Source: Podarcis vaucheri | Taxonomy: Eukaryota | Assembly: GCA_965113315.1 (NCBI GenBank) | Contig: OZ220374.1 | Length of the DNA: 64,000 bases | Reading direction: 5' to 3' (one strand) | Shown here: positions 1 to 64,000 of the stretch, in pieces | Layout: each line of letters begins with the position of its first letter | Position numbering within the stretch: the first letter of the stretch is position 1 | The notes under the pieces: generated by a model | Told to the model about the DNA's origin: nothing | Databases searched by the model: none | What the model saw: only the letters and a program-made list of their open reading frames with translations | Position numbers and translations under genes: made by a program

Positions 1-1158
1 GGGTGGTTGGGGATTGTAGGCTCCGTTGTATAGGACTGTAGTAGACTGGAGGGATTGTGTGAGATTGCAAGACTCCTCCACCCAGTTTCAGGTGATTCTC
101 CCCCACCTTCTGCAGCAGACCTATAACAACACAGCCCATCCTGTTCCGAGTGGGGACCCAACTCTCTGGAATGGCTTTTCCAAGGGTGCAGAGGGGAAAG
201 TTTGATTGTGCAGGATGTTTTCCGCTCAGGCAGCCATTGGATCAAACCCAACAATTTTAAAAAATGCCTAAGAGCACAATTAAATAAATAAATAAATTCT
301 GATTTATTCTATTCATTTACGTTTTGCATGTAGTCACAGATCGGCTCTGGGCTAAAGCTTTTTTAAAAAAATGTATTTGAAAGGACTTCAATAGTATCAG
401 GCTAAAGTTATTGATGATCTGGTATTTAAAAAAATGGATTCAAGGTTTTGCTCACCTTCCTTTTAACTATTCATCCTCTTGTTAAAATTGCCCAAATTAC
501 TTTGTTGTGCCAAGGACACTGCAAACTCTAAATATTTGGCTATGAGCCAGTAATGGGCAGTCTCCAGAGAATTTTGTACATGTGATAGATTTAAACAAAC
601 CATGTTCACTCCCAGCTGAATACAAATAAGGGATGAACCTCTTACAGTAATTTAAAACAGTGGATTAAAAATCAGGATAGAGAGTGTATCTCTAGGCAAA
701 ATAAACAGCAGTGACATTGGGTTTACAAGCAGACACTGCACCATGTTTTCATAGCTCACTGGCTAGTGGAAATGATCCCTTTCAATATGTTTGTTGCTGT
801 TTTTAATAATGACTGTCTTCCCTATATTTGGGGTCTAGGGGTTACAGGGGAGACACTTAGCAATCCACATAAAATGAACACACATTTTCTCCTAAAATTT
901 ATATCCCACCTTTCTTTCGTTACGAAACCCGAGGTGGTGCATTTATGGTTTCCAAGTAGTCTCTCAATTATGGTTGTAAATTTTTTAGTGATTATGTTAT
1001 GTACATCTGGATCCTGATGATAAGGATAGACATACACATCTGATTAAATGCATACATGTAGAATCTTGGAAGTGAGCTGCTAGCATGCAATTCCCAGAGT
1101 TTAAGTAGTAAAACCTCTGAAAATCTTGTGACACAGTTGCATAATAATTGGCCTAAAA

Positions 1159-1292
1159 GAGGGCTGGGAATGCTGCATCCCCTCCAGATGATGGGGAACT
1201 CCCCATCAGCTCTGACCACTGAGCACACCAGGTGTGGTTGGTGGAAGTTGCAGTCCAGAAATATCTGGAGAGCCACAGGTTCCTCAGCCCTG
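1159..1292. mobile_element. Short palindromic hAT (Charlie-like) MITE, diverged
   Basis: agggctgggaa...cctccagatg...atctggagagccacaggttcctcagccctg; same family as 8128, 22808 and 57424. Confidence 0.65.
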
Positions 1293-1328
1293 TTCTATAA
1301 TCACCAGGTGTTGAAACTAGGAGAGTGT

Positions 1329-1512
1329 GGGCAGATCTACACTACACATTTAAAGCTCACCCAATGCACATAGCTTCCCCCCAAAGAATCCTGGGAACTG
1401 TAGTTTGTTGGGAATTATAGCTCTGTGAGAAGGAAACCACAGTTCCCAGGATTCTTTGGGAAATGTCATGTGTTTAAAATGTGCATTGGGTGTGCTTTGT
1501 ATCTCAGGTGGA
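1329..1512. mobile_element. Palindromic MITE, probably PIF/Harbinger-like
   Basis: Nested inverted arms aaagctcacccaatgcacat/atgtgcattgggtgtgcttt and cccaaagaatcctgggaactgt/acagttcccaggattctttggg; terminus gggcagatctacact. Partial copies at about 50822-50895 and 53790-53900. Confidence 0.65.
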
Positions 1513-1519
1513 GGGAAAG

Positions 1520-1742
1520 TCCTTGTGGTGTAGTGGTTAAAGTATCAGTCTACAACTTGGGAGACCAGGGTTCAAATCCCCACTCGGCAGTGAAACTCAC
1601 TGAGTGGTCTTGGGGCCAGTGACTGCCTCTCAGCCTAATCTACCTCACATGGCAGTTGTGGGGATTAAATGGGGAGAACAGTACCTTGAGTTCCTTCAAT
1701 AAAAAGGTGGGATATAAATGCAATAATAAATCAATAAATAAT
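1520..1742 (+). mobile_element. tRNA-derived CORE-type SINE (Squam3/MIR-like)
   Basis: A box tggtgtagtgg, B box ggttcaaatcc, CORE-like body, L2-like tail ending in (aataa) repeats. Confidence 0.8.
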
Positions 1743-2215
1743 TGGGAGCCCCATATGGGCTGCTCTCATTCTCTCAAAGAAAGAGAGGATTGTGTATATG
1801 TATATATAAGGAATACACAACGTGTCTTGTTGATTATGTTAGGTCTGAGGCCTGTTTCCTATGTTACTCTCCCTGTTCCCTATGCTTTGCTGTCCAGTTT
1901 TCCCATACAAACTGGCAAAATTTCCAGGTTGATCACTGCTCACAGGCCATTCATGTAGGCTAATAGCTAGCATTACTAATGGTGCTGATGAGTTATTTGT
2001 AGTTAAGGTCACTCTGAGCTGCAGTGATTCAGCCACATGGTGGGCACACATTGAATCTATAATCTTAATCTCAGGACATTTTCTTCTTCGCCTCTTTTTT
2101 GTTGCTGTTGTTGTTGTTCTGTTCTATACAGTTAGTCCCTAGATATTTTGCTAAATGTTTCACCAGGATTCCTGGAAATGCTCCAGAACATTAATCCCGA
2201 CTGTTCTATCTACAG

Positions 2216-2287
2216 GAACAGTTTGAGTTTGCGTTGACGGCAGTTGCGGAAGAAGTGAACGCAATCCTCAAAGCTCTTCCGCAGTGA
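2216..2287 (+). CDS. PTPRN2: Terminal coding exon of receptor-type tyrosine-protein phosphatase N2 (IA-2beta/phogrin)
   Basis: After acceptor ...ctgttctatctacAG (AG 2214-2215) the frame reads [26 protein letters not shown], the conserved IA-2 family C-terminus. The leading E fits PTPRN2 (TKEQFEF) rather than PTPRN (SKDQFEF). Confidence 0.93.
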
Positions 2288-4305
2288 GCGACTCCTCGTC
2301 CCCGGAAGGTTCCCAAGGCGCTCGTCTCCCTCTTCCATTATCCTCGGTCCCTGTGAATGTCATTGGAAACCGTGGCCTGACCTTAACTTGTGTGTCTGCT
2401 ATTGTAACCACATATCGATAGGGATCTTTACAAACTTCTATTGCCGGTTAAAAGTCCAGCAGTTAATGTATATCCTTGTTCTTGTTATGGTATTCAGAAA
2501 TAATACACACTGAAACCTTGGCTTAAGAGACAGGAACAATCCCTCTAGTTCCTCTTAACATCCACGATGTTCTGAATCTCATGCGTTGAAAGCACATGTA
2601 CACCTTGTTAATAGAAAACACACCGTGTTGTGGATGCGCAGTGCATTCAGTGTATCTTTGGCAACATAGTGCTCTCTTGTGTATCTGTAAACTTCTCCAG
2701 GACTGAATAAAAGAGGCAGGGGGCCTAATTATTACTTTTTTGAAAATAATAAAAAAAACCAAGCGTAGGGGGTTGTTCTTACAAAGGCCAAGCAAGACCA
2801 GAGAACAATGCCACGTGTTAGTAAACACAGCTCCGACTTCTTGCATAAAGAGGCTGCGCCACTTCATGCTGCGCTTGGCAAAAGGAACACTTTTCTTAAC
2901 GGTTGTTTACTTTCCATCTTCTGTGCAATGAATAGAGGCAAATCTGAGCTCTTAAGTCCAGAGACCCGCACAGTTAGCACAACCAGGGATAAAAAGTCGG
3001 TCACGTTAGCAGGAGCCCAAGTTTCCAAAGAGCACAGCAAACTTTTTTATTGTGAATCACTGCCCTAATAGAGGGAAAGAAAGGCAAAGTAATTGAACTT
3101 CACAAGAGGGTTTGAAAGCCTCTGTGTTGGCAAACTGCTGAATGTTGATTTTCTTTCTTTCTTTCTTTTAGAATTAGAAGAGAAATTGCATCTACCGTTG
3201 TGTTTATATCTCGAGATTAATTTACCTTTTTTAAAAATCCAAAAGTGCATGCTTTTTTAAAGACCGGTAAAGAGATTTTTTTAGGAGCTTTCGGTCATAT
3301 CTGATTGAATTGCTAGCATATAGTTATTCAAAATTATAGCAGGTTCCTTTTTCCACTTGATTCCCAAATTTGCAGAATAATTTAAAACCAATAGTTGTTG
3401 CCTTTAGTTCTTAATCCACTTACAAGTAGCCTTATTTTAACATTATGTTACTTGCACATAAGTGCTTTTAGGATTGCTATCTTTTACTATAAAACTGTCC
3501 AATAATTCCCTTTTAAACATAAGAGGGAGTGATCCAGCCTCCTCCTATTGCACATGCAAAGCTGCATACAAAGAGGCTTCCATGCCCCCTGGCATTTGCT
3601 GATTTCAATTTGCTGATTGAAACGTGCTTTTGCAGGAAACATCTTCATTTGCTTGAGCTTTGAATTAAAGAAGATTACTTGAATTACTATGTAGTATGCT
3701 AGCTATTAATTATTTGTTTCCATGCTTCTAGCACTTAACTGTGGCTCTCAATCTGAGGTGTGTGTCTGTAAATTTCTGTACAGTTACGTTTTGTTTTAAA
3801 TGTATAATTTGGCTAGAACAGTTAGATCACAACATCCTGTGAATGAAATCACATGTTTCAATTCTTGAGCACAATCCACCAAGCACAGCTGAAGCACACT
3901 CTTGTCGGTTTCAATGGGACTTCCATGGCCCATCCACCGGCCACTACGGCTACGCATCCTGTCTTCGTCACACTTGCAAGCCCCACTGAAATATACGGAA
4001 GATGTGCATTAGCAGCGCTTAGAGGATTAGACCCTTTATCGCCATTGTTTAATGTAAGCATCTATGCGGCCTCCTAGTAATTAAAGAATTGTTTTTAAAA
4101 GCTCCAGATGTGTTAGCTTTCGTGCGTACATTTCTGCACACAGTTCCTGGCACATGGAAAATGTTTGGTTTGCACATTTTATTAGCGTATTACTCCTGTA
4201 GAGCAGTTAAAGCAGACTACTCTATCCTCTTTGTCTACACCTGCTGTATATTTAGCCACATCTTTTATTCCATGGCATCAGCACTTTAGATCTTCTGTAA
4301 TAATA

Positions 4306-4311
4306 ATTAAA
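4306..4311 (+). terminator. Candidate polyadenylation signal (ATTAAA)
   Basis: ATTAAA preceded by TGTA (ctgtaa) and followed by G/T-rich sequence (gggtgtggtt...ttttcattggttatttttt). Confidence 0.4.
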
Positions 4312-4598
4312 ATGGAAAGTATTAGGGTGTGGTTAAGGTAAGGGTCTGGGCCTTTTCATTGGTTATTTTTTTCTTAACAGGTTTCCTTTATTACTTTAGG
4401 AGTTTAGGGAAGGGGGGAAAAATCAGTTGAACAGCATCTGCTAGCATTCTGAATTCGATTTACTGGAGGTAAACGGTTTGCTATGGATTTCTGCACACTC
4501 ATGCATCAACTTTGAGATCAAAGCATAGATTCCGAAAAGGGAAGCTGAGCATACAGCTCTTTGTTATGAAATCCTGTATTCTTGGGGATGGTGTGTTA

Positions 4599-4808
4599 CA
4601 GTGGTCCCTCGGTTTTCGAATGTCTCTGTTGACGAACATTTTGGTTTTCAAACACCGTAAACCCAGAAGTAAACACTTTGGTTTTCGATCACACCTTGGA
4701 AGTCAAACATGCCACGTGGCTTCTATATTGAGTTTTCTGTTTTCGAACGTTTCATAACTCAGAACGGTCTTCTGGAACAGATTACATTTGAAAACCGAGG
4801 TACCACTG
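4599..4808. mobile_element. Tc1/mariner (Tigger-like) MITE
   Basis: TIRs cagtggtccctcggttttc / gaaaaccgaggtaccactg, with TA on both sides. Confidence 0.9.
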
Positions 4809-7800
4809 TACTAGCCTGCAAAGAAATGTCAGTGGATTTAGGGCAAATCATGCCATTGGTCCACATCTGGGGGAATCTGGTGCACTGTTTAGTTGGTTCA
4901 CTCCCATCTGTGTTTCAACCTACATTGATCTCTGCTTTCAACATGGTTGAAAACGACCCTACTTTGGACCAGGATGAGCTGAGTGGTCTTCAGGGTTGAG
5001 TTCCCATGATAAAAAAAGGGAATGTTCGGGTGTGGAGAGAACCTGCCCTCTTCCAAGACATGTCTACTGTGTCTGGTTATGCTTCCCACTAAAGAGGATT
5101 CTGGATATGCCCTTATATCTGCAGTGCACCATGCTGGCCACCACTCCACGTCTACGTTCAACCAGCTATTAAAACTATTTGCAAAACCCACTGAAAGAAA
5201 GAAAAGCCAGTTCTTTTGTACACTAGTTACTCACTAAGTCTTTAAGGGATCCCAATTATTGGAAGGAACAACTAGCCTTCCTAGTTTCTTATCGGCAAGA
5301 AATGTTTTTTAAAAACCTGAGTAAGCATGCATAGAATTGTGCTGCAAGTCCATTTTTCTTTGTCCTTCTGATCTCCCTTTCCCAGCTCTAGAGGTGCTAA
5401 AGTATCCATGATTAAAGTATTTCATACTCTCTTAAGCCTGCTGTCTTGTAATGCTGATTTATAAGTCCCACTGAAGGCAAGACACTCTACAGAGCAAACG
5501 TGTATAATTTGAACTGTAGGCGGTTACTTCTGTTTCTGTTTTGAAGCAATTTCAAGCCTTCTCCCATAGCTCACTGATTGGCTATTCAATCATTTCTTTG
5601 AAAGTGTCTAACATAATTCCATGTAAAGGCCCTGAATCCTGCAAGACACATGTTCAGGCACTGTCCACTTTAATCGCACAGTGTCCCTCTTTGAGAAAGG
5701 GCGGGGCTTTCAATTCTGCCCTATACATTAAGCCCTAAATCTTAAATATGTTTGGCATTGTTGCACCTGACAACAGTGGCCATCTGTTTGTTCAATACTG
5801 CATGCACAACTCCTAATTCAGTAATCAGAACGGTCTGGCAAACCAGATTACTGAAAGCAGGTAACTGTCCTGGGTACCAGTTTTGCAGTACTGTCTCACT
5901 CATCCACATCTTGATGAACCCAGGAACTCTGCTCAGATGGACCCAGGTTAATATGCCCAATTGCAAGAGAGTGTCTCATACGGTGCAGTCCAGTGTGCTG
6001 AGTTTGTATCTAAGCTGGTAGCCATAATAGCACTGATTAATACTTTGCCATTCAAGAGGTTGCCTGTGTGATGTTCCTATGGCTGGGCTCAGAAACTGAA
6101 TCCAGGCTATATAAGAATATAGCAGTGAACTGCTATACACACATATATTTGGATCAGAATCATGTACATAGAGTGCCATTCTATTAGATACATTTGGCCC
6201 ACCATCAGCAATCCTCTGCCCTAGAATCTATCCATCTTTCATTCAAATGAATTGTGATTTCAGAATTTTCACCATTTTAATCTCTGTTCTGGATGTATAA
6301 CTTAAGTGTTCGTAGTTTGTGTTAATAGCTAATTGAGGAAAAGGAATATCACAAGCACTCGGATTTGGGATGAACTGAACATCTGAGAAGTTCTGCTTTT
6401 TATTATTTTATAACTATACTTTTTATCGCTGATTAATTTTCAGTACTGCTTTAAATAGTTTAGACTTACAATGGAAGCGAAGACATCTCCTAGAACAGTG
6501 ATGTCACGCTGTTACAATGATATTCTAGGTACTTGGCTCACCTCTGGCAAATCACTGTGTGTTTTTATTATTCTAATTTCCATACAAATGGGTCCATTCC
6601 AACTTCAAAAAGGAAGTTCTAAACTGGGGGGGGGATCCCAACACGCATATGCTCCTTTTGTGAGTTCCAGATCACTGGGACAGCTGCTCATGTTTCATAG
6701 GTTGACCTGCTGCAGACATGCTCCCATGGACATGCTCAGCCTGGCACATGTGTCCTAAAAACCCGAATAAAGCTTATGGGAATGGCATAAGTCATGGGCA
6801 TTTCCACAGTTGCCAATTTCATGGGGAAGAGCCGCACAATACATCATTCTCATGCAATGCTCAGCCAACTGGGATGGCCTTAGGGAAATGGCTTGTTACA
6901 CAGCAGTGCAAGTACAGCACTGTACAGCAGTGCAAGTGCAGTACAGTATCCAGGATTTCTTATACACAAGAAGAGGCCTTCTGGTTCAGATCAACGGCAC
7001 ATCTAGTCCAATAACCCAAAAGATTAAAAAGTCAGCTCTTCAAAGTTAAATATTAGAGAAGCCACTCTAGCCAATTACGACAACATTAACCATAGATAAC
7101 AATTTCCTTCTATTGTCCATGCACTTCCCATGAGATTTGTGAGGAGGGGTTTTATAGCTATCACCAAACCTCTTGATGTATAGTTCCATAAAATCCAAAT
7201 TACAAGGGGCTTGCAGAACAGTCTTCCAAAGTTCCAAAAGCCGTCAGGTTTTCTCCAAGGGTTGCTGGAATGACTCTGGCTCTGAATGGGCTGACGTCAC
7301 AAATAAATGAAACTCAGTGCATACACAGCCCTTCAGATGAGTGGAATTTAATTCTTCCCCAGCAGTAACTAAAACCCTAGAGTAAAATGTCCATTGCACA
7401 TATTTCCTAAAATAGATGTATAATGCTACTCCAACACATCCCACAGAGGAATGACAGCAGTATTGCCTGTAATTTGGGGGTTTGTGCTTTATTAATCAAG
7501 TAGAATGTTAATATAAAACAGCCCAACCTCATAATTACTGGGACAGACATTAATTTTTTTTAAGGAACAAAGCCTGTTTATTGGAATATAATTTTGATTA
7601 GTTTTTGTTACAGAACAATAGTTACCTTTTTAATTTACATTTTGCCTATGTGTTTAGGGAACTCTCTTAGTGAACATGTTTCTGATGATTCGCTTTTTTA
7701 AAATGTATAGTTGCTATTACTCTGCTTTGCAAACTGTTGCTATGCTTTTATGCTTAAAACTTCATTTGGCATTTTAAAAACATTTCATCATTTAGGCCAT

Positions 7801-8127
7801 TTGTAAAAATCTAATAACTGAACAAAAAATGAAATGTGTGAGGCTGAAAGCACAATCCTATACATGCCTATTGCAGACCCAGTCCCACTGACCCAAGGCA
7901 ATTTACTCCCTGTCAGTTTGTAAAGAATTGCAGCCTTAATCTAATTAAAAGCTTGGCAGATTTCCCCTTAGTTACCTCCCTCTAACAAAACATTAACACC
8001 AGCAGGATTTTATCTGACAGTGGGTGTGATCCACCAAGTGTGGACCACTTCCATTCATTCCATTCATTTCAGTGTGACTTTGGCAGAGTGCCAGTGGGGT
8101 TATTATGTGAGAGCAGGCATTTTAGTG

Positions 8128-8251
8128 CATGGGTGGGAAGAACCTGTGGCCCTCCAGGTGTTGCCGGACTACAACTCCCATCATCCCTGACCGTTGGCCA
8201 TACTGGCTAGGAATTGGAGTCTTCCAAGAGGCCACAGGTTCACCATCCCTG
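8128..8251. mobile_element. hAT (Charlie-like) MITE
   Basis: Inverted aacctgtggcc/ggccacaggtt with internal ggactacaactcccatcatccctg. Further diverged or partial copies at about 11820, 12630, 16813, 24233, 46514 and 48160. Confidence 0.75.
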
Positions 8252-8453
8252 TTTTTTAGCAGATCGCTCCTGGTGTCCCTCTGCATGGTGTTTGTACCGT
8301 ATCCATCCAACCACATAACTTGTTTGGTCTTTGAAAAGTTTCTCTTGTTCAGTTAAATATATTAGATATGTATATAATTAAAACAAAAACAAAAAATAGC
8401 ATACAAAGTATTTTGTTCTACCTCTGTAAAAAAAAAACCACACCTCACTTGTG

Positions 8454-8459
8454 AATAAA
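8454..8459 (+). terminator. Candidate distal polyadenylation signal (AATAAA)
   Basis: AATAAA with upstream TGTATATA (8369-8376) and TGTA, and downstream GT-rich elements (tgctgtctgtgg; gtctgttgttttgttt at 8511). Confidence 0.45.
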
Positions 8460-8842
8460 GTTATGCTGTCTGTGGAGTTCTTTGACTACTGCAAAAAAAG
8501 AAAGATAAAAGTCTGTTGTTTTGTTTCTAAAGCAGGGGGGTGGCTTGAAGATGGGGGAGTAGGCTCGAAGGTTCTGGAACTCTTACCCTACAAGACTGTC
8601 TACAACTCTGCCCCCACCAGCTAAATATTTCCTTCCCTTTGCACTGCCATTTACTGCCATCTCTACTGGTCCTGATAGCCCAGAATGCTTCCCCATGATT
8701 CTGCAGATGAACACAGATATATGCAGTTTTGAAGAAGGCGGACCTCTTCAATATGCAAATACTATAAGGAAATAAGAGACTGAGCCTGGAACTGGGCACC
8801 AACAGCCACTAGGAAAAGCAAGAACGCAAGTTGAGTATTGAT

Positions 8843-9002
8843 GGGGAAGAGACTGTGGCAGAGAATCAGCTTTGCACAGAAGGTTCAATTCCCAACCTCT
8901 CTAGGTTAAGCTGGGAAAGACTCCTGCCTGAGACCCTGGAGAAGTACTGTCAGTCTGTGTAGACAATACTGTGCTAGATGGACCAGTGTATAACACAGCT
9001 TA
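8843..9002 (+). mobile_element. Diverged tRNA-derived SINE
   Basis: B-box-like ggttcaattcc and body gactcctgcctgagaccctggag...gtgtagacaatactgtgctagatggacc, shared with 26121, 31640 and 59405. Confidence 0.6.
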
Positions 9003-9508
9003 TTACGCGCCTATTGCAAAGCCCAAATCCAAGGGCACAGTACTGGAAGCCATTAAAAAAACCTACAGCTGAAAATTGGGTACCAGAGGTAGCAGTCTCA
9101 TTCCACCTAATAGGAATGAGTACCGAGAGCTGGGCTAGGTGGACCTTTGGCCTGACCCAGCAGGTATTTTCTTGTGCCCATCAGCCCTACTTGCCTACCT
9201 GGCAGGTTCAGCCCAGCTACATGTTCATAAGAACTGCATCGAGTAACTCTTGCTAAACTGCAACTTCAGACTCCAGGTGTGGAACTGCACCCAACGATTA
9301 AAAACAAGCAAACGGAAATAATAATTTATTTGTACCCTGTCCATCTGACTGGGCTGCCCCAGCCACTCTAGAATGGTCACAAATAGAATCATGGAGTTGC
9401 AGAGTTGGAAGGTTACAGATAGGTAGCCGTGTTGGTCTGCCATAGTCAAAATAAAAAATAAAAAATTCCTTCCAGTAGCACCTTAGAGACCAACTAAGTT
9501 AGTTCTTG

Positions 9509-9546
9509 GTATGAGCTTTCGTGTGCATGCACACTTCTTCAGATAC
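9509..9546 (-). ncRNA. Minimal type I hammerhead ribozyme motif (mirror copy)
   Basis: Exact reverse complement of 9670-9707, located in the other arm. Confidence 0.72.
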
Positions 9547-9669
9547 ACTGAAACAGAAGTTGCCAGCTATCTCAGCTATCTGCCAATCTCCCATTCCCAC
9601 CACCCTTCTGAGTAATACCCCTCCCCACCTTCTCTCTATATAGAAGGATCTGGCAACTTCTGTTTCAGT

Positions 9670-9707
9670 GTATCTGAAGAAGTGTGCATGCACACGAAAG
9701 CTCATAC
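9670..9707 (+). ncRNA. Minimal type I hammerhead ribozyme motif
   Basis: GUAU-CUGAAGA-A-GUGUGC-AU-GCACAC-GAAA-GC-UC-AUAC: intact core, helix I GUAU/AUAC, helix II hairpin, palindromic AGCU in place of helix III. Confidence 0.75.
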
Positions 9708-9944
9708 CAAGAACTAACTTAGTTGGTCTTTAAGGTGCTACTGGAAGGAATTTTTTATTTTGAGAGTTGGAAGGGACACTGAGGATCAAATTGTCCCACT
9801 CTCTGCAAAGCAGGAATATGCAGCTGTCCCATATGGGAATCGAACTTGCAACCTTGGCATTATCAGCACCATGCTCTAACACTAGCATGTTAAGAAATGC
9901 ATAGGGAGAAGGAACATTTGTTTCTGGCATGTTCGTGCTCTACA

Positions 9945-10165
9945 GAGGAGCATATGGGACCTGGGAGACCAGGATTTGAATTGTGATTCAGCGCTCATTT
10001 ATGGAACTCACCTAGGGCTAATTGCTGTCTCTGAGCCTCTCTGTCTATTTCACAGGTTGTTGCGAGGATAAATTGGGGAGGTGGAGAATCATATATGCCA
10101 CTTTGAGCTCCTTTCGAAGACAGGTGGGCAATAAATGGAGTAACAACAATGTAAGAATGAATAAT
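9945..10165 (+). mobile_element. Diverged Squam3/CORE-type SINE
   Basis: ggacctgggagaccagg...tcacaggttgttgcgaggataaa...ctttgagctcctt, similar to 1520-1742. Confidence 0.65.
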
Positions 10166-10471
10166 AATGTGATATATGCAGAATGTCTCTTATACCTGCA
10201 GTCTGGCGAAGGCACAGGCCAGCAAAAGTTTCACAATGTGAATCTACTTATTATGCAGCTTGGCTCTTAAATTCAGTATTGCTGTACTACATGTCCTGAT
10301 AGTTCAGGACATGCCAGCAACCTGAAAGCAGAGCTACCTGCCCAAATGCGGGAAGCAAAGTATTTATTGCCTCATTAAAAAATGCTGGAGTGTCTTGTAT
10401 TCTGAAATTCTGGGAATTTTAATACTTGGGGAATGGGGTTTGGGGTGCCGAAGGGAAGTTCTTAGTCCACT

Positions 10472-10615
10472 NNNNNNNNNNNNNNNNNNNNNNNNNNNNN
10501 NNNNNNNNNNNNNNNNNNNNNNNNNNNNNNNNNNNNNNNNNNNNNNNNNNNNNNNNNNNNNNNNNNNNNNNNNNNNNNNNNNNNNNNNNNNNNNNNNNNN
10601 NNNNNNNNNNNNNNN
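10472..10615. other. Assembly gap (144 N)
   Basis: Run of N. Confidence 1.
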
Positions 10616-11067
10616 TGGAGGCAGAACAATAGCGCCAGTCTCTGAGTGACAGTAATGTCTGGCACAAGGATGCTGAGGCTGGTGCCTGTCTCCTGCTGCT
10701 TGACACATTATGATGCTGAGTTAGACGCTGCCATGTGTCTCAGTCCTCGTGATTATACACAGGGCGCTGAACTCTCGGTTGACATAGTCGCATCACTAAT
10801 AAATCCGGCCATCTTTTCAAGGTTTTCAAGCTGGTCTTTAGTCAAGGCCTTGGAAGCACTTGTTCTTTCTCCGTAATCTGAAATCCTCCCCACTACCACT
10901 GACTTTGCTAATGTGACAAATCTACAGCCTTGTGGGAATTCAAAAGACAGACAGATACTTCTGCTACACAGGATTGCAGATAGCAAGCTCAGCTCATTCC
11001 AGATAATATTTAGTGACAGCAGCCCATTTAGTACGGTATCTTAGCAAATCATCATTTATGTATACAC

Positions 11068-11580
11068 TCATAGAATTGTAGAGTTGGAAGGGACTCGTAG
11101 GGTCATCTAGTCCAACCCCCTGCAATGCAGGAATCTCAACTAAAGATGGCCCCCCAGCCTCTGCTTAAAAACCTCCCAAGAAGGAGAGTCCACAACCTCT
11201 CAGGGGAGTCTCTTCCACTGTTGAACAGCTCTTACTGTCAAAAAGTTCTTCCTGATGTTTAGCCAAAATCCCCTTTCTCATAATTTTAATCCATTGGTTT
11301 AAGTCCTGCAGGAGAAAACAAGCTTGCTTCCTCTTCCATGTGACAGCCCTTTAGATAGCTGAAGATGGCTAGCTTATCTTCTCTCGGTCTCCTCTTTTCC
11401 AAGCTAAACATACCCAGCTCCCTCAGCCATTCCTCATCAGGCTGGGTTTTCAGACTCTTGATCATCTTGGTCACCCTCCTCTGCACACGTTCCAGCTTTC
11501 CAATATCCTCCTTAAATTGTGGCACCCAGAACTGGACACACAACTCCAGGTGGAGCCTGACATAAGCAGAACAGAGGAGT
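11068..11580 (-). mobile_element. CR1 LINE 3' fragment
   Basis: ORF2 C-terminus HLELCVQFWVPQFKEDIGKLERVQRRVTKMIKSL...LRELGMFSLEKRR, and CR1 tail (attctatg on the minus strand). Confidence 0.9.
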
Positions 11581-13959
11581 ACAGCTTTCCAAAGTTTTCT
11601 GCTTAATACCAACCCCCTGACTCTATCTAATGAGGTGTATATTCTGTCCTCTTTCAATGGGAGGTCAAAGCAACACACATGGAGCTTCCCAGCTGGTTTT
11701 CCCACCCAGGCCAAGACAAGAGCTGGAACTACAACAAGCACCCTCAGACGTTTCTGAAGCTTTCTGCACCTGTCTAAGACTTTCTTAAAGAAGACCCAGA
11801 CCAGAGCCTGAAAGTTCAGTAGACCATGTGTGGCCAATGTGGTAACCTCCAGATGTTTTGAACTACAACTCACATCCTTGCTGCCCATTGGCCATGATGT
11901 CTGTGGATGAGTTGAAGTCTGAAGGGCCCTACATTGGCTTCCCCGCCATATAACTTTCCTAGAGACCCAGAAGATAGCCAGTAGCAGCATCCACAACTAC
12001 TATGGTGTGTAGGAATGTATTTCCTTGGCCAGAAGTACTGGCAGCACACCAGCGGCAAGGAAATGCTGCCATGAAAACCCCTTTCACGCATGCACACAGT
12101 CACACATTTAACTGGAACTTGTAACATGCAAAAAAGGAGGGGCAACTTGAGTATCTCCACATGGGGAGAAGAAAGCTCCATTTCCACATTTCAAGACAAG
12201 TGACAGCATTTGCATTTGCACATCGTCTTGTCATTAGTGCCCAAAATATTATGCCGGTTTTCTTGTTATCGCACCACCAAACCCTTTTAACATTCTACCC
12301 GACATAAATTGCTAAGTTCCATCAAAGAATCCCCATACAGGGTGGAATTGAAATTCTTGGGACACCTTCTTCTAAAAGAATAGCCACAGCAAAAGAAGAA
12401 GAAATATATATACAGTTAGTGATTAGAGTCAAGGGAGAAACCTCTCCTGGGCTACCATTGCTTCTGGCTGCAGCTGGTTTCGTTTTCATGCAGAGGCGCA
12501 CACAATCATGTGTAGAACTCGTTGCAATATGCAATACATAAACCTAGGAACTGCAGGGAGCAGAAGCGCTGGCGTAGCACAGCCACGGCAATCAGCAACT
12601 CTGATGTAAGAATAAGCGTTAGAACAGCCTGCGCCAGTCCTCCAGCTGTTTTCGACTACAACTCCCACCAGCCCCAACTTCTTTGGAGAGCGAAAGGTTG
12701 GGGAAGGCTGCTTTATAGCAAACGGGAATCAGATGCAATAAAGGCATGCCTTTAGGGAGGGGAACAAAAATAGTTTTCAGAACTAACTCGCCCTGCGTTA
12801 CCAGAAGATACATAGGATTGTTTATCTTGCGCTCTTTAATGCCATTCATTATGTCACAGAAACGTGATAGATGGGGTCTCATCTGCCTCCTTTCCACAGC
12901 CCTAATCTCTTTACTTTTTCCACAGTGGGACGTATTTAACCTCTTCTAATCATTCATCTTGCCTGTCTCCAGAACATTTGCTCATGCTCTGTTTTTAACC
13001 AGATTAAGACAGAGGATCCTCACTTTCAGGCCACCTTTATGTGACACCGAATCATGCTGCTAAAATTGTCAGTGGGCAAAGTGATAAATGTGGCACCATT
13101 TCCTCGGGTTCCTGGCAAGCAAGCAAGCAAGCTAAATAGGTGTGTGGCCGCAAGTACCCTAACACCAACACATCTCTTACAGAGTGGAATATTTTTCAAA
13201 GTAAAAACTGGGCAGATTATATTTGACTGAAGGGGTGTAAAACGTCGGGATGGGGGGCATTTAAATTAGACCAAGGGGTCATCCAGCCTAGCATTTAATT
13301 CCAGGTGCCCCTAAGGAGCTTACAAACAGAGCTGTTCAAGGCGCAAGCAGCCCAGGTGAATTCTTGGGATGGGCCACATTTTTAAGGCTTCAGCACACGA
13401 TCACTGTGGGACCCCCAAGCCCTGGGAATGACTCAATGCAGTCCAGAGATGGACTATATGGCAGAAGAGCACCACGGGGTACAACCAAAAGAGTCTCTGT
13501 TCAAAGAGATGAGCTGGTTCAAAGAACATGGGTGAACTATCGGCCGGTTCAGACTCTGGAATACCAACTACCAAAGTAGCCGCATTTTACCAGCACAACT
13601 TCCTGGCAGTGGTTCTCAGGAATATAGAAGCACTTTCATCGCCCCACTCCAGCTACCATACAGAGTGGGGAGGAGAGACACAGTGTGGAGGGTCTTCCAG
13701 CATAAGAACCCTTATAGGACTGCTGTGAGGGATTTTGACGGCAAGCTTGCTCTTGAACTACTACGTTGCTGTCTGCACAGATCTGGAAGAGGGGTCCAAA
13801 GTGCCATCTGGCCAGTTTATACGTTCAGTTTGGGCTGCTGTCATCTAGGAATGAGATGTTTGAAGGGGCATTGCCTCCTTGACCCTTGCGTATTGCAGCC
13901 AATCAAAACTAGCCAGACCTTGTGATGTCTCGAATGGGGCCATGATGAGGCTCCTGCCT

Positions 13960-14545
13960 CAAGATGCCCCACTTGGACCCGTGGTTTGTGATAACTACCA
14001 CCCAGTAACAAACATGTCATTTTTAGGCAAGGTGCTTGAGATAGTGCGGGATGTTCAACTTCAGATGTTCTAGGAGGAAGCAGATTACCGTATCTAGACT
14101 CATTTCAGTTAAGGTGTTGGCATCATCTTAAATGACTTGGGACCCAGATATTGAAGTAGCTTCTTTTCCTAAATCAGCCTGGTTAAGATCTGTAGGAGGA
14201 CCCTCTTGGTAATCGCTCCACTGAGTCAAACCATGGTGGCCCAGGAAATATCCACTTCAGCAGCCTCGGAAGTGCAACTCCCTCCCCTCTGCATTAGAGC
14301 TCAGGCTGCCATCATCTGTTTTTTGACAGCAGATGAAAACCCATCTGTGCATCTCGGTTCTCGTGGGGATCTGATATCCTTGTTAGGATGATATGACAGT
14401 ACTGCTGCTGCCTGTTGTTTAGAAATGTTTCTTGTTCTTAAATTGTTTTAAATAATAATAATAATAAATCTTATGAGACCTTTTATGTAACCCGTCTTTG
14501 GGGTCACTGAATAATAAAGGGCAGAATATAAACTACTATAATAAA
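13960..14545 (+). mobile_element. Old, internally deleted L2 LINE fragment
   Basis: NYHPVTNMSFLGKVLEIV (L2 ORF2 motif), degenerate C-terminal region, tail aagggcagaatataaa. Confidence 0.6.
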
Positions 14546-14816
14546 CTAACAAACATACATTTCAAGAAGATTCCAGAGCTGTGGTCCACAAAACAGGAGA
14601 TGTGAACTTGTTGAAAGACCAGAACTCCTTTCATGATGACAAATATCTGATTTCATTTTCATTTTTTTAATTGTAAGAAGGTTAGGATGGTTTATGCACC
14701 CCATCCTGAACTCAAGAACTGCACTAATGTTTGGATCTCCAGTATGCTTTAGATACGAAACATGCCTATGTACACATGTTTCAACATCAGGTATAAAACT
14801 GGATACCAATCAACAC

Positions 14817-14849
14817 AGAGATGGGCGGGGTATAAATAATGAATAAATT

Positions 14850-14886
<37 letters not shown>
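14817..14886 (+). repeat. L2 3' tip with (TCA)n microsatellite tail
   Basis: agatgggcggggtataaataat, identical to the L2 end at about 58085, followed by (tca)n. Confidence 0.75.
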
Positions 14887-14887
<1 letters not shown>

Positions 14888-15792
14888 ATTTTCTGGCATC
14901 CTTCCTGCAGAGGGCAGGTTGGACGATTCTTCACATAGTGATTATCAGCTATGATGCCATTTGCAAAGAGGGTATTCTGCAGAATCTGGGTTTCCCCAGG
15001 AAAAGCAGAAAGAGAACGGGAAAACCACCATGGTGAAATAAGCTATGAATCCCCAGACAGAAATGTGACCAGGAACAGAGCCAAAAGAGAGCAGGAACCC
15101 AGATAAGATGATTTAATAAGACAGCCAGCATAAGCCTTAGACTCTCTCAGAACAGCTAAGGCCTCAGGTGTGGTAACAATGGCAAGCTGGCAGGAACACG
15201 ATCACCTAGGAACAGCGCTTCCCCCTGTACCTCTGCAGGAGGGCTGTGGATGAAAACATCACATCTGTGAATGACAAGCTCTTTTAACCCCAGAGAGAGG
15301 AGTATTAATTCATTAGTCAAATTAGGAGGCTAGCTATGACAGACATAACAATATTGGTGGTTTTGAAAGCAAGAAGGAGCAATTCCTTTTAAAAGGACAA
15401 TCAGGGGAGCACAGAACACAAAGAGCTGAAGCTACTACCGAAAGGTCAGCCGGCAGAAGACGGAAAGCTACACGGTGTACAAAATTATTATATTGTTCCC
15501 ATTTATTTCTTTTTATAGAAAAAAAAATCCCACAAAGCGTTCCCATAAAAAATGCACAAAGTGTGCTACACAATCAGGAATGAACTCTCTAGCACAAAAA
15601 CAAAAATGTAATTGCAAAAATGCAGTTGGCAACAAGGTTAATATTGAAATCGTGCCGCTAGAATCATAAAGCCTCCAAAATCCATATGGACAACATAAAT
15701 TGCCACAATTTAATCCACAGTGACACACATTTAAGTTTCATTTGAAAGCAAGAGAGTTTTAAACATTCCCTATGTACTTACTGGGTTGTGGC

Positions 15793-16184
15793 CAGGGATG
15801 GGGGGGAAATTAGGTTTCGTTCATATTTAAAGTTGAGCCTTACTAATTTGCACTTCCCAGAATATTATGGGAACTGAAACAAAGCCCATCCTTCAAAATT
15901 TGCACTTGTTCAAAGCGCCAAATTTGTAATTCAGCCTCTCCTGTCAAATAATGTGTACAAACATACTAAAATACAGTGTGCAAAATAATGTGTGTATTAG
16001 TGAAAACAGCATACAAAAAATGTATTATATTGGGGGATTTTGCTCTGAAAAAATGCGCATATTAGGAGAAATTTGCACCAAAATGCTGACGAATTTTATG
16101 CATACTTAAAAATGTCACAGACTGATGTGGATAATCTAAGAATAGAAAAAGGAGAAACTGTAACTGACAGATTCATCCATACCT
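15793..16184. mobile_element. Old hAT-Ac-like non-autonomous element
   Basis: Ends cagggatgg / ccataccta; AT-rich body shared with 20727, 27592 and 56518. Confidence 0.6.
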
Positions 16185-16437
16185 AATTGTGACCAAATAC
16201 AGTATAAAGTAGGAATGGTTTTCACCAAGCACCTTAAACCAGGTAGAAATATGGAGCCAGGCAAGCCTGAAGGAAAGAATTCCCCAATTTTGACCTCTCT
16301 CCTTCAAATACACTGTCCTTGGTACTCAACAAATGGATCTCACAAGGTAGAAGAACCCTGAAGATGGTCTCCTGATATAACCAAGAAGTCCAGGGAAGGT
16401 CTTAAGACAGCATTTCCTAAGGGATGAAAGAAGCTCA

Positions 16438-16798
16438 GCGGGTGGCGCTGTGGGTTAAAGCCTCAGCGCCTAGGGCTTGCCGATCGAAAGGTCGGCGGTT
16501 CGAATCCCCGCGGCGGGGTGCGCTCCCGCTGCTCGGTCCCAGCGCCTGCCAACCTAGCAGTTCAAAAGCACCCCCGGGTGCAAGTAGATAAATAGGTACC
16601 GCTTACCAGCGGGAAGGTAAACGGCGTTCCGTGTGCGGCTCTGGCTCGCCAGAGCAGCGTTGTCACGCTGGCCACGTGACCCGGAAGTGTCTCCGGACAG
16701 CGCTGGCCCCCGGCCTATAGATGTGAGATGGGCGCACAAACCCCAGAGTCTGTCAAGACTGGCCCGTTCGGGCAGGGGTACCTTTACCTTTACCTTTA
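16438..16798 (+). mobile_element. Sauria SINE (Squam1), young copy
   Basis: Head ggtggcgctgtgggttaaa, B box ggttcgaatccc, gtgcaagtagataaataggtaccgc, (ACCTTT)n tail, CpG-rich. Confidence 0.93.
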
Positions 16799-17117
16799 TC
16801 CCGGTTTATCTACAGAGGGTGGGGAAACTTGTGACTCTTCAGATGTTGTTGGACTCCCAACTCTCATCTGTCCCAGCCAGCATGGCCAAAGGACCACAAG
16901 TTCCCCACTTCTGATTTACAACCTTGGTTTATCTCCTAGTGATTTGTGGCATGATCACTCATTGCCATTTGTTTTTCTGTCTGTTTCTTCCATTGTCTAT
17001 TCTTAGCTAATCCACTCTCGGGGTTTTGTTTTCCTTTTTTTTGTCTGGTTCACTGACTCATCCTCATCCCCAGTAAATGCCTGCAAGAAGTTGACCGGCA
17101 AAATCTTTTTGAAAATA

Positions 17118-17331
17118 CAATGGTACCTCGGGTTACAGACGCTTCAGGTTACAGACGCCACTAACCCAGAAATAGTACCTCGGGTTAAGAACTTTGCTTC
17201 AGGATGAGAACAGAAATCGCGCAGCGGCAGCACAGCAGCAGCAGGAGGCCCCATTAGCTAAAGTGGTGCTTCAGGTTAAGAACAGTTTCAGGTTTCAGAA
17301 CGAATTAAGTTCTTAACCCGAGGTACCACTG
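17118..17331. mobile_element. Tigger-like MITE
   Basis: TIRs caatggtacctcgggtta / taacccgaggtaccactg, TA flanks; same family as 37153, 48348, 57572 and 63956. Confidence 0.9.
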
Positions 17332-18982
17332 TATATGAAACAAAAAGACGTCCAGATACATCTTGGCCCACCAGGTATTTGAAGGCCATTTGAATTAACC
17401 AAGACAGTCAGTCACGACCTTTACTATGAATTCTCAGCCTTTGCAAATGTACATTTTTTAAAAAGTAAAATAAAATCGTAGGCAAGGACTCCAATGTGGT
17501 TGTTATAAGCTTTAGATATCACTCAAAGAATATTTTTTAAAGGAAACTATAATGTTAAATGCAACAGATGGCAAAGAGCACCTTGCGAGGTGGATGATGC
17601 AGGCAGAGTCATCGTTGTGCTCCTAGAGTGCTCCCTTCCTCATCTGCTGTTGCCACGTGGGAGCCACACAACACCCTCCTGCCTAAGGAGCTTGAGCTTT
17701 TCCGAAAGATTTGCATGGACTGTGTGGGTGGAAATATAAGAACAACATATGGTAGTCTAACTTAGCTGTTGCACGTACATAGCAAGTGATCATAAACTTA
17801 TGTTCCAGCAATAGCTGGTAACTTGATACCAGATTAACGGACAGTTTTGTCTTCCCCAGTCATAGACGGTGTGCTTAGACACGGTGATGGTGTTGGTAGA
17901 TCAGGGAAAAGCACGTCAACATTGTCCAGTTCGAGAACTATGGGTACCTGCGATGTGCTTTCTGCTGTGCTTACATTGTGTCTTTAGTATGTGCAAAACC
18001 AGTTAAATGTGAGACTTGTGTCTACATTTGCGTTGCTGCAGTAGCAAAGTCCCGAGAAGGTGGGGAAATGTCACTAAATTCATTAATGGTATTTCGGGCC
18101 TGTTATAATAAGGCAGTCTTTTTGTTGTACGCTGTCTTGACAAGACAGCATAGGTCAGGAATCAGAGATGTGTTTTCTTGAACAAAATGTCATGTTACAG
18201 GATCACTATCACGCTCTTACGAATGACATGCAATGTAGTTAAGCGTATTCACAACCGCTTCAATGGCCTTAAATGTGCTTAACTCTGAGTTGGACCGTGG
18301 CCACAGCCGAACGCCACCTGTGGCAAGAACGGCTTACTGAATAATCTCATGAATGTTTACTCAGGAGTAGCTCATAGGATTGGAACCTTAACAGATCTAG
18401 TAACTGTTCATGAGGGACCATTCTATTTTGTATAGGAAAGGCAGGTTTTGGACAGAACTAGTTCACCACACAGTGAAATATAATAGGTTCCTGGCTGTTC
18501 TGAACTGCAATGAGCTCCCAGGAGAACCGGAATGCTTTAAAAAAATGTAGCTATAAAGTTTGAGAAGTAGAAAGAAAATGCATCCTTAAAAGCCCTTTGT
18601 TCATTTAGCGCTGAGGAACAACTTGCCCTGCCCAACATTTTGAAGATGAAGACCGAAAGTGCACAAATGTCAGTCCCAAAAGGAGCACTTTTTGTGGAGG
18701 GTCCTTGCTTCCCTCTCCTGCTCTAACCACCAAAGTGCATACCTATCAAACCAACAGGCAGTTTTAGAGCCTACACACACACACACACACACACACTCTG
18801 CCAGAGCCAGACCCACCAACCCACGTTCCTATGCAGGTAAGCTACAAACTCCCACTGTTACTTGGGTAGCCACACCTCTGGCTCCCCAACAATGGTGTAG
18901 CCCGGGAGGCAGGGACCTTTCTCAGGGCTGCATCGCCTTATTGGCCTGGGCAGGCAAAAAGGGAGCGATCCCAATCCAAATA

Positions 18983-19420
18983 CCTTTATTGTACTAGCCA
19001 TCGGTCGTGACAAATCTGAATCAAAAATAAATACAAAAGGGGTGTAGCGCCACAAATAATGGCCTCTATTTAGATCTCTGCGTCTCCCTTAACAGTTCAC
19101 TGCCATGTCGTGCCCAGGGCCTTCTTTCTGATCTTTTTGACTTTATGAATCACTGAAGTGTTTACATCGCTAAATAGTCATAGGACCTTTTCTGCCGGGG
19201 AGAGACATTATTCCTGTACGGGTGGCAAGGTGAGAAATCGCCTCCCAGGTCCAATTGTATAGTGGGGCAACATAATAAATAGTACAAGATGTCTTCCACC
19301 TGTGGTCGCCCACATAGACAAGAGTCTGCAAAAGGGGGCAAGAGAAGAGGTGAAATTGTAATGGTGACCATTACCCTTTAGGCAGGAGGCTGCATTCCAA
19401 CCACACAGAAGTCATAGGTT
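18983..19420 (-). mobile_element. Degenerate RTE-X-like LINE 3' end
   Basis: Minus frame CLCGRPQVEDILYYLLCCP resembles the C-terminal Cys/His motif; the 3' end carries aataaa. Confidence 0.55.
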
Positions 19421-19430
19421 CTGCACACAC

Positions 19431-19431
19431 A

Positions 19432-19478
<47 letters not shown>
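19431..19478. repeat. (CA)n microsatellite
   Basis: Direct observation. Confidence 0.95.
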
Positions 19479-19482
<4 letters not shown>

Positions 19483-20726
19483 CTCTCTGAATTATATCCA
19501 GACAAGCAAGGCTGGCAAACACACTTGAGGAGCGTGTGGAGTGGCACTGTTGAGGGTGTGTGGCCTGGGGAAACCCCCGAATGCCAGATAAAGATGCCTA
19601 GTAGGCCACATTTGACTGCCCCTGCCCCCCACCCCAGCATAGATAGCTGGGAACCATGATGTCCTCTTTCCTTAATATCTTGGGCCATTGTGGCCACCAC
19701 GTCCTTGGCTGTACTTGTCCAGAGGCCTAGGCTGCTAATTCCTCCCTCTCCTCTCTGCCTCCCCACAAGAATAGATCAGCTCCTCTGTGCCTGGTGATTA
19801 GGTCAGTCCATGTCGAATGCTTGAAGTATTCAGGCCAATTAACACTCTTTCTGGGTGACCAGTATTGCCGATCGATTAAGCTGCTCCCGCCTGCTGTGAG
19901 CTCTCGCTGCTGCAAAGACAAGAGCCTGGCCCCAGACGCCACGTCAAACGAGAATTAACGAAAAGCTGGTGGAGACTGACAGCTCAAAAGCTTTTGACTT
20001 CTGGAAGCCACCCGAGAAGGCTTTGCCGGGTTCATTGCACCCTCAGAGCTCAGGAAAGAAACAACATCTGTCACTAAAGTGTGAAGTTACCACAAAAAAG
20101 CACCCACCCTAATATATTCCACGAGCTTAATACGCAGACAGCAATTTAACAAAGCAAAAACCAAAAACCAAGCGCTCCTCTGCTCTGATGGTCTGTACCC
20201 TCCAGGGAGATGGCAGTTTCATACACTTCTTGAGACGCTCTTCAAAATGGTGCATTAAATACTCCCTATTTTCCTGGTGGATTATAGCACAATCTTGTTT
20301 ATCCAAATGCCTTTGGAACTGTATCTGTGGTTTAGTTAATCTCGTTTCCCGTTGCATTACTTATTTTTGGACTGCATCTATTTGGGCGACTGCCAATCTG
20401 CCTCTCTTCAACCTGATCATAGGACTTTATGCAGAACACAACATGATCCCTGAATTGGTCCATATTTGGCAGGGCAAGTGCATTATGGTCTGCTTTTTGA
20501 CATGGGGGAGTATATAAGTATCACAAGAGAGGGAGAATAAAAATGCACCTGTATTTCGAATCTCTCCCAAATTCCCCACTTGAATGCAGGGTCTGGGAGA
20601 AGCAGTTCCTTTGCATGGGGGGCAGGCAGACCACCTTTACTCTAATAATGCTTCATAGTGGCACATAAGACTAAAGAGAAGGAATTTTCTACAGCTCCAT
20701 GCTCTATCAACCTCTTGCACTCTCCT

Positions 20727-21126
20727 AGGGACAGGGGGAGAAATTCAATTCAGTTCACATTTAAAGATGAATCTACTGTACCTAATTTGCGCTTTCCCAA
20801 GGAATACGCACAGTTCTCTGAATTTTGCAGCAGAATTTTCTATCCAGGTAATGTGTATGGAAGTGTATCTGCTTGAGGAAAGTGTGCGTATAAATGCATA
20901 TATTGGCAAACACACAAAAATGTGTTGTATCTGGGAAAACTGCTTGGCAGAAATGTGCATGTTAGGCAAAAACACATTCAAAAATGAGTTTATTAGGAGA
21001 AATTCACGCTAAACTGCTGAATTCTCGTGATCGCAAACGGATGTGGCAATGTGTTGATGTGAACTGAGCTTAAGATTGGAAAAAACTGGAAACGGAGCAA
21101 AATTTACAAAAGCTGGTCCATCCCTC
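20727..21126. mobile_element. Old hAT-Ac-like non-autonomous element
   Basis: tagggacagggg...ccatccct; body similar to 15793. Confidence 0.6.
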
Positions 21127-22807
21127 CTCCATGGCAACGGGTTTAGCAGGTAGTCCGCCCACCCCACCTCCATTCTCCCACCAATCATCTTTAGCCTCTA
21201 GGGCCATTATTTCATTCCACCTCACCTGACTGGTTAACAACCAAGTTCCTGAGCAGTCCCACTGCAGATAATTTGCATACATTTAAATAAGCACGGTCCC
21301 ATGTTTTACCTAAACTTTGCCTCTTTATCTCATGGTCGCAGTCACAATTCATGGCCAGGGTCATCAGCTCCCTCCAGCCACCCCTGGTCTTGAGCCAGAT
21401 TTCACCAAGCGGTCGTCAGTTGCTGACCCCCATGGTGAAAGATACTTCTCCCGCATCCACATCCCTGCAAATTGATTATTATAAACCAGTTTCTCCTTAC
21501 AGCTTCAAGGTGTTGTACACACTTTCAACTCACCCAACAGTATGTTAGTGGCTCAGGCAACAATGAATCTAGCAATAAAATGGCCATCTCTAGAGCTTGT
21601 AAATCTAATTGGACATTCTTGCTCCCAGGCACCCCTCAGTTAAGCACAACTATCAAGAACACAACACAGCAAATATAATTGCATTGTCCCATTACTCTGT
21701 CTTGCTTTACTGTCTTGCCCATTAATCTTTTCAGGGTGCCTGGTTTTCTCGGCTACTACCAGTTGATCAACCAACAGCCGCTGAGTGTTCTGCAGAAGGA
21801 GGGGGAGGAAGAATAAATTTGGGAAGTAGTAACTTTGAAACATGGCCTTGATTAACATTCTATTGCGGCTAATCTGTTTTATCAATCCCTTAATACAAGG
21901 AATCAATGGTTACACACAGCAAAGCAAATGAGTTTCTCAGAGGGGAGAGAAGGGGAGGGAATCCATAAAATGAAGACTTCAAGTCTTAAAAGCTGCAAAT
22001 TAAAAACAATGAGTACCACTGAACTTTTATTCAAGGTGAAAATTGCCGGTGTCTTAAGCCTCATGCACAGCTGGGAGCTCTGTCAAAGTTGCAAGTGACA
22101 AGATTTTTGAGAGCCACAACGAAGTCCCATAATGATACACCACCTACTGTTAATAGTCTGCTGCATCTACAGTTTAGGTTTACTAGCACTGACACAAATT
22201 CAGAGGTGGGTGGGTGTATATTCTGTAATAATGCAGATGCTTCACCCTACAAAAATATCAAGGAAATATGGCAGGCATAGCAGAAATTCTAATGGCTCTG
22301 TTTAACTAGGATGACTTTAGTGCAGGGGAGGAAAGCTTCAGGCTCAGCCAACATGCGGCCCTCCAACCTCTCTACCTGGCCCTTGGAACTCGCCACCTGC
22401 CCACACTCTCCAGTACACACCTCTCATTGGTCCTGCTCTACATGCAGCTGAGATGCTTTTGCCTGGCTAGAATGTATTCTTGAAAACTGATGGTGCCTTC
22501 GCTTGCCTGGGTGGAGAATGGAAATACGGATATAGATAGAAGCCTCTGACTTTGGGCACAGCTGGAGTATAGCCCCTGTCCAAAGGGAAGAGCCACATCT
22601 GTTGCTCTGCCCACTTTTGCTTCTGACATTGCCCAACTTTTGCCTCTAGCCTTGCCCACTGCTGGCATGAAGCCCCCAGAAGGCTGCCCACAAAGGCATG
22701 CCGCCACCAAGCCAATGCAAACCACGGTTTCCTGAGTGTATCTTCTGTACTAGGAGTGGACTCATCTTCCAGGTATTTATGCTCTTCCTAGTGTTACTGC
22801 TTTAAGG

Positions 22808-22944
22808 CAGTGTTTCCCAAACTTGAGTCTCCAGCTATTTTTGGACTACAACTCCCATCGCTCCCTAGCTGGCAGGACCAGTGGTCAGGAATGATGGGAA
22901 CTACAGTTCAAAAACTGCTGGAGATCCAAGTATGGGAAACACTG
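22808..22944. mobile_element. hAT (Charlie-like) MITE with perfect TSD
   Basis: TIRs cagtgtttccca / tgggaaacactg; 8-bp TSD ctttaagg at 22800-22807 and 22945-22952. Confidence 0.93.
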
Positions 22945-24518
22945 CTTTAAGGTTACATTAGTTTTGCATGCCATGTGGCTTTATTATGTTGTATGCACTG
23001 TGTTTTCTTTTATATTGTACCCCGTTCTGAAATCAAATAGAATGAAAAGTAGGCTGGCAGTGCCTCAAATAAATAAATATCCTCATGCCACAAAAAATAC
23101 ATTATAGGGAGCAGGGTTGGGGGGGACACACACACCAAGGTTTGCAGAAGCCTCCCGCAAAATGTTCGGAGAGAAAAAAGGTATCCTAAGGAATGGGGAA
23201 CCCCCCCCCCAACAATCCATGCTAAGCATGCTTAATGGACATGGAATGATGAAACAGGAGGGGATCAGAAAAATGGGGAAGCAGGAATGGAATGGAGTAT
23301 GCTGCAAAGGGGCATGCCTGACCGACTAGCTGGCTGGCTGGCTGACCCCCTGAACAGGAGCACTCCACACATCAACATTTGGACATAATCATGTATCCCA
23401 TTGGGTTTTTGAGCGGCATTTTATGCAGCCCCAAGATGCTGTGATAGATTATTTGGGAGTTCCGCAACAAAGGAGACTGGTGGCGGCACAAAGCAATACC
23501 GTTATAGAACTATTTCTCTCTCCCTGGAACTGTATGGTGTTAGTGCTCATTGAAGGCAACAGCACAGAGAAAGTTCCCTCCAGTCTGTTCAGCGTTTTCC
23601 TAGCCGAGAGAAACAGGTTATGAGGTGCTTTATGCGCACGCCAGAAAGTGGAGCCAGCAGCAGCAGAGGGGTAGTGAAGGGTCAATCTATCCCTGATGGA
23701 CGCATTATTCTGAGCCCCCTGAGCTACTCATGCCAGCTTCGGGCATGAGACGTGGGCAAAACAAGAAGCAGACTCATACAGCTCCATGCGAAGTGAGATG
23801 CAGAAGGAGTCTATCAGATGTGCGCACACCTAAGAGTGGACAGATTGGTCTATTTCTGTTTCATTTTGTGTCTCATATTTCTCTGTCAATAATCCATTCC
23901 ATCCTGATTCTGCATCAAACAGTGGAGGGTTTAAATGAACAAAAAATTAACTATGAAATGCAACCAAATATTCACATTTTCACTGCATTTTGCAGTCTTT
24001 GGGGCTGCGTTTTGAATGCATTTTGACTTTATTTTATGCATTTTGTACATTCTAATTATTGAAATGATAGCCACATTACATCTGATGGTTGCACTATATT
24101 GCAAGCTGTGGTCCAGGAATTGTAACCCCCGCTGCATAAGGGGGACGAAGGACACCTGTAATTCATATTGATGAATTAAACAATGAAGGCTCTGGAAACC
24201 CACCATATGTCCCATAAACTCTTAAACCATGGCAGGGATGGAGAAGCTGTGCCCCCCCCAAGGTATTCCTGGACCACAGTTTCCATTATCCCTCACCTCA
24301 GGCCACCTTGGCTGGGGCTGATGAGACAACTTCTCCACACCTTGGCCAGGGATAGGCTAACAGTGCGATTCTAGCCATGCCTTCTCAGATGCAAGTCCTA
24401 CTGAATTCAGTGGGGCTTCACCTCAGTGGGTTTAGGATTGCAACCTTAGCAGCTAACGCTTGAGCGATCCACTGCAAATAATGCAAAAGTTCCCAGAGGC
24501 ACAAATGAAAGCAAGGGA

Positions 24519-24976
24519 CAGTGGTACCTCGCAAGACGAATGCCTCGCAAGACGAAAAATGCGCAAGACGAAAGAGTTTTCCGTTTTTTGAGTCGTTCCG
24601 CAAGAGGAATTTCCCTATGGGCTTGCTTCACAAGACGAAACGTCTTGCGAGTTCTTGCGAGTTTGTTTCCTTTTTCTTAAAGCCGCTAAGCCATTAATAG
24701 CCGCTAAGCCGTTAAGCCGCTAATAGCCGTGCTTCGCAAGACGAAAAAACCGCAAGACGAAGAGACTCGCGGAACGGATTACCGTATTTTTCGCTCTATA
24801 ACACGCACCCGACCATAACACGCACATAGTTTTTAGAGGAGGAAAATCCGTAGGCATGCCATCCGTAGGCATTCCCTCCATAACACGCACAGACATTTCC
24901 CCTTGCTTTTTAGGAGGAAAAAAGTGAATGTTATGGTGCAAAAAATACGGTAATTTCGTCTTGCGAGGCACCACTG
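24519..24976. mobile_element. Tigger-like MITE (gcaagacgaa family) carrying a nested MITE
   Basis: TIRs cagtggtacctcgcaagacgaa / ttcgtcttgcgaggcaccactg; internal gccgctaa repeats; flanked by GA on both sides. Confidence 0.9.
24782..24950. mobile_element. Tc2/pogo-like MITE nested in the Tigger-like MITE
   Basis: TIRs ccgtattttt / aaaaatacgg with TA duplication; the empty site cggattaatttcgtc is seen in the 45759 copy. Confidence 0.88.
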
Positions 24977-26120
24977 GACTGCAAGCAATATATTTGTTTT
25001 TATAAAGCGTTCCTTTCAAACTCTTCCCTTTTAACGTCTGCTACGGCTTGATTAGAATGAAACCCTTCATTCTCCCCGGTTATATTTTACTAATACGTAT
25101 GACGAGTGTCTAGCAACAGTGCTCTTTAATTAGCAGCTCCTTTGTATTCCGGTCCCTGTGCATCCGTTTGCCCCCCCCTTGCCCCCCTGCAGGAAGCCAT
25201 CCCTATAAATAGTGCCTTCACCAGTGCTGTGTGTTGGCGGTAAAAACGTCGACGGTTGGATACAGATCCCTCTTGCCAAAGGAGGCTCGCCGAGGCAGGT
25301 TGCTCTAACACACAAGACTGCAAAGGTCACCCCCCGCTGGGCTCTGGACCTGATTTATTACTCATTCAGTTTGTTTCTGTTTTCTTGCCAGGGCTTTCTA
25401 CCTGCCTTTGTCAAGCCCAGCGAGGGAGGCTTGTGTCAGCCAGGGAGCTACATGCTAAAAGCTCTCCTGTGCAACCTTTAGCCATAACCGCCAAGCCACT
25501 TAGAACCACCAGCTCCACTCTCTGGAAGACACAAGAAGAGCCATAATTACTTTGACAGAGGCCAAGTAATCACAGTCTGCATCGACTAGGAAGACGCCTT
25601 TCGTGACTTCTGCAAGCTGAATGCAGAAACTACACCTGCCTCTAGCACCAAGGAAGGAATCTCTCTGCCCAGATACTTCCAATACATCAGCAAGGCTTCT
25701 CTGAGATTCGATTCGATATCTTTATTGTCATTGTCCCATACAGAACAACGAAATTGAAAAAATCTACATAAGATATTCAAAATCCCCTAAAAACAATGAC
25801 AATCCATGGAGATTGAATTGAACACTCAAGGACTCATAATCCCAACACACACACACCACAATCTCAGGAGAAGAAAGGACAGGGGAGGGGGAAATAAGAA
25901 AACAACGTGTGGAAGTCTTGTTTGTTTCATCCTTGTAGGTTCTTTATCCAGCCTAATGTAGAAACTGCAGGTCTTCACAGAAGCTGCTTCTCTGTTAAGA
26001 TTTTGACCATTGGCCATCCACTGAAACTGTCTGCAAGTCCTACAATCCTCTCCAGAGCCTGGAGTTCGGACTGCCAAGAGAGATTGCCATAAAAACCACT
26101 TTATGAGCTGTAATGATAAC

Positions 26121-26231
26121 TGGGGGAGGGCCATAGCTCACTGGTAGGGCAGAAGGTCCCAGCCTCAATTCCTGGCATCTCCAAGTACAGCTAGCAATGT
26201 CCTCAATCTGGGAATTCTAGACAGCCACTGC

Positions 26232-26277
<46 letters not shown>

Positions 26278-26750
26278 TTATGCCCCGCCCTTCCCAGCCA
26301 AGGCCGGGCTCAGGGTGGCTAACAAGCAATAATAAAAAGAAGTTGAATGAATACAACTTAAAAACAAGATTAAAGTACATTAAAATATTAAAATGCAGCC
26401 TCATCACAGGAGGAGAAAGGAAAAAGGAAAAAGAAAGAGGGGGAGGGAATCAAAATGGCTCCAAGCCAAAGGCCAGGCGGAACAACTCTGTCTTACAGGC
26501 CCTGCGGAAAGAAATCAGATCCTGCAGGGCCCTGGTCTCATGAGGCAGAGCGTTCCACCAGGTCGGAGCCAGTGTTGAAAAGGCCCTGGCTCTGGTTGAG
26601 GCTAATCTAACTTCCTTAGGGCCTGCGACCACAAGGGTGTTGCTATTTATGGACCTTGAGGCTCTCCGTGGGGCATACCGGGAGAGGTATGTAGGTAATC
26701 AGTGTAGGTAATGCTGACCTCGGTGGACTCAGTATAAGGCTACATTCTTC
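26121..26750 (+). mobile_element. tRNA-derived SINE interrupted by L2
   Basis: Head gggccatagctcactggtag; the body resumes after the L2 with tcagtgtagg...gactcagtataaggc. Confidence 0.65.
26232..26687 (-). mobile_element. Young L2 LINE 3' fragment
   Basis: RARAFSTLAPTWWNALPHETRALQDLISFRRACKTELF; (TAA)n tail; closely similar to 62691-63386. Confidence 0.92.
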
Positions 26751-27591
26751 AACCACCCGTGAAAATCCCCCAGTCCTAGAATAGTAGGAACCAAATGTTC
26801 AGCTTTTTTCACCCTCTTCTGACCACGTGGAAATCATTGGAAGTGGTGTCGATAGCAACCCACAGTAGCGTCATATAGGTTTCCCTCTCCAACCAGATCA
26901 GACTTGCCTGGGAAAGCAACCCGAGCAGAAGATGATTTAAGCTGGCGATTTCAGCGAGACACGACTTGGCAATCTTCCCTAAGAGACGTGACTAAGCAGA
27001 AAAACCCCAAATCTGCCTCCGCCCTTCCCTCTTGCAAAGTTGCCTTGCATTAGGGCATGGATGAGCAAGCCACCTCTCATTATCACTTCCATCTCTCATG
27101 CTGGCTTTTGTGGTGTGATAAAGAATTAAGTTTAGCAAATTAGGTGAGGGAGAGGGAATTTAGAAATGACACCCTTGATGATTGATGATACTAATAAGCC
27201 GTATGCTAAGGAGATTCCCCTCTCCACCCCCTCTTCACCAGCCACACCAAGCCCTATCCCTGAGCATACACAAAGAGGCTCAACATCAGCTGCTCTGATT
27301 TAAATACGTACTGAAGCATCTGTGAAATAACAAATGGAAAACATGGGGTGGTAGGGAAGGGAGAAATGGGAGGTACTGGTTTTCAAACCCAAGACACCTC
27401 GGTTCTTCTTTTTCTATTTTGGCATCTTGCCAGCCTGTTCTTCAGTTACGTAATTATGGCAGCATCTATATTACAACTATAATCCCATTATAACAACAGT
27501 TTTTGCCAAGTCAAGTCAAGGGAATTAAACCATCCTCCGCGCAGACACAACTTTCCCCCCTGAATGGTACAACTGTCCCTTTCCCCACAGC

Positions 27592-28026
27592 TAGGAATGG
27601 GCAAATCTGTGAGTTTCTCATTTTTCCACACTTAGTTCAGTTCTCCACAGTTCCAGTTGTGGTATGGTTGCCGTTTTCTTTTCTTTTTTAAGAGTATCCC
27701 GTGAAAATACAGTAGCATTTAAGTGCAAATTTCTGCTTAATACACGTGTCTGAATGAAATTTCCCCTCGTATACACACTTCTGCAAAGCAATTTCCCCTA
27801 ATACTGTATAGCAAAAAAAAAAAAAAAGTGTGTAATTTTCACACACGTTACACACATTTTACTAGTACCTGTTTTTGTACCTGTTACTTTGCGGGGGGGG
27901 GACTACACTGCAAAATTCAGGGAATTGTTTATTTCAAAAGACCTTGGTTTGCATGTGGTTTCAGAAGTGTGAATTAGGTAGATTCGCCTATAAACATGAA
28001 CTGAATCAAATTTTTCCTCCATCCTA
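27592..28026. mobile_element. Old hAT-Ac-like non-autonomous element (opposite orientation)
   Basis: taggaatggg...ccatccta; reverse-complement similarity to 15793 and 20727. Confidence 0.6.
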
Positions 28027-28445
28027 ACCCGCAGCCCCCTTCTCCTGCCTCTTGTTATTATGTCTGTGCTGTAATTCTCTGGCATCAAAATTACAGTATC
28101 CATAGGGGTTTAAAAATGCCCCCACCCCTTCTGCTTACACAAATAACCACAAAGGTAGGGTTGAGATTTAGGTTAATACCTCATTGCACTGGTGTTAATA
28201 TTCACTCACATTTCATTTTGCAACCTCGGATGTATAGTTGGAGGCATTGTGCACAATAACATTCAGCAAAATGCTCTAGACAGAGCTCAATAAAGGGGCT
28301 GCTTTCAGTTTCTGATTTTTACTAAAGGCCTGTAGTACAATGACAGCCATGTTGGATGTTGCAAACAAGTAAGAACAGAGAAGGCAAAAAATCTTCTGCT
28401 CCGTGGTGAGATCCATGAGATCCACATGCATCCAGAGATTAAGTA

Positions 28446-28955
28446 CCATATTTTTCGCCCTATAGGACGCACTTTTTCCCCTCCAAAAATGAAGGGGAAA
28501 TGTCCTATGGGGCGAATGCAGGCTTTCCCGGGCTTCCTGCAGCTCTGCGCCACCCTCCAGATCCAGGCGCGAAGCCGCGCGGGGCTCTGGAGGGTGGCGC
28601 GGAGCTACCTGTGCTCCAGGGCTTCCTGCAACTCCGCCCCCCCCCGGATCCCGGCGCGAAGCCACGCGGGGCTCTGGAGGGTGGCGCGGAGCTGCCTGCA
28701 TTCCGAAGCCTGGTGCGCGCTGAAGAGCGCCCCTGGGCTTCGCGCACCTCTCCGCAAGCCTGGGGAGACCGGCGCAGCTCCCTAGGCTTGCAGATAGCAG
28801 ACTGTTCTGGGGGCTGGGGTCGGGGGAAGCTCGGGCTTCCCCCGCGCCTGCCCCATGCCTGGGGAGGGGAATTTTTTTTCTTTATTCCCCTCCCCCCAAA
28901 AAAAAAAATTAGGTGCGTCCTATGGGACGGTGCGTCCTATGGGGTGAAAAATGCC
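28446..28955. mobile_element. Tc2/pogo-like MITE with GC-rich internal tandem hairpins
   Basis: TIRs ccatatttttcgccctataggacgcac / gtgcgtcctatggggtgaaaaatg; two ~89-bp tandem units at 28531-28700. Confidence 0.82.
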
Positions 28956-29191
28956 CTATTTTTGTGTGTTGCTTTGTAAAATACAATATACATTCATGTC
29001 AATGGAGCTGATATATTAGTTCTACAGGAAGCCTAGACTCGTGAGTTATTCGCACTTCAACTGTGATGTCTGCAGCAGTTCCGTGGGCATACTGTTCTGA
29101 GAAAAGCAATCAATGGCTGTCGCTACAGAATTTGGGTGGGATCGTATAAAGATTCCATGGAACTCTGCAGCTGTGTATGAGAAACACATAT

Positions 29192-29718
29192 TGTTGTTGT
29201 TTAGTCGTTTAGTCGTTTCCGACTCTTTGTGACCCCATGGACCAGAGCACGCCAGGCACTCCTGTCTTCCACCGCCTCCCGCAGTTTGGTCAAACTCATG
29301 CTGGTAACTTCGAGAACACTATCCAGCCATCTCATCCTCTGTTGTCCCCTTCTCCTTGTGCCCTCCATCTTTCCCAACATCAAGGTCTTTTCCAGGGAGT
29401 CTTCTCTTCTCATGAGGTGGCCAAAGTACTGGAGTCTCAGCTTCAGGATCTGTCCTTCCGGTGAGTACTCAGGGCTGATTTCCTTAAGAATGGATAGGTT
29501 TGATCTTCTTGCAGTCCATGGGACTCTCAAGAGTCTCCTCCAGCACCATAATTCAAAAGCATCCATTCTTCGGCGATCAGCCTTCTTTATGGTCCAGCTC
29601 TCACTTCCATACATCACTACTGGGAAAACCATAGCTTTAACTATACGGACCTTTGTTGGCAAGGTGATGTCTCTGCTTTTTAAGATGCTGTCTAGGTTTG
29701 TCATTGCTTTTCTCCCAA
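29192..29718 (-). mobile_element. Bov-B (RTE) LINE, 5'-truncated
   Basis: Uninterrupted LGRKAMTNLDSILKSRDITLPTKVRIVKAMVFPVVMYGSESWT...WRALVHGVTKSRKRLND*; (CAA)n tail; TSD gagaaacacatat at 29179-29191 and 29719-29731. Confidence 0.96.
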
Positions 29719-31639
29719 GAGAAACACATATAGTTGTATCCAACCAAGTTCCACTGAAATTAATAGGCCTAATGTCCATTAATTTTGATGGGTCTACTCA
29801 AGAAGGACTAACATTGGATACAACCCACAAACCCTGCTTGCAAGACAGAGGGAGAAAGCATGCCAGCTCTTCTCTCACCATCTTAGCCAAATGTCTGCAG
29901 CAGGAACTCAAGCTGGTTCTATATGCAGTTTAGAACCCTGGAATGTGAGGGTTCTAGATCACGTTGGGAATTGACACAAGTCAAGCAGGCTCCCCATTTC
30001 TAAAACCATCCCTCCAACTCATGGCGTGGGGTGATGGGGACAGCAGTGCTCTCCCTTGTTGCAAGAGGGATAAGAATGTCTGAATAGGGCTTATATAGCC
30101 ATGCATTCTGTACATGTTCAATGTTTCCCATGTCCAAGCTGTGGGTGAAGTTAAATCCTGGACTCCCTACCCCCAGGATTTTAGTAAAAGGTAGCACTGG
30201 TGTGTGTCTTTGTGTTCATTGTCCGTGCAAAAAAAATTAGCCATGTGCATTTTCCATGGCACAATGGTCGTACAGAACCCCGCCTCCCAAAACCAAACAG
30301 GCAAAGCTGTGGGAGAATGCTAAATTTGTGACCTAAGTAGAAGGCACAGTGCTCGTATTCAGCATGCATCTTTTATGTTTCATAGAAGCCTTTCTGCATG
30401 TACTCTGCAACTGCTCAGCCACCTGAGACCACAGTACAGGGACAGCGAATTATCTAACAGCATTCTATCCTATAATAGCACAAGCCTCTGTGCTCTCTTA
30501 AGCACTGATGTGCATCATGATCAGAGCCTAACTTTCACCTGCAAAAAGGGAAAAAAGGAAAAGGAAAAACCCAAACAGAGAGTTTCCATCACAGTTGCTC
30601 TGTACTAAAGCTGCTACTTCTGATCAGGAGAGAGCAAAACACTGAGCCAGTACTTGTTTTAACTCCCTTTATTCTATTCCTTTGGCGCTTTTGCTGTGAT
30701 CTGCATAGCTAGCTATCCTGAACTTGTGCTTGAACTGAACTGAACTGAAGCTAAATGTGTGCTTCAGTCTCATAATCTCCCCACCCAGTTCCTCCACAAT
30801 CAAGAGCAAAGCAGAAGACCAGTTGAAACCAAGGCTGTGCGTACCCATCCTATTCTACAATCCCTGTAGACAAAGCACTTGTTTTCTCCACCTAGTCCAC
30901 ACGTAATCTAGATCTGTTGCATATATATTGCCTCCGAAAAATGCTTATTGAGAAACTGATTTCGGTCCAAAGCAAAAAGCTCACTGCAGACTGATACCTA
31001 GTATTATATAAAAAATACGGCAAACAGTGCAATTGGAACAGACCATTTCGAATGATGCAGTCTGTCCTGGAGTGGGTACATCTGCCCAAGGGGACTTGCA
31101 CCTAGTCACGTAAATGTGCCAGTCTCCATTCTGCCTTCTACTGCTTTGTTCACTTCCCGCCCCTGCCCCAAATCTTGGACTCATTCAAAACAAGAACCTC
31201 ATCTTCATGTCTAACCTTCACCCACACTTTTTCTGCTAGCCTTGTGAATTCTGCCTAATTAAGAGCCTTTCAGATTCCCCCGTGGCCCAAGTTTTGTCAT
31301 GCAGAACGTGGAACTGGGAAAAAGGGCTGGAGGAAACGCGTTGTGAACATTCCCCACCCCTCTCCCCTGGGTCCGGTTGGTGCTCTTAAAATTGGCGTTT
31401 GTGAATCTGGGTGAATTCTTGAAATGTATTAATGGTGCTCATTAATTAAGACTCAGTGGTGATGTTCTTTAGATGACATTTTGTACTTCAGATATCCAAG
31501 CACATAATGTATATGTGTTCTGAAGGGTGCCCACGTGTATGAATCACATCCTGGTTTGTGTTCGAAATACATTCAAGTGTAATTCAGACCAAATCCATTA
31601 GACCTTCGATTTATCTCTTAAACCACGGGCAGGAAACCT

Positions 31640-32352
31640 TTGCTGAGGAAGGGCTGAGGAAGACTCCTGCCTAACACATTGGAGAGTCACTGTCAGTCAG
31701 CGTAGACCAGGGCGGTCCAACTTTTTATCCCAAGGAGGCAGCAAGAGTACTTCAACATTGAAAGTATGGGCCGCACACAGCCTTGTTGCACAGGGGGTGA
31801 GCAGCGAGGCTGTTATGTATTGAGTTGAATAGGATCCAAAAGGCAGCAGTCTGATTGGTCTTAGAAGAATAGGGTCCAGAATGCAACAGTCTGATTGGTC
31901 CACAGGAGCCACCCAATCCAGCTCCAGGTGGAAGTGAATCCGCAACCTGATTGGCCTACAGGTGAATCCCGGAATTAGCCAATCACGTGGGGCCCATTGT
32001 GTAAATAATGTATATAAAGCAGACATTCTGGGGGAACTTCCATTCCTCCTCACCACTATGAGCTGAATAAAGAGCATGAAATCCACTCTCGACTCAGAGT
32101 ATATTTCAGAGGCCAAAATTTGACACACACACACACACACACACACACACTACCAGCCTTCGTGCTGCCTTCCCAAAGCAGGCTAAGTGACGCTATGAGC
32201 TTTGAGGAGGAGGCACAAGCCCCAGGCAACCTCCAGAGCCCTCCCACCTCCTTCTCAAAGCTGGGAATGTGCTCACTAGGGCTTTGGGAAGGAGGCAGGA
32301 CTCCTCAAGGACCCTGTGAAGGCCCTCATAACAGCTTCCTATGTTCCTGTGT
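31640..32352 (+). mobile_element. SINE split by a hAT-like element (from 31708), which is itself split by a solo LTR
   Basis: SINE body gactcctgcct...cagtcagcgtagac, then hAT-like start cagggcggtccaacttt; SINE tail acagcttcctatgttcct at about 32331. The right end of the hAT element is not resolved. Confidence 0.55.
31811..32108 (+). mobile_element. Solo LTR (298 bp)
   Basis: TG...CA ends; 5-bp TSD gaggc (31806-31810, 32109-32113); five CCAAT/ATTGG boxes; TATATAAA 32011-32018; AATAAA 32066-32071. Confidence 0.92.
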
Positions 32353-32682
32353 TAGGAGTGGTGTGTAACACAGAGCTGGAGCTCTGTGTAACATAGGCAG
32401 CAAAGCACAGGGTAGTACTATTGTAGGAACACTTCTAACACTAACTCTCCCAGTTTCTGAACCCTACATTTAACACTCTCTCAACAGCAAGTAGCACTAT
32501 CTACTGAACCATCAGCATCACCCAGGGGAGAAGCACCAAGGGTGATCGAACTCAGGTTTGCACATATTCACAACCTGAACTGCTTTGCTCCTTTTTGTCA
32601 AATGAAAAATATGTATTTTAAAACTTCCTCTGAAGGTTTTGTTCTTAAAATCAATCTTGACTCAATAGGAGAGCCACAGAAC

Positions 32683-32752
<70 letters not shown>
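32683..32752. repeat. (AAAG)n microsatellite
   Basis: Direct observation. Confidence 0.97.
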
Positions 32753-32753
<1 letters not shown>

Positions 32754-34097
32754 GTAAGTTGCGCCCTTTAAAAGATTGATTCCAATTTTTTCGCTAGCCC
32801 TCAGATCTAAATATACCTTGCATTTATGGGCAAGAAACAGAACGCGAAGAGAAGAAAGGAAAACACAATATTGTCCAACACATAATTGTGACCGCAAGGA
32901 TTTCATTTGTGGAAACAAATTAAGCATGGATTGTTTCCTGTAACTCTCTAACAATTATTAAATTTCCCCACAGCCATATTGGCAGAAGGCAGGGAAATAA
33001 ACCTCATTAGAATGTAATAGAAACAATATTTGTCTGTCCTCCCCTTACTAATGGGAAAACACAACTTTCCCTCTCCCTAAATGTTTTTAATAAATCTTAG
33101 TTCACATTATTTATTGATTTTTGCTGTAAGAATGGATCAAGTCATACTGCATGTCTTTAACTGTTTGGGCCATGATCCATGAATAGTAGGCAGCACATAC
33201 TTGAAATACTGTGTGCTGTTTATTGGTTTGGGGTACTTTTGGTTTTTGGTATTTGGTAAAATAGAATGGAGAAATCCCTGGATGCCTAGATCCAGGTTTG
33301 GGGCAAGTACTCTTTGGTGAGAGAGAGCCCCAGCAGAGATTTAAAATCACAAAACATGCAGCATGGAAATATACCTTTAAAATGTCCCCTTCTAAGTTTC
33401 CTCCAAAGTTCCCCACTCCCCTTTGCATAGAAAGAGACTTGTTTGGCAAGTTAAAAATGGTTTACCTACAAATTCTTCAAAGGTCAGGTTCATGCGCTTT
33501 TCCATACAGCACCAAGAAAAGACAAGGAAGTATAACTTAGGTTCCAAAAAGTGGCAAATGTTTCTAAACAATTTGTATAGAAACACAAAGATGGCTTGCT
33601 AAAGCCACATGGTCTAAGCTTGGAGCATTCAGCTTAGACGTCCTTACTGGTAGATTCACATGGTGGAAACAGAGAGAACTAAAGAGTTTGGTAACCCCTC
33701 CTCCCAAAGTAAGGGGATGTGACCTTGCTAAGCCTGGCAGCTTAATCTGTGGTCCGAACCCCTTTATGCATTGATTAGAGTTAAGCATCTTGGTTATGTG
33801 AGGTTGGATATATCCCACACAGTTCTGGTCATTACACCCAGGGGCGATGTACCCCTTTTTGCCACTTGAAATGTCACCCTGGCATCCCGCCATGCCACTT
33901 CTGCCACTGATGAAGTGGCACTGGCAACAGCACTGATTTCCAGTGAGATCCTGCTGAAAGAGCACAAGGTATTGCCCGCTCCACAGGATCTCGCAAGATT
34001 TTGGCAAGATTGTGTCCTTCCAACTCTATGATTCTATTATTATATTTCACTGGAAATCACTGGAAATATTTCACTACACCTCAAAAAGGATGTTGTA

Positions 34098-34460
34098 GCG
34101 CGGGTGGCACTGTGGTCTAAACCACTGAGCCTCTTGGGCTGGCCGATCAGAAGGTCAGCGGTTCGAATCCCCGCGACGGGGTGAGCTCCCATTGCTCTGT
34201 CCCAGCTCCTGCCAATCTAGCAGTTCAAAAGCACGTCAAAGTGCAAGTAGATAAATAGGTACCGCTCCAGCGGGAAGTTAAACGGCGTTTCCATGCACTG
34301 CTCTGGTTTGCCAGAAGCAGCTTAATCATGCCAGCCACATGACCCGGAAAAACTGTCTGCGGGCAAACACTGGCTCCCTCGGCCAGTAAAGCGAGATGAG
34401 CGCCACAACCCCAGAGTCGTTTGCAACTGGACTTAACTGTCACGGGTCCTTTACGTTTTT
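34098..34460 (+). mobile_element. Sauria SINE (Squam1), second subfamily
   Basis: gcgggtggcactgtggtctaaaccactgagcc, B box ggttcgaatccc, gtgcaagtagataaataggtaccgc, tail ggtcctttac. Confidence 0.92.
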
Positions 34461-35353
34461 TAGTGCTGTAAAAGGTACAGAGAACAGAAACTCCCCAAAT
34501 CCCATAAGAATGAGGAAAGGTTATAACATTTGGGGATTTTTAATTGGGCGAGCAACTAATTGTGTGCAAGGGGGCAGGAGGGCTGACATGATATGAAATT
34601 CTGCACAGGGAGGTATCTGTGCATTGCAATTTATATGATTTTACAATTGCTATGGTCTTACAAGCAAACTATTCTCTTAAATAACGTGAGAGCTTGAGAA
34701 GCGGGTAGAAATGGCTACAGATCTTGGCTGTAATAATCTGTATTCGTTCAGTATACCAAAATAACCGAGTACATAGACTAGAGAAAGGACAAGGTATCAG
34801 AGAAAATTAGAATGTGCAGAAATTGCTATTTTCTTCTGTGTGTGAAGGTGACTTCCAGTCTTGCCATGTACAGACAGACACACACCTCTGACTGCACCAG
34901 TAATAATAATACGCCAGAAGATGATGGGGGGGGGCAAAGACCACCCCCTCTCTTTGGCATTGCTCTGACCACAGAACAGCAGCAGAAGGGGGCACCCAAA
35001 ATAACTATCAAATCAGATGACCCTGACTCATCATTACAATTTTTACTATTGTTATAATGATAAGGATGGTGTTATATTGATTTATTCCAATTGCATTGTT
35101 CAGGTTTTATTTTTCATGCCAAAGAAAAGGGGACACCTAAAAAAACAGCAATAATTGTTGATGCAATTGCAGATGTGTATCAAGTCATAGAAGGCAGGGC
35201 TATTATACAAATGGAGAGGGTGGCCAATGAACCAAGTAAACCTGTGGCTTATATTTATTTACTGCAGGTGTGGGATCACATCACTGAATGCTTCCTGTCT
35301 GCCAGGGATTTAACAAGAGAAATTATAACATTAAGCCTGAATCCAAATGGGTC

Positions 35354-35355
<2 letters not shown>

Positions 35356-35414
<59 letters not shown>

Positions 35415-35419
35415 TGTGT
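35356..35419. repeat. Compound (TC)n(TG)n microsatellite
   Basis: Direct observation; a similar (CA)n(GA)n lies at 41240-41294. Confidence 0.95.
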
Positions 35420-36042
35420 ACACACACCATCTTATTGTGCAATTTCAACACATCTAAAGATTGATCAATAAAACATCACAACTTTAATATTTATAATTAT
35501 ATTTATAATTATATTTTAAATTATAAATATTTATAACTGTTCTTTAGGGGACACGTAAATAAATAGCAATAGTTGCTGATGCAATTGCAGTTATGTAGAG
35601 AGGGGTGGGTGGGTGCATGTGTGTGCAAATGTTTAACAGAATTTTTAAAAAAATTGCCCGTCTGTTGAAAGTCAAGGCGGCTAACAAATTCAATAATAAT
35701 TTTTTTTAATGATTCCACCTATGTTTTTAGTTGTTTCTCTTTTATCTGTAAGCCGCCTTGAGTCCCTGTCAGGGGGGGAAAGGCAGGATATAAATTAATA
35801 TGATAACAATGGCAAGATTGACAGGAGGGACCTGCAACAAGATATTGCAGTGTCAAGCTCTCCTGCTCAGGATTCCAGCCAGCCATGACCTTTTCCAATA
35901 TATTCCATCCCATTCCCATCCATTCTAACTCTGCCTCCCCACCAAGAGTCACTCTGCAATCCATGGCCACTGACCATGCTCAGCCTTCAATTGAGCAGTT
36001 TTGAGTTCTCCCCTTCCCCCTCCCCTAAGGATTTCTTTTGTA

Positions 36043-36275
36043 CAGTCATACCTCGGGTTACAGACGCTTCAGGTTGCACGTTCTTGGGTTGCACACCGCG
36101 CCGAACCCGGAAGTAACGGAACGGGTTACTTCCAGGTTTCGGCGCTCTTTGCACATGTGCAAAAGCGCCAAATCACAACCCGTGCATGCGCAGACGCGGC
36201 GCTGGGGGTTGCAAACACTGCAGGTTGCGAACGTGTCTCCCGCACAGTTCACGTTCGCAACCCGAGCGTCCACTG
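36043..36275. mobile_element. Tigger-like MITE with imperfect TIRs
   Basis: cagtcatacctcgggtt / aacccgagcgtccactg, with TA on both sides. Confidence 0.82.
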
Positions 36276-36529
36276 TACTTCTACTAACCATGGGTTTCCT
36301 CTGAACAGGCTGATACCCTCTTTCCTGTGCAAAGATGGTGTCATTTTGGCTCCATAAGGAGTCTGTGACAACCTGGTACCCTTCAAACGCTTTGGAATAG
36401 AACTCCCACCAACCCCCTGCCAGCACATCCTTGCCTGCTGGGTCTGTTGGCAGTTGTGGTTCACAAGATCATGCAGGCACCAGGCTGGCAAAGGATGGCA
36501 TATAAGGTGAGCAAAGAAGTGGAGGCAGA

Positions 36530-36997
36530 CAGGGCCAGATTTAGGTCTGATGCGGCCCTAAGCTACTGAAGGTAATGGGGCCCTTTGTATGTCCAGTTGT
36601 CCTTTGTCAACAACAAATTGTCACTGTTTTATGTGTTGAATATATGCTATATGGTAATTTATGGACTGAATAGGTATCTAAAGTAAGTTATAAAAAAGGT
36701 ATCTAAAGCCATTTGCGCATGTTGCCATGCAACCAGTCCATGCAGAATGTAGGCACCCTATATATAGAAATCAGCAAACCAGTGACATTTTACGGAGCAG
36801 GCGGGGCCCATGACTTACATCATAGGAACCTACACAAAACACTGTTGTTGTATGTAGGTTTTATTTTATTTGTTTTTTATCTTATATTTTGGAAATGTAC
36901 ATCCAGTGGTTTTTTTCCTTTAATTTTTTGGGGGGGCTTCCAAGAGAGTGGGGCCCTAAGCTGTAGCTTGTTTAGCTTATACGTAAATCCGGCACTG
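36530..36997. mobile_element. hAT non-autonomous element with perfect TSD
   Basis: TIRs cagggccagattta / taaatccggcactg; 8-bp TSD gaggcaga at 36522-36529 and 36998-37005. Confidence 0.92.
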
Positions 36998-37152
36998 GAG
37001 GCAGACATGGAGCCCATGGCTGAGAAGGCACCAAGCAGCCCATTTGGATTCCTGCATCTCTTATCCCTACTGGCAGCCACTGCCGCGCAAGGACCCAGCA
37101 ATAGAATGGATGCTCATTTGAAGAAATAGGAGGCGGCCTTTATAAAACTGTA

Positions 37153-37394
37153 CAGTGGTACCTCAGGTTAAGTACTTAATTCGTTCCGGAGGTCCGTACT
37201 TAACCTGAAACTGTTCTTAACCTGAAGCACCACTTTAGCTAATGGGGCCTCTCGCTGCCGCCGCACCGCTGGAGTACAATTTCTGTTCTCATCCTGAAGC
37301 AAAGTTCTTAACCTGAAGCACTATTTCTGGGTTAGCGGAGTCTGTAACCTGAAGTGTATGTAACCTGAAGCGTATGTAACCCGAGGTACCACTG
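37153..37394. mobile_element. Tigger-like MITE (intact reference copy)
   Basis: TIRs cagtggtacctcaggtta / taacccgaggtaccactg, TA flanks. Confidence 0.93.
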
Positions 37395-40142
37395 TACTAG
37401 GCTGATAAGGTCTGCCATGGTTTTCACTTGAGGATCCAATGGAAATTAGTTCAGGAGGCTGGGATAGAGACATTGGAAGGCCTTTTCTCAGGGCTACAGT
37501 TTGATGGATCTTGGGGAGGTTCAAAATGCAACACCTAATAAATCAGTCATCAAAACATGCAGAATTTAACCAATGCTTTCTTTGCCTCCATCGTCCGTTT
37601 CCCCTGCAATAGTTCGAGGGCAGTGTTGATAAAGAAAGAGAAAAGGACACAAAGAATAATGATGATCAGTAGACAATAAAGGAGAAGGATGGAATGAAGA
37701 AAGGATAAACTTCAAACCTACATGGGGGGGGGGGAGCTCACCAGGTTGACTTCCACATGGAAAATAATAGGGATTTTGAAAAAGAAAGAGTTTAAAAGGT
37801 TTTAAAAGGTCATTATGCATTTAGCAGCCAAAGAGCAGTATGAATTTCTAAGCAGCAACATCTGGAAGATCAAAAGAAATCATACTTCAATCAACATGAA
37901 AATATCTGCTCATTACATGCAATCATATTTAGTTATTAATAGACACTGGCTAGACACTGACATTTTACACATTTCATCGTATGATGCACCAGGGACACTT
38001 CTGGCATTTAGTTTATCATTTTCATCAGTGTCATGGAAAGAGTGACCGATCTGACCCCCAAAACCCTCAGACTGTCACTCATCGTAAGTGAATTTATCAA
38101 CACATACAGAATGGGGAATACACAGGAGAATTTTAACTGTTTGCATACAAAATCATTTCATTCTTCACGCTTCAAAAAGAGGGAGGGAGGGAAGCCAGCA
38201 CCTTCACTTTTGCATAATAAATAATAAGGGCCAGCAGACAATTACATAGGTGGAAATAGTATGCAAAATGATTGGAATTCAAATTTGTTGTGCAAATGTA
38301 ACTGGAGGTAGCTTAAGTAATCAGCTGCAACGGGTTGATTTTCCTCCATTGTTAGAGGTTAATACAAAAGCTCTCCAGCTTATATTAGAAGCAGCCTTAC
38401 TTCAACTGCAAATTGGCACATATCCCATTAGTATTTTCATTCTATGACATCTCCTCTGATAGACTTAGATGCACAGGCTGGCAAATATTAAAATTAATTG
38501 GGCTATTATATTTAAGGCAGAGGGAAAAACAAAAGTCTTGGTGAGGGAAATTCTGGGGGACAAGTAGGTCCGACCCCAATGTCCAAGACACCCTGGAATT
38601 GAATGGAAGATTTTTCTCCCCCTATGTCAGAATGGCTTGCTAAACTGGCATATCCTACTGACTGGGGTTAAATGATTGCAATTAAAGGAACAACAAGAGC
38701 AAATCTCTTATCCCCCCAATGTACTAATCATGATTGCAAAAAAAAAAAAAAAGCTTGAAATGCGATTTTATTTCTAATGACAATTATTTGGGGATTGGAT
38801 TGCAATTTTAGTTTTGCTAATTAGATCCACTGCTGCATTTTCATACTCGCTCATTGCATCCTTTGACGATTCTCACCAGAATTGCATTTCCACGCTGGCC
38901 ACTTTGCAGGCTACGCTTTAATAATTCTCAAGACAAATATGAGAGGGGCTTGATTATATTTTGTGACAGCGGTAATGTAAACCTTCTTCCATGTTTCAGT
39001 TTCAGAAATCATCCTGGTCGCTGAACCATTAATTCTAAGAAAAAACGACTGTTTCAGAGGGATTATCCAGAAACAGATTATAAGCATGTATAATTCTTAT
39101 GCAATAAATTGAAACTAAAACACTGTTTACCCAAAACCTTAAATAAAAAAAAGGTAGGTATGTGGGTGGGTGTTTAATTTGGACATTCTAGAATACACTG
39201 AACAGCAAGCACAAGCAATGTGCAGATTTGCTTTAGAATAACATTTAGAACAAATTTATCAATGTGTTAGCTTCTCAAATGTATTAGGGATCTGAAAACA
39301 GCGCTCAAAACTCCCATTGTTCTAGGCGCGTTTTGCGACAAGGAATTTCATTAGTGAGAAGCGGTTTCTGCGCTCTGGGCGCAGTCGTAAAATTTCAGAT
39401 TAAAACTGCCGAGTGGAAGTGAAGGAGGACCTTTTTCTGCCTCCCCACTTCCAGCCACTCTCTGGAGAAGAGACCCTCTTAAGAATATTTGGGGGGCTGG
39501 CAGGGGAAGCATGGCTTTGTTTTTTGCAGTCTTCAGATGAGGATTAGCCCATGTGAAAAATGAATGTAAGATTTTAGCCGGTTGATTCATTTTCAGCTTT
39601 GTATTCTTGTTATAAAAAAGTGTGCTGAGACATTCCATTGTTGTGCTCATAACCTAGGTTTAAGGCGCCATTTGGCTCCTAGCTTTCATATCTCAGTTTC
39701 TAACACTGTTTGAAAATGCAATAAGGTCTCCCAGGACCTCTCTAATCTTGATTTCTCCTTACACTGCGACTGTATGTCTACATAGGGGCGTGTGTTTCTC
39801 ATCACCCCTAACATTTGCTTCCAATGACCAGATTTAATTTTCTAAAAGGAATGTGCTCATGCTAAGATTCTTTCCATGTTTAAAACAGCTTGCAGGGTCT
39901 CTTAAGTGCTTGTTCAGTTTTGGCCACACAGATGAGAATCACCACCCAATTTCTTGGGCTACTTCCATCCCTTAAAAGTTTTAACGGTCAAAAAGGAGCT
40001 GTAAGGTGCCAACAATGCACCTATTTCTGGGAGGGTGATGCTGATTTGGGAAAGTTGCATCAGGGATTTCTTCCACATGATTATGGGCTTATGTGTCCTG
40101 GAGAAAAAGAGCTACATGGCTCAGTCTCCCATAAACGCAATA

Positions 40143-40867
40143 CAGTGGTACCTTGGTTTTAGAACAGCTGGGTTTATGAACAACTTGGAATAAGAATGCT
40201 ACAAACCCGGAAGTAGGTATTTTGATTTGTGAACTTTGCCTTGGAAGCAGAACATGTTCCGCTTCCTGTTGAGTGTGTTCAGTTTGTAAATTGAGTCCCC
40301 CGCTGCTAATCAGAGGCTTCCTGATGAGTCTGTCGGCTGTTGAGTCCCCAGCACCCACATAACACAGAGGTGATATTTGGAGCTTTGGTTTTTGCTATTT
40401 ATTTATTTTTGTGTTTTTGTTTGTGTGGCTTTTTCATTTTTTTGACTGTGACTTGTTCTTTGTTTTATGGGACTGACTTGTGACTGTGGCTTGTGACTTC
40501 ATTTTTGTGACTGTAGCTTGTGACTTCGTTTTTGTGACTTGTTTTTGTGACTGTGTGGAACCCAGTTCAGCTACTGGTTGATTGTGTGACTGCAGAAATG
40601 GATAAAAGCCCTGCCATCCGAACAATGACTATCATCAGTGCATGTTAGAAAAAAAATTGATCATTGCCTTCATTTTATGGATCAATCGTCTCGTTAGATA
40701 GTAAAATTCATGTTAAATTGTTGTTTTAGGGGTTGCTTTTCATCGTCTGGAACGGATTAATCCATTTTCCATTACTTTCCATGGCAAAGCAAGCCTTGGT
40801 TTAAGAACGCTTTGGTTTAAGAACGGACTTCCGGAAAAGATTAAGTTCGTAAACCAAGGTACCACTG
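40143..40867. mobile_element. Longer Tigger-like non-autonomous element
   Basis: TIRs cagtggtaccttggttt / aaaccaaggtaccactg; internal ttgtgact repeats. Confidence 0.88.
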
Positions 40868-41239
40868 AATTTTTGCAAGCACTGAAAAGCCACGATGACA
40901 TCATTTTCAACAATGCCCCAATCACATAAAATTTTTCAAAATGCAGTGCCTCTTGATTCCCAATACATGGCAGAGGCCTAACAGATGGACAAAGATCCTG
41001 TGAGCCCTTATCGTGGCAAAGAGACATTGTAAGCAAGAAATGATAAACACCCACCATCCACTGTACAGTGAAGCTCTCACTGCCCTTTCTACACTGGAAT
41101 TAATGATCGTCAATCTCATTTAGATACCTCTTCGGACACATGGACTGCTTATATGAATCTATAGACTCTGGCAATGTTTTTCTCACTTTGCCTCCCTTGC
41201 CTTCTGTTGTATTTTGAGATTTTATATATAGATACAGAT

Positions 41240-41296
<57 letters not shown>

Positions 41297-42850
41297 AGCA
41301 CACTGTGGGACTTCACTATTTTTCTGACTCACAAAGACTCACAGACTTATTGAGCAGATGATGAAGAAAATAACTAAGGAGCTATCCCCTAATACTGATA
41401 CAAAACTCAAAGGAGCCCTCAAAACCAACACAGTGTAACAGCAGCAGTATTTATGGACAGCTTTTAAAATATTTTACAGAAATCCCATTTTATGGTAATG
41501 TTGCTTAATAATTAATTTTGTTAATCTTAGGCTGCGACTTCAATTTCATTCAGGTCTGCTTCAAAGTGGCAACTTCTGTTATTTAAAGGAGCATTAGAGT
41601 GGGTTGAGGCACGGAACATTTTTAATGAGCTTACTATAATTGAATGCACAAACTCAAATAACGCAATCTGAGGAAAAATAAGGAACACTGCAATTACTGA
41701 AGCAATCATAAACATGGCTTGATAGACGAAAATACAATTTCTAGCTTTACAAAGGCACCATGAATTACTAGAGGTGGGAGCAAAGATCCATCTTAAGAGA
41801 GGGGAGGGGGCTAAGCAAAGAGAATAAACTTTTTGATTTTCTGAGGCTGAAAATAAATGAGAACACCACCACAGCAATTTGGGGTGGTTTCCAGAAATAG
41901 CTTGAATTATGGGAGGAAAGGAAGAGAGACCTTAATGAAAGCTCTGGAATCCCTTTATTTTTTTCCCAACCAAATCATACCCACAGTTCCATAGCCTTCT
42001 AAAAAGTTTAGTTAAATGGGCAGAAGAAAATGGTATCGGCTCCTTGTAACTCTCCTGTAATTCAAACACTGATTTTAACCCAAGATTTAGCAATCTAGTC
42101 TAGCGGATAGATTCTAGTAGAAGGTAACAAGATGAGAATAAAAAAAATAAAAGCATGTATCCAATAAGTAAGACTTTTATTAGCTACTTCATGATCCTAA
42201 AGCAGTATAATTCTTCACCCTCGGAAACTCATGGCACAAGCAATTTATTAGTCAATAGCAACCTTGTGCCAGCATTCCTTGGGAATTCTAAGAAATAAAT
42301 AAAAATCACTGCAGTTTTGGAACCGGCGGTAAAACGCAGGATAGATATAGATTGCAGCTCACATCATATGTGCACCACTTCCCAAACCAATGGTGGGAGT
42401 ACACTGAATGCAGCGGACGTGCGGGCAAGCAGCTAGTGCTGCTGTGCTACCCCGAACATCAGTGGGGAGGTTGAGCAGCTCAACAAAGCCTCGTTGCCCC
42501 AAGGAAACCTGCCCCAGAGGGTCTCTGGGGTGGGTCTCCTCCAGAGCCAGGAAGACTCTCCAGAGTGCTCCCCATTTTACGCAATTTGTATATGCGCACG
42601 GAGGCCTGGAATATAACCGTGCAAATGAGGAGTCACCTGCACACCTCTCAATACCAGTTGCTGGTGAACAACAGTGAGAGAGGGTGATTATGCTCATGCC
42701 GTGCTTGCAGGCATTCCACAGGCATCAGATGTCCCGCTGTGAAAAATGAACTATATGAGCTTTTGTTATGATCCCACATGATTCTTGTTTATCTATTTTA
42801 TTTCGTTTATATATCACCTTTCTTCCAATGAGCTCAAAATTGTGTACATC

Positions 42851-43607
42851 TGTCAGGGCTGCTACCCGGTCCCAGCTCACATAGGACCACGCTAGCCAGC
42901 TTTCACGTTATAAGAGTCTTTATTGGTTTACAGGTTCCATTTCCAAACTGCAATGTGCAGCCCTACGTCTTCTATGTCAGACCGGCGAAGACCCGTCTGA
43001 GTCTCCGCCTCTTGCACACCAGCTTAATACCCTAGCCTTGCTCCACCTCCTGCGCCTTTCCTTCCGTCTCTGGGTCCTTCTGCCCCCCGGGGTCTCCTCC
43101 CTCCTACTCTCTTCTGACGCTGACCCCCCGGACCCTTCCGCCTCTTTGCGGCGGGCTTTGGGACCTGGCTCACTCTCCGGGCTGCTTACTGCGCCAGCTT
43201 CCGCTGCATTTGAACTTGGCGCGCGCGCCCAACTCTCTACCTTCCTCTTGACCGTTTCCTCGCTTCCTGATGAGGGCGTGACCACTCCTGACTCATGCCC
43301 TCCCTCCTGCTGAAAGCCTCCGGACCCCGATGTCTGGTCCCCTTTCTCCCCGCTGCTCCCAGCTGGGCACGTTGGTCCCGATTTCCAGCTGCTGCTCTCT
43401 GATCCCTCTCTGGCCCCTTCTTCCTGTGGTGTCCCCCTGCTTTCCCCCCTTGCTCTGACCGCTGGCGCTCCCTTCTGGGAATCCTCGGACTCACTGGACA
43501 GGCTCGGGGATCTCGGGTCGTCATCCCCACTCATCCTTCCTTCGTATTCCTCCCCCTCGCTCTCTGTCTCCTCCCTTCTCTGCGTCTCTGCTCCTGAACC
43601 CCTGACA
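42851..43607 (-). mobile_element. Solo LTR (757 bp), probably Gypsy/chromovirus
   Basis: Inverted termini TGTCAGGG...CCCTGACA; TSD acatc/acatg; minus-strand AATAAA at 42919-42924; CpG-rich. Confidence 0.88.
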
Positions 43608-43654
43608 ACATGGTTCTCCCTTCCCTAACAACCCTGGAGGCGGTGACTAGGCCC

Positions 43655-44096
43655 TGTCAGGAGCTCGCCCTACACTTGAGTAGGACCCTGGCAGAGACAC
43701 ATGCCCGACTGGCATGTTCTCTCCCTCCTGGTTGATCGTTCGGGAGCTTCAAAAGCTTTCTTCTGCCCGAACATTACAGCGACCGATGCCAACAGACATC
43801 TGCACACTTAGGTATCTACAGAGTCTTCGCAGCTTGCGTAACAGACCTCAGCAACTCAGCATTTTGGCTAATCTACTTTATTTACATATAAACACACACG
43901 GAGCACTGCAACATGGCTCCCTCTCTCTAGTATCAGGCAGCAAAGAGAGAGAACAAAGGACAATAGTCCCACTTCAAGGAACACAGTAAGACAAACATCC
44001 TGTCTCTGTCACTTCCCACTCTGTGGAGTAAAACATACACCATCATGTGAAAGACAACAATCCCATGACTGCAACCACGGAGCAGGAATTCCAGCA
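43655..44096 (-). mobile_element. Solo LTR (442 bp)
   Basis: TG...CA ends; perfect TSD ggccc (43650-43654, 44097-44101); minus-strand AATAAA at 43877-43882. Confidence 0.88.
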
Positions 44097-45758
44097 GGCC
44101 CAAGGTCACCAAATGAGTTTTATGGCAGAGTGGGAATATGAACTCCCAGGTCCCAACCAGACACTCTTGACCACAACAGCACACTGACTCTCTTATGTTC
44201 TTATAATGAAGATACCTAGTTAACTAGGACTGCAGTTACACAAGCACTAATTCAATCCCTGATATGCCACTTCCGGCACTTTCCTCCACCTCTATTTGCC
44301 AAGCTTCGAAACTGCATTAAAACCAGAACAAAGATTTCTTTGGGTAAATCCTTTCAACACTGCTGAGTTATAAATCTTCGCACATAGAGTCCTCTAAAGG
44401 AAATGGTAAGAGACTATAATGGTACTGATGGATATTTATACCTCATTTCCTTGCTTCTTCCGCCTTAAGAGATTCTTTTCTCTCCCTTCAAGTATGATAT
44501 AATTGAAATGGAAGAAAAATGCCCACCTAATTGTGCAGATGCTCTGTTAATCACTTATTTCAATTCAATTAGTTTCAACAGGATAAGAATGTAATCTGAC
44601 AGTCTAGGGAGCAATAGGTATTTTGGGGTATAGCAAATTGCACGATAGCATCTTGCTCTGCTCCCCCCACCCCCAAATCAACCGACTGAAGCTAATATGT
44701 TTGCTTAGCAATGCTTTTTTAAAAAAAGAAAAGGAAAGAAAAAGAATAACCGGATGGCTTTTAATAAATGTAGTAGATTTAAGGATGAAAATAAAATCCC
44801 CATTATGGCGCTTCATAAATATTAGCAAGTTTTATTAAAAGCAAATACAGGTGCATTTGTGCAAAGATAAGTGGTTCTCTCATCGAGGTATGTGGAATTT
44901 GCTTAGCGATGGAGCTTGATCAGCAATATCTGTGCTGGTAACACCCACGTACACCCACACTAACCATAACAACCCCAATATATCTTGCCAGTTGACACAA
45001 AACAAGAAATGACTGTCAAAAACCTGAACCCTTTCCTTTTGCACCTCTCTCCTCCTTTTTCAATCACTTTCCCACAACCCAAATCATCCCCATGGTGTTA
45101 AAAGATGTATGGAGATGATCAAGTAATCTCAGAGGACATAGTCCTAGCCCTGGCTGTTGACTGCCATATGCTCAAATCCGGCACCCATGTCTGGGGCTAT
45201 GTACCAGCTGGAAACACAGCTAAGCCATTCATTTTCTCAATTTCAATCAAAGCTGGTTTGGAGGGGAAACTGCATCAAGATGCAGTATTTCGTAAGAAAT
45301 AACAGGGCAAATGCAGGACAGATGTGGATTTCAGCTCACATTATGCATACACCACAGGAACTTCCTTAACAGCCTAGGTGTCAAGGAAAAGGAGACCTGC
45401 CTCTTCTATTCCTTATAAGCCTCTAGACCCAATTCAAGGTGTTGGCAATGGTTTGGGGGCAAACTATCCAGAGTGCACCTGCACCTACACGAAACTGCCA
45501 GAGATTTGAGGTCAGTTACAGAGACCCTGCTCACCGGGGTCAAAGACCCACCAGGAAAGGTTAGACTGGCTGGTACAGTCGCAGCCAGTATGGTGCAGCA
45601 GAGGTGTGTATTCACCTGCCTATAGCTCACTTGAATGAGGCCAGAGGCTAAGAGTGTGAGCAGAGATGCTCTCACATTAAATCCCATTTTAGAAAGGAAC
45701 ACACTAAGCAGCCTTAGGCAAGCCACTATTTCAGTCTCAGTCCGCTTCCAAACAATTA

Positions 45759-46106
45759 CAGGGGTGCCCCGCAAGACGAATGCCTCGCAAGACAGAAAAC
45801 CCGCTAGACGAAAGGGTTTTCTGTTTTTGAGCTGCTTCGCAAGACGATTTTCCCAATGGGCTTGCTTTGCAAGACGAAAACGTCTTGCGAGTGTTCCGAT
45901 TTTTTTCCGCTCCCCCCCCCTTTTTCTAAGCCGCTAATAGCCTTTTAGCCGCTAATCCGCTAAGCCTTTAATAGCCGCTAAACCGCTAATAGCCGCTAAA
46001 CCGCTAATAGCGCTAATCCGCTAAGCGGGTTGCTTCGCAAGACGAAAAAACCGCTAGACGAAGAGACTCGCGTGACGGATTAATTTCGTCTTGCAAGGCA
46101 CCACTG
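45759..46106. mobile_element. Tigger-like MITE (gcaagacgaa family)
   Basis: TIRs caggggtgccccgcaagacgaa / ttcgtcttgcaaggcaccactg, TA flanks, internal (ccgctaa) minisatellite. Confidence 0.9.
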
Positions 46107-46585
46107 TAATATGGAAATACTAATACTGATCTACTTTGTAGGGTTCATCTAAGTATTGCTGAGCCATAGAATGCTAGACATTATTTTTTATTTTTTGCAC
46201 CGTTCCCGGCTATTTAGCGCTATATGCATGAGCTGCAACAAATCTGAGCAAGACTAAACTCTGGCTGGTTTCTCCAGCATCATGTTTGAAGCTGGCTTGG
46301 TCTGGAGCTGACCAGGGTTTGCTACAAACCATGGTCCCCGGTTCATACTCTGTTGCTCCCAGATTTTGTGAAAGTGAAACTAAAATCTACCACACGAACA
46401 TGGAAGCTTGAGTCTCACTTAGGCTCATTCCAGCTCTCACACACAGCCTTAAGCCATGGTTTTTAACACACACAGTTTTTAACCCAGAAATGAAGCAGCT
46501 GAAACTTTTATAGCAGGGCTGGCTAACCTCTGACTCTCCAGATGTTATTGGACTCCCAGCCAGGACTGGTGAAAAACTACACCTA

Positions 46586-46956
46586 CTGTATTTTCTGGCG
46601 TATAAGACTACTTTTTAAGCCAGGAAAATCTTCTCAAAAGTCGGGGGTCGTCTTATACACCAGCTACAGCAGCAGCTCCTGCAGCGACTCCCCACCAAGG
46701 GATAAAACGACAGCAAATTAAATCAGAGGACACCAAGCTCTCTAGATGAAGCAGAAATACGCTTGAAAATTGGCCCCAGAAGTGGAGCGGATTTCCAAGC
46801 CTGACTGGAGACTGGTTTTTTTAAAAAAAATTATTTAGTGTGCGTTGGAAGAGGGGTAGTCTTATATGGCGAGTATATCCCAAACTCTATATTTTAACTG
46901 GAAAAGTTGGGGGGTTGTCTTATATGCCCAGTCGACTTATACGCCGGAAAATACGG
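46586..46956. mobile_element. Tc2/pogo-like MITE
   Basis: TIRs ctgtattttctggcgtataag / cttatacgccggaaaatacgg, TA flanks. Confidence 0.88.
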
Positions 46957-48347
46957 TATTTAATTTGTGTGTGTCAAGACAGCTGTTAAAGGTGGTAGGG
47001 CTCATAACTGTGCTGCTCACCTAATTCTGCATGCATAAGCCCCATATACAAATAAACAGGCGTTTCCAAGGAGGTCTGCTTATGATTGCCACCATAATAA
47101 GTCAACCCAATTCCCTGAACTTGCACACCCAACTTGGGTCTGTTTTACGCCTGAGGTTTTCTCCCTCCATGCCTTCAAAAATTGCAAGACATTTTACAGC
47201 TCTGGCTTTCACTGTAGTGAGAGAGATCTCCAAGGAACAATCCCAAGAGCTAAAGGCAATAAAGTCTGGAGAATTGATTATCCCAGAGTTTATTCCCCTT
47301 TTGATTCCTTTTATTGGGAGAGGATCTCTCTTCCTGCCACCTGACAGGACCCTGCATACTCATGCCTTTCTCCCCCACCCAGGCACACACATATTTCTGC
47401 CTGCAAAACTAGGAAGTAAGCTGGGTTGCTAAGGGCCAAGCCATTTCTATTTCCTCCAAAGAGGGGGAAAATAGCTTACCAGAATCCAGAAAATCTCCCA
47501 CAAGGATGCCACACACTTTAAAGAAAAAGCAGGCTGCTGCTACTGCTTCTCCCCCCCTCTTTCTTTCCTGCTATCCAATCATTTGCAGGATAAATCCTAA
47601 AGCTAGTTTCACTCCTGGTTTTTCTCTCTCTCAAATTGTCAACACCTTTCTTATCAGCAGCATAGGTTAATTTCCCAGCTCTCTCTGCCTACCTCACGTT
47701 GCTTAAGGGTCTCCTTCCTGCCTTACGGTCAAAACTGTTTTAGAAAGACCACTGAACTTCATCTTTCTGATAAATGATCAGCAGCCTTTAAAAGCTTTTC
47801 TCAGTAGGCTTAGTTGCAGCATAACCCTTCTCCCCCCCCCCCCGCCGCCACCACAAATCAGGTGCTCACAAAGCTATTCTCGAAAATGCCATGGATTCAA
47901 ACCAACACGTTGCAGAAACATGGGGTTGCCTGTGCTGCAGCTGCTCAGAGACTGAATAGGACCAATTGGGGCAGGGAAGTCCCACAAAGCTGGTAGGCAC
48001 CGATCAAATTACTCAGGCAAGGACTCTGAATACGTACTCAGCTTCAGATGGTGGATTTAGACAGGGGGAACCTTCTCTGCTGCTTACAGGCACAATTCCC
48101 CATCCCCAATGAAGGAAGGATGTGAAAGGCTGTTTGGGCATGTGCATGACCCCCTTAGCGCATGGGGAACTCACTATGTTGCCCTCCAGGTGTTCTGGAT
48201 AGACTACAGCTCCCATGATCCCTGACCGTGCTGGTTGGGGCTGATGGGAGTTGGAGCCAACAACTTATGGAAGGCATCACGTTGGCTATCCCTGCCCTAG
48301 CTAGATCCAGGCATTTACCAAATGCAGTTATCCTTCAAATTGTCATA

Positions 48348-49803
48348 CAGTGGTACCTTGGGTTAAGGCAGATGGCAATACATCAAATCTAGTAAGGGTA
48401 AACGCCCGCCTATATTTTGCGATTTGTAGGTCCATCAAATATGGGGTTAGATTAAACCCTTTTCCATAATCTTGGATAGCTGGATATTTACCTATCTTGC
48501 TCATATGGTCCTGAAGCTCTACATCTCCTATTCGTTGGCTCACCATCATTTTAGCCTTTTCAAAGCCTGAGGCTATGAGTTCTTGTGAGGAAAGCCCCAG
48601 GCCCCTCAATTTTTCATAAAGCGACAATCTCCATTTAGACTGGAACGGGTCTAGTAGAGTCAATGGAGCCACTCCCACTGGGAAAAATATGAGTTTTAGC
48701 CAGAAGTGAATCTTCAGGATCCATATCCTGGCATTAATAGGGAGTTGGCCAACCTCCAGCCTAACGGCAGTGTTAGAAACACAGGTAGGTAACCCTAGTA
48801 GGGAACGATAAAATTTAGTTTGTACAGATTCCAGGGACTTAAGTTTTTGACAATTAAATATCTGGGTGCCATACGTCAATTGTGGAAGTATTTTTGCAAC
48901 AAAGACCTGGGAGGCAGCAGGAACATATTGACCTCCTTTTCTGTAAAAGAATCTTATGATAGCTCTGGAAGATCTTTGCGCATTTGCAATGGAATTCTTA
49001 ATCTGATGGCACCAAGATCCCTTCTCATCAAAAATTATTCCAAGATATCTAAAAGATGTTACTTGCTCAATAGGTTGGTTATTAATTTTCCATTTATGTC
49101 GGAGTTTTCTCTTGGAGAACACCATAATTTTTGATTTGGTGTGGTTTATTATTAGGTGTTCAGCTTCGCAATACTCTGTAAGAGCTCGTAAAAGTTTTCT
49201 TAGACCCACACAAGAGAAGGAAATAAGTGCCGCATCATCCGCGTATATTATTTAGGTTTGGGGAATGAGTACTCCATCTTTCCGACTAAGGAGTTTATAT
49301 AGAAGTTAAAAAGAATAGGGGCAAGAACACAGCCTTGCTTGACACCATGGGAACTTTGGATTTCCTTTGATAGGTTCCCATAACGGTCGCATCTAACACG
49401 GATCCGAGTATTTTCATGTAGTCTACGGATAAGAAGCAAAAGACGTCTATCGATGTTTGTGACATTTAGTTTTTCCCAAAGTCTGTGCCGGGGTATCGAG
49501 TCGAAGGCTGATTTGAAATCTATAAAGGCTACATAGAGAGAGCCTCCTTTCTTTGAGGTGTATTTCTCCACTAGATGTTGCAATTAACTTAATTCGTTCC
49601 GGAGGTCCGTTCTTAACCTGAAACTGTTCTCAACCTGAGGTACCACTTTAGCTAATGGGGCCTCCCGCTGCCGCCATGTCGCCACCGTGCGATTTCTGTT
49701 CTCATGCTGAAGCAAAGTTCTTAACCCGAGGTACTATTTCTGGGTTAGCGGCGTCTGCAACCTGAAGTGTCTGTAATCTGAAGAGTCTGTAACCTGAGGT
49801 ACC

Positions 49804-49807
<4 letters not shown>
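48348..49807. mobile_element. Tigger-like MITE containing an RT fragment
   Basis: Left TIR cagtggtaccttgggttaag; the MITE resumes at about 49586 (aacttaattcgttccggagg) and ends aacctgaggtaccattg. Confidence 0.88.
48368..49583 (-). pseudogene. Non-LTR retrotransposon reverse transcriptase fragment (RTE-X-like)
   Basis: LYVAFIDFKSAFDSI, GVKQGCVLAPILFNFYIN, IYADDAALI and FRYLGIIF motifs; one deletion/frameshift near 49250; truncated at both ends. Confidence 0.9.
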
Positions 49808-49850
<43 letters not shown>

Positions 49851-51742
49851 TTTAAAATGAATGAAGAAGTGTCTGCATCAAAGGGTGGATTATTCCTTGA
49901 ACACTGGCCAGAGCAGTCCTGCCAGCCCCCGAGCTTCAACTCAAGTTGTGGATATTTTTGTAGACAGTATTTTTGGTATGGATTGGAAAGAGGGCAACAG
50001 AAAGGGCATTTAGAGAGTGCTCGCCACTTTGGGGGAAATCGTGTGCTTTAAATGAATGTAATGTAAATTTAAAAATCCTTTTGTACAGCAACGTGTCTTG
50101 CACCTTTCCCCCAACACTTCTATCCGTCCCATCTTTTAAGAAAATCCCAGCAACACAAGGGGGGTCTGGCCATTATGTGCTGCACTATAATGGATCTCAG
50201 AACAATTAACTCTCGGTTCAATTTCAGATTGTCCTCGTATGCTGTTATATCCTTGCAGCAAAGTCAGAACCCTTAATCCTGTTCTACGAGCTGTGCCTAT
50301 GCAATGGATCCTAGTTCTGAGCCATAAGACTTCTGTACTTCTTCCTGTTTATAGCTATTAGGAATAAATCCAAAGAGCAGGCCTACTCAGTGCACTCTTT
50401 CCAAATGAATAACACGGATTATTATCATCAGCAGGCATGCTGGCATCAGGTGGATTGAGAGTGCATTCACTGAGAAATCTGGTAAGCTCAGCTGCCTCTG
50501 TGTGCGCCTGCTTCTGAACTATATTTAACTCTTACTCAGCATTCTGTTCACACTCCTGTAAAATGTTGCTCCCTGGATTGCAGCGGATGAGGGTAGCGCT
50601 TCGATTCTCATTTAATTAAGTGCTCCGCGTCTTAAGAGGGTGATACTGCTGATTAGTGTTCTCGTTCCAAAGCATTTCATGAAGGAGAAAAGAAGGTTAC
50701 TTGCTGGTAAACAGAGTTCTCCGATTTCATAATCTCCGTCGGGACCTACTGCCCATCATTGTAAAAAACATATATATTCCCGATATCGAAGACAAAGAAG
50801 AGACAAGGCCACATCTTCGCCGCACATTTAAAGCATCGTACCATCTTGTCATGGCTTCCCCACCAAGAATCCTGGGAACTGTAGTTGGTTAAGGGTGCGC
50901 ATCCTGTGCATAGCTTGGAAGGGATTAGGAACAATAAATTAAATAACTAGCAATTAGTTGGCCTTTCAATGGACACCCCAAACTAGCTGCGGGCGCTAAT
51001 CACATGAGAGTGAGGGCCAATGAGCTGCAAGGGGACAAAGGAGCCAAATCAGACACGACCGCAAGTAGAATGGTAAATGCCTGACACAAGTGCCAAACCT
51101 CAGTGGCGACCGACTGATCAGCCAAGCAGATCCCTCAGCGCTTCAGCAACTGTTCCAAGCTGTCAATGGATGCCACGACCTACACTTATGCTTCATGGAA
51201 AGAGGAAGACTGCCATAGAGTTTGAGGGGACCCCAGGGGTCTTCTAGTCCAACCCCCTGCAATACAAGAATCCTACGCCTATTTCATTCCCTCTTGTTGC
51301 CTAAACAGAGAACTCGGTGCTTGTCTCTGTTTTTCATTTCCGGCTGACTTGAGAAACCAATACGGTATCACGAAGGCTGCTCTTACCTCTCCACGACCCA
51401 AGCTCTCAAACCCACAAATCACATGCAATGGGTACAAAGGAACAAAAAACTATTATTTAAAATCTTCTCTACAAATCACTCGGCACTGAACACCAAAGAC
51501 ACGGCAGCTAGGGAGCAGGAAGAGGGGAGTTGGGGGGGGGAGTTTGGGTCTCCCTCTCCACCCCCAAAGATGGGTGACCAGGTGAGCCTGGCTGCAAGTG
51601 AGGGGTACACTCAGGCACCTCCATCTTTGCCCACCCCACCCCCTGCCCAGGCCCACCGGCCTTCAAGCAGCTTCCATAGAGTACCAGCTAGTGCTTCCCC
51701 CAACAAGCCCCTCAGCCTGGGAATTGTGTGCACTCCTCATAG

Positions 51743-52160
51743 AATAATAATAATTATTATTATTATTTATATCCCGCCCTCCCCAGCTGAAGCCAGGCTC
51801 AGAGCGACTAACAACAATAAAATGATTCAACATTCTAAAATCAGTTCATTATAAAATCAGTTCAAATCAGATTAATGGCAACCATTGGGCTAGAGTTCTG
51901 TGAAGAATTGCCAAAGGAAGGGGTCAGGCTGTGCCTTGGCCAAAGGCCTGGTGGAACAGGTCTGTCTTGCAGGCCCTGTAGAAAGATGTCAAGTCCCGCA
52001 GGGCCCTGGTCTCTTGTGACAGAGCGTTCCACCAGATCGGAGCTACAGCCAAAAAAGCCCTGGCTCTGGTTGAGGCCAGCCTAACCTCTCTGTGGCCCGG
52101 GACCTCCAAGATGTTGTTGTTTGAAGACCGTAAGGTCCTCCGTGGGACATAACAGGAGAA
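51743..52160 (-). mobile_element. L2 LINE 3' fragment
   Basis: RARAFLAVAPIWWNALSQETRALRDLTSFYRACKTDLF; TAA/TAT tail. Confidence 0.9.
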
Positions 52161-53934
52161 CTGGGTCATCTAGGCCAAACCCCAGCCATACACAACTAAA
52201 GCATCCCTGACATAGGGCCACCCAACCTCTGTTTAAAGACCTCCAAGGAAAGAGTGTCTATCATAGCTAGACTGAGGGGTCTGGGGCATTTGGGCACAGC
52301 ACACAGGAAGGACGGGACTTTCTCCATCCCTTCCAGGCTCCGAACTGCCCCCCCCCACCCCTACTTGGTCCCAGCCAGTTTGTTTGCAGGAAGCACATAC
52401 TGGCGAAAGGGCAAGTCCAGCAACAGGCCAGGACTGAGCCAGACGCAAACCACACGCCTTGGCAGAGTCGTGTTTATGACACTGGCAGGGGAGGGTGGAA
52501 GGGCTGCTTATTTTCTTGCTGAACGAAACCAGATTTCTTTGCTCCGGATCAACCTGGGAATTCCCATCTCCCCCCTTCATCCGCCAACCTTTCCCTTGTC
52601 ACATAAACAGAGATGTAAGCAGAGATAAAGAAGGGCTGGCAAGAGAGAACATCGCTGCAAAGAGACAACAGCAGTCAGGGAAGCTGTCTGTGTGTATTGG
52701 GGGGGGGGAGAAGCCTAGAGTGGAGTGGCAGACCTGCAAAAGGGGGGGGGGTGTCTCCAGTCAGAACAGCAGACAAGAGAAAGGAAATAATTTCAGAAAG
52801 GGCTGAAAGGGAAGACGGTCTCTAAGATCAGGCAAAGGAAAATAGGCAAGGTTGTTTGCCCCCGTTGCTTGGTGGAGCCTTGTAATGCGCAGTCAATAAA
52901 CCACTACAAAAAAATATAGTGTTAGAAAAGGTACTGAAAACCCAAGAGGCATCAACGAGAGGGAGAAAAGCAGCCATTTTATGCCTTCTTTTGTTTGTTT
53001 CCTATGACGAAGTTCTAAAACAGGGGGAGGAAACCACATATATTTAACAAAATGTATATACCGCTTGATTGCTAATGGAACGTCTAGGCAGTTTACAAAA
53101 AATAAAGCATTAAAATGCTCCGAAAAAAGGTTTAAAACAGGATAAACTTAAAACCAATGGTTAAGTGAAAAACAGATAAAAACACAGGCTTGCAGGAACA
53201 AAAATTATCTTAGTCATAAAGAGTACATGAAAGAAGTGGAGTTGTAGGTGAAGAGAACAGGGAGGGGCTCTCAGTCTTTTGCTCTTGCCCTCCCCTAATG
53301 AAATCCCTGTCAGGCCAAAAAAGGAACAGGGTTAGCTTGTGGGAGGCGCAAATTCCTCCCACAAAATCAAATCTTTCCTGCAATACGCTTTTGTGACGAT
53401 TTTCAACCAAATGAGGGCAAAAGATGCAACATTTTCTCTTAATAATTAATCCTAACCTTCTTCATTCATACAAAATATGCTATTTAGCAGAGGCTGTTCA
53501 AGAGCGCATGTCTTTTGACACAATCCTCTTTTTATAATTTCTGCTGAACTGCGTAGGTGGCGGCATTGTCAGACTGCAAAGCCATCGTAACTGAAAACAG
53601 GGGGAGAATGAGCAAAAGTGGGGGTGGGGGGAGACCCCTGGCGTGACAAGCAAAACAACAACAAATGAGATGCAGTATCAGCAGCACATTTCAAAAAAAA
53701 TTCCAGAGCTGTTTTCCAGAGAGGGTGTTGGGGGAAAGGTGCAAGACACGTTGCTGTACAAAAGGATTTTTTATTTACATTTCTGTAACATAAAGCACAT
53801 GATTCCCCCCAAAGAATCCTGGGAGCTGGAGTTTGATAGAGGTGCCGGGAATTGCAGCTCTGATTTGCAGATGCGACTATGGAGCTCCCTGGATGATTAG
53901 CAGTGATTACTGAGTGGGAAGGTTGTTATTACTA

Positions 53935-54672
53935 CAGTGGTGCCTCGCAAGACGAAATTAATTCGTTCCGCAAGTTTTTTCTTCTTGCGAGTTTTTCGTC
54001 TTGCGATGCACGGTTTCCCATAGGAATGCATTGAAAATCAATTAATGCGTTCCTATGGAAACCGCCTTCAGACCAGGTCCGGGGACAGTCTGTCCCCCGA
54101 CCTCTTCTGAAGGCTGGGGGGGGGACAAGGGCTTTTCTTCCCACCCCCAGCATTTAAAAAAAAACCGGGACAGCGGAGGACTTCTCCGCTGTCCGGGGCG
54201 ATCTTAAAATGCTGGCGGGCAGCATTTTAAAATCGCCCGGGACAGTGGAGGACTTCTCCGCTGTCCGGGGCGATGTAAAAGCCCCTGGGAAGGCAGGCAG
54301 GGGGGACAAAGACTTTTGCCCCCCGCCCACCTTCAGAAGAGGTCCTGGACCTCTTCTGAAGGCGGGCGGGGGGCGAAAGTCTTTGCTCCCCCCCGCCTGC
54401 CTTCAAAAGCTGTCCGCGATAGCGGGAAGCGCTTCCCTGCTATCCCGGACTGCTTTTAAAATGCTGGCGGTGGGGAGCAAAGCCTTTCGGCCCCCGCCGG
54501 CCTTCCTGGACCTCTTCTGAAGGCCGGAGGGGGGGAAAGGCTTTGCTCCCCACCACCAGCATTTAAAAGAGGTCCCCGGAAATTCGTCTTGCGAAGCGCC
54601 TCGAAAACAGAAAACCCTTTCGTCTTGCGGGTTTTCCGTCTTGCGAGGCATTCGTCTTGCGGGGTACCACTG
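53935..54672. mobile_element. Tigger-like MITE (gcaagacgaa family) with palindromic GC-rich core
   Basis: TIRs cagtggtgcctcgcaagacgaa / ttcgtcttgcggggtaccactg, TA flanks. Confidence 0.92.
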
Positions 54673-54679
54673 TAGTTTA

Positions 54680-54765
54680 TATTATATTATATTATATTAT
54701 ATTATATTATATTATATTATATTATATTATATTATATTATATTATATTATATTATATTATTATAA
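54680..54765. repeat. (ATATT)n microsatellite
   Basis: Direct observation. Confidence 0.95.
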
Positions 54766-54774
54766 TTAGTTCAT

Positions 54775-55185
54775 TCACCCTAAGGTCCGAATGCGAGTTA
54801 CAACAATATTTAGAACAGTTTAAAGTAACTTAAAGTTACAGAAATAAGTTGGGTCCTAAAAATGTGCATCTTAAAAGTCCAAATGACAGGATAAAGATGC
54901 ATGTCTTCAGCATTCAAAAAAAAGCTGCATAATCTCTGTGGGAAGGGAGTTCCTCAACTTGGAGGCTGTCACAGAGAAGGCCCTCTCCCAGGATACCACA
55001 AGCACACACACCCCAAGCTTCTTAGTACCCAAGAGAGATGGTGGTCTTTCAGGTGTTTGGGACTCTAAACACCAACACGAGAACTTTGAACTAGGCCTGG
55101 AAACGACCAATGATCAATGCAGATGTGTTAAAATGTGGCATTGTATGAGATCTGAAGTGAACTCCCAGGCATCTGGCTGCTGCAT
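54775..55185 (-). mobile_element. Old L2 3' fragment
   Basis: ERAFSVTASKLRNSLPTEI in the minus frame. Confidence 0.6.
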
Positions 55186-55204
55186 AATGGCCCACCGTTG
55201 GAAT

Positions 55205-55540
55205 AATTAAATTAATTAATAATTATAATAAGTTATACCCCGCCCATCTGGCTGGTTTCCCCAGCCACTCTGGGTGGCTTCCAACAAAATATTAAAATAC
55301 AATAATCCTTCAGATATTAAAAGCTTCCCTAAACAGGGCTGGCTGCCTTCAGATGTCTTCTAAAAGTCTGGTAGTTTTTTTCCCCTTTGACGTCTGGTGG
55401 GAGGGCATTCCACAGGGCAGGTGCCACTACCAAGAAGGCCCTCTGCCTGGTTCCCTGTAACTTGGCTTTTCGCAGTGAGGGAACCACCAGAAGGCCCTCG
55501 GCGCTGGACCTCAGTGTCCAGGCAGAAAGATGGGGGTGGA
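55205..55540 (-). mobile_element. L2 LINE 3' fragment (same subfamily as 57792)
   Basis: Reverse-complement similarity to 57810-58110. Confidence 0.88.
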
Positions 55541-56517
55541 TGGACTTCCATAAAAGAGAACCACCAATACTAATCTTCTTGATTATTTAATTTCTACACT
55601 GCTTAACATATTAAAAATGTCTGAATGCGGTGCACAAAAAAACTAAGGCAACAACAGACAACTTAAACAAAATGGTACAAAAATAGAGTTACATATAAAA
55701 GTGTTGCATTGATGCAAAATTGTGTGTGTGTGTGTGTGTGTGTGAATTTTCCTTTGACACACCCTTCCTCTCAGCCTCCGGGTTCTCACTCAGGGTTCAA
55801 ACAAACTCTCAGCTCATCCACAAAAGTCTCACAGTGAGAAGAGGTCCGTGAAACAGTGGACATCAGCCTGGAGTCTCTACACTTGCCTTCTATGGGCAGA
55901 CCCAAGGTGGATGGCGCTTCCTCAGGCTGCCCACAGTTCTGCCCCATTCATCTGCCCTGTCTACATCTAGCTCCAGATACAGGAGGTTTGTTGCGTTTCC
56001 CGGGGGGTTCAAAGCATGAGGACAGGGCTCCCCCCTCCAGTCACAGCAATCTCTTTGCCCTCTGCAGATAAGTAAACCTAAAAAGTGTTCTCGGATGCTA
56101 GAAAGTTTGAAAATCATCAGCCCCTAGTATAAAGTAAGTAGTTTAAACCATAGTCACCCACCATCATTGCACTATATTTCTGGTCTGCTGAAAAAAATTG
56201 GCTCGAATGTGGTTTTTCCTTGCCTTTTGTATCCTCCAAAGAAGATTTCCCAGAGGATGCCAATGTTTGCCTTTAAAGCAGCTATTGTTAAAAATATCCC
56301 CTCTAATACTAACAACATGTTTACTTCTTTGTAATCTCATCAACTGTGACATTGTGTAATTGCAGTTTGCTCAAAAGCCTCATCCACCCACTCATTCTTG
56401 GAATGAAAAACAACCGAAGGAGCAGCCTCAAACCAAGGATCTCAACCATGAAGCCGAGAATGGCAATGGAACCGACTGGGGCAGCAGCAGGTGTTTAACA
56501 AAGAGTTATTACAAGCA

Positions 56518-56995
56518 GAGATGAGGGAGACATTCGTTCCGGTTCACATTTTAATGTGAACTCACCTAATTCACGCTTCCCAAACGGGTGCTTCTCTAGC
56601 CAACGCAGGCATGCAAACACGCAAATATTAGGGGAAAGTGTACAGAAAAAAATGAGTATATCTGTAAACTTAACATGCAAAGGTACAGTATATTAGGGGA
56701 AATGGTTTGCAAAACTGCATATATCAAGGGAGATGGGTACCAAAATAAGTGTATATGCCTGAAAATGAAGACAAATTTTCACATAAAGAACTTTTATTTT
56801 ATTTTTTGAAAATTATTTTCCTGTTGCGACAGAGTCCCCCCCCCCCCCGCCCCGGCAAGGGGGTGAGAAGGGCGCATAGAACATTTTTTAAATAAATGAA
56901 CCACAAACTTATGAGGAAATGGGGTGAACTGAACTCGAGAGTGGAAAAATGAAAAACTAAGAGCAAATTCCAATCAACAGATTCTTCCATTTGTA
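56518..56995. mobile_element. Old hAT-Ac-like non-autonomous element
   Basis: Body ggttcacattttaatgtgaactcacctaattc...acagattcttccat, shared with 15793 and 20727. Confidence 0.55.
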
Positions 56996-57423
56996 GTGCC
57001 AAGAATAGTCACTCATCTCAGAGCACCGCCTTAGATCTTTACAATGACAGTGGCATGTTCCCATACATCCAATTGTGTTTTACTTTATTGTCTTGACAAT
57101 TTATTCAGTAGCTCAGCCCCTGTGTAAAAGTCTGACCAAGAAAGAAATCTCAGGATAGGATTACACAGAAGAAATCCTCCAACTGTTCAGCATATCAGGA
57201 CACATACAGGTTTAACCTGCATATATGATGATCTTTCAGGAAAGAAAGAGATTGGAGTGTGTGTGTGACTTGGCTGGCAAAGGGCAGTTAAGAGTTAAAT
57301 GAACCACCCTGAACACACCTGATCTTTTCTAAACTAGGAATATAAATTTGTTTGTGGATGGAAGGCCCAATACTCATAGTGAACCAGGCCCAGAAAACCT
57401 GTTGGCTGGCTTGGTTACATAGC

Positions 57424-57559
57424 CAGGCTTCCTCAACCTCGGCCCTCCAGATGTTTTGAGACTACAGTTCCCATCATCCCTGACCACTGGTCCCAATAGC
57501 TAGGGATCATGGGAATTGTAGGCCAAAAACATCTGGAGAGCCAAGGTTGAGGAAGCCTG
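57424..57559. mobile_element. hAT (Charlie-like) MITE
   Basis: TIRs caggcttcctcaacct / aggttgaggaagcctg; palindromic body. Confidence 0.88.
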
Positions 57560-57571
57560 CATAAGACAATA

Positions 57572-58108
57572 CAGTGGTACCTCGGGTTAAGTACTTAATT
57601 CGTTCCAGAGGTCCATTCTTAACTGGAAACTGTTCTTAACCTGAAGCACCACTTTAGCTGATGGGGCCTCTTGCTGCCACCGGGCCGCCGAAGCCCGATT
57701 TCTGTTCTTATCCTCAAGCAAAGTTCTTAAACCGAGGTAATATTTCTGGGTTAGCGGAATCTGTAACCTGAAGCGTATGTAACCAGAGGTATACCTGAAG
57801 GAGTGTCTCCACCCCCATCGTTCTACCCGGACACTGAGGTCCAGCACCGAGGGCCTTCTGGTGATTCCCTCACTGCGAGAAGCCAAGTTACAGGGAACCA
57901 GGCAGAGGGCCTTCTCGGTAGTGGCGCCCGCCCTGTGGAACGCCCTCCCACCAGATGTCAAAGAGAACAACAACTACCAGGCTTTTAGAAGACAGCCCTG
58001 TTTAGGGAGGCTTTTAATGTTTGATGGATTACAGTATTTTAATATTTCTTGGAAGCCGCCCAGAGTGGCTGGTGAAGCCCAGCCAGATGGGCGGGGTATA
58101 AATAATAA

Positions 58109-58151
<43 letters not shown>

Positions 58152-58163
58152 GAGGTACCACTG
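57572..58163. mobile_element. Tigger-like MITE with right TIR interrupted by L2
   Basis: cagtggtacctcgggttaag...gtaaccagaggta [L2] agaggtaccactg-TA. Confidence 0.9.
57792..58150 (+). mobile_element. Young L2 LINE 3' fragment with TSD
   Basis: RQRAFSVVAPALWNALPPDVK; (TTA)n tail; 7-bp TSD agaggta at 57785-57791 and 58151-58157. Confidence 0.93.
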
Positions 58164-59404
58164 TATGCAAACAAACAGTATTGTTTACCTTGCCCTTCCT
58201 CTTTCCCTTTTTTAACTGAACATCTGAAGTGTTTCTGAAATGCCATTCTGGGGTGCTGGGTTCAACCCCCCTGACAAAAGCTTGGGATCAGTGTTGTTTC
58301 AAGTCACAAAACATGGCAAATGCAATAATTTTCCTATAATCTGTAAAACTGGGGAAATAGCATGTCAAGGCAGCTGGGCTGACTCAATGCATTTTGCTAC
58401 CTGAGGCAAAGGACAATATGGTGCTTCCCTCATTACATGTTCAACAGCTGACTTGACTGGCATTTGGATGTTATTTCAACACTGGTAATGAGACAAGAGC
58501 CCTCCGCCACACTTAAGGGCAACAAGATAGCTTACAGCATACAAAGCAGGCACACAGCTCTGTCTACTATCCATCACTCAGCATTTGCCACCTGAGGCTG
58601 CACCATGTCTCATGGTAGGGCCGGCCTTCCAAAGCAGAAATACAATTGCATTGCCAGAAGCAGATAAAACCTACAGTACAAGATTTCTTAATTGGTATAC
58701 TGAATTATTCATCTCTAAAAGAAGCACGTGGGTCTTCTCATGAATGATCCCCAAACAGTAGACTGACTCTGGGCACTGACAAATCTAATGTCTTCCGAAA
58801 AATTACATCACATTGTAATTTACAAGCTGAACCAGTTGAACATTCAAATGCTACATTGGTAACATAGAACCATACCCTGGATATGACTTCTAAGAGTCTG
58901 GTAAATGAAATTTTGTTCAGTACATGTCTTTATACATGCTATTCAAGTTACAAGACAGCTCAGCTGGAATTCTAGGTAGTAGATTTTGATGCACGATCTC
59001 TACTGAGTCTACAGGGCGTGACTAATTCAAATTCTGTACAAATAGTTAATTTAATAGAAACATACCCAGAAGATCGGTGTGATGCCGATATCGATTACAA
59101 AAATGTGTTTCAAGGCCCAGGTTGCTAGAGCAGTAGTCCAAAGAAAAAGAAAAGGAAAAATTAACCCAGAACTAACCGATTCTAATCAATGCAGCACTGA
59201 AGCTTCTAGCGGCAAGGGATAAAATTTTAAGATAACCAACTCATGGGAGGGGGGGTAGGATGAAGGTGACAGTCATGGTGGAAGAACTACAGAGTAGGTC
59301 AATCTAGAGCTGGAGTCAACAAGCCTGGCAGAGACCAGATAACATATCTGAACCCATAATGTCATAATGTATAGAAAGGCTGGAAAGAAGTTGAAATATG
59401 AAAG

Positions 59405-59532
59405 AGGAACACAGGGAGCTACCTTATACTGAGTCAGATCACTGGTAAATCTAGCTCAGTATTGCCTCAGTATTGCCTACTGGAAGGAATGGGGCAAAAT
59501 CCAGGAGAGCCCCTATCTGGAGATGTCAGGAA
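59405..59532 (-). mobile_element. Diverged tRNA-derived SINE fragment
   Basis: ccttatactgagtcag...atctagctcagtattg is the reverse complement of the tail of the 8843/26121 family. Confidence 0.55.
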
Positions 59533-60342
59533 CACATGATCAAATTAATGGTGTTGGTGGCATTAATTATAGCACTGGGCTCCTGAATATCTATTTGTCA
59601 ATTATTTTCTACAGCTCATGACTGGCACATGCCGGAATCAATCTTGGCTTACAACACAGGGGCTTTTCCATAATGCTGCACTTATTGCTGAGAGAAAAGC
59701 CAAACCACACACACAGCTCTGGGGCATGCACAGAGTTTCAGATGAAGCTACCTACTTGGTGGCCGTCTTTCAGCATCAGCAAGGGTATTTGGCAGAGTCA
59801 TCTGGATGGCAAAGCTCCAGGCTGAGCACACTCAGTATACGCACAATGTACATTTTAGCACACAGATATTTACAAGACTGGAATTTGGGAATCGTCAGCT
59901 CAATGAAGTATAGCCGACAGTTAGCCAAAGAACTGTTGAGAATCTTGATGGTGTCATATGGCAGGGATTCATCTTATTTGGTTTTTAATAAATAAATAAA
60001 TTCTGTCCTACTAAAATAGTGTCCAAGGCAACATAGCAGATGGATGAGACCTGCAGGTATAGGGCGGTATGCAAATTTCATAAACAAGCAAATAAACCTG
60101 ATATGGCAGAAGTTCAGATAATTACATAATGACAGGCTAAAACAAGTTTGTGATGGATTTTAAGAAAGGAAAGGTGAAAATGAATGAAGAAAAATGTGTA
60201 CTTGGCAGGTGAGAAATAAAATTATCAATAAACCCAAAGGTGTTTTGAAAACAGATGCAGCTAAAATAGAGGCTATACTTGCAGTGCCTCACTCAAAGAG
60301 CTGGTCTGCAAAAAGTTATAGAAAAAAATCAACAGTAACACC

Positions 60343-60605
60343 ATATTGCAATTGTACGCTTGTCTAACCAGACACAAGTTCCAATGAGTTCACCAAGGCT
60401 TACTCCCAGGTAAGTGTGCATAGTATTGTAGCCTTAAAACACAATATTTTGCAAATTTACCCAGAGGTTCCTCAGAGATCTGTGGGACTTACTCTCTACT
60501 AAGTATTTAGGATTGTAGTGCAAACCTATGCATCTTTACTCAGAATTAAATTCCATTATGTTCAAGGGGGCTTATTCCTAGATAAGTATACAAATATTGC
60601 AGTTA
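60343..60605. repeat. Three adjacent copies of an old ~85-bp palindromic element
   Basis: Units of the type gcaa..ctatgcat..ttactcag...cttactccc..gtaagtgtgcatag.attg.agc; single copies at about 7850-7935 and 24362-24445. Confidence 0.55.
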
Positions 60606-61092
60606 TAGACCCAAAATGTTGAGTTTTATTGTATACAGCAGCCTGAGGGTGGCCCTTCGAAGTGTAGAAACAGACCACAAAACCACTCACACCAATTGGG
60701 AAGGGGGGAGAATTATATAATGCATTTCCAAGAACTTAAAGATCGCTACCGACAACAACACAGAAATATCAACTGCATATAGTAACCAGACCACACAAAT
60801 ATTTGACAATACTGGCAATCTAAGGACACAACGGGAACAAGGAGGTGGAGAATATTCTGAGGAGGCTGACGTTGTTCTACACCCCTTGCGATGTGCTCGC
60901 CAATCTCAGAACCAAAACTGAAAGTATGCCATACAGCGTCTTCAATCAGGAATTTCAAACACCTCAATTAGTGGGAAGACGTACCAACAGAGAACCAAAA
61001 CCAAATTCAAAATCAGTTTGAAGGAAGAGTTGCATAGTATTAGATCAGTTTTACTTGTTTCACATAAAAGTCTCTTGAGGCATCATCATTTC

Positions 61093-61345
61093 ATAAGATC
61101 ATAAGAAGATCCCTGCTGGATCAGACCAAAGGCCCATCTAATCTAGCATCCTGCTTTCACAGCGACCACCCCGATGCCTCCACAAGCAAGACACAAACAC
61201 AATAGTATTCCCTTTACTCATTATTATTAGTAGTAGTAGTAGTAGCGGCTGGTATGAGAGGTGTACTGCCTCTGTCACTGCAGGTAGTACACAGCCATCA
61301 AGACAAAAAGCCATTGACACCTTTACCCTCCATGAATTTGTGGGA
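61093..61345 (-). mobile_element. CR1-type LINE 3' end, old
   Basis: cataagatcataagaagatccctgctggatcagaccaaaggcccatcta...ccctccatgaatttg. Confidence 0.7.
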
Positions 61346-62690
61346 TCTGCTTTGAAAGCCACTCACTGCAATAGCCCACAAACCCAATGCGTTGTCGTGG
61401 AGACTTGTTTTCTCCACACAGGCTGATACAGGGAGATGAGCTCCAGCCTGGATATGGGCCTTGATATTGAACTTCCCATCTGTTCTGCCTTCAGCCAATT
61501 GCAACAACCTATGACCTTTCTCAAGATTAACCACATAAGGCAATAGTAGTTTGAGCTGCCGCAACATATCTTATACTGTGCACAATAAAGTGTGTCAAAG
61601 GTATCCATCCGTCAGTTCAGCTTGGACTGGGACTCGGAAAGAAAACTGTGCCTATACGTACAAAAGTATTAACATCTAGTGTAAATGGATAATTTCGTGT
61701 CATTTGTGCATAAATATCCCCAATATGTTTAAGTCAATACCTTGCAATTGCACCCGTTTATTAGATACGTCTCAGCAGCTGTGCAATTTACTTCTTGGTT
61801 AATAGCAGAGCTTTTCTACCAACTGTCTCTTATTTGGCTGTTGGCAAAATTCAGCCTGCCTTACCTGGCAATTGGATCTCATAACCATTAATGTATACAG
61901 GATTTTAGAATTCAGAATACTCCTTGTCTTTCAGGAATGCGGCTGAATATGCTATACAGTACAGATGCTCCCACCTTAAAAAATTAATTGGGATACAGTG
62001 GCTGGTTATATTGAACTATCTAACATGGTTGGGTTGCTTCCCATATTTAATAAAAAATGGGTGTCCTTTTTTCTGCATTTGATATTGGAAGGTATGCCAC
62101 AGGCATTTCTTAGACATATAGGTCAGCAGCTTTAAGTTCTACCTGGGAAGGCCTCCCCTGTGAGGCTTTTGCACCCCAATCCAGTTTGGGGTAAGGAAAT
62201 TCTGGTGTGTGTGAGATGGTCTCTTACCTAAAGAAGTCTTCTCATTCAATTCAGTGTTGCAAGAAGCTCTACTCAAAGGCCGAGTACTCAGCCAAGCGGC
62301 TTTCAGCTGTTGTTATATACAGTTACTGACTCACACCTGTGTGCCTGAAGCCCTGAGCTCCTTACCATGGGAGGGGGCCAGCCGGCTCCCAGCAGCCTCT
62401 GCTTCTTCCCTCCCCCCCAACTTCCTGGAGCATGTGGAAGCCCAGAATCTCTCCAAAAGATTATTTTTACTGCCGGCATCTTTAAGACTGCACAATTCTC
62501 CTGCAAGTTATTTCTTTTTAAGTCATTTGGAACTTTTTTTGTCTATATTTTACTGTGTTTGCTGTAACTTCTGAAAACTGAATAAAATTTTCACTTATTT
62601 GTAAAGCTGAGTGCAACTTATTCTATCCAAAGTATTTTTGCGGGGAATGTTTGTTTGAAGGTGGGTGAGGTCAGAGGTAAATATAAGTTT

Positions 62691-63386
62691 TAATAATAAT
62701 AATAATAATAATAATAATTTTTTATTTATACCCCGCCCTCCCCAGCCAAGGCCGGGCTCAGAGCGGCTTACAAGCAATAATAAAAACAAGATGAGTGATT
62801 ACAACTTAAAAACAAAAATAAAATACAACATTAAAATAATGGAACATTAAAATATTAAAATGAAGCCTCATTGCAGGAGAAGGAAAAGAAAAAAGAAAAA
62901 GGGGGGCGGAGGGAATCAAATTGGCTCCAATCCAAAGGCCAGGCGGAACAACTCTGTCTTACAGGCCCTGCGGAAAGAAATCAGATCCTGCAGGGCCCTG
63001 GTCTCATGAGACAGAGCGTTCCACCAAGTTGGGGCCAGTGCTGAAAAGGCCCTGGCTCTGGTTGAAGCCAATCTAACTTCCTTAGGGCCTGGGACCACTA
63101 GGGTGTTGTTATTTATGGACCTTGAGGCTCTCCGTGGGGCATACCAGGCGAGGCGGTCCCGTAGGTACGAGGGTCCTAGGCCGTGAAGGGCTTTAAAGGT
63201 CAAAAGCAGCACCTTAAATCTGACCCTGTACTCCACCGGGAGCCAGTGCAGCTTGAAAAGCACTGGATGAATATGCTCCCATGGCAGAGACCCCGTGAGG
63301 AGCCTCGCTGCAGCATTCTGTACCCGCTGGTGTTTCTGGGACAGCTTCAAGGGCAGCCCCGCGTAGAGCGAATTACAGTAGTCAAG
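62691..63386 (-). mobile_element. Young L2 LINE 3' fragment
   Basis: Open LDYCNSLYAGLP...QNAAARLLTG...LHWLPV...RAFSALAPTWWNAL...; (TAA)n tail. Confidence 0.95.
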
Positions 63387-63955
63387 TAATGTGCTTGGAG
63401 CAACTGTCATTGTGCTAAATCTGCTATGAGAGAGTAATGAATCTTTCTTCCAAACTTCTCTCTCCAGCATCAGCAAGCCTCATAACTTTGTTTGCAATAA
63501 GGGGTAAATATTGAGCTATCTTACAGGATTGTTGTAAGGTAACAAATGCAACCTGAAAGTGCAGCAAAATAATGACCGCTAGCCTTGCCTCCATTCCCCC
63601 CCCCTTTCCAAAAGGCAGTCAACATTTGTGTGTTTACAGAGCAAGCTCCATTTTCCTTCAGTGTTTTATGGTGGCAGGGTCGTCGCCCACTTTGATTCCC
63701 ACCCCAAATATCATTACATTTTTTGTTAACTTCCGGAGCATGCCATTACTGCCTTGTCTGTTCATTTGGTTCCGATCCTGTCAGCGCTCCTCACCTAAGT
63801 TCACTATTGTGCATATGAACACCCAAAAGCACTACTTAAGTGCAAAGTATTATAAACGGGTAAGAGCAAAGGTTTAGAGTAATGAAAACATTACCTCACT
63901 GCAACTCTCTCCCACCTCACAGTCATGTCCATGAAATGAACACTGTGATCCTATA

Positions 63956-64000
63956 CAGTGGTACCTCAGGTTAAGTACTTAATTCGTTCCGGAGGTCCGT
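63956..64000. mobile_element. Tigger-like MITE, cut by the window end
   Basis: TA-cagtggtacctcaggttaagtacttaattcgttccggaggtccgt, identical to the start of 37153. Confidence 0.9.

Follow-up and report, generated by a model that had tools for sequence, protein, structure and literature searches.

The window, a stretch of 64,000 nt of Podarcis vaucheri DNA, harbors at positions 9413-9762 a 350-bp insert that consists of two truncated pseudo-LTR (pLTR) ends of a Penelope-like element (PLE) set head to head. The insert interrupts an older dispersed repeat, which spans 9383-9412 and 9763-9880 and recurs 1.3 kb downstream (11062-11134) and in many fetched loci. It is bounded on each side by the 12-bp sequence AGAGTTGGAAGG (9401-9412 and 9763-9774, + strand), identical at 12 of 12 positions. 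Since uninterrupted copies of the host repeat, such as the one at 11062-11134 and those in the fetched loci, hold this 12-mer only once, it is a true target-site duplication (TSD), as the first-pass annotation had proposed. The final base of the left TSD and the first base of the right one are each also the next base of the element, an overlap of 1 nt at either boundary.

The left part of the insert (9413-9566, 154 nt, - strand) is an inverted, 5'-truncated pLTR arm that lacks a TATA box and carries a 34-nt tail (9413-9446, - strand), which is found on this arm only and whose outer end is the distal 3' terminus. This segment is recognized as the PLE tail because longer copies run from the pLTR through the 34-nt tail into the ORF, with the opening codons of the parent frame (M-A-D-Q-H-G-Y-L-S-V) in the tail; the insert holds only these 10 codons and no complete ORF. 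The right part (9567-9762, 196 nt, + strand) is a 5'-truncated pLTR unit without tail, which contains the 83-nt spacer between the inverted arms and ends at the proximal 3' terminus (...TTTTG). The arms themselves, at 9455-9566 and 9650-9761, are 112 nt each with one mismatch (9486/9730), just as first described. The TATA-like tatatagaa that had been pointed out is present at 9637-9645 on the + strand, but it is confined to the + unit and is missing from the minus-strand arm. It is followed by the predicted transcription start region TCAGT (9665-9673, + strand), which we take to be initiator-like. The head-to-head junction (9564-9581, + strand), compared with the family copy L017, shows a CAG microhomology and CAGCTATCT twice, and its sequence suggests a repair scar where the two arms would have been joined.

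No host gene was recognized in the vicinity of the insert, and four of the five window ORFs scanned lack a Pfam match. Other retroelement fragments lie at 48343-49251 (RVT_1, E 9e-6) and, with no Pfam match, at 11286-11996, 29201-29797, 42977-43624 and 62916-63479; an LTR-type element at another locus (L052) has a frame similar to the fragment at 42977-43624. A run of 144 N occupies 10472-10615, 700 bp downstream of the insert.

The Penelope-like origin assumed from the outset is borne out by the parent family, whose ORF, encoding a reverse transcriptase (RT) and a GIY-YIG endonuclease (EN), ends in the same pLTR. The 880-aa open frame of one parent copy (L051) matches RVT_1 (E 2.6e-12), with DKG and YIDD motifs in the RT, and has a C-terminal GIY-YIG domain (E 3.1e-5), after which the frame ends in the insert's pLTR. 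Longer copies extend upstream into an ORF end, and the pLTR at the 3' end of the parent ORF recurs ahead of the ORF start in partial tandems; the order pLTR, tail, ORF is found in L058, L059 and L066, with an upstream ORF end preceding L058. An ORF starting from the ATG of loop II, as in the PAc element of Anolis carolinensis, was rejected, as it meets a stop after 9 codons and the real start lies in the tail. One further fragment (L008) gave no Pfam match, in agreement with the 3-residue gap in its GIY motif. The family displays the marks of EN+ PLEs, namely an inverted 5'-truncated copy, a tail of 30-40 bp and a TSD, and ahead of the EN the parent has a linker, C-NKPR-C-QL-C (CX4CxxC), that fits the zinc-finger-like CX2-5CxxC type. 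In the available text of PMC8557442 this RT-EN linker is described for Neptune and as common to Nematis. From the linker and the vertebrate host, the parent can be provisionally classed as a Neptune-type PLE.

The family is abundant and young. The 40 scored of 740 first-look candidates for the + unit in the 1.6-Gb genome are 99-100% identical, and a 34-nt stretch of the hammerhead motif described below has 10,646 exact genome copies, against 0 for its reversed control, so that the motif is not a chance occurrence. An older subfamily (L100-L119) has a pLTR 78-80% identical, the same hammerhead and the same TATATA hexamer, and a tail without the ATG of the young family. Four copies (L005, L011, L041 and L050) are distinct from the two-ended type, with stretches of ORF or pLTR inverted internally at the 5' end. 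The near-identical arms, the intact TSD and the 99-100% identity of the relatives agree with the recent insertion that had been suggested. The single arm mismatch is a variant present in 5 of 122 family matches, and it may pre-date the insertion. Contigs from four public runs end within the repeats on either side (~9347 and ~9853), short of both insert edges.

Each arm contains an intact minimal type I hammerhead motif, as announced by the first-pass annotation, with a 38-nt sequence that is identical on the two strands (9670-9707 on the + strand and 9546-9509 on the - strand). It is composed of helix I (GUAU/AUAC, 9670-9673/9704-9707), CUGAAGA, an extra A, the helix II hairpin (9682-9695), GAAA, AGCU (9699-9702) and CUC, after which, following 9703 on the + strand, the cut is predicted. 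This sequence fits the dimer-type minimal hammerhead (min-HHR), as far as the consulted text of PMC4209133 describes it, in its CUGANGA/GAAA/UH core, the extra base after A9, the G10.1-C11.1 pair and a palindromic remnant of helix III. The 14 nt of helix II form a perfect palindrome of their own (9682-9695 and 9521-9534). A scan of 9000-10200 against Rfam yielded no hammerhead among six matches at E<=10, which is expected for a motif without helix III; all six are miRNA-precursor models below gathering score and reflect the long hairpin.

Helix pairing is kept across diverged families. In 21 distinct motifs of other sequence, drawn from 25 fetched of 43 matches, helix II is paired at 77 of 105 positions, against 54.7±4.9 after shuffling, and helix I at 58 of 84, against 46.1±3.2, neither value being reached in any of 5000 shuffles; in this comparison the search pattern dictated the core, and relatedness was uncontrolled. 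The motifs (L120-L144) are drawn from a more diverged set of at least 43 minimal hammerheads, in which N7 is U and helix II has other sequences, and presumably belong to other PLE families. The preferential conservation of core nucleotides among copies did not materialize, as the core has decayed by 7-9%, like the flanks (9-11%), in 17 copies of the older subfamily, a count that leaves out two copies interrupted by other inserts (L104, L111) and two 5'-truncated ones (L003, L016). Such a test within dead copies is mis-aimed, any selection being visible only between subfamilies and families. Between the majority sequences of the young and older subfamilies, a single one of the 38 hammerhead positions differs (N17, C/U), compared with 19/68, 7/54 and 6/37 in upstream segments and 2/38 in the next 38 nt downstream. 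Because these downstream 38 nt differ at just two positions, the constraint appears to be on the whole leader and not specific to the hammerhead. The hammerhead structure is real for the lineage; no statement on the window copy follows from it.

The arrangement of the insert recurs throughout the family. Among 100 consecutive matches on contig C1 to a 24-nt probe just 3' of the cut site, 66 arms form 33 head-to-head pairs, none is paired tail to tail, and 34 are unpaired. One arm, and only one, bears the tail in 32 of the 33 pairs (30 typed by script, 2 by eye), the remaining pair having a tail and a broken end, and no pair with two tails or with none occurs among these 33. An earlier set of 89 loci, which has 13 insertions in common with the contig C1 set and from which duplicate loci (L031, L034, L055, L083, L091 and L098) were left out, also gives one tail in 32 of 33, the exception (L062) having two tails and no TSD. 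TSDs of at least 10 bp flank 29 of the 33 contig C1 pairs (median 13), and the N17 allele is common to both arms in 32 of them (28 C/C, 4 T/T, 1 discordant; Fisher p 1.2e-4). Junction position and arm length vary from insertion to insertion. In the 30 typed pairs, the arm that reaches further 5' is the tail-less one in 13 and the tailed one in 8, while both are equal in 9; in 9 of these pairs the arms start no more than 2 nt apart, forming nearly spacer-less palindromes. One head-to-head insertion (L182) contains two same-strand hammerhead 34-mers 48 nt apart (G000:C1:2564617 and 2564665).

The 5' ends of the arms are not scattered evenly. By ungapped extension, which possibly under-measures long arms, 43 of the 100 begin at the equivalent of 9665-9673, with peaks at 9668 and 9670, that is, at TCAGT and ~30 nt 3' of the TATA-like box (9637). 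A further 30 begin before 9660 and 14 at 9682-9692, in or at the helix II palindrome, and none of the 100 starts at the cut site (9699-9704). Genome-wide, a 24-mer lying immediately 5' of the predicted start has 3,331 exact matches, versus 13,985 for the downstream probe. We infer that 9665-9673 is the transcription start, and that the stubs would be run-off copies of uncleaved RNA. In the window copy, both arms extend upstream of this predicted start, to the 9650 and 9569 equivalents, like ~30 of the 100 arms, and the template of this copy was thus a longer RNA.

On this anatomy, family and set of counts, we consider it probable, with good confidence, that the insert is an ORF-less head-to-head PLE insertion in which both nicked target strands primed the copying of uncleaved RNA, and whose hammerheads are passengers, predicted to stay uncut on read-through. 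The element protein would nick both target strands and copy uncleaved element RNA from each nick, so that first-strand cDNA would grow inward from both sides: the top strand, primed from 9412, would begin after the tail, and the bottom strand, primed from 9763, before it. The two cDNAs would meet centrally and be joined through the 3-nt CAG microhomology with a short duplication, both hammerheads being carried along with the duplicated pLTR. Priming from both nicks would explain why the ends are set head to head, why a TSD is present and why only one side has a tail. Biochemical work on an anole PLE has shown that its protein cleaves and extends both strands, that two start sites flank the tail and that the template is uncleaved RNA, although inverted ends are not treated in that study (PMC11167929). 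The mechanism is borrowed by analogy from an element of the Poseidon clade, whereas the linker of the present parent is of Neptune type. One allele-discordant pair, the two-tail locus L062 and the 34 unpaired arms of 100 count against two-strand priming. For the family as a whole, we give an even chance to a model in which the Penelope RNP nicks the two strands ~12-13 bp apart, invariably begins at the distal site on one strand and at the proximal site on the other, and copies RNA of one source allele up to a 5' end fixed by a TATA promoter immediately ahead of the hammerhead. If this were true, the position of the start could be read off the thousands of stubs, which would also show that cleaved RNA does not serve as template.

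It has been argued that self-priming or fold-back on a single strand produces the mirror arm of such insertions. In the excerpted text of PMC3846280, fold-back on an antisense template is proposed for the inverted repeats of PLEs, and that of PMC8557442 proposes that the tail is left by endonuclease resolution. Fold-back likewise predicts the sharing of alleles between arms seen in 32 of 33 pairs, and it would suit the many junctions that are nearly spacer-less palindromes, such as those of the 9 typed pairs with nearly coincident starts. The window insert, however, has an 83-nt spacer, and its longer arm is without a tail while its shorter arm has one, as in 13 of the 30 typed pairs. Neither arm contains the other, so that neither is a fold-back copy of the other, and a target-primed strand cannot template a sequence that is absent from it, unless a free intermediate had been trimmed. 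The fold-back route therefore appears improbable.

Another question is whether the insert acts as a bidirectional self-cleaving cassette, cutting any read-through transcript, as the claim that it could self-cleave whichever way it is transcribed would imply. Both motifs are intact, the isolated 38-nt core pays just 1.3 kcal/mol to form helices I and II, and related motifs retain the pairing of both helices across families. On a transcript of either strand, however, the sense motif follows an antisense copy, and the 112-bp hairpin is predicted to win, with folding energies of -223.5 and -222.4 kcal/mol for the two strands. In an equilibrium folding model that covers RNA without proteins or helicases, the penalty for imposing helices I and II is 69 kcal/mol for the whole transcript and 61-63 kcal/mol for a nascent one that ends just past the motif. 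An RNA starting at 9650-9670 escapes the hairpin, but it pays 3.5-8.3 kcal/mol to downstream pairing. On read-through RNA, the hammerheads are thus predicted by the folding model to be locked in the 112-bp hairpin, uncut.

Lacking helix III, the motif needs a partner, and one RNA cannot form a tandem dimer because the two motifs lie on opposite strands. The palindromic AGCU had been credited with enabling dimers; the AGCU remnant is there, but the predicted dimer forms via helix II instead, whose duplex reaches -25.2 kcal/mol versus -4.1 for the hairpin, the AGCU duplex giving -2.5. For a metazoan min-HHR, the consulted part of PMC4209133 reports no cleavage by the monomer and weak cleavage by dimers, cleavage of PLE hammerheads as dimers is attributed to Lunse et al. 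in the portion of the review PMC6765202 that was available, and the anole PLE hammerhead cuts only with protein (PMC11167929). In three RNA runs of the same species label, sampled at 6-12% of reads and of low power, as ordinary RNA-seq is for cut ends, no read ends were piled up at the cut site and the unique flanks had zero depth; since 90-97% of mapped reads in the RNA runs continue into other loci, they speak for the family and not for the window copy. A self-cleaving cassette is for these reasons very unlikely. In the favored reading of two-strand priming and passenger hammerheads, the + unit would at most yield a short RNA from its own TATA promoter, whose cleavage would need a partner RNA and probably the element protein.

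That the palindrome propagates itself, copied as a unit in the manner of a non-autonomous MITE-like or retrozyme-like element, is scarcely credible, for although its copy number is very high and a tandem five-unit array of the hammerhead leader exists elsewhere, junctions and arm lengths differ across the 33 pairs, and the junction of the window insert occurs in none of the best 29 other matches to the + unit. The mark of non-LTR retrozymes, tandem direct repeats of a hammerhead monomer, is not seen in the window copy, which is inverted. The array (L213; G000:C1:5631954-5632397, minus strand) has five units of ~101-104 nt, the last one shortened, each opening at the predicted start site and closing at the proximal 3' terminus. 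It looks like a retrozyme or the outcome of repeated template jumping, and with units so arranged a hammerhead dimer could form in cis.

The inverted pLTR, the one-sided tail and the opposite-strand hammerheads are already published features. An inverted copy with a one-sided tail is described as typical of PLEs in the accessible parts of PMC8557442, PMC3846280 and PMC2377424, and the first two of these excerpts portray EN+ insertions (Pen2a_Av, PMC3846280; PMC8557442) that likewise have an inverted, 5'-truncated pLTR set head to head, a TSD, a tail of 30-40 bp on one arm that overlaps the ORF start, and a TATA box followed by an initiator-like motif. The window insert differs from them, within what those excerpts report, in that the ORF is wholly missing from its 350 bp, in its TSD of 12 bp (family median 13) versus 8-10 bp in Adineta, and in the strictness of its tail, which is called "optional" or "often at one end" there, whereas 32 of 33 two-ended copies here have it on one arm and one only. 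Opposite-strand pairs 100-700 bp apart are already reported for the min-HHRs of metazoan PLE pLTRs in the text consulted of Cervera & De la Pena 2014 (PMC4209133); compared with these, helix II here is 5-6 bp, a perfect 14-nt palindrome and the predicted driver of RNA dimers. PAc, or Poseidon_Ac, of Anolis carolinensis (Frangieh et al. 2024, PMC11167929) likewise has two 3' termini flanking the tail and a hammerhead in the pLTR, and in neither system does cleaved RNA show any sign of serving as template. The parent here is distinguished from PAc by its CX4CxxC linker (Neptune/Nematis type) and by its ORF start, which lies in the tail, ~60 nt past the cut site, while that of PAc is at helix II (PMC11167929). 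The strict one-tail rule, the allele sharing and the start-site pile-up were not found quantified in the literature searched; the family itself may be listed in the supplements of PMC4209133 and PMC11167929.

The locus is one of thousands and is probably inert, but it is a clean record of the likely insertion route, and its value is as material on how Penelope-like elements produce mirror-image ends and one-sided tails. The family makes sharp predictions that can be counted: each two-ended insertion should have a single tail and arms of the same allele, and 5' starts should fall at one fixed place and never at the cut site. The published anole in vitro system could test them directly. If such hairpins were transcribed within host genes, they would give rise to long double-stranded RNA and not to ribozyme switches.
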